From the IMG/VR virus record IMGVR_UViG_2595698548_000001, positions 130,140-194,139 of that record: a stretch of 64,000 nt of DNA, one strand, 5' to 3'. The DNA comes from a virus (lineage: Duplodnaviria > Heunggongvirae > Uroviricota > Caudoviricetes). The notes under the pieces are model-generated. The model made no database searches, was not told where the DNA came from, and was given only the letters and a program-made list of their open reading frames with translations. The stretch's first letter is position 1. Each line of letters opens with the position of its first letter. Below, piece after piece: positions 1-64,000 of the stretch. Made by a program: the position numbers and the translations under genes.

Positions 1-1
1 A

Positions 2-334
2 GTTCTCGGCCATTCGTATCGCGGTGCATTCCTGTTTGCCGGCAACTGCGAAGCGATGTTCAGTCGTCTGGTGATGCAAGGTCAAGGTGCAATGGATTTC
101 ATGCGCTACAACCTTGCACAAGAAGTAACTGGTGACCCGATGCTCGCGGTAATTCGCGCCGAGCAACTGTGCCACAAGTACGGCCTGCGTAATCACCGCA
201 TGCCAACCGGTGACGGTACCGACATCGTGTTCAGCCTTGAGCCGATCGCCAACCCGGTGTTCGATAACGTCAAATACATTCCATCCGTCGCTGGCTACTA
301 TACCATCGTCGGCAAAGGTGCAGCGAGGGATTAA
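2..334 (+). CDS. hypothetical protein, probably truncated at the window start
   Basis: Frame is open from position 2 (VLGHSYRGAFLFAGNCEA-MFSR...) to TAA 334; codon usage matches neighbours; abuts the next gene. Confidence 0.7.
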   Translation, partial: VLGHSYRGAFLFAGNCEAMFSRLVMQGQGAMDFMRYNLAQEVTGDPMLAVIRAEQLCHKYGLRNHRMPTGDGTDIVFSLEPIANPVFDNVKYIPSVAGYYTIVGKGAARD

Positions 335-336
335 CC

Positions 337-1398
337 GTGGCCAAGAAAGACAAACTCAAGAAGAAAAAAGGTGATGTCAAGATCGATGTCACCGTCGAGA
401 AGAAAAAGAAAAAGAAGGCGAAAGCCGAGGTAATGCCGATCGCGAAGGACAGCTACATCATCGTTCGTGTCGGTAGCAAGCACAAGCTGGCACTCGCCAT
501 CAACCCGGAACGCGGTCGCGCTGTCATCGACGAAACTCTGGCGGACGACGAGCCACAGCACATCGAGTTCGACGAGAACAACCTGGTGTGCAACCTGGGC
601 ACCAAGCCCAAGGGTGGCGCTGCCTTCGGCGTGCGTATCGAACCCTACGTCTCCAGCGTCGAATCCAAGTACGGCCAGATGCACTTCTTCCGCGAGCTGG
701 GTGACCTGGAGAAGAAAGCACTCAAGCGCGCACTGCGTCGCACCTACGACGGCATGCTGGAACAGAACCTGAACGTCTTCCCGTTCACCCAGATGAAGAT
801 TACGCCGAAGCGCGGCAAGTACGCGGGTATGTATCTGTTCCGTCGCAAGTCTGGCGAGGTCTGGGATGCCGTTGTACTGCACCCGGAGACGTTCGAGGAC
901 ACCAAGTTCAACGAGTACCTGCTGTACCACGAATACGGTCACGCTGTCTGGTACAAGATGATCACTGCCAGCTACAAGGCCAAGTGGATCAAGCTCTACC
1001 ACAAGCGCCTGGAGCTGATGAACATCCTGAAAGATCGTCTTGAGCCGATGCTGGACGAACTGCTCAAGTTCGCCGGCAGTCTCAAGGACTTCTACAAGGA
1101 ACTCGAAGAGGAAGACCGCCTCGTGTTCCGTGAGGTGCTGTCGCACTACAAGCGCTACCACAAGATGGATGGCTACTCGATGGACATCCTGCACATGGAA
1201 GACACTGAGAAGTTTGCTTCGATGTGGCCGAAGCGTGCAACTCTCGTTGAATCGCGCCCTGACCTGAGCGAATATGCGATGGTCAAGCCTGAGGAGTTCT
1301 GGGCAGAAGCGTTTGCGTTCCACATGACTGGGCGCAAAATGCCCAAGGACATTACCAAAGCCATGGAGAAAACGCTGACTGCTTTGCAGAGCGTGTAG
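337..1398 (+). CDS. zincin-like metallopeptidase with Lys-rich N-terminus
   Basis: HExxH (HEYGH) plus a downstream YAMVKPEEFWAEAFA third-ligand segment typical of ATLF/MPTase-like zincins; N-terminus KKDKLKKKK...KKKKKKAK. Confidence 0.65.
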   Translation: MAKKDKLKKKKGDVKIDVTVEKKKKKKAKAEVMPIAKDSYIIVRVGSKHKLALAINPERGRAVIDETLADDEPQHIEFDENNLVCNLGTKPKGGAAFGVRIEPYVSSVESKYGQMHFFRELGDLEKKALKRALRRTYDGMLEQNLNVFPFTQMKITPKRGKYAGMYLFRRKSGEVWDAVVLHPETFEDTKFNEYLLYHEYGHAVWYKMITASYKAKWIKLYHKRLELMNILKDRLEPMLDELLKFAGSLKDFYKELEEEDRLVFREVLSHYKRYHKMDGYSMDILHMEDTEKFASMWPKRATLVESRPDLSEYAMVKPEEFWAEAFAFHMTGRKMPKDITKAMEKTLTALQSV

Positions 1399-1408
1399 AG
1401 ACTCCCAC

Positions 1409-1972
1409 ATGAACGACCTTGCGACGTTAAAGTCCCTAACCTCGATCAAGCCCATTGCTACATTGGGCAACACACCAGGCACCACCATGTTCAATCGTTT
1501 CTTCTTTGAGCGACTGAGCGCATTCGGCTCTGTGAAAAATGGCATCGTCCTGACGATTAACGACGAAGCCTTTGAAGATGTAGAAGACTGGGGTGAGTTC
1601 ATCCAGACCCCGATGGGTAACGTGACGGTTCGCCGTGCTGTTACCGAAGATGACCTGCAGAGTCTGAGTTTGCCGGGTATGGCCCATCTTCGTCATGCAG
1701 GCGTGCGCAATTTTGCTCGCCTGTTATCTGACGATGCCGTGATCTTTCGGTTTGAGACTGCGCGTTGGCAAGGCGTTGAGTATCCGATCGAGGAATTGAA
1801 TCGGTACTTTGAAACCCTGCGTCGCGCTTATCACCTGAGTGACGAGGCTGGCATCATCGACGTGCCGATTCAGCTCGGTAGTGTAAACCACCGATATACG
1901 ACCAGAGCGCAGATTGAATCTGTCCTCTACCCAATGGCGTACTACTTTTTTCGAGAAGATACGGAGCTCTAA
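1409..1972 (+). CDS. hypothetical protein
   Basis: 187-aa ORF tightly packed in the operon; no motif recognised. Confidence 0.7.
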   Translation: MNDLATLKSLTSIKPIATLGNTPGTTMFNRFFFERLSAFGSVKNGIVLTINDEAFEDVEDWGEFIQTPMGNVTVRRAVTEDDLQSLSLPGMAHLRHAGVRNFARLLSDDAVIFRFETARWQGVEYPIEELNRYFETLRRAYHLSDEAGIIDVPIQLGSVNHRYTTRAQIESVLYPMAYYFFREDTEL

Positions 1973-1973
1973 C

Positions 1974-2207
1974 ATGAACTTTGGTGAAGCGCTACACGTA
2001 CTGGAACAAGGCGGCAAAGTCCAGCGCACCGGCTGGAATGGCAACGGCATGTGGCTCGAACTCCAAGTGCCTGACGAACACAGCAAGATGACGCTACCGT
2101 ACATCTTCCTGTCGTATCCTGCAGATGCCAAGAACACGCCCGGTGCGCGCGTACCCTGGGCTCCGTCGCAGACCGACGTTCTGGCGAAAGACTGGCAAGT
2201 GGTTTAA
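1974..2207 (+). CDS. tad2: DUF2829 / Tad2-like nucleotide-signal sponge (Thoeris anti-defence 2 family)
   Basis: MNFGEALHVLEQGGKVQRTGWNGNGMWL...WAPSQTDVLAKDWQVV matches the DUF2829 signature (FGEAL..R.GWNG...W..SQ.D.LA.DW); GGAG at 1963-1966 supports ATG 1974 over 1914. Confidence 0.85.
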   Translation: MNFGEALHVLEQGGKVQRTGWNGNGMWLELQVPDEHSKMTLPYIFLSYPADAKNTPGARVPWAPSQTDVLAKDWQVV

Positions 2208-2219
2208 CAGGAGCCCATC

Positions 2220-3359
2220 ATGGCAAAGAAAAAAGAGAAGGCACCGCTCCCGCAACCTTCTGCAACCGAATCCCTGGCGGTCAAGTATCGCCCACGCACG
2301 TTGAAGGACGTGAAAGGCCAAGACAATGCTGTCGCCGCTGTCAAAGGTATGATCAAGCAGCGCAAGTACCCGGGTGCCATCCTGATCACCGGGCCGAGCG
2401 GCACCGGCAAGACCACGCTTGCCCGCATCCTTGCCACGTACATGAATGCCGACGACCCGAAGAAAGTGAAGGAGTCGATGGCGTATCGTCTGGGCGAAAA
2501 GCACCCAGACATCCTGACGCTGAACGCTGGCACCAACGGCAAAGTCGAAGACATCCGTACGCTGGTCAAGGGCTCGCGCTCTGCTCCGATGTCCAACTAC
2601 CGCGTCATCATCATCGACGAAGCACACAAGCTCACCGGCGCCTCTGCCGAAGCTCTGCTTGTTCCAATGGAAGAGCCGCCGAGTCGTACCATCTGGATTC
2701 TCTGCACGACCGACCCGGAGAAGCTGCTCGACACGATGCAGAACCGCTGTGTCAAGTTGCACCTGAGTCCTGTGGAGCCCAACCACATCGTTGATCGTCT
2801 GGCAGAAGTTGCTGCCGCAGAAGGCGTCAAGATGGGCAAAGAGAAGGAAGCGAAGAAGGCGCTGAATGCCATCGCGCAACTTTCCGACGGCAGTATGCGC
2901 AACGCCATCTCCATTCTCGAAAACCTCATGTTCGCCGTTGCTGGTGGCTTGGATTTCTCGGCCGAGGGTGCCCTCAAGTCCTATGTCGAGTCCGGTGCTG
3001 CCGACCTAGACAAGGCAGCAGCCTCCATGGTGGCTGCGTCGCTCAATCTCGACCTGCCGGGCGCTGTCAGTATGATTCGTCGTGCTGAGAACCCGCGCGG
3101 TATCGTGTACAAGTCGCGTATGCTGGTCGATTTCCTGATCGGCGAAAAGACGAAGACTGCCAAGTTCCAACCGTACACTGGTCGCGTGTTCAAGCAGGTT
3201 GCCGAGAAGATGGGCATTAAGTACAGTCTGCGTGCCCTGCTGCTTCTCCAGACGACCATCACGAACGTGGAGTTGCAAATGAACAGTTGCAGCATCGCCG
3301 AAGCCGTGCTGCTCCAAACCGCCATCGGCAATTTTATCATCGAGAACAAGAGCGAGTAA
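2220..3359 (+). CDS. dnaX: clamp loader AAA+ subunit, DNA polymerase III gamma/tau-like
   Basis: LAVKYRPRTL, Walker A GPSGTGKTT, Walker B IIIDEAH, TMQNRC (SRC-like). Confidence 0.9.
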   Translation: MAKKKEKAPLPQPSATESLAVKYRPRTLKDVKGQDNAVAAVKGMIKQRKYPGAILITGPSGTGKTTLARILATYMNADDPKKVKESMAYRLGEKHPDILTLNAGTNGKVEDIRTLVKGSRSAPMSNYRVIIIDEAHKLTGASAEALLVPMEEPPSRTIWILCTTDPEKLLDTMQNRCVKLHLSPVEPNHIVDRLAEVAAAEGVKMGKEKEAKKALNAIAQLSDGSMRNAISILENLMFAVAGGLDFSAEGALKSYVESGAADLDKAAASMVAASLNLDLPGAVSMIRRAENPRGIVYKSRMLVDFLIGEKTKTAKFQPYTGRVFKQVAEKMGIKYSLRALLLLQTTITNVELQMNSCSIAEAVLLQTAIGNFIIENKSE

Positions 3360-3365
3360 TCGAAC

Positions 3366-5810
3366 ATGCTTGAAGGACTTGACGTTGAGCTAAACAACGT
3401 CGTCTATTTCAAGAACGCGAAACTGGACATTACCCGGCATCCGTTCACTGTCATCAGTGGGCACAACAAGGACAGCCGCATTTCCACAGAGACCAGTAAC
3501 GGTGCAGGTAAGTCGCTGCTCTGGTCTGCTGTGCCAAACCTTCGTTATGAAGCAACGCCGCTTGCAACTCAGAAAAAGCGCAAGGACATCTTGGGCGCCT
3601 CCGACTCGTCAATCGCGTTTCGGTTCAAAGGCAACGACGGTAAAGTCTACCGTATCACCCAGACGCCCTCCAAGTTCGTTATTGAAAGAGACGGCAAAGA
3701 CATCGAATGTCGAACCGTACCTCTACAGAAAAAGAAGATCGAGGAAATCTTCCCGATCACCGAAGATGAGTTCTACTCGTATGTGTACCTGCAATCGCAA
3801 CGGCCGCTGCTGTTCCAGATAGCCAAGCCTACCGAGCGCCTGCAGTACATCACGTCCGTGTTCCGTTTGGACGTGTACGACCAGCTCAAGAAATACTTCA
3901 CCAAGAAGCTTGGTGAAATCAAAAACAAGCAGGTCGAATTTGACGTGCTCAACACCCAGCTGGTGAAAGTCGATGGTCTCCTGTCGCGCCTTGACTGGAG
4001 CAAGGAGAAAGCCAAGGAACTGGAGAAGGCACAAGCCATCATCCGTACTCTTGGCGACGACTCCAAGAAACTCCAGTCGTCCATCGAGCGGTACAAGGCG
4101 GCCATCGCGGCCAGCGAGCAGTATGCGAAGCTCAAGAAGCAACGCAAGAAGCTCAATCCTCCGATCAGCAGGAAAGAAGCCCTCGAACAGCAGGAGCTCC
4201 ACGAAGCTCAGGCAGACTACCAATCTGACCTTAAGTCGTACCAAGCGCAGCGCAAGCAGCTCAAGCAACAACTGGATGAACTCGGCGACATCGAGTCTCT
4301 CCAGAAGCTGGAGAAGCGCCTCAAGAAACTCATCGACCATCAGGCAGGTGAAGAGGCTAGCTTGACCATGCTGCACGAGGCTCGCCAGGCCTACAAGCAG
4401 ATCACTGCCGAACTCGACGAAGCCATTAGCGAGGCGAAATCCCTAGGCATCAAGCGTAAGGACATCGACATCATCGTCGCCATCGGCCCTAAGGGGATGG
4501 AAGACGAAATCGCCAAGCACAGCGCCGTGTTGCAGCTTGAGTCGATTGTGTCTGACTGTGCTGATGGCGAATGCCCAACGTGCCAACAATCCGTAAATGT
4601 CAAGGCGTTCAAGAAGCAGATCGCTGCGGCAAAAGAAGCGGTGAAGAAACACAAGAAGGGGCTCGCCAAGTACGCTGCAAGCAAGGCAGTGTTTGACTTG
4701 CAGAAGAAAGCAAAGAAGCATGAGTTCAACGAAGCCAGCGAGCAGGAGTTTCTGGATCGCCGCTTGAAGTATCGGGAAACCGAAGAAAAGCTGGAGCAAC
4801 TCCAAGAGCGTGTACGGGCCGCCAAGCAGGCTGACCGTATTCAGGCTAAGCTGAACGATCTGGAAAAGCCCAAAGCTCCGAAGAAAGAGCCAAGCTACTC
4901 GACCAAGCAGCTCAAGGAAATCCTTGAACAGCACTCCGAGCTGAAACGCATTGATAGCGTTCTGGCATCACTGGAAGAGCAGCACGGAACTATCGATGCA
5001 AAGGCGCTGTCTAATAAACTGGCCGATGCAGAAAAGCGCTACGCCAAGATTGAGTGTAAGTACACCAGCGCTCAGGATGTGTGCAGCAATCTAGGTTCCA
5101 AGGCAAGTGAGTTCAAGGTCCTGCGCCGCGAGCGTAAGGATGTACTCGCACAGCTCGAAGCGATCAAGCCTATCATCGACCAGCGCGACCTGTACAAGTC
5201 CCTGGAGAAGGCATACTCCGCCAAAGGCCTCAAAGTGTTTGCGGCGAATCAGATTCTGGGTCAGATCGAACAGAACATGAATCGCTACGCCAATCTGATC
5301 TTCGCAGAACCCTTCAAGTTCAACCTGTTCGCCAAGGAAGACGGTGTGCATTGTATCGTCGACCGCGGTAATGGGAAGAAGTCGGATGTCCGTATGCTCT
5401 CCGGAGCTGAATCGGATGCGTTCCGCCTTCTCTGGATGTGGGTAATGCTGATCATGGTTGAAGACGACCGTCGTACCAACTTCGCCGTTCTGGATGAGCC
5501 TGATTCGCACATGGACGAGACCACTCGTTCCTTGTTCATCGAGCGCTTCCTGCCGGCGCTGCGTTCGCTCGTTCCGCATGTGTTCTTGATCACTCCGTTG
5601 AGCAAGCACATGTACAGCGAGTGTGCGTACCTGACTGTCGTTAAACACAAAGGCGTTTCCCAACTGGTGGAGAATTTCGATGAGAGTAGCGGGCTTCGGA
5701 TGCCACGCGCCGGACGAAGTTCTGGTGCGGCTGAACCGAGAAAACGGAGTAAGAAGAAGTCAGGTGCTCATGGTAGCGCCAGACGAAAAGCTGCCAAAGC
5801 GGCGGCCTAA
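3366..5810 (+). CDS. sbcC: SbcC/Rad50 (gp46-like) SMC-family ATPase
   Basis: Walker A SNGAGKS, long coiled coil with central zinc hook CPTC, signature LSGAE, Walker B VLDEPD. Confidence 0.92.
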   Translation: MLEGLDVELNNVVYFKNAKLDITRHPFTVISGHNKDSRISTETSNGAGKSLLWSAVPNLRYEATPLATQKKRKDILGASDSSIAFRFKGNDGKVYRITQTPSKFVIERDGKDIECRTVPLQKKKIEEIFPITEDEFYSYVYLQSQRPLLFQIAKPTERLQYITSVFRLDVYDQLKKYFTKKLGEIKNKQVEFDVLNTQLVKVDGLLSRLDWSKEKAKELEKAQAIIRTLGDDSKKLQSSIERYKAAIAASEQYAKLKKQRKKLNPPISRKEALEQQELHEAQADYQSDLKSYQAQRKQLKQQLDELGDIESLQKLEKRLKKLIDHQAGEEASLTMLHEARQAYKQITAELDEAISEAKSLGIKRKDIDIIVAIGPKGMEDEIAKHSAVLQLESIVSDCADGECPTCQQSVNVKAFKKQIAAAKEAVKKHKKGLAKYAASKAVFDLQKKAKKHEFNEASEQEFLDRRLKYRETEEKLEQLQERVRAAKQADRIQAKLNDLEKPKAPKKEPSYSTKQLKEILEQHSELKRIDSVLASLEEQHGTIDAKALSNKLADAEKRYAKIECKYTSAQDVCSNLGSKASEFKVLRRERKDVLAQLEAIKPIIDQRDLYKSLEKAYSAKGLKVFAANQILGQIEQNMNRYANLIFAEPFKFNLFAKEDGVHCIVDRGNGKKSDVRMLSGAESDAFRLLWMWVMLIMVEDDRRTNFAVLDEPDSHMDETTRSLFIERFLPALRSLVPHVFLITPLSKHMYSECAYLTVVKHKGVSQLVENFDESSGLRMPRAGRSSGAAEPRKRSKKKSGAHGSARRKAAKAAA

Positions 5811-6408
5811 GGGAATCGATTACGTCATCATGTTCAGTGTCAAGGACATGCGGCGTAATCTGGATGCGCACCAGAGCTTTGAACCCGTGGTGTTCCTAGT
5901 GTTCGATACGCCAATCGCCCTCAGTGGTTACACGATCCAACACATGGACTTCAAGATCGGAAGCGACGTGCATATCGACGGGTTCGAGTGCATTCCACTG
6001 AATCTCAATTTAAGCATTGACTCCAAGCCGTTTGAGCGCAGCGGTCTCGACATCGTGCAACTGTCCATCGAAGAGGTTAAGGCCCAGCGGACACTGCTCA
6101 ACCAGTTGATGACCTTCATCTACTCCCTGCCAAGGGCGACACACCAACGACCAATCAACTCGGCGGTGTGTTCCTGGATGGGTAGCAAGACCACGCTCGT
6201 GAAGCTCAACAACGACTTGGCCAAGATGCGGGATAGTCCGCTGACCGCCAAGCAGCTCGCCAGACTGAACGACATCCTTTCATCCGAGACCGCAGTCCTC
6301 TATCGAGAGGCGATGCGTGAAGGTGGGGATTCCGAAGTCTTGGCTCGCCGCTATGGCATCAGCGCGTATGAAATCAACTATATGCGCGCGATTGCCGCAA
6401 GGAGCTAG
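5680..6408 (+). CDS. hypothetical protein (overlaps the sbcC 3' end by 131 nt)
   Basis: 242-aa ORF filling the gap to the DHH gene; possible HTH-like C-terminus (LARRYGISAYEINYM). Confidence 0.65.
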   Translation: MRVAGFGCHAPDEVLVRLNRENGVRRSQVLMVAPDEKLPKRRPKGIDYVIMFSVKDMRRNLDAHQSFEPVVFLVFDTPIALSGYTIQHMDFKIGSDVHIDGFECIPLNLNLSIDSKPFERSGLDIVQLSIEEVKAQRTLLNQLMTFIYSLPRATHQRPINSAVCSWMGSKTTLVKLNNDLAKMRDSPLTAKQLARLNDILSSETAVLYREAMREGGDSEVLARRYGISAYEINYMRAIAARS

Positions 6409-6412
6409 ACCC

Positions 6413-7264
6413 ATGGCAAAGGTAGTGCTGTACCACGCAGAGTGCAATGACGGGATCATGGCAGCAGCCATCGTCTCGTACTTCGAGAAAGACCCGACCA
6501 TCATTTACCACCCTGTACACTACAACCGACCTTTGCCGGATATTCCAAAGGACTCCGATGTCATCGTTGCGGATTTCTGCCACGGTGATGTCGGGGCAAT
6601 GTTTGCCCTGTTGGAGAACTCCAAGTCTCTGCTGGTAATTGATCATCATGCTGATGCAATCCCAGTGCTGGATGAGTTGCTGAAAGTCGATTCTCCGAAG
6701 CTCCAGGTCGTCTTCGACTCTGAGAACTCGGGCGCTGGTTGCACCTGGCGGCACTACACTGAGAAACAGGCACCCCTCGTTGTGCAGCGCGTTCGCGGTC
6801 ATGACCTGTACAAGAACAAGGTGATCGATGACGATTACTTCTTCTACGGTGTGATGACGAATCCGCAAACCATTTCCTACTGGGCGTCGTTGATCGATAA
6901 CGACGCTGAGGTCACCAACCTTGTTGCGGCTGGTCGTCACATCTACAACTTCGTGATGAACTCCGTGCTTCCGCAGATGCGGACCAAGGTGCGCTACACC
7001 AGCCATGCAGGTTACATCATTCCGATCGTGAACTGCAACCGTATCATCCAGCCGCTGATCCTTGATCGCCTGATCGAGATTGACTCTGTGGCTTTCGCGT
7101 ATGAAGACATCGGCGGCGGAAAGCGTAAATGGAGCGTACGGTCCAGCACTTTCTGCAATGGTGCCGCCAAACGCATTGCCAACTCCTTTAACGGAGGCGG
7201 CCATCAGAACGCTGCCGGTTTCGTTACCGATGACACGTTCATGTTCCCGATCTTGGATACCTAA
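6413..7264 (+). CDS. DHH/DHHA1-family phosphoesterase
   Basis: Motifs YHAECNDG, ADF, IDHH and C-terminal GGGH; GGAG at 6401-6404 supports ATG 6413. Confidence 0.88.
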   Translation: MAKVVLYHAECNDGIMAAAIVSYFEKDPTIIYHPVHYNRPLPDIPKDSDVIVADFCHGDVGAMFALLENSKSLLVIDHHADAIPVLDELLKVDSPKLQVVFDSENSGAGCTWRHYTEKQAPLVVQRVRGHDLYKNKVIDDDYFFYGVMTNPQTISYWASLIDNDAEVTNLVAAGRHIYNFVMNSVLPQMRTKVRYTSHAGYIIPIVNCNRIIQPLILDRLIEIDSVAFAYEDIGGGKRKWSVRSSTFCNGAAKRIANSFNGGGHQNAAGFVTDDTFMFPILDT

Positions 7265-7298
7265 GCATGTTGGAAGCCCTTTCGACCAGTGACTGGCA

Positions 7299-8123
7299 TT
7301 AGCCGATTACCGCTCGCCGAACCTGTGCTTTCGTCATGTTGTACCAACCACTTGGCAGGCTTCGCCTGTTCCCGCCTTTGTCCATGAGAAGAAGGGTGAA
7401 GTTATACCCAGCGGCGATTGCAGCCTTTGCCTTCGCCGCGTTCTTCTTGAACGGACCGCCGTCTTGCTTCCCGCTCAATCCTAGAGTCCAGACGCTCTTG
7501 ACCTCGATCACGTTGTTCTTGGTAACGTGGTAGAAGTCAGGAATGAACGTCCGGACCTTGCCCTCGAAACGATACTTGATCGTAGGCTTCCCGTCACGCA
7601 CTTCGGAGACGATGTTCTCTGGCTTGGCACCACGGGCGATCATGTATTGCAGTGCCGCAGGTTCAAAGCCTTGGAGCTTGCGCGTCACGCCCGCTATGAC
7701 TACCTCTTTCCTCTCGAAGTAACCGTAACGCTGTTTATCTTTCGCACAGACGAAACAGCCATGCCCCTTGATGATGTGATTTGGGAGCATCTTTCGTTCG
7801 CTCTTACATTCAAGGCAGACGTGCATGATTTTCTTCAGGCGGCCCCTGTAGTCTTCCAAAGGCCTGAGTGTGGAGTCGCGCTCTTTAAGTTCGGCGATAT
7901 AGGCATCCGTAGTTGGCAACTGATAACAACACAACAACTTGCCACGAGACGTTTTGGAACTCATAACGACCCCAGGATGGCGGTCGCGGATATCGCCACA
8001 TTTGGTGCATTGGTGTTTGATTGAAGTCTTGATATTGACGTACTGTTCCAGTACGATGAGGTCAGGCCCGTACTTTTGCCTAACTAAGGCCAAGTACTCC
8101 TGATGGGTGATGCGCTTAGGCAT
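7299..8123 (-). CDS. free-standing homing endonuclease: two zinc-ribbon (DUF723-like) repeats plus PD-(D/E)xK nuclease
   Basis: Repeats KHQCTKCG and MHVCLEC...CFVC; C-terminal FIPDFY...IEVKS; opposite orientation to all neighbours. Confidence 0.75.
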   Translation of the reverse strand: MPKRITHQEYLALVRQKYGPDLIVLEQYVNIKTSIKHQCTKCGDIRDRHPGVVMSSKTSRGKLLCCYQLPTTDAYIAELKERDSTLRPLEDYRGRLKKIMHVCLECKSERKMLPNHIIKGHGCFVCAKDKQRYGYFERKEVVIAGVTRKLQGFEPAALQYMIARGAKPENIVSEVRDGKPTIKYRFEGKVRTFIPDFYHVTKNNVIEVKSVWTLGLSGKQDGGPFKKNAAKAKAAIAAGYNFTLLLMDKGGNRRSLPSGWYNMTKAQVRRAVIG

Positions 8124-8215
8124 GTGATACTCTCTGAAAGTAAGGTGAAGGTGCCCAGACGGTATCCGTATTCAGAGTACGGAAGGACTGGCCGGTCTTT
8201 TCCCGTCTGGACAAG

Positions 8216-8225
8216 TGTAAATTAG
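8216..8225. promoter_or_regulatory. overlapping divergent candidate promoters (TGTAAA on +, CTAATTTA on -)
   Basis: tgtaaattag lies between the leftward endonuclease gene and the rightward sbcD. Confidence 0.4.
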
Positions 8226-8255
8226 TCGCATACGGAACAGACTTTGGTGTTTACC

Positions 8256-9323
8256 ATGTTAGAAGCAATCAGTACGTCAGATTTCCACCTCGAGGGAATG
8301 TTCAAGCATTTCGCCGATGCAACCGCGCGCCAGTTGCGTGAAATCGACAAGATTTACCAGTACGGAATGAGCAAAGGCATTCGCCATGTCTTCATTCCGG
8401 GCGACATTTCCGATACGCCTCACATGAAGTTCGCCACGTACATGCAGTTGGTGATGTTCTTCAAGAAGTACGACGGCATCATCAACAGCTACTACATCGG
8501 AGGTAACCATGACCGTTCCGATGTCGAGTCCACGTCGTGTGACTTCCTCAAGATGATCGCGGATCACGGCTTCTTCAAGTCGTTCCGCATCTTCCTGCAA
8601 CCTGAACAAGACCGCATCGATGGTACGCTCGTAAACTTCTGCGCATGGCCGTGCTACGAGACCATGACCGAGAAGGAAGGTTGCCTGAACTTTGCCCACG
8701 TTGAATACAACGGCGCAATCGGTGATAACGGCCGACCGTTGAAGACCAAGCATGAGTTCCGCAGCCATGAGCGCGACTTCACCATCAGCGGTCACATCCA
8801 CCAGTACCAGTATTTGAAGAACAAGCGTGCCATCTTCAATGGTAACCCGTACCAGAAGAACTTCGGCGAGGCGTTGCCTAAGGGTTTCGTTCACTTCAAG
8901 GCCAGAACCAGTAAGAATACGGTTGACGTGAAGCACCGCTTCATCGACAACATGCCGAACTTTCGCCTGGAGACGGTCGTTGTGGAATCCCCGAAGGACT
9001 TCGCACGCCTGAAGGATGACAACAACATCCGCTACAAGCTGCTGGTGGCCCCTGATGTCCTGGTGCCCGCTGATCTGCGGCTCACCTACCCGAACATCAC
9101 AGGTGGTATCTTCAACTCGGAAACCAAGAAGGCCGCCGCGAACGATGATTCGCCAATGGTCGAGCAACTCGGCCAGGTGGCTCAGATTAGCCGCGTGAAG
9201 CCTACCACCGGATTGAACAATTGGTTGGCTGGTGAGGGTTTCTCCAAGAAAGAAATCTCCATGGCCAAAGGTATGGTCAAGGAGGCCATGAACGAACTCG
9301 GCATTTCCGTTGGAGAGTCCTAG
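8256..9323 (+). CDS. sbcD: SbcD/Mre11 (gp47-like) metallophosphoesterase nuclease
   Basis: SDFH, PGDISD, GGNHD, FAH and SGHIH calcineurin-like motifs; close to sbcC. An alternative TTG start lies at 8244. Confidence 0.9.
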   Translation: MLEAISTSDFHLEGMFKHFADATARQLREIDKIYQYGMSKGIRHVFIPGDISDTPHMKFATYMQLVMFFKKYDGIINSYYIGGNHDRSDVESTSCDFLKMIADHGFFKSFRIFLQPEQDRIDGTLVNFCAWPCYETMTEKEGCLNFAHVEYNGAIGDNGRPLKTKHEFRSHERDFTISGHIHQYQYLKNKRAIFNGNPYQKNFGEALPKGFVHFKARTSKNTVDVKHRFIDNMPNFRLETVVVESPKDFARLKDDNNIRYKLLVAPDVLVPADLRLTYPNITGGIFNSETKKAAANDDSPMVEQLGQVAQISRVKPTTGLNNWLAGEGFSKKEISMAKGMVKEAMNELGISVGES

Positions 9324-9393
9324 GAAATCCTAGGCATTCCTCCTAAGTTTGCCAATGTCATTCTGATGTCAGAGAAATACATAGCTAGAGAAT

Positions 9394-9401
9394 GCTAATT
9401 T
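9394..9401 (+). promoter_or_regulatory. candidate late-promoter motif GCTAATTT
   Basis: Intergenic, upstream of the H1-like gene; the same octamer precedes other late blocks. Confidence 0.5.
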
Positions 9402-9491
9402 TTCTGCATCGAGTGACAAAGCACCTTGGCGCTAAGGTTGTACGTCGTCCTCGATGTTCACAACCAAGCTCATTCCTAAGGAGACAAGGTC

Positions 9492-10490
9492 ATGGCGACC
9501 CGTACTCGTAACAAAGTGGTTGGCGGCAAAGTCGTCAAGCAAAAGGTAACGGTGGACAACTCCCCCGAGGCCAAAGCCAAGCGTAAGAAGGCGGCGCAGA
9601 CTCGCAAGAAGACTGCTTCCAAGGACAACGCCAAGGCTCGCACCGAGCGCAAGTCGCGCACCCCGCAAGAGAAGCTGGAAGCCGGCATCAAGCGTGCCAT
9701 GCTCCGCGCCGCTCGCGAAGGCCGCGATCCGAAGAAGGCGAAGAAAGACTACATCGCCTGGCACAAGAAGCAGCAGTCCCACGGCGCTGCCAAGTCCAAG
9801 TCCAAGGAAGCCGCTGCCAAGGTGCGCGAAGCTCACAAGAAGCAGCGCGAAGCCCTGACTGCCAAGCGCAAGGCCATGGCCGACAGCTACAAGGCTGCCC
9901 GCGCCAAGCTGAAAGGCCTGCCGATCGAGAAGCGCAAGGCTCAAGGTGCCAAGCTGCGTGACAAGTACAAGGCCAGCCTGGCCAAGCTGTCGCAAGCTCG
10001 CACCAAGCTGACCGCCGCCAAGAAGAAGAAGCTGGACGGCATCAAGTCCAAGCTGGCTGCCAAGAAGCCCGGCGCCAACCCGAACCGCAAGGTGAAGGCT
10101 GCTTCCGCTCCTGGCGTTACCGCTGCTCCGGCCAAGAAGCCGCGTAAGATGAAGACCACACCGGAAAAAGCGAAAGCCCAATCCAAGACCCCGGCCAGCG
10201 GCGCTAAGGCTCCGGCCAAGAAAGCTGCAACCAAAGCTGCCAAGCCGGTAGCCAAGAAAGCAGCAGTCAAGGCCGCCAAGCCGGCAGCCAAGGCCGAAGC
10301 CAAGAAAGTGGCAACCAAGGTCGCTAAGACCGAGGCCAAGAAAGCCGCGACCAAAGCTGCCAAGCCGGTAGCCAAGAAAGCAGCCACCAAGGCCGCCAAG
10401 CCCGCCGCTAAGGCGACCGCGAAGAAAGAAGCTGCCAAGCCGACTACTCGCGCTCGCGCCACCGGCAAAAAGGCTATCAAACGCGGCTAA
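9492..10490 (+). CDS. histone H1-like Lys/Ala-rich DNA-binding protein
   Basis: 332 aa dominated by K and A; C-terminal AKKAATKAAKPVAKKAA repeats like AlgP/Hc2/H1 tails; AGGAG RBS and own terminator. Confidence 0.85.
   Translation: MATRTRNKVVGGKVVKQKVTVDNSPEAKAKRKKAAQTRKKTASKDNAKARTERKSRTPQEKLEAGIKRAMLRAAREGRDPKKAKKDYIAWHKKQQSHGAAKSKSKEAAAKVREAHKKQREALTAKRKAMADSYKAARAKLKGLPIEKRKAQGAKLRDKYKASLAKLSQARTKLTAAKKKKLDGIKSKLAAKKPGANPNRKVKAASAPGVTAAPAKKPRKMKTTPEKAKAQSKTPASGAKAPAKKAATKAAKPVAKKAAVKAAKPAAKAEAKKVATKVAKTEAKKAATKAAKPVAKKAATKAAKPAAKATAKKEAAKPTTRARATGKKAIKRG
10215..10410 (+). repeat. imperfect 120-nt-period duplication inside the H1-like gene
   Basis: gccaagaaagc(t/c)gc(a/g)accaaagctgccaagccggtagccaagaaagcagc occurs at about 10215 and again at about 10335. 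Confidence 0.85.
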
Positions 10491-10513
10491 TCCCCGCACG
10501 GTAGTCTGACCTC

Positions 10514-10553
10514 AAAAAGGCCCGAGTCACTTCACTGTGGCTTGGGCCTTTTT
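10514..10553 (+). terminator. intrinsic terminator (possibly bidirectional)
   Basis: aaaaaggcccgagtcac-ttcact-gtggcttgggccttttt stem-loop with A and T tracts. Confidence 0.9.
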
Positions 10554-10573
10554 GTTTCTCCAGCCACCTGATC

Positions 10574-10581
10574 GCTAATTT
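10574..10581 (+). promoter_or_regulatory. candidate late-promoter motif GCTAATTT
   Basis: Intergenic, just after a terminator and before a structural block. Confidence 0.5.
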
Positions 10582-10613
10582 ATGAGCACGACACCTCTTG
10601 GCTGAGCATTACG

Positions 10614-11609
10614 ATGCAACTACAACCAAAATCTATCGACAGTAGCCAGAATGTCATCGACATTCGCAAGGCACGCAACGCCAATGAGCTTATAACGGTC
10701 ATTGGCCGTATCAACACAGCATTACGGCAACAGCAATCCCAACACAAGACAGAGCGCACCAAAGTGAAATTTGGTCCTATGTCGAAGCTGTATGACGGCC
10801 TTCGTTGGGTGCTGCAAACACAAGGCGAACTGCTGGCTGCGTCTACCGTAGCTCAGAGCCTGAACGATGCTAAGCGCGAGCGCTGTGTTACTGCGTTGGA
10901 TCACCTGAACGCCGACGTGCTCGCATTGAAGCGATCCCTGATTTCCCGCATCAACGCCGCATCGAAGCCTATGGTCAGCGAGAAGCTTGGCCAGTATGCC
11001 GATGCCGTTCACGACTTTCTGCGTCCGCTGTGTGAGAAGTTGTACTCCATCAGCATGTACGACGATTCCACGACCTACGTGGCATTCATCGCTCGGAACG
11101 TACAGACGGAAGGTTTTACCTCGCCGGAAGTGTGCTTGAAGCTGTCCGAGCGTGATGGTGTACTCAAGGTCTCCATCCCGTACAGCCCGTTCGTGGATAC
11201 TGAACAAGTCCCGCTGACCTCGTTGCGCGACCTGACCTACTTCCTTCAAGGTACGTTGAGCGTTCGCAAGACGGCTGCTCCGAAGCCGAAAGAAGAAAAG
11301 CTGCTACGCATCGAAGGTGTTACCGGAGTCGATGTTACCGATACCTTGAACCTGAATCTGGATGCTGCCGTTCGTCCTGCTGACATCAACGGCATTCTGC
11401 GATTGGTCATTCCGATGATCCGCAAAGCCTTCTCTCCAGACCAGTTCGAGGTCTTGCATCGCTTCAACAACCAAAGCGATAAGAAGTGCCTGCAGTTCTG
11501 TGTATGCAAGCGCGCAGTTGTAGACCCGAGAGCATTGAGTCGTTTGACCCGCCTGCTGGGTATGACCAAATCGCAGATCACTCAAATGACCGAACCGGAG
11601 ACCCCATGA
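10614..11609 (+). CDS. hypothetical protein (probable virion/late)
   Basis: 331-aa ORF opening a block that follows a GCTAATTT motif. Confidence 0.7.
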   Translation: MQLQPKSIDSSQNVIDIRKARNANELITVIGRINTALRQQQSQHKTERTKVKFGPMSKLYDGLRWVLQTQGELLAASTVAQSLNDAKRERCVTALDHLNADVLALKRSLISRINAASKPMVSEKLGQYADAVHDFLRPLCEKLYSISMYDDSTTYVAFIARNVQTEGFTSPEVCLKLSERDGVLKVSIPYSPFVDTEQVPLTSLRDLTYFLQGTLSVRKTAAPKPKEEKLLRIEGVTGVDVTDTLNLNLDAAVRPADINGILRLVIPMIRKAFSPDQFEVLHRFNNQSDKKCLQFCVCKRAVVDPRALSRLTRLLGMTKSQITQMTEPETP

Positions 11610-12649
11610 AACATCTCGAAAAATTGACCGAGGAACAACTGCTGGAGCACGCCAAGAAGCAGATGCCTCTGTATCGCCGCCTTCTGGCTCGCGCCACTTC
11701 CTTCCTCGGTGGGTTGTTCGGCAAGGGCCGCCAAGTGGCTACTGCCGCAGACGTTCAGATCAGCGTTGACGGCATGGGCGGTCGCCAAGTCGGTAAGCTC
11801 ACCCTGAGCAACTTCAAGGCACCCAGCTTCAACAAGCTCAAGTCGCACGTCACTGCGCTACAGGAAAGCGACGCCATCGACGAGCTGGACTATATCGTCA
11901 GCCGTCTGGCCAAGAGCGAAAATACCAAGATGAAGGCCGAGGCCAAGCGCATGTTGCCCATGCTGGTAGCGATGCAAGAGGCCTTCAATGATGCGCATGA
12001 AGCGCTGGAGTCCATTGCGGACAAGCACTTGCCTGCCGAAGTAGGCAATGTATTCCAAGCGGCCGACAAGCATGTCACCGAGTTCATGCGTGAATATACC
12101 GGTGACGCCAAAGTCGAAGTCCCGGCGAACGTGTTGGTTGGTGCCGAAGACGACCACATCGACTTCGTGCAATACTTTGAACTCACCGAGTTCGTCGAGC
12201 AGCGCATCTACCTGATGGTCACCTGTTCGCTGACCGCCGTGGGTAATGAGTACGTCATGTCCACGCACGTTACCTCGCAGGATCGCTTCCAAGGCCCTAT
12301 GAGCTACGACATCGGCGAGGCGACACAAGACGTCGGCAAGGCCATGCGCCAAGAGCTGGCTGTTCAAGGTGTGATCGTCACGACCGGCGCCATCAAGCTC
12401 AAGGTGGACGAGAAGCGCGTCACCAATGCGCTCAAGCGCCTCCCATTCGTTACCGACGTTAAGGTAGCACCGAAAGCCATCAACGTCTGGGTGAAGGGCA
12501 ACAAGCGCACGCACGATCAGGAGAAGGAAATCTTTGCGATTATCTCCTCCGATTCCGACGTCCGCACTCAGTTGGGCCGCAGTCGCCGCCTGGTGAGCAA
12601 CTTCACCGAAGACAAGCACTGGCAGTTCACCGTCACCGCCCGGGGCTGA
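11606..12649 (+). CDS. hypothetical protein (probable virion/late)
   Basis: GGAG RBS and ATGA overlap support start 11606 (MKHLEKL); strongly biased codon usage. Confidence 0.75.
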   Translation: MKHLEKLTEEQLLEHAKKQMPLYRRLLARATSFLGGLFGKGRQVATAADVQISVDGMGGRQVGKLTLSNFKAPSFNKLKSHVTALQESDAIDELDYIVSRLAKSENTKMKAEAKRMLPMLVAMQEAFNDAHEALESIADKHLPAEVGNVFQAADKHVTEFMREYTGDAKVEVPANVLVGAEDDHIDFVQYFELTEFVEQRIYLMVTCSLTAVGNEYVMSTHVTSQDRFQGPMSYDIGEATQDVGKAMRQELAVQGVIVTTGAIKLKVDEKRVTNALKRLPFVTDVKVAPKAINVWVKGNKRTHDQEKEIFAIISSDSDVRTQLGRSRRLVSNFTEDKHWQFTVTARG

Positions 12650-12651
12650 CC

Positions 12652-13581
12652 ATGTACCAATACTTCCATGACCCGTTGTCGTTTCGGCTGTCAACGTGGC
12701 CGTGGGGTGGTGCGTCTTACATCAAGACGTTCAACTACCGCGTCCACAACATCCTGTTCAAACCGCTGCTGGACTATCTCGCCGCTGAGCTGGACAAGAG
12801 CCCGACACTGAAAGTACGCAAGACCACGTTCACTCTGGTCAACGTCTACAGCGGGTTCACGGATATGAGCTACGGCTCAGGGCCTGCGCCGTATCGTTCC
12901 ATTCGACGCGGTCCAATCGTTTTCACGTTCGCCATGACACGTCGCGAGGGAGGCTTCCAATTCCCTCGCCACGTTATTTGGAACACAGGACACACCGCGC
13001 TCTGGGGTCCGAACCTGCAACGCGGACACGACTACCTGTCGATCAGCGTGCCGATCAACATTGCCATGCAGTGTCGGTTGAACAACACGCTGCGCACGCA
13101 GATGGAGTGGCTGTACAAAATCGTTGGAGGCTGGAGCAAGTCGTATGCGATGAGCCGTGATTCATTCACGCTGCGCAGCGACAGCAACAAGCTCACGCAT
13201 GACCAGTTGTACTTCCGAACCATTCCGAAGACCATGTGGATGTTCCCGTGGCAGGACTGGAAGTACGTTCGAGAGTTCTGGGATCGCGGCGCCGATGTGC
13301 TGAATCTGGACAACCTGGACGTGCAGTTCGTGGATTACTTCTTGTCGTACCTGACACGGTACTTCAACAAGGTCGACGACCCGAACGTGAAGCCTGCCTT
13401 TGAGTTCATCGAGCAGACCGTACGTTCCGGTATTCTGGATTGCGTACAGCGCACTTCGAGTGACCTGTCACGTCTGGTTGAACCGTACATCCCAATCGAC
13501 ATCAAGACACAGATGGTACAAGGCGAAGCGACCGATGTCGAATCGCTTGTTCGTGCCATTTGCAATGGGGACACCAAATGA
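12652..13581 (+). CDS. hypothetical protein
   Basis: 309-aa aromatic-rich ORF, tightly coupled to its neighbours. Confidence 0.7.
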   Translation: MYQYFHDPLSFRLSTWPWGGASYIKTFNYRVHNILFKPLLDYLAAELDKSPTLKVRKTTFTLVNVYSGFTDMSYGSGPAPYRSIRRGPIVFTFAMTRREGGFQFPRHVIWNTGHTALWGPNLQRGHDYLSISVPINIAMQCRLNNTLRTQMEWLYKIVGGWSKSYAMSRDSFTLRSDSNKLTHDQLYFRTIPKTMWMFPWQDWKYVREFWDRGADVLNLDNLDVQFVDYFLSYLTRYFNKVDDPNVKPAFEFIEQTVRSGILDCVQRTSSDLSRLVEPYIPIDIKTQMVQGEATDVESLVRAICNGDTK

Positions 13582-14798
13582 GTTCCGTCCATAAGTGTGT
13601 CGAGGGTACCAACCTGGCCGTGATCGATGTCATCTTGGATGAGTTCGATCAGCCAGTCCATCCTGCAGATAACGTCGCAGGCCCTCGCGTCCGTGTTTAC
13701 GATACGGACAAATCAGTCATCTGCGAAGTCATCGCAACTGTCGATCCGAGCGAGCCCGGTGCTTGGCGTGCCGACCTCGCCATCCCCAAGATGGGGCTCA
13801 AGGATCGTGTTGATCTGCGCTGCGTGTGGCACCTGCGAGGCAACGACGGTGAGTCGTACAAGTCCACGCACGTCCTGCAGGTAAGTCCACAGACGGATGA
13901 GCGCACTGGCGACGTTATCGCCATGTACTCCCGCGATATGCACCTGACTGTGGCTCTGCCGTTCTCGTTCGATCCCGGCAAACCAAAGCAGCCTGCAAAT
14001 CCTCAGAAAGGGCTGCCTGCTGTTCCAGGACGTCCCGGCGATATGCTGACCTTCAGCCTGTATCGGAACAACGAACCTCTCATGGTCGATCTTCCGTTCA
14101 GCGATCCTGCCGTTGCGTATGAGCAATATGCGGACAAGACCGTTGTTCGGGTGCCGAACGTGGCTGGGTTGGCAAAGCTGGAGCCGCTGCTGTTGTACGT
14201 CCAGCACACCCGGAAAGATGCGTTCACTCCGACGATGTACACGTTCAAGGTGTGGATCATCACGCCGCAAGTCCTAGTGGCCGCCAACAGCCTTGAGCAG
14301 TTCATCAACAAGGCGCGGGTGCAGAACGTGATCCCAGAGCTGGAGTACACGCAGAGCGACCTGTTGGAGTATCTGGCCCGCGGCTTGAACCTGTTCAACA
14401 TGTTCCCACCGCAGCTCACTGCGTTCAACGGTACCAACATGCAGGGCCTGATCTACGACTGCTGGTTGCAGTGCAGTTCGTACTACGCTCTGGCTGCGCA
14501 GCTCCAAGCTGAAGGTGCCCTTGCGTTCGACTTCTCCGGTCAGAGCGTGTCGCTGAACGTGGATCGCACTCCCGCCATTGAGTCGGCCCTGGGTCGCGTG
14601 GAACAAGGCATCGAGCAGTATGTCAAACCCGCCAAGAAGCTGCTGGCTCGTGCAGGTGTCAACTCTGGTGATGGTTCGCAAGGTGGCAAGTTCATCGATG
14701 GCAGTTCGCAGATCGGCGCTGTCGGACTTATCAACGCTCCGACTACACGTCTTCCATGGACTGGTCGTGGCGCTACGTGGAGCCGCGGCTTCTTGTAA
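13578..14798 (+). CDS. virion structural protein, possible head-tail adaptor/neck protein
   Basis: N-terminal beta-rich domain; the C-terminal helical part (LLEYLARG...YYALAAQ...FSGQSVSL) resembles connector adaptors; ATGA-coupled start. Confidence 0.45.
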   Translation: MSSVHKCVEGTNLAVIDVILDEFDQPVHPADNVAGPRVRVYDTDKSVICEVIATVDPSEPGAWRADLAIPKMGLKDRVDLRCVWHLRGNDGESYKSTHVLQVSPQTDERTGDVIAMYSRDMHLTVALPFSFDPGKPKQPANPQKGLPAVPGRPGDMLTFSLYRNNEPLMVDLPFSDPAVAYEQYADKTVVRVPNVAGLAKLEPLLLYVQHTRKDAFTPTMYTFKVWIITPQVLVAANSLEQFINKARVQNVIPELEYTQSDLLEYLARGLNLFNMFPPQLTAFNGTNMQGLIYDCWLQCSSYYALAAQLQAEGALAFDFSGQSVSLNVDRTPAIESALGRVEQGIEQYVKPAKKLLARAGVNSGDGSQGGKFIDGSSQIGAVGLINAPTTRLPWTGRGATWSRGFL

Positions 14799-14816
14799 TT
14801 TCATGTGGAGAGCAAC

Positions 14817-15257
14817 ATGACGCAACTCACGCAAAACTTCACGCTCGCCGAGTTCGAGCGCTCCGACACTGCACGCGCACAAGGGATCGACAACTCCGTC
14901 CCCAAGGCGTTGCTTCCCAATGTTCAGCGCCTCGCCGAGTTCCTGCAGGAACTGCGTGATGCTCTGGGCAAGCGTATCATCATCAGCTCCGGCTATCGTG
15001 GTGACGCGCTGAATCGCATGGTTGGTGGTGTCACGTCCTCTGCGCACACGCAGGGTCTGGCTGCCGACATCAGCGTTCCGGGCATGAGCCCTGAGGAGCT
15101 GTTCCAGGCGATCATCAAACTGGACCTCGGTTATGACCAAGTGATCCAGGAGTTCGACAAATGGGTCCACGTCGGCCTGAGCGTCGGCAAACCGCGCAAG
15201 CAGCGTCTTCGCGCAACGAAAAACTCGGCCAAGAAAACGGTCTACACTCAAGTCTAA
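14817..15257 (+). CDS. peptidase M15A-family endolysin
   Basis: LTQNFTLAEF, SSGYR...N..VGG...SAH..GLAAD and WVH zinc motifs; GGAG RBS. Confidence 0.88.
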   Translation: MTQLTQNFTLAEFERSDTARAQGIDNSVPKALLPNVQRLAEFLQELRDALGKRIIISSGYRGDALNRMVGGVTSSAHTQGLAADISVPGMSPEELFQAIIKLDLGYDQVIQEFDKWVHVGLSVGKPRKQRLRATKNSAKKTVYTQV

Positions 15258-15269
15258 ACGGAGACACTC

Positions 15270-16130
15270 ATGTCCAGTTTCGAGCATACTCGCCAGAACG
15301 TGACTCAGGCGCTGCGCAACCTGCAAGCCGAAGGCCCGTCCTTCCAAGTCCAGCGCGTCACTCCCATCGGCGACAAGTTCGCCCGCATCCTCGGCACCAT
15401 CACCGCCAGCGCCAGCCCGGAAGCCGTGCGTAACGCCGTCTCCAAGCTCAGCAACAAGGTCGTGCCTGTTGAGGGCAGCTTCGCAGCCATCGCCTCCAAC
15501 GGCATCACCCAGACCGTCGAAGGTATCGTCGGTGTGCTGGAGCAGCGTGTAGTTCTCGACGAGAGCAACGCCAGCGGCTTCACTGCCATTGCCAACACCA
15601 ACATGTACATGGACTCCGAAGAGCGCCTGTGGAGCCTGAACAAGACCGACGCCGGCGACATCCTGATCAAGTCCCACGCGGGCGACGATCTGGAGATCAT
15701 GAACAGCCTCATGGCCTGTGTCGCTTCCAACAGCGTCGGCATTCAGGAATCCATCCCTGCCAGTGATCGCGTCGCTCAACAGCGTATCGGTCTGCAAGGT
15801 GGTGACCTGATGGCGTATGTCAGCCCGTCGCTCGGTCGTACCGTCATGGGCTTCGCTGTCGCCAGCGTGGATGACGCTCACGGCAACGACACCGGCCTGC
15901 TGGCTGTGATCGACCGCGATGGTAACGTCGAGCAGGTGCACCGTGATCTGGTTATCGCCTCGGTGGCCAGCAACGACATCGAGTTCGACGACACTACCGA
16001 GATGGAAGCCGTCGCTGCTGGGAACTTCTCGCTGGAGTTCATCGCTGACTACTACCGCAAGATGTTCATCCGCAGTCCGGAATACTTCGACAAGTTCTGG
16101 GCTCGCTTCAAGAGCCACGCTTTCATGTAA
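15270..16130 (+). CDS. hypothetical protein, probably highly expressed structural protein
   Basis: Strong RBS, extreme C/G-ending codon bias, followed by a terminator. Confidence 0.7.
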   Translation: MSSFEHTRQNVTQALRNLQAEGPSFQVQRVTPIGDKFARILGTITASASPEAVRNAVSKLSNKVVPVEGSFAAIASNGITQTVEGIVGVLEQRVVLDESNASGFTAIANTNMYMDSEERLWSLNKTDAGDILIKSHAGDDLEIMNSLMACVASNSVGIQESIPASDRVAQQRIGLQGGDLMAYVSPSLGRTVMGFAVASVDDAHGNDTGLLAVIDRDGNVEQVHRDLVIASVASNDIEFDDTTEMEAVAAGNFSLEFIADYYRKMFIRSPEYFDKFWARFKSHAFM

Positions 16131-16156
16131 TCTGTGGCGCCATCCAGTAGTGAAGG

Positions 16157-16183
16157 AGGGGTGCCTTAGGGTGCCCCTTTTTT
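16157..16183 (+). terminator. intrinsic terminator
   Basis: aggggtgcc-ttag-ggtgcccct followed by a T tract. Confidence 0.85.
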
Positions 16184-16194
16184 AGGTCCGCGAT

Positions 16195-17007
16195 ATGCCA
16201 AAACTCAAGACGAAAACCAAAGGTGATCGACGCATAGACGTTAGCGGCGTTGACGTTGATGAGCGCGGTCGCCTCAGAAACAAGGATGTGCCAGATGACG
16301 CACGCCGTAGTTCTGGCGTGAAGAAAAAGAAACGCACGGATGACAGGAAGGCAAAACTCGCAACTCTGTCTGAGGAAGAACCCAAGAAGCGCAAGAAGAA
16401 ACGCGCTCTGGATGAGGATGAACTTCCGAAGAAGAAAAAGCTGAAACAGGCTACGCTATCCACTGAGGAGAAGCGAGCCAAGAAGAAGGACAAGCTGGAG
16501 CGAGAGCCCGCAACATCGAAGCAGCTTGCCAAGATGGAGCGACGCAAAGCTAAGCTGCTGGACGACCTCGAAACTCTGCCGGTACCATCCGATCACGGAG
16601 ACGAGTTCGATCACCAGTATCGCGGCATGTTCGATAACCTGCGGACCATCACGGCACTCTTCGAGGAGAAGATGCTGTCGAATCCAACGGGTCGTGACGT
16701 GTACGCCCTCTCCACGCTTTACTCGCAGATGCGAGAGGTGATTGCGGACATCCGTTCCGCGAAGGACGTAACCTCTCAAATTCATGAGCTGGAGTCCAAG
16801 GCCTATTCTTCGTTCCTGACCATGGTTGGCCAGACGTATATCGACACCTTCTTCAAGATGCAGAAGGACATCCGCATGTACGTCAAGGACACTGATGCCC
16901 AGTCGCAGCTCATCGCCTCGTTGCAGGGCGTTTGCAAAGACCAGGCAGACAAAATCCAGATCGGTTACGGCGCAATGCTAGACCGTGTCCGTACGGTACT
17001 GATGTGA
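16195..17007 (+). CDS. hypothetical protein with Lys-rich N-terminus and helical C-terminus (possible small terminase-like)
   Basis: 270 aa; function guessed only from size, composition and adjacency to an HNH gene. Confidence 0.35.
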   Translation: MPKLKTKTKGDRRIDVSGVDVDERGRLRNKDVPDDARRSSGVKKKKRTDDRKAKLATLSEEEPKKRKKKRALDEDELPKKKKLKQATLSTEEKRAKKKDKLEREPATSKQLAKMERRKAKLLDDLETLPVPSDHGDEFDHQYRGMFDNLRTITALFEEKMLSNPTGRDVYALSTLYSQMREVIADIRSAKDVTSQIHELESKAYSSFLTMVGQTYIDTFFKMQKDIRMYVKDTDAQSQLIASLQGVCKDQADKIQIGYGAMLDRVRTVLM

Positions 17008-17381
17008 TGAAACGACCCAAGGTCCACAAGTCGAAAGCGCGCCTCGTAACCGGCCCCAAGAAAGTAGGGACCGTTGCCAAGATACGCCGCACCAAAACGC
17101 AAGCGTACGGTGATCGGTGGACCTGGGCTGCGATGTGCGCCGAAGTAAAACGTCGTGCCGGACATAAGTGCCAGAAGTGCGGTCGACCCGAATCCGAATA
17201 CGGACTGCAGGTTGATCACATTGTCGAAGTTTCGCGCGGTGGGCAGACGGCCTTCTACAACCTGAGGGCCCTATGTCCCATCTGTCACGCGAACCGACCC
17301 AGCCACAAATCCGCCAAGAATCTCATCCTACATGAAGCTAAGAATCGTGACCAACGTCGAGTTTCCAAGGGACGTAAGTGA
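17007..17381 (+). CDS. HNH endonuclease
   Basis: CQKC...QVDHIVEVSRGG...NLRALCPICH; start coupled to the upstream stop (TGATG). Confidence 0.88.
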   Translation: MKRPKVHKSKARLVTGPKKVGTVAKIRRTKTQAYGDRWTWAAMCAEVKRRAGHKCQKCGRPESEYGLQVDHIVEVSRGGQTAFYNLRALCPICHANRPSHKSAKNLILHEAKNRDQRRVSKGRK

Positions 17382-18015
17382 AGACTACCGTCCTGTATGG
17401 GATGCGTTCCTTAAGATGCGTGCCGTTACTCAGCTTCGGATGTTTGAGAATGCGGAGACGGCCGTACCGGAATGCTTTCGTTTGTTAATCAACCAGACTG
17501 GCGCCAAAGTCAAGCTGCTCCATACTGTAAAAGAGTGTATGCCGCTCGCCAAGCCCATCAAACGCCTGAAGGATTTTCTTCGCAAAGGCGACGTGTTGGG
17601 TCACATGCGAATCGTGCGGCATTCGCAGTCTATGCGGTACCAAGAAGCTGGCTCTGTTTGCGCCCTCTATAACCCTGTCTTCCAGGGTATTGTCGTTTTA
17701 CGGCCGATGCGATTCGACCTGAACTACATGGTCAACCGCATGCAGGGCTTGTTGTTCAAGCACGTGCCGTACCAGATCAGCGACAAGATGCCGAACGGCA
17801 ACCCGAAGAAGCAGAAGAAATTCGGTGCACTGCGCGACGCTGATTATGCGACCGTGCTTAGTACCACGGACCTCGTCGTCTACATGGCGCGAACCGAGAA
17901 CGAACTTGTCTTGAAGTACGAAGTCAAGTTGGCAGCCATAGTGCCCCTTTACCAGCGGGTAGACGTTGCTCTAAAGAGTACATGGCGTAACGCAATCACA
18001 GGAGTCTTTGTATGA
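17332..18015 (+). CDS. hypothetical protein
   Basis: 227-aa ORF; no motif recognised. Confidence 0.65.
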   Translation: MKLRIVTNVEFPRDVSEDYRPVWDAFLKMRAVTQLRMFENAETAVPECFRLLINQTGAKVKLLHTVKECMPLAKPIKRLKDFLRKGDVLGHMRIVRHSQSMRYQEAGSVCALYNPVFQGIVVLRPMRFDLNYMVNRMQGLLFKHVPYQISDKMPNGNPKKQKKFGALRDADYATVLSTTDLVVYMARTENELVLKYEVKLAAIVPLYQRVDVALKSTWRNAITGVFV

Positions 18016-18392
18016 GCGGCGATATGGACAATGTCCAACAGAAGCTGCAAGAACTTGCCGATGGGCAGTCCAGCCCAGGCACCCTACAGATCATCGACAG
18101 TCTCAGCCGAGAGTTGGACAGTGCGCGATCTGAACTGCTGTACGAGCGCATGAGCGATGCTCAGGACGTGACCGACAAGGAGGTGACCGAGTTCAAGCGC
18201 AAAGTCTACGCCTCGCTCAAGACGGAGCGGGCCGCCGACCTTGCAATGCTTTACGGTCGCAAGTTCTTCGAGGCGCATACTCCTGCCGTGTGTCTGGCAG
18301 TAGCGCAGGCCCTCGTTACCATCGCAAACGAGCAGAAGGCCAAGACGCCAAAACTTTGGCAAGACCTTCTGGAATCTCGTGGTCACATTTGA
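18012..18392 (+). CDS. hypothetical protein
   Basis: 126-aa helical ORF, ATGA-coupled. Confidence 0.7.
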   Translation: MSGDMDNVQQKLQELADGQSSPGTLQIIDSLSRELDSARSELLYERMSDAQDVTDKEVTEFKRKVYASLKTERAADLAMLYGRKFFEAHTPAVCLAVAQALVTIANEQKAKTPKLWQDLLESRGHI

Positions 18393-18401
18393 GGACATAT
18401 C

Positions 18402-21400
18402 ATGGGCTCTCTGTTTACGCTGAACAGCCTCTCTGCCGCAATCGACGCGGCGGTTGAGGAAGCATCGAAGACTCCCTTCAAGCGCGAAATCGATGCCATG
18501 TACGACGCGCTTGGTGCGTCCCTTTCCGGTGATGCTCCAGAGTACGTTTCGCTGGCTGCCGGCGCACCCGACCTGGTGAAGTCTTTGCAGCCGGTCTCTC
18601 TGGACCCTGAGCTGTATAAGGCTTACAACTCCTTCTTCTACAACAAGCGCCGCGCCTTCCTGGTCGAACTGTTCGATCAAGTCGCTGACGTTGCCAACTC
18701 CGTGAACTGCTTCTTCCTGTTCATGCGGGAAATGCTGCAACAAGGCCGCAGCCTGTTCGCAGCCGAATCCAATCGTACCGAATGGGATCGTCGCATTCAG
18801 GAGCTGGCTGAACGTGCTGTCAAGCAGCGCGATATGCTGCGTCAAGGCGACAAGTCGTCGGTCAACGAATCGATGTATCGCCTGCTGGGTGCGATGATGC
18901 ACGGCGACAAGCACTCCATCCGAGCCTCAGAGGTCTACTCTGGCGGTGTCGATGTGATGCTGGCACGCTCCGCGCGTGACAAGGCACTGATGTGCTCCAA
19001 CATCCAGTACGGCTATTTCCTGGCGTCCAATACGTCGCAGTTCGGTTATGAGAATGACCGCATGCAGGCGTTCATGACAGAGACTTCGCTCAAGGTCAAA
19101 GAAGCCGCTCGTGAAATCCTGGAGTACCTGTTCGGCGCCGGCCACGAAGGCAGCAGCTACGAGCCGTACATGAAGTCGCTCCCGCTGACCACGGACTTCA
19201 CCGAAATCCAGCGCATCTTCGAGAAGGTTGTGGGCGTCAAGCTGGGCGTCAACTTCTTCCACAACATCACCTTCGGCACCGACAGCAAGTCCAAGGCTGA
19301 GCAGTTCTGCCGCGCCGTGTTGGTGCTGCACGCAGAGAAGTCGGCCGAAGCTGAACTCTCCAAGCAGTACAGCCGCGAAATCGCTCGCTCCGACATCGGC
19401 CCGGAGGGTTTGCTGTCTGTCGAAGCCCTCGTTAAGCAGCGCGTACAGCAGGACATCACCACGGAAGCCGCCCTGCTCAACCGTGTTGTTGGCTCCACAA
19501 TCGCGTTCACCTTCGACAAGCCCACGGCGCGATTCATCGCACAGGCAGAAGAAACCGAAGACCTCAACTTCGCCAACTTCGACTCCTGGTTCAGTCTGTG
19601 GAGCACGCAGTTCCTGCGCAAGAAGGGCAGCACTGTCTCCAATGACCTCGTCAAAGGTCGTGTCAAGCTCGCCAACATCCCGCGCTACGTGCTGCCTGTG
19701 TCCAAGCTGGCCCAGATCACCAAGGCGCGTCAACGTCTCGGTATGTCTGTCGAGGCTACCCGCGCGAACGAAGACGGTCTGTACATCACGCCCCAGGGCA
19801 CGCTCGCCTATCTGCCGACTGGCGAAGACCGTGACAAGCTGACGGCCATCAACGAGTTCGAGCGTCTGGGTGCTGCTGTGGCCAAGGTCTGCTCCGACTA
19901 CGGCATCAACAACAGCATCCTCGCCGAGAGCTACGAGAAGGTTGCCCAGTACGGCATTCCGCACAGCGTCTACGCTGAGGCAAACGCCAACCTGAAACGC
20001 CTGACTGAGTTCCACGACTCCGTGCTGAGCTACGACTGGGACTACGGTCTGCGTGTCTACGGCTCCGAGCGCCCTGGTCTGGTTCGCTGTGAGGTGCAAA
20101 TCGGCGCGGTGAAGCCTGATACGCTTACCATCGCTGATTACCTAGGCTATAACATGGCCAAGGAAGGTGAGGCGCCGTTGCAGAAGACGTTCGCCGACAG
20201 TCTGATGTTGATGACGCATGACAACCCGATTGCGTCCGACACGCATCCGCGCGACATCTACGGTTCCACCATGGAGCCGGACAAGTTCGTCAAGACCGCC
20301 CAGTTCCGTTCGATCTTCGAGACGTATTTCTTCCACGTCTACAAGGGTGAGCTTCCTGGTCTGCAGGAGCTGGTGAAGCGTGCCATGTCGGAACTCTCCA
20401 TCGAGAAGCTCGACAAGGAAACTCCGCGCGATCAGGGTCCGCTGTACACTGGTCTGATCACCAGTGACGGTACCATGCGCGATGCTGGCCGTAATCAGGA
20501 AACTGACATCGAGCTGGCTGAGCGTCTTCTGGCAGCCACTGCGAACGCCACCAGCGGTAAGAACGGCACTTTCATCGCCCGCGAACTGGGCGAGGATATG
20601 CGCGACGCCTCGTACCAGGAAATGCAAGATGCCATTGCCGAGCACGAAGACTTCTTCGTTGCCGACAAGTCGCCTGCCCACCACTTTGCCCGCCTGTTCA
20701 ACTTCATCGGCGGTAACGTGTTCAAGCAGATTCTCGACGGCATCAACAGCCTGAGCGTCGAGCAACTCACCGATGGCTCTCGCAGCCATGAAGTGGTCGA
20801 GCGTCTGCCATCTGCCGATGGCGGTCAGCCCATGGACGTGAAGCGCACCATCGTGCGTCCGAACTCCAATGAGCTGCTGAACACGGTCAAGCCTATCGCC
20901 ATCATGTTCGGCAAGTACGCGCAGAACTATGAGGCGTTGGAAGCCGAGGCCGAAGAAGCCATCAAGTCTATCGAGTACGATCCGGGCGTCGATGTGGAAG
21001 ACATCCACTTCGCGGGTAGCAAAGAGTCGTTCTCTGTGTTCCCGCACCAGCTGGACACCCATCGGTATCTGCGCAAGCCGCAGCCGCCGAAGTTCGCAGT
21101 GCTCGACATCAGCCCCGGTGGCGGTAAGACCTCGATCGGCCTCGGCGACATGGCTGCCATCGTCAAGGATATGCAGGGCTTGGGCAAGAAGATTCGCCCG
21201 CTGGTTCTCTGCCCTGATGGTCTGATCCGTAACTGGTGTAATGATATGAAGTCGTTCGCCGGTGACACCTGGAACATGATCCCGATTGACAAGAACGTGT
21301 TCAATCGTTGGGGCGCCGAGCGTCTCCAGCAGGTGATCGAACAGGCTCCGCCGAACACGATCGTGGTTGCTGGTCTGAACTTCCTGCGGAACAACCGCAT

Positions 21401-24311
21401 GTCCATCGTTATCGGCAACGCCGTAATGAACGTGGGCACCAACCTGGAGTTCATCAAGGCATTCAAGTTCAACTACATCATCATCGACGAAAGCCACAAG
21501 CTCAAGGGCATCAACACCGCCAAGCACAAGGTCACGAAGCAGCTCACCACTGCGTCGTTCGTGGAGTACCTGCGCATCGCAACTGGTACCCTGATCGCCG
21601 ACCGTGTGCGTGACATCGAAGGTCAAACGGCTCTGTACTCGCCGCACATCTTCCGTCAGGGCGAACTGTCCAGCAGCACGGTCACGCAGTCGCTGAACGA
21701 CGAGCTGAAACTCGGTGACGAAACCGTCCAGTTGTGGAAGGTGAACACGCCGCAACGCGCACGGCAACGTCTGTCGCGCTACGCCGCAGTCATCACCAAG
21801 AAGAAGAAAGAGTGGGCCTTCATGCTGCCCTCCCCGATCGAAAACTTCTATGGTATCAAGTTCGTCAACGAGGAAGGTACCGAGCAGGAGATTCGTGAAG
21901 GCGAACTGCACCGCCAGCTCTATGATCTGGTAGTGGACGAGTCCGTACAGGCCCTGCAGCAGTTGCTGTCGAAGGCCAAGGGCCGTGCTGCTGGTGAAGA
22001 TGATGACGACGATGACGATGGTGACGGTGACGAAGACGCCGAAGGCAACGAAATCGACTTCGAGATGGACGAAGGGGATGAACTGGCTGCTCTCAGCCAA
22101 GCAGACCTCGACGCCTACCTGCAGCGGATCGAGCGCCTGATCATCGCACCCGAGTACGACCCTCTGTTCGAGCAGGTCTTCGGTGCGTACGGCATCAAGA
22201 GCTACACGTCGCGGAAAGCGAAGTTCATCGCCAATCTGGTTGATCGCCATTTCAATCCCAAGGAGTGGAGTAAGGGCGAAGTGTACACCGAGTACGATCT
22301 GGTAACCTTCGAAGGTGACCTGTATCTGGCTCGTAAGTACAACAAGGAATCGACCACTCGCGACCAACTGCCGCGCGATACCATCGGCAAGGACCCGAAG
22401 TCCAACCCGTCGATCTGGAAGAAAGAGCCTGAGGGCAAGGTCATCATCTTCTGCCGCTACACCAACTCGGTGAACGCGGTGTACAACGCGCTCGCGCCGA
22501 AGTACCAGAAGATGGCGGTCAAGTTCACCGGCGAAGAAGTGGACAAGTGGTCGAACCTGGATGCGTTCATCAGTGACCCGAACGTCAAGATCATCGTTGC
22601 CAACGAAATGGGTCTGTCGGAAGGTCACAACCTGCAGATGGCCTCGCGCATGATTCGCGTGGAGTCTCCGTGGGGTCCGGGTGAACTCGACCAGTCGGCT
22701 TCGCGTATCTTCCGTCCTGATCCGAAGGGTGCGGCTGCTGGTGAAATCTACCGTGAAGTCGTGTTCCTGGACTGGGTGCTCGCGGACAACTCGATGGAGG
22801 TGGCTAAGCAAGGTCGCTTGATCGCCAAAATCTTCAACAAGACCCGCTTTGACGAGGCCGAGAACCCGCGCTACGCCGACGTGTTGGCACACAACATGCT
22901 GGAAGAAGTCAGCATGTCCTTGGCGACTCTGCAGGAGCGTCCGAGCCTGTATGACTACGACGAGTATATCTCGGCGTACAGCCAGCTCAACGGCATCCAG
23001 CGTGCCGAGTTCACGCACATGCGGGCGACCATGCCTACCTCGATGCTTGAGGTTCCGCAGACCCCTGTTGTTGATGGGGCGCGGTCGATCAACACTCCGT
23101 TCGTTTCGTCTCAGGACATTCCTGACCCGAACGGCTGGAAGCCTGTTGTGTTGAAGAAGGTGCTGCGTGCGGAAGACGGCAAGCAGTATGTCGAAGACCC
23201 GGATCGTCTCGTTGGGCAGCCGGTTATTACCGACCGCGGCAACGGCATGATCGTCAGTGTCAAGACCCGCTACGTTGGTCTGGCGAAAGACGGTGTGGTC
23301 AACAAAGACCGTCCGATCAGCTCCGTGTTGGTCAAGCTGAAAGGCAGCAACGAAATCATCAGCATTGGTGACATGGGCCTGCTGTTCATGCCTACTGCTG
23401 CCAGCTCGAAGGTGATCCAGAAAGAGTTTGCTGTCGATCTGGCCTACCGCAAGGCGGACATCAAGAAGCAGGAACGCTTGCAGCGCGATCAGGAGCTTCT
23501 GGAAGAGCAGGAAGAGAAGGAACGTGTGCGTCGGGAACGTCGCAGCACTCGCCAGGCTCGCGTGCGTACAACTTCCATCGATGCCGGTGAAAAGCGTAAA
23601 CGCAACATCAAGGAAGGTAAGCCTGTTAACCAGGGTGTGACCTACACTCCGAACTTGAAGATTCCGACTTCGGTGAAGCCGGACGCAGCAGAAGTTGAGG
23701 CAACTCCACTGGTGCTGTCGCCTGCTTACTACCACGGGTATCTGACGCTCGAATCCGACAACATCGACTACGCCAAGGCGTTGAAGAAGCACGGGTTCAA
23801 GCAGATCGGGGAGTACGCTTTCATCGTAGTGTCGCGCCGTAATCAGGCGAACGCTGTGATGGACTACATCGAGGAGAAGTTCCACCTGTCCGATCAAACG
23901 GCCAACCGCCTCGGTGAAGTGTTCGCTGCCTTTGAGAAGGGCAAGCGTGGTTTGTACAATCTGGAGCTCCTGCCTCAGAACACGCTGCCGCACTTCTTCC
24001 AAGTCAGCAAGCGCATGGTAACCGATCGGAAAGAGGCTCGTTTCTTCCCGTTCTTCATGGATGACAAGCTGATGATTGCTGTGGACGTTGCTACGTCGCC
24101 GATCATCAAGCGCCATATCGGCAAGGAGATTCCGGGTGCAAATACCAAGTGGCAACTGTCACCTGGTGCTCTGGTGTGCTTCCTGCAGAACAAGGCTGCC
24201 ATGAACAGCAAGGTCAAGGAGCTGAAAGACGCTGGCTTCACCATCGCATCGCCTGACGTGCTCAAGAAGGAGATTGCTGCAATCAACTTCAAGGCATCGA
24301 AGAAGAAGTGA
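18402..24311 (+). CDS. large SNF2/SWI2-family SF2 ATPase
   Basis: Motif I DISPGGGKT, II IIDESH, III ATGT, IV IIFCRY, V SEGHNLQ, VI QSASRIFR; about 900-aa N-terminal extension; internal acidic tract. Confidence 0.88.
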   Translation: MGSLFTLNSLSAAIDAAVEEASKTPFKREIDAMYDALGASLSGDAPEYVSLAAGAPDLVKSLQPVSLDPELYKAYNSFFYNKRRAFLVELFDQVADVANSVNCFFLFMREMLQQGRSLFAAESNRTEWDRRIQELAERAVKQRDMLRQGDKSSVNESMYRLLGAMMHGDKHSIRASEVYSGGVDVMLARSARDKALMCSNIQYGYFLASNTSQFGYENDRMQAFMTETSLKVKEAAREILEYLFGAGHEGSSYEPYMKSLPLTTDFTEIQRIFEKVVGVKLGVNFFHNITFGTDSKSKAEQFCRAVLVLHAEKSAEAELSKQYSREIARSDIGPEGLLSVEALVKQRVQQDITTEAALLNRVVGSTIAFTFDKPTARFIAQAEETEDLNFANFDSWFSLWSTQFLRKKGSTVSNDLVKGRVKLANIPRYVLPVSKLAQITKARQRLGMSVEATRANEDGLYITPQGTLAYLPTGEDRDKLTAINEFERLGAAVAKVCSDYGINNSILAESYEKVAQYGIPHSVYAEANANLKRLTEFHDSVLSYDWDYGLRVYGSERPGLVRCEVQIGAVKPDTLTIADYLGYNMAKEGEAPLQKTFADSLMLMTHDNPIASDTHPRDIYGSTMEPDKFVKTAQFRSIFETYFFHVYKGELPGLQELVKRAMSELSIEKLDKETPRDQGPLYTGLITSDGTMRDAGRNQETDIELAERLLAATANATSGKNGTFIARELGEDMRDASYQEMQDAIAEHEDFFVADKSPAHHFARLFNFIGGNVFKQILDGINSLSVEQLTDGSRSHEVVERLPSADGGQPMDVKRTIVRPNSNELLNTVKPIAIMFGKYAQNYEALEAEAEEAIKSIEYDPGVDVEDIHFAGSKESFSVFPHQLDTHRYLRKPQPPKFAVLDISPGGGKTSIGLGDMAAIVKDMQGLGKKIRPLVLCPDGLIRNWCNDMKSFAGDTWNMIPIDKNVFNRWGAERLQQVIEQAPPNTIVVAGLNFLRNNRMSIVIGNAVMNVGTNLEFIKAFKFNYIIIDESHKLKGINTAKHKVTKQLTTASFVEYLRIATGTLIADRVRDIEGQTALYSPHIFRQGELSSSTVTQSLNDELKLGDETVQLWKVNTPQRARQRLSRYAAVITKKKKEWAFMLPSPIENFYGIKFVNEEGTEQEIREGELHRQLYDLVVDESVQALQQLLSKAKGRAAGEDDDDDDDGDGDEDAEGNEIDFEMDEGDELAALSQADLDAYLQRIERLIIAPEYDPLFEQVFGAYGIKSYTSRKAKFIANLVDRHFNPKEWSKGEVYTEYDLVTFEGDLYLARKYNKESTTRDQLPRDTIGKDPKSNPSIWKKEPEGKVIIFCRYTNSVNAVYNALAPKYQKMAVKFTGEEVDKWSNLDAFISDPNVKIIVANEMGLSEGHNLQMASRMIRVESPWGPGELDQSASRIFRPDPKGAAAGEIYREVVFLDWVLADNSMEVAKQGRLIAKIFNKTRFDEAENPRYADVLAHNMLEEVSMSLATLQERPSLYDYDEYISAYSQLNGIQRAEFTHMRATMPTSMLEVPQTPVVDGARSINTPFVSSQDIPDPNGWKPVVLKKVLRAEDGKQYVEDPDRLVGQPVITDRGNGMIVSVKTRYVGLAKDGVVNKDRPISSVLVKLKGSNEIISIGDMGLLFMPTAASSKVIQKEFAVDLAYRKADIKKQERLQRDQELLEEQEEKERVRRERRSTRQARVRTTSIDAGEKRKRNIKEGKPVNQGVTYTPNLKIPTSVKPDAAEVEATPLVLSPAYYHGYLTLESDNIDYAKALKKHGFKQIGEYAFIVVSRRNQANAVMDYIEEKFHLSDQTANRLGEVFAAFEKGKRGLYNLELLPQNTLPHFFQVSKRMVTDRKEARFFPFFMDDKLMIAVDVATSPIIKRHIGKEIPGANTKWQLSPGALVCFLQNKAAMNSKVKELKDAGFTIASPDVLKKEIAAINFKASKKK

Positions 24312-24318
24312 TCCACAG

Positions 24319-24338
24319 GTGGGGAGGAAACTCCCCAC
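24319..24338 (+). terminator. GC-rich hairpin after the SNF2 gene (weak terminator or processing/stability element)
   Basis: gtggggag-gaaa-ctccccac, GNRA loop, poor T tract. Confidence 0.5.
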
Positions 24339-24359
24339 TTCCTCAACGAGGGAATCTGA

Positions 24360-24872
24360 ATGCAAACCAGTAAAGAGAAACTGATGGCGCAGCAATTGGT
24401 GCTGTTCCATCTGGGCTTCTACAAAGGCCTGATCGATGGCATTTGGTCGACCGCCACCATCACAGCCAAGAAGAAATTCGAGGCCGACATGAGCTTCTTG
24501 CCTGCCTATCCGAATCAAGGACTGCCCTTCGGTGAGCGCGACAAGTTGCCCAAGAACATGTACTACGCCAACGGTCTCATCAAGCACCGTGAGCTGACGC
24601 CTGAACGCGAGAAGGAAATCATGGACGCCATGAAGGCGCGCATGGGTGCTGCCACGCGGGAAGAGCCGAAGGTCGAAGTCGGTATTACTGAGATCGACGG
24701 GGCAGGTCTCGTGGGTCCTGCCGGTGAAGCTGGTCAACCCGGCCCAGACTATCCAGCAGACGGACAGCCCAACGCGTTGGCTGGTGCTGCAGGGCAGGAA
24801 CAGAAGCCTGCACACCAGCAACAGGGCAAGCCACATCATCACGGCCATCGGCCCAAAGATCAACGGCGGTGA
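24360..24872 (+). CDS. protein with N-terminal peptidoglycan-binding-like domain and low-complexity tail
   Basis: QLVLFHLGFYKGLIDGIWSTATITAKKKFE resembles PG_binding_1; GPAGEAGQPGP and Q/H-rich C-terminus. Confidence 0.6.
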   Translation: MQTSKEKLMAQQLVLFHLGFYKGLIDGIWSTATITAKKKFEADMSFLPAYPNQGLPFGERDKLPKNMYYANGLIKHRELTPEREKEIMDAMKARMGAATREEPKVEVGITEIDGAGLVGPAGEAGQPGPDYPADGQPNALAGAAGQEQKPAHQQQGKPHHHGHRPKDQRR

Positions 24873-24875
24873 CCT

Positions 24876-25385
24876 ATGAAGCATCCGGCTAAGCTCACTT
24901 ACGCCGCGCTGCGACTCAATGGTGCCACCCGCCGCTACCTGTTCTGCACAACCCAAGAGAAGCCACACTTCGGTGACGAGTCTTTCGACTTCTTGGCGTA
25001 CTTCGGGTTTGGTAGTGGTGAGTTTGAGGGCATGCACCCGCCCGAGTACGACAAGCTGCGCGTTCGCGTTGTTCAACTGCCGTCGTCTGATGTCGAGTAC
25101 AACCTGGCCTTCATCGCCAAAACGATGAGCCAGCCGACAGACGAGTTTCGTGGCTTCTACACGGAAGACGGCACTACGTTTCACATGCTCATGCCCGATC
25201 CCGATGGTGTGTCCCTGACTCATCTTTCGGCGTTCAACTGGCATTACTACACCGCAATCGGCGGCGACCAGCATACTGCGTTCTCGCACATCAAAGCGAT
25301 GAACCGCAAGCATGTGCTGTTCGAGACCTACGCGGAGCAAAGTCGCTTGCTGCTCGGCTACAGCGAACTCGCCCGTGTGATCTGA
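24876..25385 (+). CDS. hypothetical protein
   Basis: 169-aa ORF ending before a terminator. Confidence 0.7.
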   Translation: MKHPAKLTYAALRLNGATRRYLFCTTQEKPHFGDESFDFLAYFGFGSGEFEGMHPPEYDKLRVRVVQLPSSDVEYNLAFIAKTMSQPTDEFRGFYTEDGTTFHMLMPDPDGVSLTHLSAFNWHYYTAIGGDQHTAFSHIKAMNRKHVLFETYAEQSRLLLGYSELARVI

Positions 25386-25389
25386 CTAT

Positions 25390-25418
25390 AGGCGGCCTTC
25401 GGGTCGCCTTTTCTTTTT
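25390..25418 (+). terminator. intrinsic terminator
   Basis: aggcggcc-TTCG-ggtcgcct plus T tract (UUCG tetraloop). Confidence 0.9.
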
Positions 25419-25426
25419 CCGCAAAC

Positions 25427-25432
25427 TGTAAA
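25427..25432 (+). promoter_or_regulatory. candidate early/middle promoter motif TGTAAA
   Basis: Between the terminator and polA. Confidence 0.35.
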
Positions 25433-25464
25433 TGCTATCCAGACATGGATTAGAGGTGTTTGGT

Positions 25465-28400
25465 ATGCCTAAGTGCGATCATGTCGAGTTGGACTACAAA
25501 TACTCCAAGAAGTTTCGCAGAGTCGAGAACAACTTCGGGTATGTCCGCTTGGCCAAATCGGTAGTCAAGAAGCCCAAGGGCAAGATTCTGTTTGTGTTGG
25601 ACTACGTTCCGACCGAAGACCTGCGCAGTGGCCGTATGCTCAGCGGTGCCACTGGCCAACTGTTCGATAACGTCATCAAAGTAGCCGAGCAGTATTACAA
25701 CAGCGACCACGAACTCGCCGATTATTCGTGGCTGGCAATATCGTTCCACGCGTTCAAGACGGCAGGCCAACCCGAGCAGTTTCGCTCTGACGCCAAGCTG
25801 GAGTTTGCGGAGCGCCTGAATTTCATCATCACCGAATACAAGCCAGATGTCGTAGTGACCTTCGGACAAGACCCGTACAAGGCACTGAACGGCGAGTTGA
25901 TTGCCTCGAAGTACCGCGACCGAAAGGGTATCCACTACGAGCACTTCTACGGCGTACCAATCGAGACGACCGTAAGCAAGGGTGAGAAGTCGCACACGTT
26001 CAAGCACGTTCCGACGCTCAGCCTGAACACCCTGGTAAACGCCAGCGGCAAAGGCGAGCCAATGTACCTCGCTGGGTATGTTGCGCGTAACCTGATGACT
26101 GCGCTGTATGGCGGCGAGTTGCGGTACAAGATTCCTGAGTTGAAGTACAAGGTCAGGCTGGTCGACACTATCGACAAGTTTGACGAAATGCTCGACACGA
26201 TCACCGAAGCCAAGGAAGTGGCAATCGACACGGAGACCAAGAACCTCATGCGGATCACAAACCGCATGTTGACGATTCAGTTTGCCGTGGATGAAAAGGC
26301 TGCGTACATTCTGCCCATCGGACACAAGGACAGTCCTTGGTTGCCCGACGAGTTGAAGTACATCAAGAAGAAGTTGCGCCTGTACTTCGAGCGCAAGAAC
26401 AAGAACAAGCAGCACATCTACGCCAACGCCGTGTTCGACCTGAACAGGATTCGCGTGGACCTTGGAGTTCGCCATTTCAAGAATGCTGTCTGGGACGTGT
26501 TCGCTGGTGAGTTCGGGCACGACGAAAACATGAAGGTGTTGGAGGGTATCACTGGCGGTACCTACTACACCCTGCTCAACATTTGTATGCAGTACGGTTG
26601 TACCGCGTACTACGAGTCCGACTTCGGTAAGGACAAGCGGGCAACCATCGAACAGGCCGACTTGGATAAGTCCCTGCTCAATTACTGCGCACTGGACGTC
26701 GTTACGCTCATCCACATCAAGCGCCTGCAGATTCAGCGCGGTAAGGACTACGGCTACAAGAAGTACCAGAGCATCGTGAAAGAGCAGATCAGTGATATGC
26801 TCCACGTGTTCTCGTGCCTTGAGGTCAACGGGTGCAAGACGGACATCAACTGGCTGTTCTACCTGAAGTCCAAAGACAGCCCGATCTTGAAGCACCGTGC
26901 CGACGTCATCAAGGCACTCAACGAGACCAAGGGCGTACAGCGCGCCAACGCCAAGATGTCGAAGCAGTCTGGCGCGCCGCAACTCGGCCTGTTTGGAAAG
27001 ACCAAGCTCAACATCTTCGACATCGGCAAGAAGGCACACTTGAACATGCTCATGTTCGACGTGCTCAAGCTCAAGCCGCTGTCTACGGGTAAGGGCGGTC
27101 AGGGCAACATCGACAAGGACTTCCAGAAGAAGTATGCGGACATACCGGAAGTGGCTCTGTACAACGAGCTACAGAAGGTCAAGAAAATCTACAACAGCTA
27201 TGTCAAGGCGTTTGTCAAGCAATGGGGTTCCGACTCCGACATGCGCTCCGACTCCTGCATTCGTCCGTTCTTCCAGTTCCGAGACGTGGTAACAGGCCGT
27301 ACCTCGGCGAAGAAACCATCGCTGCACCAAATCCCAAGCAGAAACGAAATCACGGAGTTCATCAAGAAGATGTTCCCCGGCCGTGCCGACTTGGGTAAGA
27401 TCATCAAGCGCCTGTTCATTGCGGACAAGGGTCGCCTGATCTTGAAGATCGACTATGCGGCACACGAAGTTCGTGGTTGGTCGATCATCACTGGTGACCA
27501 AGAAGTGGCAGACCTGTTCTGGCACGGCTTGCGTATGCGTAACCAGTACAAGCTCTACCCAACGGAAGAGCTGGCGAAAAAGATTGACATGGAAGGTGAC
27601 GTCCATAAGATCAACGCCGCGTACTTCTTCGGTATGAAGATCGAGGACGTAGATAAGCCGAAGCGTAACAGCGTTAAGCAGGTAATCTTCGGTCTGATTT
27701 ACCAGCAGGGCATGGAGGGTGTTGCCAAGTCCACAGGGCAAACCCTTGAGGCGATCAAGTCTCTGGTCAAGGCGTTCTTCAAGCGCTTCCCGATCGGTGC
27801 TGGCTGGTTCGACAAGATCAAGGAGAAAGCTGCCAAGCAGTTGTATGTCGAATCGCCCCTGGGCCGTCGCCGTAACCTGTGGGCATTCCTGATCCCGAAA
27901 GATGCCAAGTCGTTCGAGGGTGTCTACGCTGCCACTGGCCGTCGTGCTGTGAACTCGCCAATTCAGGGCATGGGTTCTGACTTCCTGGTGTCTGGCGCTC
28001 GGGAAATCGAGAACATGAAGTATGCCCACTACCGCGAGACTGGCCACTACCCGGACTTCTACATGTGCAACTCTGTACACGACTCCTTGGAGTTTAGCGT
28101 TGCGTATGAGGACGTTTGGCTTGCGATTCGGATGATCGAACACGGCCTGACTTACGGCGTCATGAGTGTCATGGAGAAACGTCATGGTCTGCGCTTCCCA
28201 GTGCCGCTGGAAATCGACTTTGAAATCGGCGCCAACATCCGTGACTGCAAAGGCTGGGATTACAGCCTTGCCAATCTGGATGAGTTGATCGAAAAAGCTC
28301 TGGTACAGCAGCGCGATGAATTCGGCTACGAAGTGGACGTTGAGAAGACACTCAAGCAGATCACCCGTGGTCAGTACGAGCACATGCCTGACTGGGCCAA

Positions 28401-28563
28401 GAAGCAAGCCTGGAACCTGAAACTCAAGATGAAGGGTATGAAGAAAGACCCGCGTGCCGCCGACGAAGTCTTCACAGCGAAGACTGCGAAAGCCGCCATC
28501 GAGAAATTCAACGCCAAGCCTAAGAAACCTGTGAAAGGCAAAGTCATGAAGGAGGCCGCATGA
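25465..28563 (+). CDS. polA: family A DNA polymerase with N-terminal UDG-like domain and 3'-5' exonuclease
   Basis: Exo I IDTET; motif A KIDYAAHEVR; motif B RNSVKQVIFGLIY; motif C SVHDSL; N-terminal LFVLDYVPTEDLRSGRMLSGATGQL is UDG-like. Start 25465 chosen from the AGAGG RBS (ORF track gives 25432). Confidence 0.93.
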   Translation: MPKCDHVELDYKYSKKFRRVENNFGYVRLAKSVVKKPKGKILFVLDYVPTEDLRSGRMLSGATGQLFDNVIKVAEQYYNSDHELADYSWLAISFHAFKTAGQPEQFRSDAKLEFAERLNFIITEYKPDVVVTFGQDPYKALNGELIASKYRDRKGIHYEHFYGVPIETTVSKGEKSHTFKHVPTLSLNTLVNASGKGEPMYLAGYVARNLMTALYGGELRYKIPELKYKVRLVDTIDKFDEMLDTITEAKEVAIDTETKNLMRITNRMLTIQFAVDEKAAYILPIGHKDSPWLPDELKYIKKKLRLYFERKNKNKQHIYANAVFDLNRIRVDLGVRHFKNAVWDVFAGEFGHDENMKVLEGITGGTYYTLLNICMQYGCTAYYESDFGKDKRATIEQADLDKSLLNYCALDVVTLIHIKRLQIQRGKDYGYKKYQSIVKEQISDMLHVFSCLEVNGCKTDINWLFYLKSKDSPILKHRADVIKALNETKGVQRANAKMSKQSGAPQLGLFGKTKLNIFDIGKKAHLNMLMFDVLKLKPLSTGKGGQGNIDKDFQKKYADIPEVALYNELQKVKKIYNSYVKAFVKQWGSDSDMRSDSCIRPFFQFRDVVTGRTSAKKPSLHQIPSRNEITEFIKKMFPGRADLGKIIKRLFIADKGRLILKIDYAAHEVRGWSIITGDQEVADLFWHGLRMRNQYKLYPTEELAKKIDMEGDVHKINAAYFFGMKIEDVDKPKRNSVKQVIFGLIYQQGMEGVAKSTGQTLEAIKSLVKAFFKRFPIGAGWFDKIKEKAAKQLYVESPLGRRRNLWAFLIPKDAKSFEGVYAATGRRAVNSPIQGMGSDFLVSGAREIENMKYAHYRETGHYPDFYMCNSVHDSLEFSVAYEDVWLAIRMIEHGLTYGVMSVMEKRHGLRFPVPLEIDFEIGANIRDCKGWDYSLANLDELIEKALVQQRDEFGYEVDVEKTLKQITRGQYEHMPDWAKKQAWNLKLKMKGMKKDPRAADEVFTAKTAKAAIEKFNAKPKKPVKGKVMKEAA

Positions 28564-28889
28564 GTGGTGACCTGCAACACGCCGTCGATCTTTTGAACGA
28601 GGCAGTGGCGCTTGATCCGAAACTCTGGTCGCTGTTTGACGTGATGGTCCCTACGGCTACCGTCGTAGGGCTATCAACGCCTATCGAGTTGATGCAGGTC
28701 AATGATCGACTCGCCATGGCGAACGTGCTCGGAGTCCTGAACGGACTTCTTGCACCCAGTGCAAACGAGCGTATCAGCATTATCGTGGAAAACAAAAATG
28801 GACACACCCAACGCAAATTTTGCGTCACCGGGCTTGAACATTCCGCCGTGGGCGATGCTCAGCACCAGGATGTCGAAGGGTCTGTATAA
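28560..28889 (+). CDS. hypothetical protein
   Basis: ATGA-coupled to polA. Confidence 0.7.
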   Translation: MSGDLQHAVDLLNEAVALDPKLWSLFDVMVPTATVVGLSTPIELMQVNDRLAMANVLGVLNGLLAPSANERISIIVENKNGHTQRKFCVTGLEHSAVGDAQHQDVEGSV

Positions 28890-29211
28890 GCGCATTCTTG
28901 CCAGCCAGACCATAAGCCTGTCCAAGGGCGAATTGCAGCAATGGTTCGTTGAGTCGTGGAATGCAACCTACGCCAACTTCACGCAGGTTGCAATCGCAAT
29001 GTGTGAAGACACTACGTCGGCAGAGATTCTGATGCGCGCTGCCCGCGCCGTGTTTCTGGAAATGCAAGTGCGATTCCCAGGACTTCACCGTTCTGGATAC
29101 AACATGTACATGGCAGTGTCACCTCGCGGTAGAACCTGCCGTCTCTATTTAGACGTTGCGCCCAAGGGCGTGATCGTGACAGACGCTCCTGTTAATTGGA
29201 CTCTGCACTAA
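28870..29211 (+). CDS. hypothetical protein
   Basis: Likely start MSKGLYKR at 28870 (same frame as track ORF 28750..29211). Confidence 0.6.
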   Translation: MSKGLYKRILASQTISLSKGELQQWFVESWNATYANFTQVAIAMCEDTTSAEILMRAARAVFLEMQVRFPGLHRSGYNMYMAVSPRGRTCRLYLDVAPKGVIVTDAPVNWTLH

Positions 29212-29221
29212 GGAACGAAAG

Positions 29222-30367
29222 ATGAAGATTTCCCAGAAGCCAAACCTCTCTTTCACTGCACATGCCAAAGAACTGCAATCGGCAATCAGCAAGGTGCAGA
29301 GCATCACCCAGTTCGTCGATTGCCTTGACACCGAGCGCAAGCATGCCCTGATCGTCGCTGATGGCAAAGCCTACGTTGCAGGTATCACACCTGATGCGTT
29401 TGCGTGCCTCCAGATTGCCGACAGTATGGCTGACGCTGAGGGTAGCCTGGTGTTCGATCCGCAGACGGTCAACGGCCTTATCAAAGGTCGTGATGTTCTG
29501 AGCGTCGAAGGCAGCAAAGCGCAAGTCACGTTCAGTGCCGTGAAAGGTAAGTACACCGCCAAGACCGAACTCGCCTTGTTCGATGACGCCGACATGGTGC
29601 GCGTCAAGTCCGTGTTCGAGGCTCCCAAGGCGAAGAAGCTCAAGAATGCCGTCATCAACGCAATTCGCGCAGGCATCAAAGCGGCCGAACTCACCAACTT
29701 CTACTCGGACGAAGTGATCCTCGCTTTCGTCAAGGTTGGTGAGAAAGGCGTCACCATCGAGTGCGCGGACAACTTCCACATTTCCTGCTACCAGGACAAG
29801 ACACCGAGCGACGCCAAGTTTCGCTTTGCCATTCCTGCCAAGACTTTCGGCCTGATCGACAAGTTCATCGGCGACGAAGACGCGCAGTTCAGTCTCGACG
29901 GTAGCCAATTGCGTGTCCACGGCAAAGGCTTCACTGTGAGTCTGCCGGAAACTCAAGCCGACGAAAGCTACTTCGATTTGGTTCCGCAGTATCTGAAAGC
30001 CCTCACCGAGCCGAAGACCAAGATCAAGTTCAAGACCGAGGCGTTGAAGACGGTCGACAACATGTTCGCCATCATTACCGAAGATACCAAGATGGCGTTC
30101 TCCGTCGGCAAGAAGGGTGTCGAGATTCGCATGACCACACGTAGCGGCGAAGTCAGCGATGAGTTCAAGGCGGCCGTTGATGGCGAGAAGCGCACTGCGC
30201 ATATCGATCCGCGCATCCTGAATGACCTGCTCAAGAAAGCCAAGGGTGATGAGATTCCGATGGAGTTTTACGTCGGCAAGAAAGGCACCTCGTCGTGCTT
30301 CAAGATCATTTCCAAGCAGAGTGACACTGCGCGCCTTACTCAGATTGGTACCTTCTATGACGAATGA
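29222..30367 (+). CDS. dnaN: sliding clamp, DNA polymerase III beta-like
   Basis: 381 aa (three-domain beta size); N-terminal KELQSAISKV; ECADNFHIS resembles the ATD.HRL motif; near polA, with a gamma/tau loader in the window. Confidence 0.72.
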   Translation: MKISQKPNLSFTAHAKELQSAISKVQSITQFVDCLDTERKHALIVADGKAYVAGITPDAFACLQIADSMADAEGSLVFDPQTVNGLIKGRDVLSVEGSKAQVTFSAVKGKYTAKTELALFDDADMVRVKSVFEAPKAKKLKNAVINAIRAGIKAAELTNFYSDEVILAFVKVGEKGVTIECADNFHISCYQDKTPSDAKFRFAIPAKTFGLIDKFIGDEDAQFSLDGSQLRVHGKGFTVSLPETQADESYFDLVPQYLKALTEPKTKIKFKTEALKTVDNMFAIITEDTKMAFSVGKKGVEIRMTTRSGEVSDEFKAAVDGEKRTAHIDPRILNDLLKKAKGDEIPMEFYVGKKGTSSCFKIISKQSDTARLTQIGTFYDE

Positions 30368-30794
30368 TGTCAGCCCGATCTTTAGTATCGCGGATGACAT
30401 TGAAATCACCAGCAAGGGTGTAAATACCTTTGAGCGGCTGGGTGCTGCGCATGACGGTTATCACATAGCCGTCTTCTTTCGCCCAGTCGTGCAGGCGTCA
30501 CTCCGCATCGACCACAAGAACCCGATCATCCTGAACCGATTCTGCACGATGTACAACTTCGTGAACAATCGTGGTACCGTGTACGGGCACCTGTTCGTAG
30601 TGAACGAGACCAAGCTGGAGATCATCGACAACCGCATGATTATCCGTTGCAACCAGCGCGAAAAGTACGACTTCGAGGCGCTGACCTTGAGCAACGAGAA
30701 GACCAAACTGCTGTTCTTCAAAAGCAGCTCAGGCTGCCTGCTGGTGCTCAGCGCTGGCAACGAACAGTCCGAATACCTTATCAAGGAGGCGTAA
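30357..30794 (+). CDS. hypothetical protein
   Basis: Likely start MTNDVSPIF at 30357, overlapping the clamp stop. Confidence 0.65.
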   Translation: MTNDVSPIFSIADDIEITSKGVNTFERLGAAHDGYHIAVFFRPVVQASLRIDHKNPIILNRFCTMYNFVNNRGTVYGHLFVVNETKLEIIDNRMIIRCNQREKYDFEALTLSNEKTKLLFFKSSSGCLLVLSAGNEQSEYLIKEA

Positions 30795-31325
30795 ATGGAC
30801 AAAGAGGATTTGGATCATCTGCGTCGAATCGTCAAGCGCGATGAGAAGTACAAGCGCTTCAAGGCCGCTGTCGATAAGAACCCGAACCTGCAATTGGCGT
30901 TCGAGGACCTGCACGATGAGATTGATCGGATGCAGCGCACGCGCTCCGTCCGCTCTCTGAATCGCAAGGACAAGGACTTCACCAACTCCGTGATCGATGC
31001 GATGCTCATGGACGTTCGCTACCGGGGTCGCCTTGCTGAGATTCTTGCATCTTGTCTGGCTATCACAGGAGGTTTTCAGGAGACGTTGCTTAACCTGCGT
31101 GATTACCTGCTGCTTGAGTACAGCGGCCGCCTTGGCAAGCATCGCACAACGAAAGACGAGCGGCGCAATTTCATGGAGAACGTCCTCCGTCCGTTCTTCC
31201 GTTACATCCACAAGGTGGAGCAACTGAAAGCCCACGCTGAGTTGATCGTCGCTGACATCGACAAGACCAGCTATACCTACACCAACCTGGTAGCTGCCAT
31301 CAAGCTGTTGGGGAAAGGCGAGTAA
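30795..31325 (+). CDS. helical protein, possibly a UvsY-like recombination mediator
   Basis: AGGAGG RBS; all-alpha 176 aa directly upstream of a UvsW-like helicase, as uvsY neighbours uvsW in T4; function inferred from context only. Confidence 0.35.
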   Translation: MDKEDLDHLRRIVKRDEKYKRFKAAVDKNPNLQLAFEDLHDEIDRMQRTRSVRSLNRKDKDFTNSVIDAMLMDVRYRGRLAEILASCLAITGGFQETLLNLRDYLLLEYSGRLGKHRTTKDERRNFMENVLRPFFRYIHKVEQLKAHAELIVADIDKTSYTYTNLVAAIKLLGKGE

Positions 31326-31332
31326 CTCGAAC

Positions 31333-32928
31333 ATGGCTGACATTATTGTCCGTGAGCGCATGTACATCCCCAGCTATCTGGTGGATGAGCGCGACGTGAA
31401 GAAAAGGTACGTCCATCGGTTTTACGAGGAGTCGGCCTGTCGAAAATGTGATAACCGTTCCGAGCGGCACAACTACGTCTGCCAGAAGTGCCCGGCGTAC
31501 ACTGGCAAGAACGTCACCGTCAATGAGAAGATCGTCGATGGCGTTCACTACTACGGCATCCCATTGGGTGAACGCAAGAACCTGAAAGCTCATCTTGGTA
31601 TCAAACCCAAGCGCCATACCTTCATCGACCTGCGCACAAAAGCAAAGCGCCGCTACGATGTCCGCATGGTGAACTTCAAGCCGTTCGATTACCAAGAACC
31701 TGCTGTCGAAAAGCTCGGCGATGCAGGTTTTGGCATTCTCAAAGCGCCGCCACGTTCCGGTAAGACTCCGACCATGCTCTACACGGGCATCAAGAAGTTC
31801 CCGTACCGCATCTGCATCATCGCTGACCAGAAGGAGTTCCTCGATCAGTTTCTGGCACACGTCGAGGAATTTACCAACCTGCCGCAGCTGGAGAAGAAGT
31901 ACAAGAAGAAACTCTATGGTTACGGCAAGAAGCCCGAGGACTTCAAGAACTTCGAGATTATCGTCTGCACCTACCAGACGTTCCTGAGCGAGAAAGGCAA
32001 GAAGCTGCTCAAGCTCCTGAACAAGAACTACGGCACTGTGTTCGTGGACGAGGTGCATTCCTCAGGTGCATTGAAATACTCCGAGTTCCTGAATGAGCTG
32101 GCAATGCGTGTGCGTATCGGTGCGACCGGTACCGACGACCGCAAGGACGGCAAGTACAAGATCGTCGAACAGATCATGGGGCCCGTCACTGCGCTGATCG
32201 AACGTGACCAGTTGCAGGCGCAAGTCTTCGTGCATCCGTTGGACTTCGTGAAGTCCAAGAGCCAGTACAAAGGCCGCGCTGGCTTCACCTATTGTGTGAA
32301 CTTCCTGAGTAAACACAAGAAGCGCAACCAGTTCATCGTTGACTGGGTGATGAAAGACTTGGAGAAAGGGCACAACCTGTTGATCCCTGTGTTCCGTAAA
32401 GAGCACGTCTGGGAACTGGTCAAGATGATCAACGACGAGGCTGGCAAGAAGATTGCTGATGGCTTCGTTGGTGGTGCCAAGAACAAGAAGGACATCGAGC
32501 GCAGACGTGAGGTACTGGAGAAGGCCAAGTCCGGCAAGATTCGCGTGGTCATCGGCATTCGCTCGCTGATGCAACGCGGCCTGAACGTCCCTCGCTGGAG
32601 CATGATCTACGGCGTCATGCCTATCAACAACGAACCAAACTGGAAGCAAGAGTCGTCGCGTGTGCTCACCCCGTTCGAAGGTAAGCGCAAGCCCGGCATC
32701 CGGCTCTTTGTGGACGAGCACATTGGGTTGACCTTGGGTTGCTTTGCTGGCACGTACAAGCAATGCCTCAAGTTCAAGCACAAGCCAACTGAGGTGGCAA
32801 GTGAACGAGCAATCAAACTCTTGGAGAAGCACCAAAGCCGCCGCGGTGGACGAGGCGGTGACTTCATGGAGGACACCAAAGCAGTGCGATCAACCCCGAG
32901 AGCACTCGGCCGTCCATTCGGAGATTAA
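31333..32928 (+). CDS. uvsW: UvsW/XPB-like SF2 DNA helicase with N-terminal zinc finger
   Basis: CRKC..CQKC; KAPPRSGKT; FVDEVH; ATGT; QRGLNVP. Confidence 0.82.
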   Translation: MADIIVRERMYIPSYLVDERDVKKRYVHRFYEESACRKCDNRSERHNYVCQKCPAYTGKNVTVNEKIVDGVHYYGIPLGERKNLKAHLGIKPKRHTFIDLRTKAKRRYDVRMVNFKPFDYQEPAVEKLGDAGFGILKAPPRSGKTPTMLYTGIKKFPYRICIIADQKEFLDQFLAHVEEFTNLPQLEKKYKKKLYGYGKKPEDFKNFEIIVCTYQTFLSEKGKKLLKLLNKNYGTVFVDEVHSSGALKYSEFLNELAMRVRIGATGTDDRKDGKYKIVEQIMGPVTALIERDQLQAQVFVHPLDFVKSKSQYKGRAGFTYCVNFLSKHKKRNQFIVDWVMKDLEKGHNLLIPVFRKEHVWELVKMINDEAGKKIADGFVGGAKNKKDIERRREVLEKAKSGKIRVVIGIRSLMQRGLNVPRWSMIYGVMPINNEPNWKQESSRVLTPFEGKRKPGIRLFVDEHIGLTLGCFAGTYKQCLKFKHKPTEVASERAIKLLEKHQSRRGGRGGDFMEDTKAVRSTPRALGRPFGD

Positions 32929-32929
32929 G

Positions 32930-33406
32930 CTGGTAGTTCATGAGGCCAAGATTCATCTTGGGCCCTCAGGACTCAAAGAGTACCACGGTCGTCAAGAGAC
33001 GGCCGTGCTTGCCGGCATACTGCACAAGTCCGCATGTCGGCATAAGGTCTGGCGCCGCGTAGTCGCCAACGCCGTCGAGACGGAAAACTCCGTGTTGCTG
33101 CTCGAAGGGCCTGAGGCCAGATTCGAGGCCGACAAGGTGTGCAAGTACGTCAAAGGTGATGTGGACGTGATGTCACCTGCTGAGTACCTGCAATCTGTAA
33201 ACAGAGCAAAGATAGTCTTCTGTCCAGTCGCACCCAGTATGATCAAGGCATATCCAGACCTGATCAACGTGTTGCTGGACGCTAACGAATTGCATACGAT
33301 ACTCTCCTATGACCAAGCGCAGGAAAGATTTCTTACAAGACTTAGACAACGAGCTGCAAAGCGTCGATCCCAAGTCTCTACGCTCATCTATCGCGAAGGA
33401 AGATGA
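32930..33406 (+). CDS. hypothetical protein, start uncertain
   Basis: Coding-like frame LVVHEAKIHLG...; no ATG near the helicase stop. Either CTG 32930 after GGAG or an upstream overlapping GTG is the start. Confidence 0.5.
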   Translation: MVVHEAKIHLGPSGLKEYHGRQETAVLAGILHKSACRHKVWRRVVANAVETENSVLLLEGPEARFEADKVCKYVKGDVDVMSPAEYLQSVNRAKIVFCPVAPSMIKAYPDLINVLLDANELHTILSYDQAQERFLTRLRQRAAKRRSQVSTLIYREGR

Positions 33407-34118
33407 GGTTGCCCTGAATTTCCGCTTCGATAACGTCCGCCAGAAGCTGCTCAAGTCGCGTGGTGTTGACGGCTACCCGTTCAGTCTGGCGCGTTCCCCG
33501 TTTGTGTTGGAGGATGCCCTGGTGCGGATCAAGCCGATCGTCCTCGACGTTCAGGCCCTCGCAAAGAAGACCCAGAACGAACAGCGCGACGCCGTTGCCC
33601 TGCTCCAGTCCAAGCACGCCATCACGTGGTTGCCGGAAGAGTTTGTGATGCGCAGCGTGTCGATCAAGAAGCAGCTCGCCAACATCCACAAGGTGATGGA
33701 GAACCCGCTTCGTGGTAGTTACACGATGGCGATTGGCAGTTATCCGAGCGACACTAGAGCCAAGCTGCTGGCGCTAAACTTCATGGATCGTGCGATTACG
33801 GCACAGCAAGCCGGCCAGCATCGTGGACGTGCGTACCCACTCTGGCACACTCTCTACGGTAACCAGTGGGACAGCCTGCGCGACGCCCGCGAGGAAGAGC
33901 ATTTCAGTATGCTCATCATCACCAACGTCGGCATGGACAGCAGCACAACCAAGCTGGAGAAGCTGCGCGACTTGCTGGTGAAGTACGGTAACGTGCCAAA
34001 GATCGTCGTCGTCAACGGCTGCGATCCCGTGACCTTCTTCGCTGAGAAGGTGCGCCTACCCCTCAACTATGCGTTCTACCTGTCGGCGGAACAAAAAGCC
34101 TCTATCATGGACATCTAA
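33309..34118 (+). CDS. DnaC/IstB-like helicase-loader homolog with degenerate ATPase motifs
   Basis: IGSYPSDTRAK at the Walker A position, MLIITNVG at Walker B, and LEKLRDLL...PKIVVVN resembling the DnaC/IstB C-terminal part. Confidence 0.45.
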   Translation: MTKRRKDFLQDLDNELQSVDPKSLRSSIAKEDEVALNFRFDNVRQKLLKSRGVDGYPFSLARSPFVLEDALVRIKPIVLDVQALAKKTQNEQRDAVALLQSKHAITWLPEEFVMRSVSIKKQLANIHKVMENPLRGSYTMAIGSYPSDTRAKLLALNFMDRAITAQQAGQHRGRAYPLWHTLYGNQWDSLRDAREEEHFSMLIITNVGMDSSTTKLEKLRDLLVKYGNVPKIVVVNGCDPVTFFAEKVRLPLNYAFYLSAEQKASIMDI

Positions 34119-34120
34119 AC

Positions 34121-34954
34121 ATGGGACCACAAGCCACGCTCCTGGATGAAATCGACGAAATGATCGATGCCATCAAGCAAACGCACTCCAACATGGAGCG
34201 CGTGTATGCCGTCTACCTTCCGCACTTCCCGGAGCAGTCCAAGGTCATCGATGATCTGAACCAGTTGATCAACGCCGCCGACAGTCCTGATTCCACGCCA
34301 GTTGCGCGTCACGATAAGTCAGGCGCCCTGGTCAAAGTGGACAGTGGCCTGAACATCGCACAAGATGTCCAGCGTATCCGCGAACAGCAGCAGACGGTAG
34401 AGGCTGAACAGCCGAAGGAAAAGACGCAGGAGGAAATGAAGGAAGAGTGGGGCAGCATGGCGTTGCGCACCCTGTTCCGAAAGATCAACCAGCTCTGCCA
34501 TCCTGACAAGTGCAAACGGTTCAGTCACATTGAGGTGAAGAAACTCCGCGAGGTGTTTGACGACGCTCATCGCGCCTACGCCGACCGTGATCGATATACG
34601 CTGAATCTGCTGTTCATCCGTGCCTGCTACATCCGCGGAGAACTGGATCGCCTGCCTCGTGAAGTGGTGCAGGACATCCAGAAGCGCCACACCGATCTGG
34701 TGCTGGACTTCCAGGCTCTCGCCATGCACCCGTTGTATCAGGTGCTGTTTGCCCACATGCAAGGACAGCACTACACGGCCAAGATCAAGTTCGGTGAGTT
34801 TCTGGTTACGCACATCCAGCGGTTGAACGATGAGCTGGAGCGTGTCCGTAAACTCAACGCCGCGACCAAGGCCATGTTTGATGAACTACATGCCGCCCAC
34901 GAGGAGAAGAAATTCAAAGATACCGTGGACATGGTCGAATCCTCTGCCGATTAA
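34121..34954 (+). CDS. J-domain (DnaJ-like) co-chaperone
   Basis: LRTLFRKINQLCHPDK...LREVFDDAHRAY: helix II-HPD-helix III of a J domain. Confidence 0.8.
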   Translation: MGPQATLLDEIDEMIDAIKQTHSNMERVYAVYLPHFPEQSKVIDDLNQLINAADSPDSTPVARHDKSGALVKVDSGLNIAQDVQRIREQQQTVEAEQPKEKTQEEMKEEWGSMALRTLFRKINQLCHPDKCKRFSHIEVKKLREVFDDAHRAYADRDRYTLNLLFIRACYIRGELDRLPREVVQDIQKRHTDLVLDFQALAMHPLYQVLFAHMQGQHYTAKIKFGEFLVTHIQRLNDELERVRKLNAATKAMFDELHAAHEEKKFKDTVDMVESSAD

Positions 34955-34957
34955 CCC

Positions 34958-34985
34958 AAACGGAGCCCATTGCGGCTCCGTTTTT
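34958..34985 (+). terminator. intrinsic terminator
   Basis: aaacggagcc-cattgc-ggctccgttttt. Confidence 0.88.
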
Positions 34986-35012
34986 CGTTTCCGTCAACCA
35001 GTTCGTTGGTGT

Positions 35013-35020
35013 GCTAATTT
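35013..35020 (+). promoter_or_regulatory. candidate late-promoter motif GCTAATTT
   Basis: Intergenic, after a terminator and upstream of the tail sheath gene. Confidence 0.55.
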
Positions 35021-35116
35021 ACTCCGTACAATGTCAGTCATGGTTTCGTTGTACCATAGACGGTTGTCCAGTGTTTCCATACCAACTATACGAGAAACTG
35101 TTGACGGAGACCTAAC

Positions 35117-36760
35117 ATGGTCAGTAAAGTTCATCCCAGTGCCGGTGTATATCCGAATGAAAAGGATATGTCCGTGCGCGCCGCCGCGGCCTCGACTTCC
35201 ATTGTCGGTACCGTAGGTGAAGCCTCCATGGGCGCGGTCAATGTGATCGTGGACATCTTCGACAACGAAGACCTGCGCTCCAAATTCGGCACGCCCAACG
35301 CGCAGAAGTACGGATTCGCTCTGTACTGTGCCGAACAGGCGCTTTCCCAAACCAAGGCCCTCAAGTTCATCCGTGTGGTAAACACCGATGCGCTGACTGC
35401 TGGTGCCTACCTAACCATTGACGACCCGGCTCAAACCATTCCGAACGTCCGTCTGAACGTCTTCGATGACGGCAGCAACAACCCTCGCGGTGTCTGGGAC
35501 CCGGAAAACAACCTGGGCTTCACGGCAGATCAAGATGCCGTGGATCGCGTGCTCGGTTACTTCGCCGCAGCCAACCCGGGTGCGTGGAACGACCGCCTGA
35601 GCATCAAGGTACGTCCGTCGAATCCGAGCGGTGTTGACGTGAGCGACGAACGCCACTACAACCCGTACCAGTTCTGGGTAGATGTTTACCTGGACTTCAA
35701 GAACGCCAACAGCCGTCCGGTGGAATCCTACCTGGTTAGCCGCGTTTACGAGCTGAACGGTGACGGCGATCAGATGTACTGGGAAGACGCGATCAACCTG
35801 CGTTCGCGCTATATCCGCGTCAAGAACAACCCGTTCTGCGGTCCGGTCAAGATCAAGAAGGAAGCCTTCGAGTTCCTGAAAGGCGGCAGCGATGGTACTC
35901 GCCCGACCGAGGCGCAGATCGCCGCAGCTTACGAGGAATTTGCCGATACCGAAACGGTTGACGTGAACATCCTCATGAACTCCGGTTACACCACGCCGCT
36001 GGTTCAGCGCAAGATGGTGAGCATCTGTGAGAATCGCGGCGACGCGCTCGCAGTGCTGGACGTACCGGATGCGGAACACGAAGCTGCCCGTGCCGTGAAC
36101 TACGCCACGAACACGCTCAACGTGAACTCCAGCTACGCCGGTTTGTACACGCCGTTCGTGCAAATCCGCGATACGCACAACGACAAGACCCTGTTCATTC
36201 CGCCGTCTGGTCATGTGTGTGCTGCTATGGCGTACACCGACTACAACCGTGCCGTCTGGTTCGCACCTGCTGGTCTGTCTCGTGGTACCGTCAAGGTCCT
36301 GGGCATTCGCACCAAGTACAACCAAGGTGCACGCGATGCGCTCGACCGTGCCCACATCAACCCGATTCGCAACATCCCGGGTCGTGGTTACGTCATCATG
36401 GGCCAAGAAACCCTGCAAGCGTTCGCGTCCGCATTCAGCAACATCAACGTCCGCCGTCTGGTCAACTTCGTCAAGAAGTCGCTGGCGTCTGCGTGTGCAG
36501 TCTCCAACTTCGATCCGAACGATTCGATCACACGCCTCAGCCTGAAAGGTATCTGCGACGACTTCCTGCGTCCGATCCGACAGGGCCGCGGCCTGTATGC
36601 GTTCGAGATTGTGTGCGATATGCGCAACAACGACCCGGCAGACATCGCCAATGGCGACCTGGTGCTGGATGTCTACCTCGACCCGGTCATCCCGGCCAAG
36701 CGTGTCCATGTGACATCGCACATCATGCCGACCGGCACGTACTTCGACGAAAACAACTGA
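35117..36760 (+). CDS. contractile tail sheath protein
   Basis: HPSAGVYPNEKD, PPSGHV, WFAPAGLSRG, INPIR, INVRRL and LDVYLDPV sheath motifs. Confidence 0.95.
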   Translation: MVSKVHPSAGVYPNEKDMSVRAAAASTSIVGTVGEASMGAVNVIVDIFDNEDLRSKFGTPNAQKYGFALYCAEQALSQTKALKFIRVVNTDALTAGAYLTIDDPAQTIPNVRLNVFDDGSNNPRGVWDPENNLGFTADQDAVDRVLGYFAAANPGAWNDRLSIKVRPSNPSGVDVSDERHYNPYQFWVDVYLDFKNANSRPVESYLVSRVYELNGDGDQMYWEDAINLRSRYIRVKNNPFCGPVKIKKEAFEFLKGGSDGTRPTEAQIAAAYEEFADTETVDVNILMNSGYTTPLVQRKMVSICENRGDALAVLDVPDAEHEAARAVNYATNTLNVNSSYAGLYTPFVQIRDTHNDKTLFIPPSGHVCAAMAYTDYNRAVWFAPAGLSRGTVKVLGIRTKYNQGARDALDRAHINPIRNIPGRGYVIMGQETLQAFASAFSNINVRRLVNFVKKSLASACAVSNFDPNDSITRLSLKGICDDFLRPIRQGRGLYAFEIVCDMRNNDPADIANGDLVLDVYLDPVIPAKRVHVTSHIMPTGTYFDENN

Positions 36761-36770
36761 GAGGCGGAAA

Positions 36771-37415
36771 ATGTCTGAACTTCGTCTGGACCAACTGATT
36801 GACGATCTGGAGTCCATCTCCAATCTTCAAAACATGGACCCGCTGAACCCGATCGTGGTTCGCCTGTCCCACCCGACCAACCGTACCGTCACCGTAGTGG
36901 TGTGCGCGCAGAAAGAGCCCTCGCTGCTCATCCTGCCGCTGAACGTCACCTGGATCGACTTCGATCCGCTGTCGGCCAACTATCGCAAAGCACTGCGCCG
37001 CGTCTCCAAGGACGTGGATACCGTGCACGGTCGTGACCACACCTGGGAAATCATCGAGAACTACAACGATGTCTTCGTCACCCAGTATTACGACGCCGAA
37101 GACACCGCTCAACTGACCACACAGAACCCGGTGCCGGCCGCCTCGCCGACCATCATGGGTGTGGCCCGTATCTCGGTTCCGGCCCAAGTGTCGAGCAACC
37201 CCGTCGTGGTAGCCGAAGGCGACCCGCGTCTGTCCGACGCTCGTCCGCCGACTGGCCACACGCACGAAGAAGTGCCTGCAACCCAGATCAAAACGTCCAC
37301 GGGTGTTGTCACCATCGGCGGCAGCGAAGCTCCCGTCGCCGGCGCTGCTCTCGTAGCAACCGGTCCGACTACCGCCGTATGGCGTAAGCTGACCACCTCG
37401 GACATCCAGAACTGA
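36771..37415 (+). CDS. short tail/fibre-associated protein, paralog of the N-terminus of the next gene
   Basis: NPIVV...LPLNVTWIDFDP.S.NYRKALRR and DARPPTGHTH are shared with the 37432 protein. Confidence 0.7.
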   Translation: MSELRLDQLIDDLESISNLQNMDPLNPIVVRLSHPTNRTVTVVVCAQKEPSLLILPLNVTWIDFDPLSANYRKALRRVSKDVDTVHGRDHTWEIIENYNDVFVTQYYDAEDTAQLTTQNPVPAASPTIMGVARISVPAQVSSNPVVVAEGDPRLSDARPPTGHTHEEVPATQIKTSTGVVTIGGSEAPVAGAALVATGPTTAVWRKLTTSDIQN

Positions 37416-37431
37416 TCGGAGAAGATCGAAT

Positions 37432-40400
37432 ATGGCAACCCTGGCCGAATTCATTCGTCAGGCGGTGGCACTGGCTGACTACCGGAACCTCGCAGTGGAG
37501 AACCCGATCCCTGTGCAGCTTCCGCTGGGCAACGGCGAGAACATGACTGTTGTGGTATCCTTCATGGAGCCCAACAACGTCACTCTGCCGTTCAACGTCA
37601 GCTGGATCGTCGTCGATCCTGATTCCAACGACTACCTGAAAGTGCTGCGCCGTACCTCTGCTCTTCCGATGCCGGGCTATCGCAACACCTGGGTGGAAAT
37701 CACCACCATGGAAGACCTCATCGCAGAGCCTCAGTTCTGGGACCTCAGCAGCGGGTTCAACCTCGGTGAAGTCGAAGCTCCCCAGCTCGGTGCCGCTACG
37801 ATTGACGTGCGCGGCCTTGTGCAACTGAACCGCGAGTACGCTCCTGACCGCGATAACCCGCTGGTTGTCGGCAGCAACGACGCTCGTATGTCCAACGCCC
37901 GTACTCCGCTGCCGCATACGCACCCGAAGCTCCCCATCACCATGATGCGCGGCGCTACTGGGATCAATGCGTACACGGCCAAGATCGGCACCGCCAATTC
38001 GCCGAAAGCAGGCGAGATTCTGACCATCACTGGCCCGGGTGCTCAGCCCAATGAGTGGCTGGGCGAATGGCGTCGTCCGACTGCGGCCGATCTGGTATAC
38101 GACGGTCCTACGTTCGATGACCTGATCATCAACGGCCCAGTTGGCAACACCATCGACGAAACCATGCCGTTCACGTTCTCCGCTGACGCGGCATTCAGCG
38201 ATGGTCAGACCATCGTTGGCGTTGCTGCTTCGTGGTCTGTGATCGGTAACGGCCAGTACGCCTCGATCGGTACCCTGACTGGTATCTTCCAGTCGCTGGA
38301 CGTTGATCAGGACCAGACCGTGCGCGTCGAAGCTCGCTGGACTCACCCGGAATCGGGCGTACAGCGCAGCAAGTTCGTGGACATCCTCGTGGTCGACCGT
38401 ACCATCCAGGTCAACCTCGTCAGCATCGAACTGAACGGTCCGGACGAAATCGAAGAAAACAGCATCGCCACGTACACCGTGACGGCGCACTTCGACAACG
38501 GCACCAGCACTGGCGTAACCCCGACGACGTTCACTTCGTCCAACCCGGGTGCCGGTGAGTTCAACGCTGAGACCGGCGTATTGGAAGTTGGTGAACTCAC
38601 CACCGACCAGACCACTACGATCAGCGCGACCTACAACTTCAATGGCGTTACTCGGGATGCTACCTTGCAGGTTAGCTGCCTGGACACCACTGTCTATCCG
38701 GCCAATGCCGTGATCGTAGGTCCGAACACCGTTGACGAAAACACCACCGTGAACTTCGTGCTGCGTGTGACCTACACCAACGGCACTCAGGTGGACGTCG
38801 CTGCTTCCGACTGGGCTTCCAGCGACGAAGAAGCAGGTACTATCAACGCGACCACAGGCGAGTTCGTGGCTGCGACCAACCTGTTCGAGGACAAGCAGAC
38901 CGTACTCACGGCCAGCTACACTCTGGAAGGTCGTACCGTCAATGCGTCCAAGCAAGTGCTGGTCAAGGACGTCACTGTGTACCCGCGCAGTGCCACGATC
39001 TTGGGCATGGCTTCGGTCAACGAAGGTACCATCGCGCAGTACCAGTTCCGCGTGACGTTCAGCGACGACACCTCGGCTGTTGTTTCCGTGTCCAACTGGG
39101 CACTCGACAACCCGGCCGTCGGCACCATCAACCCGACCACCGGTCAACTCGTTGCGGCTGCCGATGTCAGTGTGGACACTCTGGGCGTCATCAGCGCCTC
39201 GTACTCCGCCAACGGCCAGACTGTGAGCGCCACGTTCAACGTGACTGTCACCGACGAGACCAACTATCCGGCGTCCGCTCGCATCGTGGGCAACGCTCAG
39301 ATGGATGAGAACTCGACCCAGACCGTGACGTTCGAGGTGACCTACACCGACGGTAGCAAGGTAATCGAGTCGATCACCAACTGGGCTTCGTCCAACACCA
39401 GCGCTGCAACCATCGGTGCCGCAAGTGGCCTGGTAACCGCTGCTGTGAACCTCACGGCGAACGGCACCACTACGATCAGCGGCAGCTTCACCCGCGATGG
39501 TCGTACCGTGACGGCCGAACTGGCGTTGACTGTGCGTGACACCACGAACTATCCTGTGAGTGCTGTCATCAACGGTCCTGCAACCATCAACGAAGGCGGG
39601 CAGGCAGACTATACGCTGGCTGTTACCTTCACCGATGGCACTACGGCAAACCGTGCAGCCAACTGGAGCATCACTGGTGGCAACGGCGCTACGATCAATA
39701 CGTCGGGTCGCGTAACTGCACCTGCAAACGTGGACGCCAACACCGGCGCTACGATCAACGCCTCGTTCACTCTGGACGGTCGTACGGTCAACGCACCTGC
39801 ACGTGCAATCCAGATCATCGATACGACTGTGTATCCGAGCACGGCGCGCATCATCGGCCCGAACTCGGTCCCGGAAAACACGTCGCAGACGTACCAGCTG
39901 GAAGTTACCTTCAGCGATGCCACCAAGGCTATCGTGCCGGTTACCAACTGGGCGTCCAGTGTGCCTACTACAGGTACCATTGACGCGAACACCGGCCTGT
40001 TCAGTGCTCTGGAAACCACCGGCAACAAGGTCACCAAAATCACCGCGTCGTACACTGCACAAGGCCGCACTGTCGGCAGCGAGCTGAACATCACTGTGGT
40101 TGACGCCACCAACTATCCGGTCTCGGCCGCGATTGAAGGTCCGGCTGTCGTGGCTGAGGATGGCACTGCGCAGTACAACCTGCGGGTGACGTTCACCGAT
40201 ACCACGTCGTCTTTGGTGCCAGTCACTGACTGGGCATCGAGCAACGAGGGCGTTGGCGTCATCAACCCGACCACTGGTGCGTTTGTCGCTGCTGCAAACC
40301 TGCTGGCCGATGGCACTACCACGATCAGCGCGTCGTACACGTCCGAAGGTATCCGCGTCGATGCCCAGCTCACCGTTACCGTGGAAGACGAAACCGTCTA

Positions 40401-42006
40401 TCCGGTTAGCGCTGTGATCACCGGTGCAGCCGTCGTGGACTCGCTGCAAACCTCGCAGTATGAGCTGCGCGTGACCTTCGATGACAACTCGACCCTGGTA
40501 ATGCAGGCTGATAGCTGGTCGTCGAGCAACACCACCACCGGCGGCACCATCGACGAGAACGGCCTGTTCACTGCTGTCGAGAACGTGTCTGGTTCCAACA
40601 TCAACACGACTCTGACCGCGACCTACAGCCTGGATGGTCGTGAAGTCACCGCGACTCGCGTTATCGCCGTGCATGACGTGACGAACTATCCGGCAAGCGT
40701 CGCTATCAGCGGCCCGAACTCGGTGAACTCGTCCGTGAGTGATGGTCCTGGCACTGCGCAGTACACCGCGGAAGTGACGTATCTGGACGGTACCAAGAAC
40801 ACGCTACCCTCCGGTACGTGGTCTGTCGAAGGCGCTTCACAGTCCGATCCTGTGGGCACCATCGATGCGGCCGGCCTGTTCACTGCCAACCAAACTCCGG
40901 GTGGCGGCAACCGCAACATTTCGATCAAGTTCAGCTACACCGAATTTGGTCGTACCGTCAACGGCTCCAAGTCTGTGGCGTTCGTTGTTGTGCCGATTCC
41001 GCAGTCGCTGGCCATCAATGGTCCGAGCGAAGTGGCTTCGGATGTTTCGCAGCCGTACACTGCACGCCTGACGCTGAACAACGGTGGCACCATGGACGTA
41101 CTCGCTACGTTCAGCACTACCGCAGCATCCAACATCGCGTCCATGTCGGCGGATGGTACTCTGGCTGTGCAACATCTGGCCGCAGATACTCCGATCGAAC
41201 TGCACGCGACGTACACTGGCAATGGCATCACTGTCACCGCCGACCGCACCATCACTGGTAAGAAGGCGGTGGAACTCGATAGCATCACTGTATCGGGTCC
41301 GACCAACCTTGCCAGCGGTAACAGCGCGCAGTACACAGTCACTGCTCACTACGACAACGGAACCACGGCTGATGTTACGGCCTCGGCTACGTTCTCCAGC
41401 AGTGTTCCTGCTGCCGGTACGTTCAGTGGCGTGACTCGCGGTCTGTTCCAGGCTGCAAACGTGCAGAGCGACACCGACACCGTGCTGACGTTCGGCTTCA
41501 CTGCGAACGGCATCAGCCGATCCGCCACTGTCAACCTGCAGGTGGCTGCTCCGTTGCCAACTGGTAGCAACTTGCCGCGCTACGGCGTAGCAATGTTCTC
41601 CGACACGGACTTCACCGGCGGTAAGACTGGCACTGACGTGAACTACGGTAATCCGTACACCCGTTGGTCCGGTATCCAGGACTTCGCCGATTCGGTGTTG
41701 ACCAACCTGATGCCGAGCGCCAACAGCAGCGAGCAGTTCACGCTCAACATCGGCGAAGCCCAGTACGGCTACTTCATGCACTTGAAGTCGCTGTCCAACT
41801 ACTGCGAGTTCACCGATCTTGCGATCAACGTGCCTGGCGGTATGGGCGGTATCACGTGGACTCCGGAAGGTGAAATCGGCAGCACCTTCGATCCGATCGA
41901 AGTTACCTACGACTGTCACGATGGCAACGGCCCGCAACAGTGGCTGGTGTATCGTACCGACTGGGATACCCTCGGCTCGATTACCTTCAGGGTTCGTTAC
42001 ACCTGA
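37432..42006 (+). CDS. large virion fibre/decoration protein with about 12 Ig-like repeats
   Basis: About 95-aa Thr-rich repeats YP.SA.I.GP..V.E....Y...VTF.DGT...W.SS...GTI...G; fibre motif ARTPLPHTH; C-terminal GG.GG..W domain. Confidence 0.85.
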   Translation: MATLAEFIRQAVALADYRNLAVENPIPVQLPLGNGENMTVVVSFMEPNNVTLPFNVSWIVVDPDSNDYLKVLRRTSALPMPGYRNTWVEITTMEDLIAEPQFWDLSSGFNLGEVEAPQLGAATIDVRGLVQLNREYAPDRDNPLVVGSNDARMSNARTPLPHTHPKLPITMMRGATGINAYTAKIGTANSPKAGEILTITGPGAQPNEWLGEWRRPTAADLVYDGPTFDDLIINGPVGNTIDETMPFTFSADAAFSDGQTIVGVAASWSVIGNGQYASIGTLTGIFQSLDVDQDQTVRVEARWTHPESGVQRSKFVDILVVDRTIQVNLVSIELNGPDEIEENSIATYTVTAHFDNGTSTGVTPTTFTSSNPGAGEFNAETGVLEVGELTTDQTTTISATYNFNGVTRDATLQVSCLDTTVYPANAVIVGPNTVDENTTVNFVLRVTYTNGTQVDVAASDWASSDEEAGTINATTGEFVAATNLFEDKQTVLTASYTLEGRTVNASKQVLVKDVTVYPRSATILGMASVNEGTIAQYQFRVTFSDDTSAVVSVSNWALDNPAVGTINPTTGQLVAAADVSVDTLGVISASYSANGQTVSATFNVTVTDETNYPASARIVGNAQMDENSTQTVTFEVTYTDGSKVIESITNWASSNTSAATIGAASGLVTAAVNLTANGTTTISGSFTRDGRTVTAELALTVRDTTNYPVSAVINGPATINEGGQADYTLAVTFTDGTTANRAANWSITGGNGATINTSGRVTAPANVDANTGATINASFTLDGRTVNAPARAIQIIDTTVYPSTARIIGPNSVPENTSQTYQLEVTFSDATKAIVPVTNWASSVPTTGTIDANTGLFSALETTGNKVTKITASYTAQGRTVGSELNITVVDATNYPVSAAIEGPAVVAEDGTAQYNLRVTFTDTTSSLVPVTDWASSNEGVGVINPTTGAFVAAANLLADGTTTISASYTSEGIRVDAQLTVTVEDETVYPVSAVITGAAVVDSLQTSQYELRVTFDDNSTLVMQADSWSSSNTTTGGTIDENGLFTAVENVSGSNINTTLTATYSLDGREVTATRVIAVHDVTNYPASVAISGPNSVNSSVSDGPGTAQYTAEVTYLDGTKNTLPSGTWSVEGASQSDPVGTIDAAGLFTANQTPGGGNRNISIKFSYTEFGRTVNGSKSVAFVVVPIPQSLAINGPSEVASDVSQPYTARLTLNNGGTMDVLATFSTTAASNIASMSADGTLAVQHLAADTPIELHATYTGNGITVTADRTITGKKAVELDSITVSGPTNLASGNSAQYTVTAHYDNGTTADVTASATFSSSVPAAGTFSGVTRGLFQAANVQSDTDTVLTFGFTANGISRSATVNLQVAAPLPTGSNLPRYGVAMFSDTDFTGGKTGTDVNYGNPYTRWSGIQDFADSVLTNLMPSANSSEQFTLNIGEAQYGYFMHLKSLSNYCEFTDLAINVPGGMGGITWTPEGEIGSTFDPIEVTYDCHDGNGPQQWLVYRTDWDTLGSITFRVRYT
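38098..41550 (+). repeat. tandem Ig-like coding repeats, about 282-300 nt period, 12 units
   Basis: Unit starts at about 38098, 38413, 38694, 38980, 39265, 39550, 39832, 40114, 40399, 40687, 40993 and 41272. Confidence 0.8.
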
Positions 42007-42021
42007 TAGGTCAACCACTAA

Positions 42022-42049
42022 GGACGGGTCTTCGGGCCCGTCCGTTTTT
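42022..42049 (+). terminator. intrinsic terminator
   Basis: ggacgggtc-TTCG-ggcccgtcc-gttttt. Confidence 0.9.
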
Positions 42050-42060
42050 GGAGTTCTGCT

Positions 42061-43017
42061 ATGCCACTCTACGCATCTGCTTTTTTCGTGCCTACGAGTG
42101 CTGGTGTGCCGTACATTCTGGAGGATATTTATCTCCGTGGCGGCTACCGCTCCGTGGCAACAATCGCGGATCGTGATGCAATCAAATCTGCTGCGCGTAA
42201 GCAAGGTGCGATTGTCTACGTCCGTGAAGACACAACTCTCTACTGGCTGCCCGATACGGCCGTCGCTGGGTCCGATGCTTGGAAGCCATTTGACGTGACC
42301 CGTTACGTCAACTTCGTCTGGGATGCACCGCTGTCTCTCGATACCGAGACGGAGCCGGGTAAGTTCCATGTGAAGATCGACGGGAAGCGCATTGTCCCAG
42401 TGATCTTGGAAGAACACGCAGGCTTCGTGCTGATCGTTGGCGAGGGCGGCAACCCTGTGTGGGCTAAGCTGGATGCCTTGCCTAATCGTGATGCTGCCGC
42501 TGCTGGCCATGCGCTGATCTTGGATGCCCAGAAGAATCCGATCTGGGGTGCCGTGTCCTCGCTCCCATCTACCGAAGGTGTTGCGCAGGGTTCCGCCCTT
42601 GTCGTCGATTCCGAAGGCGGTGCTGTTTGGGGCGAAGCTGCCAAGAAGGCGCGCATTACACCTGAGCATTCCCCGGGTCCGATCATTGCGGCTGGCACTG
42701 CACAGTTTGAACTCACGCTGAACTCCCAGTTCGGTGCCGTGCTTCGTCTGGCTGTGTCGCATCCTGATCTGGTTGTCGAACTGCATCGCGCAGAAACCTT
42801 CGACGACACCAACCCGTACACGTTCATTTCGTCTGTTGCCAAGCTCGAAGACGATGGCATCACCGTCCTCGAAGGCGGCGAAATCCAGAAATCCCGTCGC
42901 TATGGGTTCTTCGAGGCTGCCACGGCCGTCGAGCCCAAGATGTACGTCAAGATCACCAACGAAGGACAGGACTCGGTCGAGCCTACTCTCTACCTGACGT
43001 TCCTGCCTATGGAGTAA
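42061..43017 (+). CDS. tail fibre-like virion protein
   Basis: GGYRSVATIADRDAI...GAIVYVREDTTLYWL is a common fibre N-terminal motif; three short GxVL...G.P.W repeats. Confidence 0.6.
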   Translation: MPLYASAFFVPTSAGVPYILEDIYLRGGYRSVATIADRDAIKSAARKQGAIVYVREDTTLYWLPDTAVAGSDAWKPFDVTRYVNFVWDAPLSLDTETEPGKFHVKIDGKRIVPVILEEHAGFVLIVGEGGNPVWAKLDALPNRDAAAAGHALILDAQKNPIWGAVSSLPSTEGVAQGSALVVDSEGGAVWGEAAKKARITPEHSPGPIIAAGTAQFELTLNSQFGAVLRLAVSHPDLVVELHRAETFDDTNPYTFISSVAKLEDDGITVLEGGEIQKSRRYGFFEAATAVEPKMYVKITNEGQDSVEPTLYLTFLPME

Positions 43018-43020
43018 GTC

Positions 43021-44211
43021 ATGCTGATGATCGCCGAAGCTAAAGTGAAGGACTTGGCGACAATGTCCTGGTTTACCTACACCGGCGAGAAGGCGATCAA
43101 GCTCGGTACGGACAAACAGTTCAACCAGAAGCATCCACTCGTGGTGCGCCCAGGTGAACTGGTCGGTCTGAAAAAAGCTGCCCGTGGTCCAGGTGCTGGC
43201 AACTACCAAGTTGTGCTGGGCCACGCGGTGCATGTCCTCTTCCGCAACGTCACGCAGAAGATGATCGATAAGATCGAGGGCAAGCTCAAGCCGTACAAGG
43301 GTAAGCCACCGGAGCATGGTCAACTTCAGGAAGGTAAGAAGCGCACCACGAAGGTGCGTATCCGAGAAAAGGAAACCTCCGACAAGCTGGTTGCTGATCT
43401 GTTCAAACCCGAAGGGCCTGTGCGAGAGAACGCTACCTACAACAGGGAGAACTACCAATGGCGCCGTGTTGTTCACGCTGGCGTCGCGGTGAAATCCTTG
43501 AAGCAGGGTCGTTCCAAGTACAGTACCCAAGAAGGCGATGTCGTCGGTATGCGTTACATGACCAAGGCGCGTGGTGGCTTCATCATCCTGCCAAACATGC
43601 AGCGCGTCAACATTGATCACGACACCTACATGAAGCTCATCGAGTCCACGCGCATCCAACCGTCCTCGAAGCAACAAAAAGGCATCGTGATTCTCGCCGA
43701 CGTTAAGGCAACCCTGCCGAAAGAGACGCGCAATCGCAAGAAGAAGGAACCAGAACCGGACGTTCGCATCCAGCGCGGTGAGCCCGAGAAAACGGCTGGC
43801 CGACGGATGCAACGTGACATCAAAGGCTTCACGCATGACCACGACATCCCAGACGTGGACATTGAAGACGACGAACTGGAAGACGAAGCTCCATCGCAGG
43901 TGCCAGAAGCGCACCAGCCTGCGAAGGTGATCAGAGTCGGCTCGTTGCTCCAGAGCGCCAAGCGCCCTGACAACAAGTTTGCTGTCGTGGACGCCGAAGT
44001 ACACGAAACGTACACCGAGTTCTCCCTCTACAGTCTGCGTACCAAGGATGTGCGTAAGCTGAGGATGTCCAACGATACCGACATGTCCAACACCAAGTCC
44101 GTTCTGGTGCTCGGTGATGTGTCCAAGTCGGAACTCGCCGCAGGTAAACGGGCTTTCAACAAGGCTGTAAAAGATAAGAAGTTTACCGTCGGCACCATTC
44201 ATGACCAGTGA
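43021..44211 (+). CDS. hypothetical basic protein with possibly duplicated SH3-like segments
   Basis: RPGELVGLK, QEGDVVGMR and RVGSLLQ segments; an acidic linker. Confidence 0.65.
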   Translation: MLMIAEAKVKDLATMSWFTYTGEKAIKLGTDKQFNQKHPLVVRPGELVGLKKAARGPGAGNYQVVLGHAVHVLFRNVTQKMIDKIEGKLKPYKGKPPEHGQLQEGKKRTTKVRIREKETSDKLVADLFKPEGPVRENATYNRENYQWRRVVHAGVAVKSLKQGRSKYSTQEGDVVGMRYMTKARGGFIILPNMQRVNIDHDTYMKLIESTRIQPSSKQQKGIVILADVKATLPKETRNRKKKEPEPDVRIQRGEPEKTAGRRMQRDIKGFTHDHDIPDVDIEDDELEDEAPSQVPEAHQPAKVIRVGSLLQSAKRPDNKFAVVDAEVHETYTEFSLYSLRTKDVRKLRMSNDTDMSNTKSVLVLGDVSKSELAAGKRAFNKAVKDKKFTVGTIHDQ

Positions 44212-46157
44212 GCATCATGGACAAGACTACTCTTTCTAAAATCAAACGGAATCCCAGAGGGTTTGCCGAGGGCTTGACCCTCGGTGAGCTCCGCAAAACA
44301 CTGCAACACTTCGACTACGAATATCACGACAAGAACCAAAGCTCGGTCCCTGACCAGGTGTATGACGTTCTCCGCGATGTTCACGATGAGCGCTCCAAGA
44401 AACCGTATTCCCGCGTGGGTGCCAAAAGCTCGCACGCGGCTCGTCGCGTCAAACTACCTGAACCAATGGGTAGTCTTTCCAAGCTCAAGCCCGGCTCGTC
44501 CGGGCTTTTGGCGTTCCTGGACAAAGGCCCGTTCGTTGTTTCCGATAAGGAAGACGGCATTAGCCTGGAGCTGATCTACGAGAACCACGTGCTCTCGCGT
44601 GCGTTGCAGCGTGGTGACGGCAAGATCGGCACGGATTCCTCGGGCGTGATCCCTGCTCTCAAGGTTCCGCAGCGCGTCAAGGTACCTGAACTCATCGTTC
44701 GCGTTGAGTTCACCATGACCAAGCAGACATTTGACCGTCACTTCAACAGCGCCAAGGGCGGACAATACGACACCGCGCGTAACGGTGCCGGCGGCCTGCT
44801 CAATCGTAACGAGCCGACGCAAGCCATCAGCAAGATCAAGTGTATCGCACACGAAATCATGCGTGGCCCGTTTGCCCGCAAGGCTCCGAGCAAGCAGTTC
44901 GCCTACTTGAAATCGCTGGGTTTCGACGTGGTACCGCATAAGGTATACCCGACGCTAAGCGAGAAGGTGCTGTCCAATCTGCTGGCTCTGCGCAAGGCTC
45001 GCTCCAAGCGCGAAATCGATGGCATCGTTGTTGCCCAAGATCGTCCGTACACCGTTGTGGGTAAGTACCCAAGCCACGCGTTCGCCTTCAAGATCAACGA
45101 TCTGGAGTCGAGCGTCCTCGTCAAGGTCAAGGACGTTGAGTTCAACGAGTCTCGCTACGGTCGATTGGCTCCACGCATCCTGATCGAACCGACGAAGATC
45201 GGCGGCGTCATGGTCGAACACTTCACTGGCCACAATGGGTTCTACATCGAGCACGGCTACACGTCGAAGCTCAAGGGCTCTCAGATTCCGTACGAGCCAC
45301 GCCCGATCAACAAGGGCGCCACGATTCGTGCAGTACGGTCTGGTGACGTGATTCCGTACATCGTGGAAGTCGTCAAGGCTGCCAAGAAACCTGCACAGCC
45401 TGATGTCCCGTTCGAGTCTGATGGTGTGCATTACTACGCCAAGCACGGCGGTGGCGATGACCGTAAGGCCAAGTTGCTGCTCAACTTCTTCACGGCGTTG
45501 GAAGTGGATGGGATCAAGCGCGGCACTATCGACATTCTGATCGAGAACGGCTTCGACACCATCAAGAAGATCATCACGGCTGAGGCTGCTGACTTCGAGG
45601 AGATTCCTCGTTTCGGCCATACTAAGGCAGTGACTCTGGAACGCAACATTCGCAACAGCCTAGCCAAGAACGCAACTCTAGCCAAGCTCGGTGCGGGTAG
45701 TGCCTTGTTCGGTGACAAGTTCGGGGAGTCCCGCCTGAATGAGCTGTTTAAGGCATTGCCGAACATCGTCTACTCGGATATGTCCCAGCGCCAGATGGTT
45801 GCAGCCATCCAAGAGATTCGCGGCTTCAAGGAGCTGGCGATCAAGGCGGCCGAGGCCATGCCGAAATTCCGCCTGTTCCTGAAGCGCCTAGGCGTCAAAG
45901 TTGTGCAGCCCAAAGTGCTGAAATCCAAGAGTGCTAAGCTGGCCGGTATGTCCATCCTGTTCACCTCGGTACGCGATAAAGAGCTGGCTGAGTGGATCGT
46001 GACGAACGGTGGTAAGCTGGCATCCAGCGTCAAGTCAGCTAATTTACTCATCGTGAAGGACGAGTTCTCTACCAACAACAAGACCGAGTATGCCAATGCA
46101 AATGGCATCCCGGTTATGTCCCTGGATAAGTTCAGGGCCAAATACAAGGTGACGTGA
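44208..46157 (+). CDS. ligA: NAD+-dependent DNA ligase
   Basis: Motif I KEDG; ARNGAGGLL; EIDGIVV; FAFK; OB-fold RSGDVIP; HhH repeats; C-terminal BRCT. No Cys4 zinc finger seen. Confidence 0.93.
   Translation: MSIMDKTTLSKIKRNPRGFAEGLTLGELRKTLQHFDYEYHDKNQSSVPDQVYDVLRDVHDERSKKPYSRVGAKSSHAARRVKLPEPMGSLSKLKPGSSGLLAFLDKGPFVVSDKEDGISLELIYENHVLSRALQRGDGKIGTDSSGVIPALKVPQRVKVPELIVRVEFTMTKQTFDRHFNSAKGGQYDTARNGAGGLLNRNEPTQAISKIKCIAHEIMRGPFARKAPSKQFAYLKSLGFDVVPHKVYPTLSEKVLSNLLALRKARSKREIDGIVVAQDRPYTVVGKYPSHAFAFKINDLESSVLVKVKDVEFNESRYGRLAPRILIEPTKIGGVMVEHFTGHNGFYIEHGYTSKLKGSQIPYEPRPINKGATIRAVRSGDVIPYIVEVVKAAKKPAQPDVPFESDGVHYYAKHGGGDDRKAKLLLNFFTALEVDGIKRGTIDILIENGFDTIKKIITAEAADFEEIPRFGHTKAVTLERNIRNSLAKNATLAKLGAGSALFGDKFGESRLNELFKALPNIVYSDMSQRQMVAAIQEIRGFKELAIKAAEAMPKFRLFLKRLGVKVVQPKVLKSKSAKLAGMSILFTSVRDKELAEWIVTNGGKLASSVKSANLLIVKDEFSTNNKTEYANANGIPVMSLDKFRAKYKVT
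46038..46045 (+). promoter_or_regulatory. candidate late-promoter motif GCTAATTT inside the ligA 3' end
   Basis: About 110 nt upstream of the block of basic proteins; GCTAATTTACTC is identical to the 35013 copy. Confidence 0.4.
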
Positions 46158-46582
46158 TGGCGGCAATCAAAATCAACCTCGCGGAAGCGGCTAATCGGGA
46201 TGATCCTGATTTTGCCGCATTGCGTCAGCATCCGCGTTACGGTGATGCCGTGAAAATACTGCAGGCGCGTGGTTTGCGTCCGCAGGGCGTTCGCGGCTAC
46301 CCAGCACTGCTCGACATTCTCAAGCAATTCGATGATGGAACGGTCGACGTTAAACGTGAGAGCGAGCCGCTGGCGCTTGCCAACCTGCGACGTGATCTTC
46401 CGCGTGAACTGGAAAAGCTGCGCGAACTTCAAGGCATCGTCAAGTCCATGCAGGATGAAGATGTTGAACCCGAGGAGCTCGAAGCCGCACTTCAGGATGT
46501 CCAACACCAACTGCATCGTGTGGCAGGTTTGCGTAAGGCGATCACTCGCTTGTACGACCGCCATCGCAAACAAAAGAACTAG
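46154..46582 (+). CDS. hypothetical protein
   Basis: 142-aa helical/coiled-coil ORF. Confidence 0.7.
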   Translation: MMAAIKINLAEAANRDDPDFAALRQHPRYGDAVKILQARGLRPQGVRGYPALLDILKQFDDGTVDVKRESEPLALANLRRDLPRELEKLRELQGIVKSMQDEDVEPEELEAALQDVQHQLHRVAGLRKAITRLYDRHRKQKN

Positions 46583-46590
46583 GAGTTCTC

Positions 46591-47520
46591 ATGGCACTCA
46601 TTCATATCAATGCTGACGGTTCTTTCGAGGCTGTTGCTGCTGGCAGTTCGTTCGATACTGCCTACAAGGAACTCAAGGCGAAAGTCACTGCGTTGAAGGC
46701 CGACATCGCCGCGGCTCGAAAAACGGTGAACCCGCTCAAGCGCATCGCCGGCCTGAAACTGCAATTGCAGCACGCCCAGCCCAAACGCGCAGCCAAGATC
46801 AAAGAAATGATCAACGGCCTGCGCACCAAATTCAACCTCAGTCCAAAAGCGACCATCGGCGGTACTCAACGCGCTGTTGACAAGATGGAGACGCAACTGG
46901 CCAAGGTCGAAGCGCGTATTGAAAAACTGCGCGAGAAGAACTCCAACCGTCTTCAACCAAAGACGCCTGCCAAGAAGGCAAGCCAGCCTACCGCCAAGAA
47001 AGCAGTGACCCGCAAAGTCAGCTTCGACACGGAAGCTCGTCGCGCCGCCCGTGAGACCACCATGGGCATCAAGGGCAAGTTGCGTGAACTGGACGCCAAG
47101 TCCAAAGAGCCGACCAAGAAGAAGCCCGCCAAGGCAACAGTCAAGCATCCAGGCAGCGTAAGCACTGGCGCCAAAGCAACTGTGTTGGCTACGATCAAGC
47201 AGATCAAAGCTGACATCGCCAAGGGCCTGACGGGTCCGAAGCTGGCCCGTGCACAGGCTGAACTCAAGAAGCAGCGCGCTGCTCTGCGGGAACTGCGTAA
47301 AGGCGAGTCTGCCAAGAACGCTGCTGCCGTAGCTCCGCGTGCCAAGGCTTCCAAAGCTGGTATGGGCAGCGCCGACAAGAAGCCCTCCTCGAACGAGAAG
47401 CGCATCGAGTCGCTGCGTGCCAAGCTCAAGCCGCTGAAACCAGGCTCGCCCGAGTATCGTCAGATCATGACCAAGATCAAGACGCTGCAAGGCCGTTCTC
47501 CCGTCGGTGGCAACCGCTGA
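46591..47520 (+). CDS. second Lys/Ala-rich basic (histone-like) protein
   Basis: 309 aa with very high K/A/R content and coiled-coil segments; AGGAG RBS. Confidence 0.7.
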   Translation: MALIHINADGSFEAVAAGSSFDTAYKELKAKVTALKADIAAARKTVNPLKRIAGLKLQLQHAQPKRAAKIKEMINGLRTKFNLSPKATIGGTQRAVDKMETQLAKVEARIEKLREKNSNRLQPKTPAKKASQPTAKKAVTRKVSFDTEARRAARETTMGIKGKLRELDAKSKEPTKKKPAKATVKHPGSVSTGAKATVLATIKQIKADIAKGLTGPKLARAQAELKKQRAALRELRKGESAKNAAAVAPRAKASKAGMGSADKKPSSNEKRIESLRAKLKPLKPGSPEYRQIMTKIKTLQGRSPVGGNR

Positions 47521-47592
47521 TAAGCAACACCAGTACCGTGGCTCGGACTAACCATCCGAGTCGCGGTTTGTCCGCATCTACGGAGCACGTCA

Positions 47593-47943
47593 ATGCAGCT
47601 ACTCATTGCCATGGCCTCTGCGGAGGACACGCTGAACGAACGTATCCGAGCGCAGCGGAAGAAGCTGCAGGACATACGTCGCCAGCTCCAACTGTTCAAT
47701 CGTATTCGACCGTTGCGTGCGTCCATCAAACGCAACCTGACGACTGCGAAGAACACCAAAGACGACAACACCTTGAAACGCCTTAAGGTAGAGCGGCGTA
47801 ACGCTGCGGCGCGCATTGCAGTTCTGGAGAAGAGCCTGACATCCAAGTCGTCAGAGGCTCAATTGAAGGAGCAGTTGAAGCGCCAATCGGAACGGCTCAA
47901 TGACCTGAACACCAAGCTACGGGAGCTGCGCACTGCGGCCTAG
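47593..47943 (+). CDS. basic coiled-coil protein
   Basis: GGAG RBS; R/K/L-rich heptads. Confidence 0.7.
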   Translation: MQLLIAMASAEDTLNERIRAQRKKLQDIRRQLQLFNRIRPLRASIKRNLTTAKNTKDDNTLKRLKVERRNAAARIAVLEKSLTSKSSEAQLKEQLKRQSERLNDLNTKLRELRTAA

Positions 47944-47952
47944 GGAAACGTC

Positions 47953-48441
47953 TTGAAATTCCCCAAGAATCCACGGGACATCGCCAAGTTCATCGATTTC
48001 CTAAGAGTGCTGTGTGCGTCGATTAACGGTAAGCCCGAGGGCTTTATCGGCACTGCCAAAGGCGTGGAATCCGCACACTGTCACACGCGCGTCGCCAAGT
48101 TCCTGCAGACGCACGCATCCGAACAACCAAAAGCAATGGTCGTTATCCTGGGTACTCCAGGTAGTTACTACGCCGTTGCGCACTCGCTCGTGGTGAGTGC
48201 AGATGAATCTGCCATCATTGTGGATGCCTACACTGGGCACTTCCTCGAAGGGCAGTACATCACCGACTTGCAGGGTCACAAGAAGCACTACCTGATCTAC
48301 GCTGCGTACTACGCCGCCGACCTTGTCACCCTAGCCAAGGCAGACAACTTCGAGGAAGCGCTTGAGCATCTGCGCGTCGCACCATTCAAGGGTGACGACA
48401 TCCCATCGATTGGTCATGCCAAGGTACAAATCAAGAAGTGA
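47953..48441 (+). CDS. hypothetical protein
   Basis: TTG start with AGGGA RBS; 162 aa. Confidence 0.65.
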   Translation: MKFPKNPRDIAKFIDFLRVLCASINGKPEGFIGTAKGVESAHCHTRVAKFLQTHASEQPKAMVVILGTPGSYYAVAHSLVVSADESAIIVDAYTGHFLEGQYITDLQGHKKHYLIYAAYYAADLVTLAKADNFEEALEHLRVAPFKGDDIPSIGHAKVQIKK

Positions 48442-48490
48442 GTGGCAGGATGCCCTCCTAACTCAAATGGAATCTAAACAGGAAGCGGAT

Positions 48491-49765
48491 ATGAAACTTG
48501 CAGTCTACGCCATTGCGAAGAACGAAGCCAAACACGTCGAGCGCTGGTACGAGTCGGTAAAAGACGCCGACGAAATCATCGTGCTGGACACCGGCTCCAC
48601 CGATGGAACCCAGAAGCTACTGAGCGATCTGGGCGTGCGTGTTGCCTCGATGGCTTTTGAACCTTTCCGATTCGACACCGCCCGAAACGCGGCACTGAAT
48701 CTGGTGAGCCTCGACGCCGACTACTGCATGTTCATCGACTTGGATGAGACCATGCCCAAGGGTAGCATCGCTGCCATTCGCAAGGCCATCAACAAGACTC
48801 AGAAGGACATGTACGCCCTGCGCCTGGTCTTCAAGTTTGACCACAAACGCCAGCCGATCGTGTCGTACCCGCGCGAAGCCGTACACCGCCGCAACGCTTT
48901 CTACTGGAAGTACCCTGTACACGAACTGCTCGCCTGCCATCAGGGCGAATACTCGTATGAGGAGCTCAACGTCCAGGTGTTCCACGAGCCGGATGAAACG
49001 AAAGAGCGCTCCTCGTATCTGAGCCTGCTGGAAACAGCCGTCGAAGAAAACCCGAACGATCCGCGTCAGGCGCAGTATCTGGGCCGTGAGTACATGTACC
49101 AAGGCCGCCCGTTCGATGCTCAGATGTGGCTCAAGCGCCACATTCAAATGGAACCACACGGTCCGTTCCGTTCAGAGTCTGCGTCGTACATTGCCCAGTG
49201 TTTCCTGATGCTCGAAGGGCAAGTCGAAGAGGCTATCGACGAAGCTGAGGCTTGGTACTTCCGAGCCATCGCCGAGTTCAATAGTGCCCGTGAACCGTTC
49301 TGTGAACTGGCGGACCTTTACTTCAAGTGCCATGAGTTCGAGAGTGCCATCGGCATGTTGAAGTCGGCCATGCGTATTCCAGCGAAGCCGAATGTCGCCA
49401 TGATCAGCCGAGACGAGTTCTACTCGCACTGGCCGCATCACATGCTCGCTGCCTGCTACTTCAACATCGGCAATCGCACGGCAGCAAAATACCACATCCA
49501 AGAAGCGATGAAGTCTGCTGGCACTCTCAGCGGTCACCTCGCAAACGACATCGTGAAAATTCTGGGGCTCGAAAATGCTACTCAGTCTCTCCTTGGCGTC
49601 GAAGCCAGCTCGGGTGTCGAAGGACACGTTCCTGAAGATGGGCCCGAGCAAACAGAAGCAGTATCTGACCCACTACCCTCGGAGCAGCCATCGCTTTCTT
49701 CTCGCCAAGAAAGCCAAAGCTCCGAAACCGGAAGTGCAGCCGCGTCGTCGCCTGTCTCGGAATGA
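48491..49765 (+). CDS. GT2 glycosyltransferase with TPR repeats
   Basis: LAVYAIAKNEA, VLDTGSTDGT, FDTARNAAL, DxD (IDLDE), HE; C-terminal TPR-like helices (YLGREY...A..W, REP..ELA..Y). Confidence 0.88.
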   Translation: MKLAVYAIAKNEAKHVERWYESVKDADEIIVLDTGSTDGTQKLLSDLGVRVASMAFEPFRFDTARNAALNLVSLDADYCMFIDLDETMPKGSIAAIRKAINKTQKDMYALRLVFKFDHKRQPIVSYPREAVHRRNAFYWKYPVHELLACHQGEYSYEELNVQVFHEPDETKERSSYLSLLETAVEENPNDPRQAQYLGREYMYQGRPFDAQMWLKRHIQMEPHGPFRSESASYIAQCFLMLEGQVEEAIDEAEAWYFRAIAEFNSAREPFCELADLYFKCHEFESAIGMLKSAMRIPAKPNVAMISRDEFYSHWPHHMLAACYFNIGNRTAAKYHIQEAMKSAGTLSGHLANDIVKILGLENATQSLLGVEASSGVEGHVPEDGPEQTEAVSDPLPSEQPSLSSRQESQSSETGSAAASSPVSE

Positions 49766-50966
49766 GTACGAAGGGCTGACCAAGAAGCACAAGGCCAAGT
49801 ACGATGAGCAGTTCCCCAAGAGCCGCCATCGTACAAAGCATAAGGCCTCGAAGCGTGCGAAAGGCGACTACAAGCACGACGCGCGGGAGACCAAGCGTCA
49901 GGCAGGCGCGCGCCGCAAAGCCAATCAGGTGGAAGTCGATAAGCAACGCAACGTCATTGTGGATGACGGTGCAGGCGTGATCAACCGAGAGAGCGTTAAA
50001 GCTCTTGGTCAAATCAAGTCCACCCACCTGCATCAGGCTGCTGCCAATATCGATAACAACCGCGACGAAGCGCACGACGTTATCGACATGCAGCTCAAGG
50101 ACAAACCCAACCTGAAAGATCGTGGCCTAGAAGCGCTGCGTGAAATGATGGAAGGTGATGGGCTGCTTGAGGGCAAGCATGACGCCGAAGATGACGATGA
50201 GCGCCAAGCCGTAGACGACGAAGGTAATCCACTCTTCGGCGAAGACAACAAGGCCCTCACTGAGAAGGACAAGAAGGCACAAGATGCCGAGTCTGACGAG
50301 GAAGAGGAAGAACCCAAACCGAAGAAAAAGAAAAAGAACGACCGATCGCATCGAGACAGCAAGAAGTTCCGCGACGGTAAAGCCGTTCTCGGCATGATCG
50401 TCAAAGGCGCTCTTGTCGTAGGTGCCGTAGGGTTGATCGCCGTTGCTGCCGGTCCATTGTCTATGGTGATTGCTCGCGGCATGCTTGACCTGTACGGCGA
50501 CATCCGTAGCCTATCGTCTTCCGCTGCCGATGAGCTTGCCAAGTCCAAGGACGAGCGCAACTACGATACCATCGACGAACTCATCACACAGACGGTTAGC
50601 TACCTGCGCAACATGGACATGGACGATCTGCATGATCAGTCCAAAGAAATGTTTGCCGCCTTGGCTGCCCAGGACGTCGATGTTTATCAGGTGGCGTTCG
50701 ATGCCATTCTACCACTTGTGCATGAACGTCCGCGTGGCCGCGTAGGCAAAAACTTCTTCGGGGGTACCTACGCCAACATGCAGACACTCGCCGACGCCAT
50801 CGGCAAGGCCCTCGACCAGAAGGGTGTGCTCAAAGAGCATGAGTACCACAAGAGCGACATAGACGAGTGCCATCTGTTCTACTGCACAGATGCGAAACGC
50901 ACGTTGGTCGCCCTTGGCATGAACGAAACCATCGGCATCTATCACGTTGCCTTACTGAATTGGTAG
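49575..50966 (+). CDS. hypothetical protein with basic N-terminus, acidic/basic linker and one hydrophobic segment (possible inner-virion protein)
   Basis: Duplicated F.K...K.K.Y...P.S.H motif; hydrophobic AVLGMIVKGALVVGAVGLIAVAAGPLSMVIA. Confidence 0.6.
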   Translation: MLLSLSLASKPARVSKDTFLKMGPSKQKQYLTHYPRSSHRFLLAKKAKAPKPEVQPRRRLSRNEYEGLTKKHKAKYDEQFPKSRHRTKHKASKRAKGDYKHDARETKRQAGARRKANQVEVDKQRNVIVDDGAGVINRESVKALGQIKSTHLHQAAANIDNNRDEAHDVIDMQLKDKPNLKDRGLEALREMMEGDGLLEGKHDAEDDDERQAVDDEGNPLFGEDNKALTEKDKKAQDAESDEEEEEPKPKKKKKNDRSHRDSKKFRDGKAVLGMIVKGALVVGAVGLIAVAAGPLSMVIARGMLDLYGDIRSLSSSAADELAKSKDERNYDTIDELITQTVSYLRNMDMDDLHDQSKEMFAALAAQDVDVYQVAFDAILPLVHERPRGRVGKNFFGGTYANMQTLADAIGKALDQKGVLKEHEYHKSDIDECHLFYCTDAKRTLVALGMNETIGIYHVALLNW

Positions 50967-50972
50967 GTTCGT

Positions 50973-51314
50973 ATGGAGCGTATCACCTACAAATGCGACA
51001 AGGCCGAGCACAAACTGCCTCTGGCTCAGCGCAAGAACTGGCACGTCTATCTCGGTGAGAAGTTGATTGCAACCATCGCCGCGACTGATGATGTCTCCAG
51101 TGACCGTAGCCATTCGCTGCGCATCTGGAAAGCTAAGATGTATCACACCGGCTTCGATCCGTTCGACTTCCCCCACCACAGTGAAGGGGATGAGGAAGAG
51201 AAGACCAAGCCGCACGTGGCCTTAGCTGACGGCAAGCCAGTGCTCATCAATCCTCAGCCCATGACTATGCGTGAAGCTCGGTCGTGGGTTCGTCATGTAG
51301 TGCAGAGGGGCTAA
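50973..51314 (+). CDS. hypothetical protein
   Basis: 113-aa ORF in the operon. Confidence 0.65.
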   Translation: MERITYKCDKAEHKLPLAQRKNWHVYLGEKLIATIAATDDVSSDRSHSLRIWKAKMYHTGFDPFDFPHHSEGDEEEKTKPHVALADGKPVLINPQPMTMREARSWVRHVVQRG

Positions 51315-51319
51315 CTCGA

Positions 51320-52084
51320 ATGCAATTGGTTCTGAAAGGAAAAAGCGACCTGATGATGTCGCGCAGCTTCGCCATCGGCGCACCGCCTACCGAGCTGTCC
51401 AACGTCGAAAACACGAAACAAGGTCTGACCCTCACTGGTCAGCAAGCAGGCGGTGACGCTCGCATCCTCGACGCGCACATCTGGCTGCCGAAAGCCGCCA
51501 AGCACTATCGCCTGAGTGAAGACCTGCGCGACTACATCGTCGTTCCGGTGCCAAGCATCATCACGTCGATCCCCAATACCAACGGGGACAGCGCCAGCTT
51601 CGCACAGCTCACGGAGTTCAATCCTGAGTATGGCATGATGGCGTATCGTACCTGGGTGGGCAAGCCCACGCACGTCGAGCACGACAACAAGGACATCACC
51701 AAAGCGAAAGGCGTCATTCTTGACACCTACCTGCGGCCGCTTCCACGTCATCCGAAGTTTGCCAAGCTGGTGAAGCTGATGGCTTTCGACCGCACCAAGG
51801 ACTCGTTCCTCGTGAACAAAATCCTGCGCAATGAAGTCAGCACCTACTCCATGGGTATGTGGTATTCGTCCTACACCTGCCCGATCTGCGCTCAACGTGT
51901 AGGCAAGGGCATTGGCCAGCCGTGTGCGCATACTCGCCCGCGTCGTCCAACCTACCAACTGCCGGATGGTCGCCTGGCCTATCGCCAGTGTGAAGGCTTG
52001 ATCGGCTTCGAGACTTCGGTTGTGATGGACCCTGCGTATGTCGTTGCGCAGTCGGACATCGTCTGGGACATTTCGAGGCTCTGA
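51320..52084 (+). CDS. prohead (capsid maturation) protease with zinc-ribbon insertion
   Basis: WVGKPTHVEHD (His), YSMG (Ser), CPIC...CAH, FETSVVMDPA: HK97/U35/DUF2213-like pattern. Confidence 0.75.
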   Translation: MQLVLKGKSDLMMSRSFAIGAPPTELSNVENTKQGLTLTGQQAGGDARILDAHIWLPKAAKHYRLSEDLRDYIVVPVPSIITSIPNTNGDSASFAQLTEFNPEYGMMAYRTWVGKPTHVEHDNKDITKAKGVILDTYLRPLPRHPKFAKLVKLMAFDRTKDSFLVNKILRNEVSTYSMGMWYSSYTCPICAQRVGKGIGQPCAHTRPRRPTYQLPDGRLAYRQCEGLIGFETSVVMDPAYVVAQSDIVWDISRL

Positions 52085-52085
52085 T

Positions 52086-52487
52086 ATGCGAAATCGCTGG
52101 GTGGATCAAACCACGTTTTATGATCCGGAAGCAAAGGGCGGCGGCAACTGTGCAGAGGCGTGCGTGGCGTCTCTGTTCAACATCCCGCTGGAAGACGTAC
52201 CCACGTTTTTCGACAAAACCGATCCTGATCCTGCGTATCGCTACTGGCGCAATCTGGAAAACTTCATGTTCTCCCGTGGCTACTGGCTACAGCGCGAGGA
52301 CTGTGAGTACGTTTTCGAGGGCACGTATATGGTCAGCGGTCCGTCAGCACGTGGCTGCCTTCACATGGTAATCTACCAGAACGGCGAGTTGCTGCACGAT
52401 CCGCACCCGTCCAGGAAGGGTGTCCAGAAAGTGACCCAGACGTGGCTGCTCATTCCACTGGACCCAGCAAACTTCAAACGAGAGTAA
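52086..52487 (+). CDS. small papain-like cysteine peptidase (C39-like)
   Basis: Q...GNCAEAC...LHMVI...HDP gives a Gln/Cys/His/Asp arrangement. Confidence 0.6.
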   Translation: MRNRWVDQTTFYDPEAKGGGNCAEACVASLFNIPLEDVPTFFDKTDPDPAYRYWRNLENFMFSRGYWLQREDCEYVFEGTYMVSGPSARGCLHMVIYQNGELLHDPHPSRKGVQKVTQTWLLIPLDPANFKRE

Positions 52488-52492
52488 CTGCC

Positions 52493-53026
52493 ATGCAGAT
52501 CAAGGTAGCTATGTATAGCGCAGAAGCAGCGAACAAGCTCAGCCATATCCCCTACACAGGAACCAACGGCCTGTACTCCGCAGTGGTCCCGACTCCAGGG
52601 TCCATCGAAGCCATCATCAAGCTCGCGGACGAGCTGGAGCTGTCCCCGGAAGAGGATGCGCTGCACGCTACAGTGATCTACAGTAAGAAGGCGCCTGGGG
52701 ATAACGTCGAGGCCGTGAAGCGAATCGCAGATTCCGATTACGCCTACCACGGCGTCATCAACGCGGTAGAGCACTGGGTCGGCCACAACGGCAAGACCTA
52801 TATAGTGCTCAAGCTGGTGAGTGCTGGCATCGTTCTCGCCAACGCCAGCTTGCAGCGCATGGGCGCCGAGCACACGTTCGTCCCGTTCTCTCCGCACATC
52901 ACCTTGAGTGACGACGTTCCTGTAGACGAAGCCATGCAAGCCCGCATCGATTTCGTGAACAAGCGCCTGGCTTTCGACCCGATCGAGGTCAAGCTCATCA
53001 ACCAGATCGTCGGTGACTTGGATTGA
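52493..53026 (+). CDS. acb1: 2H phosphoesterase, Acb1 (T4 gp57B)-like anti-CBASS nuclease
   Basis: GLYSAV, LHATVIYS, EHW..G..IVLKL.S and MGAEHTF..FSPHITLS parallel T4 Acb1 as I recall it (GLYVAA, IHSTICYS, LGATHDF..YTPHITLS); two HxT motifs. Confidence 0.85.
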   Translation: MQIKVAMYSAEAANKLSHIPYTGTNGLYSAVVPTPGSIEAIIKLADELELSPEEDALHATVIYSKKAPGDNVEAVKRIADSDYAYHGVINAVEHWVGHNGKTYIVLKLVSAGIVLANASLQRMGAEHTFVPFSPHITLSDDVPVDEAMQARIDFVNKRLAFDPIEVKLINQIVGDLD

Positions 53027-53145
53027 AGAAGCCCAAGAAGCGCAAAGGTAAGAAGTCCGTGCGCATCAAGGTGCCTTTGTTCCCTAATCAAGGCACCCCT
53101 GCCGAGACGGATGTCGTTCAACTCCCACCAGAGAATCGCTTATGA
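53023..53145 (+). CDS. 40-aa Lys-rich microprotein (not in ORF track)
   Basis: TTG...MKKPKKRKGKKSVRIKVPLF...; 4-nt overlaps with both neighbours (TTGA and ATGA). Confidence 0.5.
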   Translation: MKKPKKRKGKKSVRIKVPLFPNQGTPAETDVVQLPPENRL

Positions 53146-53561
53146 GTATGCTCTGTGCGTCTCCGTATCGCGCGCCGAAAGTCAGACCTCCGATTGAAAC
53201 TGACTTGTGGCCGCGCTACGGACTGGGCCGCCTCGAAACCTACGACAACCAAGCGATGATGGACATCGCCTTGGCGACGGAGCACGAGGACCCGCTCAAC
53301 AACCCAACTTTCGTCTTGCCTGCGATAGACGAAACCCTCTATTACTACTACATAGTCCCGCTTGCCTACGGTAACGCCACGTTCTACGGACCGAGCGGAT
53401 TCGCAGGTGGCTGGGACGGGGCAAGCTGGCCGCTCGATGACGTAGGCGAGGAGTACGGTCCTGTCGAAATCACGTATCGCGGCAATCAGTATCTGCTCTA
53501 TCGCACCGACTTCGGCGGCGGCCAGGGCGGTACGTACACCGTGACCTTCGCCAATGGCTAA
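53142..53561 (+). CDS. stand-alone copy of the GGWDGASWP virion domain
   Basis: PRYG...YYYYIVP...GGWDGASWP...YGPVEI...LYRTDF is shared with the baseplate and fibre proteins. Confidence 0.75.
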   Translation: MSMLCASPYRAPKVRPPIETDLWPRYGLGRLETYDNQAMMDIALATEHEDPLNNPTFVLPAIDETLYYYYIVPLAYGNATFYGPSGFAGGWDGASWPLDDVGEEYGPVEITYRGNQYLLYRTDFGGGQGGTYTVTFANG

Positions 53562-53799
53562 GATCAAGGTGCAGCTCTGGGACCCACATCGACCGTACGA
53601 CGGTGTGCGCGCCCCTAAGCATGAGGAGCCTGTGTATACGGACACTCCTGCCAAGAAAAAGAGTCGCCTGAGAGACAAGCGCAAGAAGCGCGAGCGCGAT
53701 CAGATTCCTACTGCCACCCAGTCTCCGTCCCAGGAGAACACGTTCGTCTCCAAAGTCAATTGGTTGGGTAGGCGCGAACGCGGTATTGACCCGTACTAG
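53554..53799 (+). CDS. small basic hypothetical protein
   Basis: 81 aa with KKKSRLRDKRKKRER. Confidence 0.6.
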   Translation: MAKIKVQLWDPHRPYDGVRAPKHEEPVYTDTPAKKKSRLRDKRKKRERDQIPTATQSPSQENTFVSKVNWLGRRERGIDPY

Positions 53800-53807
53800 G
53801 AGCAGCC

Positions 53808-53930
53808 ATGAGTAAGCTCATCGGACTCTGGTTGGTAGCAGTCGCACCTGCTGTGATTCTACCGATTTGGATTGGGTATCACGTACTGAACAAGGGACCA
53901 AAAGATGCCACTACCATGTGCGTGCGGTAA
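53808..53930 (+). CDS. 40-aa single-pass membrane microprotein (not in ORF track)
   Basis: AGGAG RBS; MSKLIGLWLVAVAPAVILPIWIGYHVLNKGPKDATTMCVR. Confidence 0.6.
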   Translation: MSKLIGLWLVAVAPAVILPIWIGYHVLNKGPKDATTMCVR

Positions 53931-54219
53931 GCCAGAGCCGTGCTACCAATCACCACCATGCACCAATCTCGCCGTCAAGTCTCCGACGCAGCCCATTCTG
54001 GGTGCGAAACGGCTGCTGTCTTTCGATGAACTCGTTTGTCGGCTGACCACAGAAGGCGGCGCCATCGTGAACGCCACAAGCTGTTCCGCCTACGAGTTGA
54101 CACAGGCACAAGTCGAGGGTCGCGTATACGTCGATGCCAAGGGTTTGGCGTATGTGCTGCTCGATGCTGACTGGCTTGCTCAAATGCGGAAGCTCGAAAA
54201 AGCTCATCCGCACGCCTAA
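53905..54219 (+). CDS. hypothetical protein
   Basis: 104 aa with a Cys/Pro-rich N-terminus; ends at a terminator. Confidence 0.6.
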   Translation: MPLPCACGKPEPCYQSPPCTNLAVKSPTQPILGAKRLLSFDELVCRLTTEGGAIVNATSCSAYELTQAQVEGRVYVDAKGLAYVLLDADWLAQMRKLEKAHPHA

Positions 54220-54255
54220 AAAAGGGTCCCTAGTTTTCACTGGGGACCCTTTTTC
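54219..54255. terminator. bidirectional intrinsic terminator between convergent genes
   Basis: aaaaagggtccctag-ttttca-ctggggaccc-ttttt. Confidence 0.9.
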
Positions 54256-54257
54256 TT

Positions 54258-54938
54258 TTACCGCTTGTATACCGCAACTCCGTGCAACAATGGATAGACG
54301 GACGTATCCGGCACCAATCTCTCCGTACGTTTGCGCACGCTGAACTGCCTGCCTTCCAGGATTTTCCTGTTACTTGCCATATCGAAGGCATCAGTGAACA
54401 CGACCTTGCCGTTCAGCACGCCGGCTACACCATCATCCATACGAACTGCACCATCCGTTCTCAGCATCGGTTCTATGCAGCCGATCAGCTCTTCCCAGCG
54501 CTCGCGGGACACCAACAAGAACAGCACGTCATCGCGCTGACTCTCTTCCCACAGGGCTTCAAAGGTTGGCTTGATTTCCGTGTACACACCATCATGCTTG
54601 ACGAATATCGCAGCCGACAGCCAGTCGTCGTACTTGCGCACTGCAATGGTGTGTCCACTGGGCAGCGCAGGATTCGGCGCTTCGATCAGCGTGAACTTCG
54701 GAGCTTCACCTTGGAACAATGACCCGTCCGGTACGAAGCCCACAGGGTTCTCACACCAATCGATAGCCATCCAGCCCATACGACGCGCGCCCTTAGAGCC
54801 GAATCCGGCAAGCTCCGTTCCTTTGAACGCATCCGCATGGAATGGATCGCCGCTGCGTTCCCAGTAATCGACATTCTGAAAGCTCGGCGGTTGGGTCGGC
54901 CCTACTGTATACGACGCAACCAAATCTTCCTCAACCAT
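54258..54938 (-). CDS. hypothetical protein
   Basis: 226-aa ORF ending at the terminator. Confidence 0.7.
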   Translation of the reverse strand: MVEEDLVASYTVGPTQPPSFQNVDYWERSGDPFHADAFKGTELAGFGSKGARRMGWMAIDWCENPVGFVPDGSLFQGEAPKFTLIEAPNPALPSGHTIAVRKYDDWLSAAIFVKHDGVYTEIKPTFEALWEESQRDDVLFLLVSRERWEELIGCIEPMLRTDGAVRMDDGVAGVLNGKVVFTDAFDMASNRKILEGRQFSVRKRTERLVPDTSVYPLLHGVAVYKR

Positions 54939-54939
54939 G

Positions 54940-55203
54940 TCACACCCCTACAGTGTTCCAGTAGCTCCTTGTCCGCGTATATCCGAGCGCCATAGCAGCA
55001 GTCTCATCCACGAGTTCTTGGATTTGAAACTCTTCGGCGCGCGTGAAGAACTGCTCGCGTCCACGTTCGTTGAAAGGAGCGAACAGCTTGATACGCTCCT
55101 CGATGGAGGCACTTGGGTCCTTATCCCAAGTGCTGTGGCCGATCTTCATGACCTCCTTGCGGTCATGGTTCACGGCGAAGATGCGGTGTCCTTGTTCGCT
55201 CAT
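54940..55203 (-). CDS. hypothetical protein
   Basis: 87 aa, coupled to neighbours. Confidence 0.65.
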   Translation of the reverse strand: MSEQGHRIFAVNHDRKEVMKIGHSTWDKDPSASIEERIKLFAPFNERGREQFFTRAEEFQIQELVDETAAMALGYTRTRSYWNTVGV

Positions 55204-55445
55204 ATGCGCGTGTACCCTTTCTCGAATGGTTCTTCCGGAGAGAACGAAGTGTGGCCGCTGTCGTACACGACAAAGTATCCGCCGGTTGTCGGTGCGTGGG
55301 TGTTGTACCAGTTGCGGGACACGGTGTGTTCCTTGCCGCCGTCCAGATGCAACGTCACCGGATCGTAGTCACCGACATACGCGGACATCTGCTCGATCTT
55401 CGCAGCGTTGACGATCTTGTGGCATTGGTACGCCGGCAGATTCAG
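55200..55445 (-). CDS. small phage domain of the YQCHK...GGY.V.Y..G..S.SP...FE.GY type; start uncertain
   Basis: The frame extends upstream of the track Met (55388) as LNLPAYQCHKIVNAAKIEQ; the C-terminal motif matches a domain I recall fused to DUF2829 in other phages. Confidence 0.6.
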   Translation of the reverse strand: MNLPAYQCHKIVNAAKIEQMSAYVGDYDPVTLHLDGGKEHTVSRNWYNTHAPTTGGYFVVYDSGHTSFSPEEPFEKGYTRI

Positions 55446-55466
55446 CCGTTCGTGTGGCGGTTTGAT

Positions 55467-55844
55467 CTAGGTGCCTACGTGGCTGACGATCTTGTTGTCG
55501 TGTATCCACGCGCCGATGAGAATGCGCCACGGGAGATTGCGACATTCGATCACAGGGTGCCCATTCAGCTCACCGATGATGTTGTTCTCCAGTGCCGACT
55601 GCCGATGCTCGTACTCGAACAAAGGGAACATCGGATGGCCAGACATCACGGACATCAGTTCTTCTGCCACAGATGGGCCTGCCAGATACACGAACTTACG
55701 ATTCGGATAGTCTTCGCGCACCTGTTCGCTCGGCACACTCACCGCCTGCATGGTTTCCAGATTGAAGTCACGGAAACCCCAGCGAATGACGTTGTAGCCG
55801 TTGACGCCGAACGCCAGCAGATTTTCGATATTGACGTGTTTCAT
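55467..55844 (-). CDS. hypothetical protein
   Basis: 125 aa, coupled to the thyA stop. Confidence 0.65.
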   Translation of the reverse strand: MKHVNIENLLAFGVNGYNVIRWGFRDFNLETMQAVSVPSEQVREDYPNRKFVYLAGPSVAEELMSVMSGHPMFPLFEYEHRQSALENNIIGELNGHPVIECRNLPWRILIGAWIHDNKIVSHVGT

Positions 55845-56968
55845 TTGGCCACCTTGGCTTTGATGAACGGATGGGATTTGTACCCGTCGATGTGGATGTC
55901 TTCTAGCTTGAACTCGGTAATGGACGAGTACAGCTCTGCGCGATCCAGACTCAACACAGGATAGTTGTCTTCCATGATCGGCCGCTGTAGTTGCTGACGC
56001 ACTTGGTTGACGTGGTTGGAGTAGATATGCGCGTCGCCGAACGTGTGGAACAGCTTGCCTGATGCCAGGCCGAATGCCTGTGCCAGCATGTGCGTCATGA
56101 TAGAGTAGAAGCCGAAGTTAAAAGGCACGCCGAGGAAGAAATCCCCGCTACGCTGATAGAGCTTGCAGTCCAGCGTCGGTTGCCCGTGAGCACCTTCGCG
56201 CACGCACCATTGCGAAAGCGTATGGCACGGCGGCAGCGCCATCTCATCCAGACGGCTCACGTTCCACGCACTCAGAATAATGCGGCGACTGTCGCGGTTC
56301 TTCGCCAGTGCGTGTTCGATTTGCGCCAGCTGGTCGATACGGCGCTGAATGACGATTTCGTCCTTGCGACCAACGACGGCGACATTGAAGCCGCGCTTTA
56401 TCCAGCCGTCTGGATCAGCCGACCACTGATCTGCGGTGATGATGCGCGTGTCTTCTTGAGCCCGCCATTGTGCCCCGTACACCGGACCCAGCTCGCCGTC
56501 GAGCAACTGGTGAGCATGTACGCCCTTGCTTGTCAGCCAAGCATCTTGCGCGTCCAGATCATCTGGGTTCTCCAGCGACTCACGGAACGCGCTGAACTCA
56601 TCCAGAAAGCCCATGCGTTCGCACTCTCGGATACGCTCGCTCCACTCCAGCAGTCGGCCAAAGATTTCGGTGCCCGGAATGACCCACTCGTTCCAGATGT
56701 TGACGCCGTTGTCGAGCAAGAACTTGACGTTGCTCTGCCCGCTCAGCATCCACACCAGTTCCTTGATGTACTTGTCGTACAGTACCTTCTTGGTGCTCGG
56801 AATAGGAACCAGCAGACGACCTTGTTCGTCCGTAAGCTCAAACTCCATGTTGATTGCACCGAACACAGAAATGGTGCCGACCCCAGTACGATCTTTACGC
56901 TCCTGACCGTTCTTCAGGATATACAGCAGCGCCCGCAGGTACTGCTCCTCATTCTGCTTTTGAATCAT
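55841..56968 (-). CDS. thyA: thymidylate synthase (ThyA type) with two insertions
   Basis: DRTGVGT, NIWNEW, LGPVYGAQWR, SRRIILSAWN, MALPPCH, YQRSGDFFLGVPFN, GDAHIYSNH. Confidence 0.96.
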   Translation of the reverse strand: MIQKQNEEQYLRALLYILKNGQERKDRTGVGTISVFGAINMEFELTDEQGRLLVPIPSTKKVLYDKYIKELVWMLSGQSNVKFLLDNGVNIWNEWVIPGTEIFGRLLEWSERIRECERMGFLDEFSAFRESLENPDDLDAQDAWLTSKGVHAHQLLDGELGPVYGAQWRAQEDTRIITADQWSADPDGWIKRGFNVAVVGRKDEIVIQRRIDQLAQIEHALAKNRDSRRIILSAWNVSRLDEMALPPCHTLSQWCVREGAHGQPTLDCKLYQRSGDFFLGVPFNFGFYSIMTHMLAQAFGLASGKLFHTFGDAHIYSNHVNQVRQQLQRPIMEDNYPVLSLDRAELYSSITEFKLEDIHIDGYKSHPFIKAKVAK

Positions 56969-57497
56969 GCAATGCCTCCTCGATACCTTTCAGATTCTTC
57001 TTGATCCAATCGTTGTTGATTGGTCCCCAGTCTTTGACGTAAAGCGTGCGGTCGGCCCTGCGATCAACCGAAGCGCCCACAGACTTGGATAAGGTCATCA
57101 GCATCATTTCTACCGACTTCCTCGGCCAGCCCAGTTTGCTTACGAGCTGCAACTTGTCCAGCTTGTTGGTGTCTACCACATGCAGCAGATACATGCGCCG
57201 CAGGAATGGCGTGCTCGCTTGCGGTCCTTTCGGAACGTCAGCATTCGGAGCTTCTGCCAGAATGGTTTCCCGTTCTCGGTCATTCATGTAGCGCCAGCGG
57301 AGAACACCCAACACCTCTTTCTTCACATGCAACGAGACGTGCTTGCCAAACGTCCACCATCCACTGCCGTCCCAGTATGCGTCCATGTACCAATCGCCAT
57401 GTACGGTAGCGTCTTGTACGGCGTACCAACCGTGCTTTCGAGGAAGCCTGTCCTCAACGCTTGCCCACGGTCGAGTTTCGCCTTTCTTTGCAGCCAT
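56949..57497 (-). CDS. DUF551-like plus winged-HTH (HTH_43-like) fusion protein
   Basis: N-terminal WASVEDRLP...W...W; C-terminal FLRRMYL...GWPRKS...YVKDWGPINNDWIKKNL. Confidence 0.65.
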   Translation of the reverse strand: MAAKKGETRPWASVEDRLPRKHGWYAVQDATVHGDWYMDAYWDGSGWWTFGKHVSLHVKKEVLGVLRWRYMNDRERETILAEAPNADVPKGPQASTPFLRRMYLLHVVDTNKLDKLQLVSKLGWPRKSVEMMLMTLSKSVGASVDRRADRTLYVKDWGPINNDWIKKNLKGIEEALHDSKAE

Positions 57498-57533
57498 GTT
57501 AGTGGTTCCTTATTCATTGTCCCTCAGGTGTAG

Positions 57534-57565
57534 TTTACACTTCGGACCCACCGGTCAATAATTTA
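57534..57565. promoter_or_regulatory. divergent promoter region (TGTAAA on - at 57534-57539; TAATTTA on + at 57559-57565)
   Basis: Short AT-richer gap between the leftward thyA block and the rightward baseplate operon. Confidence 0.45.
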
Positions 57566-57592
57566 TACCCATTAGGAATCGAGGACAAACCC

Positions 57593-57922
57593 ATGCGTAA
57601 CAGCCTTGAACTTGTGCTGAACCTGAAGGGACAGTGCAATATCAGACTGGGTGTGGATGCTTCTACCGGACACGGGTGCTTCCCATCGACCATACCGGCA
57701 TCCGCATCCATCACGGTCTTCACCGACCAGATCGCCGAAGTGCGTGTCTCTGACAAGTACGTTCCGCACTGCTGCCCGAATCAGGGCTGCCACGCTCCAG
57801 CTGTAGTCAGGGGCGCACGCATCACTTTCACCGACCAGCTGGCCACACACCGCAGTAGCGACGTGCTATCTTGCGGTGATCGTGCTTCCAATGGGTCCAT
57901 TACGACGTATTCGGGTAACTGA
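57593..57922 (+). CDS. PAAR-like baseplate spike-tip protein (gp5.4-like)
   Basis: GHGCFP, PHCC...CH, LSCGD...GS metal-binding pattern; next to a gp25-like gene. Confidence 0.85.
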   Translation: MRNSLELVLNLKGQCNIRLGVDASTGHGCFPSTIPASASITVFTDQIAEVRVSDKYVPHCCPNQGCHAPAVVRGARITFTDQLATHRSSDVLSCGDRASNGSITTYSGN

Positions 57923-57923
57923 T

Positions 57924-58322
57924 ATGGCGGACATGCGCAACAGCCCGCTCTACTCCGACATCAACCTTTACGTCGGACGCTTCTCAAACAAAGAGCTGGT
58001 CTACGACAACGAAGCGATCAACCAAAACATCTTCCTGATCATCACGACACCCATTCGTACAAAGTGGTTCCGGATTCGCTACGGGTCGAACATCCCGGCG
58101 TACCTGTTTGAACCCATGGACGATATGACCGCGATGCGGATTCGCGGTGAGATTCAAACGCTGCTGACTCGGAACGAGGAACTGCGCGTTACCATCGTCA
58201 GCACGCGGGTTGTTCCTGATTACGTCAACCAGGTGTATGCTGTGGAAATCGTGTACACCGCACCAGACATCAGTGACCGACCCTTCACCTTCCAGTTCGG
58301 TTTGAACAAGCAAGCCGCGTAG
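57924..58322 (+). CDS. baseplate wedge subunit, gp25-like
   Basis: AINQNIFLIITTPIRTK..RIRYGSNI..YLFEPMD gp25 pattern. Confidence 0.88.
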   Translation: MADMRNSPLYSDINLYVGRFSNKELVYDNEAINQNIFLIITTPIRTKWFRIRYGSNIPAYLFEPMDDMTAMRIRGEIQTLLTRNEELRVTIVSTRVVPDYVNQVYAVEIVYTAPDISDRPFTFQFGLNKQAA

Positions 58323-58330
58323 GATCAACC

Positions 58331-59794
58331 ATGACGCAACTTACCATCAGCAAAGTCGTCGTTGACGAACAGGACATCTATAACGAGCTGGCGCGGCGTC
58401 TCGCGGAAAAAGGCACATGGAAAGACCTACTGCCGACAAACGTAGGTTCGACCTTGATGAGCCTGGCGTCCGGTGCTGCGACTGTCAACCAGCACTATAT
58501 CAACGTCAGCCTGCGCGAAGCGTTCCTCTCGACGGCGGTTCGTGATTCGTCCATCTTCCACAATACGCGCAGCTTGGGTATCAAGATCAGCCGAAAGACT
58601 TCGGCGGGCGTTACCGTGCAGTTGCAAAACAACTTGGCGACAACCAAGTTCATCCCAGCGTACAGTGCGTTCCTCGTGGGCAGCACCTACTTCTACAACC
58701 GCGAACAGTTGATGATTCCGCCTGGCGTGAGCATCGATGGGATCAACCTGTATCAAGGCGAAGTGCGGGAATATGAGTTCGACATCGACGCTCTTTCCGC
58801 GCAAGACCTGCAGACGTTCAAGCTCAATACTCCAGGCTTCATTGTCTCGGAGTACGATCTGGTCGTCTGGACAGAAGACAAGGTGAGCGGCAACACAACT
58901 GTCTGGGAACAAACGGATCAAGCGCTGTTTGAACTTGGTCCAACCGACCAGAAGTATTACGAGTTTACAGCGGGCGATGGCGACGTTGCATTCATGTTCG
59001 GCACTGGTGAGTACGGTGCACGTATCCCGTCGAACCACCTGTTGAAGATTCGCGCCATTATCACCACTGGCACCAACGCAATCGGTATCAGCGGTGAGCG
59101 CGTTCGTATGGTGAGTCAGCCAGAAGTAAGTGGCTTCTCCACATCGAACGTAGCAGGCGGCAGTGACGAAAAGAGCGCCCTGTACTACAAGCTGTTCGCA
59201 CCTACGATGTTCCGTTCCAATCGCAAGGCGATCAGCGCTACGGAAGTACGCGCCCACATCATGAAGTATCCAGGCGTCGCCGATTGTCGGGTGTTCCCGC
59301 AGCGCGACATTGCACCGAATGACCCACGCTGGCAGAACGTCATGCGTGTGTGTATTCTGCCTGAGACGACTGATGACTGGGGTGGTGCAAACCCTAATCC
59401 GGTGAGTGCAGCCTGGGAACAGTTTGAACAGTGGTTGCTCGCACGTTGCCAAGCACTGGCGGAGATTCAGAAATGGAACCCGTCGAAGCTGTTCGTCAAC
59501 GTGCAGGTGCTGCTCGCGGTTAATCCTGATGTGGACATCGAGGAAATGCGCATCGTCGTTACGGAGCGTATCCTCAAGCTCTTCCAGCGCAAGCCCGGAA
59601 TCCTGGGCCGTCGCCTGAGCTTGTCAGACATCGAAGGGGCGTGCCGCGTAGCTGGTGTGGACTACATCGAAATCAAGTCCCCGACCGAAGAAATCATCCC
59701 GCCAGACCCAACGCAGTACGCGGTGCTTGACGGCTCCCCAATAGTCAACATCGTTTACTCAGAGCGCAAGGCTGGCACTGTTGGAGCCTTCTGA
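58331..59794 (+). CDS. baseplate wedge protein, gp6/baseplate J-like
   Basis: EAFLSTAVRDSS...LG, YE...V.FG.GEYG.IP, GGSDE.S, RKAISATE. Confidence 0.85.
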   Translation: MTQLTISKVVVDEQDIYNELARRLAEKGTWKDLLPTNVGSTLMSLASGAATVNQHYINVSLREAFLSTAVRDSSIFHNTRSLGIKISRKTSAGVTVQLQNNLATTKFIPAYSAFLVGSTYFYNREQLMIPPGVSIDGINLYQGEVREYEFDIDALSAQDLQTFKLNTPGFIVSEYDLVVWTEDKVSGNTTVWEQTDQALFELGPTDQKYYEFTAGDGDVAFMFGTGEYGARIPSNHLLKIRAIITTGTNAIGISGERVRMVSQPEVSGFSTSNVAGGSDEKSALYYKLFAPTMFRSNRKAISATEVRAHIMKYPGVADCRVFPQRDIAPNDPRWQNVMRVCILPETTDDWGGANPNPVSAAWEQFEQWLLARCQALAEIQKWNPSKLFVNVQVLLAVNPDVDIEEMRIVVTERILKLFQRKPGILGRRLSLSDIEGACRVAGVDYIEIKSPTEEIIPPDPTQYAVLDGSPIVNIVYSERKAGTVGAF

Positions 59795-62700
59795 TGGAAA
59801 AGCTCACATTCGATGGACTACAGCCTGAAATCTTTTTCTCGCAGCCGTGGTTCACCGACTTCACGGAAGTTTATGCGGACGTGCTGAATGATCGGATTCG
59901 CTATCCGATCTACCAGCTGGAGAACATCCGCAACGTACTGCAACTGGATGATCCTTACGTGGTCCTCCAGACGATCAAGCAGCTTGGTTTCGACTTGCCT
60001 AGCGACTTCATCCGCCATAACCTGAGCGTGTTGTCGCAGTCGATCCCGCAGCTGGCGTTGTACGCTGAGCGCTCCGGCGCCAACGACTATGCCCGCTCCA
60101 TGTCGTTCATCTTCGGGCGCAGCATCGACGCCACGCAACTGTTCACCGAAGACTACATCAACTTCTACACGCAACCCTACGGGCCGTTGCTTGTCGATGG
60201 CGGCGAGTGGTACAAGACCACTCACATCGAACTTGGTATGCAGTATCTGGCGAGCGACTACACCCTGTTGCTCCCAAGAGGCAAGACGATCAAGGATCGT
60301 TTCCTTGACGCCTTCCACGAGTTTGCACCTTGGAACGTCGTGGTAGAACGCTTCTACTTCATGGTGGACATCGAGATTCCTCTGTTCATCAGTGGTCGCA
60401 TCGTCAAGCAGCCCAAGCGCTACATCGATGTTGGCGTGGGTGACTTGCACGTCGCCGACATGAAGATCGTCGGCCCAGACGAAGTTTGGGAATCCAGCCA
60501 GCAGCGCTTTGAACTACAGGTCACCTTGCAGAACGGTACCGACGGCGGTGTTGATTACATCCCGCGTCGTCCGCTGCTGGGTACTGCACCGTGGAACGCA
60601 TCGCTCTCGGACATCGCAGCATTCGAGGTGAAGTCGCTGGGCAACCAGATCATGGAGTTTAATATTCCAGACGGTCACTTCGGTTATCTGTGCTACCCGA
60701 AAGCCATGGGTCTCGCCACTTTCACGGATACGAACCTCGGCATTCCCGGCGGCTGGGATGGTGCAAGCTGGCCAGAGGGTGACGTTGGCAGTACATTCGG
60801 CCCCATCGAAATTCAGCGTCAGGTTGGTGATACTGTCAGCACTTGGTACCTGTATCGGACAGACTTCGATAGTCTCGGCGATGTCAGCTATCAGGTTGAC
60901 TTTGAAAACCCATTGGTCGATGAATCCGATGAGCAAACCACAGCCCAGTCTGACACGTTCGTTACACAGATCGTCACAGTCCCAGCCGAGTGGTTGAGCA
61001 ACAAGACTGGCTTGGTGAATTGGGACGGCGGTTTGGCTTCGTTTGGTGCTGTTGGGTTGAACACGGATGTGGTCATTTCCGCTGAATATCAAGGTCGCGC
61101 AGTGTCGAAAGCCGTGCGAGTGAAGAACAACGCAAGCAACATTCGCGCAATTCGCATTGAAGGTCCGGACGAAGTACGTGCGCAGGAATCCGCCATCTAC
61201 GTGATCAAAGCCACGACCACTGGCGGCGAAGAGACCATAGACATTCCGATCACCACCAACTCTTTGCTCGGCTACATGCAAGGCAATGAGCTGACGGTGT
61301 ACCAAATCGATGCCGATGGCTCGATCTTCCTGAGCGCTCTCTGCGAACTGCCTGATGGGCAGAAGCTGAAAGCCGTGAAGAAGGTTGCTGCCAAGTACGT
61401 CGATCCTGACGTATACATGACCTCGCTTGTCATCGACGGCCCAGCAGAGTTCTTCGAGAATGAGGTGAAGCAGTATGCCTGCGTCGCCCATTACTCGGAC
61501 GGCACGCAGAAAGGCGTTCTCGCAGTTTGGAACTCCGGCTGTGGTGGTGTGTACATCGCGCCCGATGGTGAGCTTCACGCAACGACTACCGAGCGCGACA
61601 TCAAGCTCGTTCTGCGGGCCACGCACCAGCACAAAAAGACGGCGATGACGGCTGAGTTTCCTGTCACCTTCCGACGCCGCACTGTGTCGATTGTACACAC
61701 GGAAATCCTCGGTCCGAACACCGTGATCGAGTTGACCCGAAACAAGTACGTCGTGGCTGCTCGATTCAGTGATGGCAGCAGCGGCTATGTCGATGCCGAC
61801 TGGAGCTCCAATCGCTACTACGTCGATGATCGTGGTATTCTGGAAGTGGGTTCTGTAGGCAGTACGCCTGTGAACCTGCAACTGACCGCGAACGTCGATG
61901 GGCGCACAGCTATCAAGCAGGTTGTTGCAATTGACACGCCCATCGTGCTGGAGAACATTCTGGTACTCGGCCCGGATAACTTGCGCGAGGGCGACATCGG
62001 GAAATACACTGCCTACGCTCGTTACAGCAACGGGCGCGACGTGGAAATCCAACCTACGTGGTCGATTCGTGGTGCTCCGACCTGGGCGCAAGTCGATGCC
62101 AACGGTCTGTTGTCCTTCGCTTCGCCCCAAGAAGGTATCGTGGAGCTTGTTGCCACGTACCGTCTCGCGGGCCGTACATACGAACAGAGCAAGCCCATCG
62201 TGCTCATTCCGAAGTCGCGGTTGATTCAAGGCCTCATGGTGTCTGGTCCGAACACCGTGGAAGAAGGCAAGCGCATCGTGCTCACGGCCACTGCCGTGTA
62301 CAACGACGGCTCGGTCGAAACGGTATCTCCTCTGTGGACTGTGCAGTCTGCTGACCCGTTGAACGATCCTGAGGCGATGGCCGACATCGTGTCGCCCGGT
62401 GTCTTGCAGGGCCGCACCGTGGAGAAAGACACCCGCGTGGTTGCTATTGCTCGCTACTTCAAGGAGATTGCTGAGTTTGAAATCACCGTGACTCCGATGA
62501 TTCGCAACTCGCCGGACAAACCTGTGTCGAGTCGCATCATTGGTCCTGCGGCGTTCTACGCAGATCAGCGAGGCAGTTTCGCGCATGCCATTGTTTTCGA
62601 GGAATGTGCCGCCGAGCTGCTTGTCAGTAGCGACTGGACAATCGACGTGGACCCGAGTGTTGCAACGATTGATTCGGCTGGTTACGTCTGGTCAGTCAAC

Positions 62701-63444
62701 GGCAAGAGCGTTACTGCGACGATCACTTCTACATACACGTGCGGCACGTACACCGTCGTGGATAGTATCCTGGTGAACATCATCGGCCAGAGCGACGCAC
62801 TGCGCGAGCTTGTGATCGAAGGCCCAGACACCGTGATCGGTGGACAGCTCACCTTGTATACGGCTAGGTTGTTCCGTACTGGAGAAGTCGAGGGTGAAAT
62901 CGTACAGCCGCAATTCTGGGAGATTGTTTCCCCAGACGGGCGTGCAACGATCAACGGCAGCGGTCAGGTGTACATCGTGGACTCCTCGCAGCCGTTCAGC
63001 TTCATCATCAAGGCGAAGTATCAGGAAGGTTTCGAGTCCGTTGAAGCGGTCAAAGAAATCAACGTCATCAAAGATGCTCGCCCGATTCTCGGCATTGGTC
63101 CAATCGGTGTTCGGAACGATCCTGAAATCGCGCAGTATCTGACCACAGAGCTTCCTGGGTTGTCCAGCGGACAGCGCTTCACGCTGACTGCACCTGCTGG
63201 ACAGTACATGTACTTCTGCTATCCGCAATCGCTTGGCTTGGCTACTTTCCGAGACATCGCTTCAAGTTTCGAGGGCGGTTGGGACGGAGCAAGCTGGCCT
63301 GATGATGGGACAGTAGGTGATCAGTACGGACCGATCGTCGTCCAGCGTGTCAATGAGTTAGGCGTTACTTCTACCTGGTATCTGTATCGTACCGACTTTG
63401 AAGGTATCGGCACGTTCACCTATGAAGTGACTTTCGGCAATTAA
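59794..63444 (+). CDS. baseplate wedge gp7/tail-I-like protein with about 8 Ig-like repeats and two GGWDGASWP domains
   Basis: N-terminal IKQLGF...YKTTHI...EFAPWN wedge region after the gp6-like gene; repeated I.GP..V.E Ig units. Confidence 0.75.
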   Translation: MEKLTFDGLQPEIFFSQPWFTDFTEVYADVLNDRIRYPIYQLENIRNVLQLDDPYVVLQTIKQLGFDLPSDFIRHNLSVLSQSIPQLALYAERSGANDYARSMSFIFGRSIDATQLFTEDYINFYTQPYGPLLVDGGEWYKTTHIELGMQYLASDYTLLLPRGKTIKDRFLDAFHEFAPWNVVVERFYFMVDIEIPLFISGRIVKQPKRYIDVGVGDLHVADMKIVGPDEVWESSQQRFELQVTLQNGTDGGVDYIPRRPLLGTAPWNASLSDIAAFEVKSLGNQIMEFNIPDGHFGYLCYPKAMGLATFTDTNLGIPGGWDGASWPEGDVGSTFGPIEIQRQVGDTVSTWYLYRTDFDSLGDVSYQVDFENPLVDESDEQTTAQSDTFVTQIVTVPAEWLSNKTGLVNWDGGLASFGAVGLNTDVVISAEYQGRAVSKAVRVKNNASNIRAIRIEGPDEVRAQESAIYVIKATTTGGEETIDIPITTNSLLGYMQGNELTVYQIDADGSIFLSALCELPDGQKLKAVKKVAAKYVDPDVYMTSLVIDGPAEFFENEVKQYACVAHYSDGTQKGVLAVWNSGCGGVYIAPDGELHATTTERDIKLVLRATHQHKKTAMTAEFPVTFRRRTVSIVHTEILGPNTVIELTRNKYVVAARFSDGSSGYVDADWSSNRYYVDDRGILEVGSVGSTPVNLQLTANVDGRTAIKQVVAIDTPIVLENILVLGPDNLREGDIGKYTAYARYSNGRDVEIQPTWSIRGAPTWAQVDANGLLSFASPQEGIVELVATYRLAGRTYEQSKPIVLIPKSRLIQGLMVSGPNTVEEGKRIVLTATAVYNDGSVETVSPLWTVQSADPLNDPEAMADIVSPGVLQGRTVEKDTRVVAIARYFKEIAEFEITVTPMIRNSPDKPVSSRIIGPAAFYADQRGSFAHAIVFEECAAELLVSSDWTIDVDPSVATIDSAGYVWSVNGKSVTATITSTYTCGTYTVVDSILVNIIGQSDALRELVIEGPDTVIGGQLTLYTARLFRTGEVEGEIVQPQFWEIVSPDGRATINGSGQVYIVDSSQPFSFIIKAKYQEGFESVEAVKEINVIKDARPILGIGPIGVRNDPEIAQYLTTELPGLSSGQRFTLTAPAGQYMYFCYPQSLGLATFRDIASSFEGGWDGASWPDDGTVGDQYGPIVVQRVNELGVTSTWYLYRTDFEGIGTFTYEVTFGN

Positions 63445-63454
63445 GGAATCCTGT

Positions 63455-63694
63455 ATGAACGAAATCAAAATGAGCACCGGCCGTAGCGTGTTGAACCCGC
63501 TGGCCCTAGCTCAACCCGCAGCAGAACAGGCAGTTGCTGGCAACGACAAGCAAGTTGCGATTGCCGCAGTCGATAACTCCACTGACGGCGTGTGCCCCAA
63601 GTGCCGCGCCACGATGGCAACCGCCTTCATCCCGCTGGGTCAGGTGTACTACTGCTCCACTTGCCGCGTGACCACGCCCATCCCTGAGGAGTAA
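63455..63694 (+). CDS. small zinc-ribbon protein
   Basis: CPKC...CSTC; AAGGA RBS. Confidence 0.7.
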   Translation: MNEIKMSTGRSVLNPLALAQPAAEQAVAGNDKQVAIAAVDNSTDGVCPKCRATMATAFIPLGQVYYCSTCRVTTPIPEE

Positions 63695-63699
63695 TTGCC

Positions 63700-64000
63700 A
63701 TGGTGGCGGAAGTATTGGTATTGTCCGACGTCGGCCTTCAGGCGATCAACAACGCATCCGCAGGTGGTCAGCTTGTGGATGCGGAGTCCTTTCGTATCGG
63801 CGACAGCGCGGGCAGCCCGAACAAAACGGATGCGACCGACATCCTCGGGAACATGCTGTTTGAAGGCAACATTCACCATGTCGAGGTGTTGAACAAGAAC
63901 ACTGCCCGTTTCGTGTTTGAAGTTCCTGGGTATCAAGTGACTCAGGACACCGAAATCAAAGAGATGGCAGTGTTCCTGAGCTCCTTCATCTGCTTGGGTC
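63700..64000 (+). CDS. tail fibre protein N-terminus (DUF3751-like), truncated by the window end
   Basis: GAGGAG RBS then MVAEVLVLSDVGLQAINNASAGG...FRIGD...IKEMAVF; open to the window end (the ORF track shows another frame). Confidence 0.75.
   Translation, partial: MVAEVLVLSDVGLQAINNASAGGQLVDAESFRIGDSAGSPNKTDATDILGNMLFEGNIHHVEVLNKNTARFVFEVPGYQVTQDTEIKEMAVFLSSFICLG

Follow-up and report, generated by a model that had tools for sequence, protein, structure and literature searches.

Does the family A DNA polymerase (Pol A) encoded at this locus dock on a sliding clamp through a peptide on its thumb, and if so, on which clamp? The question is raised by five codons, caa ctc ggc ctg ttt (26980-26994, plus strand), which read Q517-L-G-L-F521 in the context SGAP-QLGLF-GKTKLNIFDIGKKAHL. 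QLGLF is also the C-terminus of E. coli Pol II, and the original prediction, which had quoted the string, its position and its context correctly, took it for a beta-clamp-binding motif at the site where T7 polymerase carries its processivity loop. We followed this up in the window, that is, the whole stretch of 64,000 nucleotides, in the virus record that holds it (258,139 bp, rated 100% complete) and in its relatives. The features concerned are collected in Table 1.

Table 1. Coordinates of the features discussed (positions in the window) and the basis of each assignment.
Feature	Position	Strand	Description and basis
Gamma/tau-type AAA+ clamp-loader subunit gene	2220..3359	+	379 aa; Pfam, PHROG
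Family A DNA polymerase gene	25432..28563	+	1043 aa; UDG-like N-terminal domain, 3'-5' exonuclease, polymerase domain (Pfam, PHROG, AF2/Foldseek)
Thumb insert, residues 498-528	26923..27015	+	Short helix 500-513 and loop, between the equivalents of helices H and H1
Candidate clamp-docking peptide P516-Q-L-G-L-F-G522	26977..26997	+	Column counts, 151 representatives
Small ORF	28560..28889	+	109 aa; lies between polA and the clamp gene, synteny kept in relatives
Beta-type sliding clamp gene	29222..30367	+	381 aa, three domains; AF2, Foldseek, profile, PHROG
SF2 (ResIII/DEAD) helicase gene	31333..32928	+	After the clamp gene; Pfam ResIII E 2e-14

Polymerase, clamp and clamp loader

The polymerase product was matched in Pfam by DNA_pol_A at residues 527-936 (E 2e-45), by a 3'-5' exonuclease at residues 242-430 and, weakly, by a UDG-like domain at the N-terminus. 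Klenow and Bst fragments superposed on its AF2 model (pLDDT 91.5) with a TM of 0.77 (Foldseek), and the catalytic columns D674, E679, H883 and D884 were invariant across 70-107 relatives, as were the exonuclease residues D266 and E268. The protein has what defines a family A polymerase, namely the Pol I fold, motifs A and C and the 3'-5' exonuclease. The closest named relatives of the phage are the Pseudomonas phages Lu11 and HRDY3, with 53-54% identity in Pol A, and phage NCTB, followed by the Erwinia and Dickeya jumbo phages (about 45% identical). Neither Pol III alpha nor Pol B was matched in the 100%-complete 258-kb genome, while the control genomes did give matches, and Pol A is the only recognisable polymerase of this complete genome. 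A 269-aa product at 33309, called 'DNA polymerase' by PHROG, had zero sequence matches in the PDB.

The beta-size clamp and the gamma/tau-like loader that had been proposed for the window were both borne out. The AF2 model of the clamp product (pLDDT 90.7) matched many bacterial DnaN structures (Foldseek E 6e-22, TM 0.73-0.77), its family profile matched Thermotoga DnaN (1vpk, E 8e-5) and PHROG assigned it to the processivity factors (E 4e-36), although it is merely 12-17% identical to bacterial DnaN. As modelled, the protein has the three-domain beta-clamp fold, and the ring is a predicted one. The loader product was matched by DNA_pol3_delta2 (E 1e-26) and AAA (E 4e-13) in Pfam, by DNAX_ATPase_lid at 24.1 bits, under the curated cutoff of 27, and by the PHROG clamp loader family (E 2e-113). 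These domain matches have the make-up expected of DnaX and identify the product as a predicted gamma/tau-type loader subunit.

The clamp gene accompanies the polymerase gene in nearly all relatives. Of 89 loci, 82 have a beta-like clamp gene no more than 10 kb from polA, mostly 0.4-2 kb downstream, and three further ones have it elsewhere in the record, bringing the total to 85 of 89.

Place and conservation of the thumb-loop motif

In the AF2 model of Pol A, two helices (residues 484-497 and 500-513) lead into a loop (514-533), after which comes a helix at 534-544, the equivalent of helix H1. HMMER aligned residues 529 onward (FDIGKKAHLNMLMF) to Klenow FNLSSTKQLQTILF, chain residue 255 onward, which is the start of helix H1. 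Compared with Klenow, the phage enzyme has an insert of about 28 residues between helices H and H1, and this insert has no counterpart in the Pol A of T5-like, N4-like, Kayvirus and Bastillevirinae phages. Since the thioredoxin-binding domain (TBD) of T7 also precedes H1 (Czernecki et al. 2023), the earlier mapping of the segment after the motif to the H1 region, and of the motif to the T7 processivity site, holds. The pLDDT falls to 80-83 within the loop, from about 95 in its flanks, and isolated beta bridges were assigned at residues 518 and 525; the loop is modelled as semi-ordered and not as a freely disordered tether. The loop peptide around the motif is about SGAPQLGLFGKTK.

By itself, the QLGLF pentapeptide is only mildly unusual. 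From composition, QLxLF is expected 0.012-0.015 times in Pol A and 1.2 times in the proteome of about 83,000 aa, where it was seen twice. The pentapeptide match is therefore weak evidence, given that more than one copy per proteome is expected and that the second copy is a fold element: this QLVLF, at the N-terminus of the ORF at 24360, two genes upstream, belongs to a conserved helix (QQ.V...LG.Y.G..DG.WG) in which relatives have A, K or T in place of the Phe. A C-terminal QLGLF was also noticed in a 95-aa ORF at position 248608 of the genome and was rejected, as this ORF lies antisense to real genes. Chance strings of this type would speak for a resemblance without function. What goes beyond chance is the conservation of the G-L-F-G core at the thumb site, kept at the same place in about 83% of 151 representatives that share 29-60% identity, and we regard coincidence as extremely unlikely.

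That estimate comes from an alignment of the query with its best 150 cluster representatives, taken from an exhaustive search. Column 516 was Pro in 103 of the 151 sequences, column 517 was most often T (34), S (34) or Q (26) and column 518, with K, T, Q, G and N as its main residues, was hydrophobic in only nine. Conservation rises in the next columns: 519 was G (72), S (33), T (16) or D (11) in a total of 132 sequences, 520 was L (112), I (14) or M (11) in 137, 521 was F (119), Y (7), W (6), L (6) or M in 140, and 522 was G in 112. The pair [LIM][FWYM] was present in 126 sequences and the full form [GSTDN][LIM][FWYM]G in 96, whereas the canonical Q[LM]x[LM]F was found in just two. From these counts, what the family conserves is P-x-x-[GS]-L-[FMWY]-G and not QL.LF, whose conservation among homologues had been named as a check of the original prediction; the check thus has a mixed outcome, as the core is kept while positions 1-2 are not. 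Counted from residue 517, the third position favours G, S, T or D and the fourth and fifth are L-F, as in the bacterial QL[S/D]LF. Gln, the hallmark of bacterial clamp motifs, is found in only about 17% of the relatives aligned, which speaks against a docking peptide.

Only about three of 88 loci did not have the motif at this site, and its anchor residue depends on the clade: Lu11-like phages have GLFG, those of Erwinia and Dickeya GLMG, and other phages GIWG, GLWG or GLYG. A hydrophobic residue (M, F, V, I or L) occupies position 2 in the closer relatives, and the complete PQLGLFG was restricted to the window's phage and two contigs 85% identical to it. Among the sequences compared, the host-type QLGLF thus sets this phage and its 85%-identical relatives apart. 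Such a string, being the bacterial consensus and having Q-L at positions 1-2 only in the window's clade, might mainly recruit the host DnaN rather than the phage clamp. We consider this very improbable, as the motif of the family does without Q and L at these positions and yet keeps the site, and the phage has a clamp and a loader of its own, the clamp gene adjoining polA.

A different function for the loop would be within the polymerase itself. The G-L-F-G loop could be conserved for polymerase function itself, as a part of the thumb that has a structural role or contacts DNA; it might, for instance, form a hairpin that packs against helices H/H1 or the UDG-like domain or that touches the product duplex. 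The model would allow L520 and F521 to pack against the thumb, which counts against docking, and both the beta bridges and the pLDDT of the loop, too high for a disordered segment, agree with such an element; moreover, the neighbouring helix is conserved too (xVxxANxxL, with N506 in 117 of the 151 sequences) and the thumb tips of Pol I enzymes are known to contact the minor groove. It would, however, have to accommodate a linker after the motif that varies in length (3-8 residues), two adjoining residues before the core that are free to vary, and an anchor that tolerates F, M, W and Y. Together with the recurrence of the core on other proteins, including helicase C-terminal tails that are otherwise unconserved, this makes a purely intrinsic role of the loop rather unlikely.

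The motif and the clamp were also compared across genomes. The Pol A of four control phages (T5-like, N4-like, Kayvirus and Bastillevirinae) lacked the motif at the equivalent place, and the phrog_947 clamp had no match in the genomes of these four; as for the sensitivity of this profile, clamps were detected in 13 of 14 control genomes. Two near-complete relatives with GLFS or SLFS in their polymerase had no detectable clamp, and a few relatives that do encode a clamp carry a degraded motif (GLGG, GGWA or none). The records G001 and G010 gave no clamp with phrog_947. A query with the clamp of a single relative gave none in G001, G002 and G010, but this same query missed the clamps of G003 and W01, both matched by phrog_947 (the W01 match being weak, E 0.0012), and its negatives therefore carry little weight.

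The G-L-F-G core on a nuclease and a helicase

The core of the thumb motif was also found at the ends of other proteins. Just upstream of the window, at positions 124689-125192 of the genome, a TnsA-like PD-(D/E)xK nuclease is encoded (Pfam DUF7487, TnsA-like N), whose N-terminus reads M-L-G-L-F-G-N followed by a run of Lys/Arg; M-x-G-L-F-G with the basic run was kept in about 25 nuclease homologues, down to about 60% identity. Additionally, the C-terminal tails of the SF2 helicase in relatives carried G[LIM][FWY][GSN] in 19 of 55 distinct tails, compared to a mean of 0.43 and a maximum of 4 in 2000 composition-preserving shuffles. These tail motifs occurred in at least eight unrelated contexts, often with a Pro before and with basic residues or the stop codon after. 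The window's own helicase tail (32902-32925) is ALGRPFGD, a variant, and in HRDY3 an unannotated ORF starts with MAGLFGN. Proteome-wide, GLFG was not enriched in the window's genome, with three occurrences against 1-7 for permutations of the motif.

Several other candidates were set aside: KVGIWG at the end of an ORF in L011, antisense to an SNF2 gene; LWSLF in the 109-aa ORF of Table 1, a string that relatives do not conserve; and the N-terminal MGSLF of the SNF2 helicase, present in the closest clade only and with L changed to T in one member.

As judged from these sequences, a fold element of the thumb cannot explain a motif common to a thumb loop, an N-terminus and a C-terminal tail. The presence of the motif on the helicase of relatives and on the nuclease of the window's own genome suggests instead that the clamp serves as a common docking hub. 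The hub could also be a different protein, such as the clamp loader, an SSB, a primase-helicase or a recombinase: linkage to the clamp gene is at the same time linkage to the whole replication module, and no covariation of the motif with residues of the clamp, the presumed partner, was found. For the anchor residue (F/M/W/Y), the mutual information with clamp columns just tracked phylogeny (the Erwinia/Dickeya clade) and was uninformative. We nevertheless regard another hub as improbable, given that a hydrophobic x-x-[GSD]-L-F on termini and loops of DNA enzymes is the established signature of sliding-clamp clients (PMC3201878, PMC12926913) and that the thumb tip is turned towards the exiting duplex, the place of a clamp. 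A mapping of the phage clamp's peptide cleft onto bacterial DnaN by sequence was abandoned, as the two HMMER alignments disagreed on the register.

A more far-reaching possibility is that G-L-F-G is the recognition code of a self-contained, phage-specific clamp toolbelt in which one divergent beta-type clamp serves Pol A (thumb loop), the SF2 helicase (C-terminal tail) and a mobile TnsA-like nuclease (N-terminal tail), and which would have been insulated from the QxxLF network of the host by loss of the Gln, with the window's clade regaining QLGLF and perhaps able to use both clamps. We put this forward only tentatively and would not expect it to hold in full. Against clamp docking in general, the motif on Pol A did not covary with the one at the start of the nuclease, which still reads GLFG in relatives whose polymerase has GIWG or GLMG.

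Proposed mechanism and comparison with known systems

Altogether, we think it likely that the Leu-Phe pair of the thumb loop docks on the phage's own beta-type clamp, tethering the sole polymerase, and that this clamp acts as a hub. The partner is probably the clamp, and binding would probably confer processivity, both being deduced from the conserved site and its genomic setting. In such a mechanism the gamma-like loader would place the phage clamp on primed DNA, at the primer terminus. The loop at the tip of the thumb would display PQLGLFG, and the Leu-Phe pair would enter a hydrophobic cleft of the clamp beside the exiting duplex, so that the clamp, encircling the duplex as it leaves the polymerase and adjoining the thumb tip, would hold the polymerase on its template. 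The helicase or the nuclease could then occupy the second cleft of the clamp dimer. As first proposed, a clamp-tethered Pol A using a clamp peptide thus retains its main idea, consistent with the site, the clamp, the loader and the sole Pol A, while QL.LF as the conserved unit has to be given up.

Clients of the bacterial beta clamp, whose hydrophobic cleft between domains II and III receives them, carry QL[S/D]LF or QxxLF motifs at the C-terminus of Pol II, internally in Pol III alpha, at the N-terminus of Hda, and in Pol IV and MutS. The phage motif resembles these in that its pentapeptide ends with L-F, position 3 is a small residue, and the string lies in a modelled loop or at a terminus and is found on several DNA enzymes; the window's string itself is the canonical QLGLF and matches Q-L-[S/D/G]-L-F. 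The consensus of the phage family differs from the bacterial one by lacking the Q and the Leu of position 2 and by adding a Pro before and a Gly after, and the presumed receptor is the divergent phage clamp in place of DnaN. The toolbelt of T4 and RB69 is built on another scheme, in which gp43, a family B polymerase, binds the trimeric PCNA-like clamp gp45 through a C-terminal motif, the T4 tail ending with ...LFG. The phage described here has in common with it a clamp and a loader of its own and a hydrophobic peptide common to the polymerase and other clients, but this peptide lies on an internal thumb loop instead of the C-terminus and the polymerase belongs to family A.

With T7 gp5 the polymerase shares the family and the place of a thumb insert immediately before H1, to which the processivity factor attaches in T7 and presumably here. 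The T7 insert has about 76 residues (258-333), binds host thioredoxin and has no sequence likeness to the phage insert, which is shorter, carries a linear motif and would have an ATPase-loaded ring clamp as its partner. There was no T7 polymerase entry among the PDB sequence matches listed for Pol A, and the T7 TBD is an analogy of site and not of family membership. If the docking on the phage clamp is true, two unrelated processivity solutions converged on one site of the Pol I fold.

In actinobacteria, too, a family A polymerase is predicted to bind the beta clamp through a motif: PolA2/APEX carries a QxxLF and was called the first bacterial Pol A with an identified clamp motif (NAR 2026, PMC12926913). 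PolA2/APEX is a low-fidelity repair enzyme with its motif in a loop of the vestigial exonuclease domain and the host clamp as partner, whereas the phage motif is at the thumb tip of an enzyme with an intact exonuclease and a replicative role, and the clamp is presumed to be the phage's own.

In jumbo phages, the hybrid Pol A/Pol III-type replicase is itself an earlier proposal, as the replicases of RSL1 and Ma-LMM01 were predicted to consist of the components found here, Pol A, polIII-beta and polIII-gamma, with the beta homologue as the processivity factor of Pol A (Kazlauskas and Venclovas 2011, PMC3201878); that work located no clamp-binding site on the polymerase. Furthermore, jumbo phages with a T7-type polymerase and a loader have been reported without a detectable clamp (Iyer et al. 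2021). In the literature searched, we found no paper on a clamp motif on the thumb of a phage Pol A and no mapped polymerase-clamp contact for the Pol A-type jumbo phages, whose replicase has so far been a parts list of Pol A with beta and gamma homologues. The docking idea yields a two-residue mutation as a direct test, and the motif points to the helicase and the nuclease as further clients of the phage-specific clamp. Lastly, long-range amplification could profit from a Pol I-type polymerase that comes with its own ring clamp.

A TnsA-like nuclease with an N-terminal GLFG motif

Our analysis also pointed to a candidate second clamp client, a TnsA-like nuclease whose gene lies upstream of the window, about 5 kb from its first base (see the table below). 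Its extreme N-terminus reads MLGLFGN, directly followed by the basic run KKGKRKRKFKK, and the M-x-G-L-F-G motif together with a basic run is retained in about 25 homologues. A homologue of this nuclease was also found in Dickeya phage JA11, where the annotation 'DNA repair helicase' is split into JA11_156 and JA11_155, separated by about 1 kb. The ORF in this gap looks like a mobile (homing-type) nuclease, with the helicase gene as its insertion site.

Features with GLFG-like motifs or related to replication
Feature	Location	Strand	Remarks
TnsA-like / PD-(D/E)xK nuclease, 167 aa	L093 (this genome):4690-5193 = G000:C1:124689-125192	+	Pfam DUF7487, Tn7_TnsA-like_N
TnsA-like nuclease homologue, unannotated	L005 (phage JA11) ~12759-13130	- (of locus)	in gap between JA11_156 and JA11_155
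ORF, 95 aa, annotated	L104 (Pseudomonas phage HRDY3):550-837	+	just 5' of 109-aa ORF; GIGLFGQ inside
ORF, 109 aa, unannotated	L104:837-1166	+	N-terminus MAGLFGN
Small ORF between polA and clamp gene	L011 (a relative's locus):13373-13777	+	N-terminus MGIFG
269-aa protein	window 33309-34118		PHROG 20094, label 'DNA polymerase', E 5e-119

GLFG-like motifs in helicases and small ORFs

Among orthologues of the SF2 helicase encoded downstream of the clamp gene (L001-L088, the relatives' loci), G[LM]FG is present in many C-terminal tails that are otherwise poorly conserved, one of them reading ...MPQGLFGSLKRLKPKK, and the motif is doubled in Lu11-like phages (GGMFGGMF). In the clade of the window, the terminus is ...GRPFG[SD] in place of G[LM]FG (window 32902-32925). 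The 1969-aa SNF2-type helicase starts with MGSLF (window 18402-18416), which becomes MGSIF or MGSTF in the closest clade, and other relatives have unrelated N-termini. Regarding the small ORFs, the 109-aa ORF of HRDY3 carries at its end a ...LLCHCWPKQCH... motif that resembles DUF4326, and the L011 ORF belongs to the clade having GIWG in Pol A.

Genes around polA and long Pol A homologues

The QLVLF of ORF 24360-24872, two genes upstream of polA in the window, was rejected as a clamp motif, the resemblance being due to chance. This ORF opens with a conserved QQ[LV]V[LM]..LG[FY]Y.G..DG[IV]W[GS] segment that resembles a peptidoglycan-binding helix pair; it had no Pfam matches, and syntenic Erwinia phage genes are annotated as 'putative lysozyme'. 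The 'DNA polymerase' label of the 269-aa protein is unsupported, and neither Pfam nor a PDB sequence search gave a match; the protein may have an accessory replication or loader-like role. Lastly, many Pol A homologues exceed the query by 300-550 residues and match it in two or three separate stretches. Judging from these alignments, the representatives of 1300-1600 aa (P0027, P0044, P0052, P0064 and others) look as though inteins or insertions of another kind break them up.
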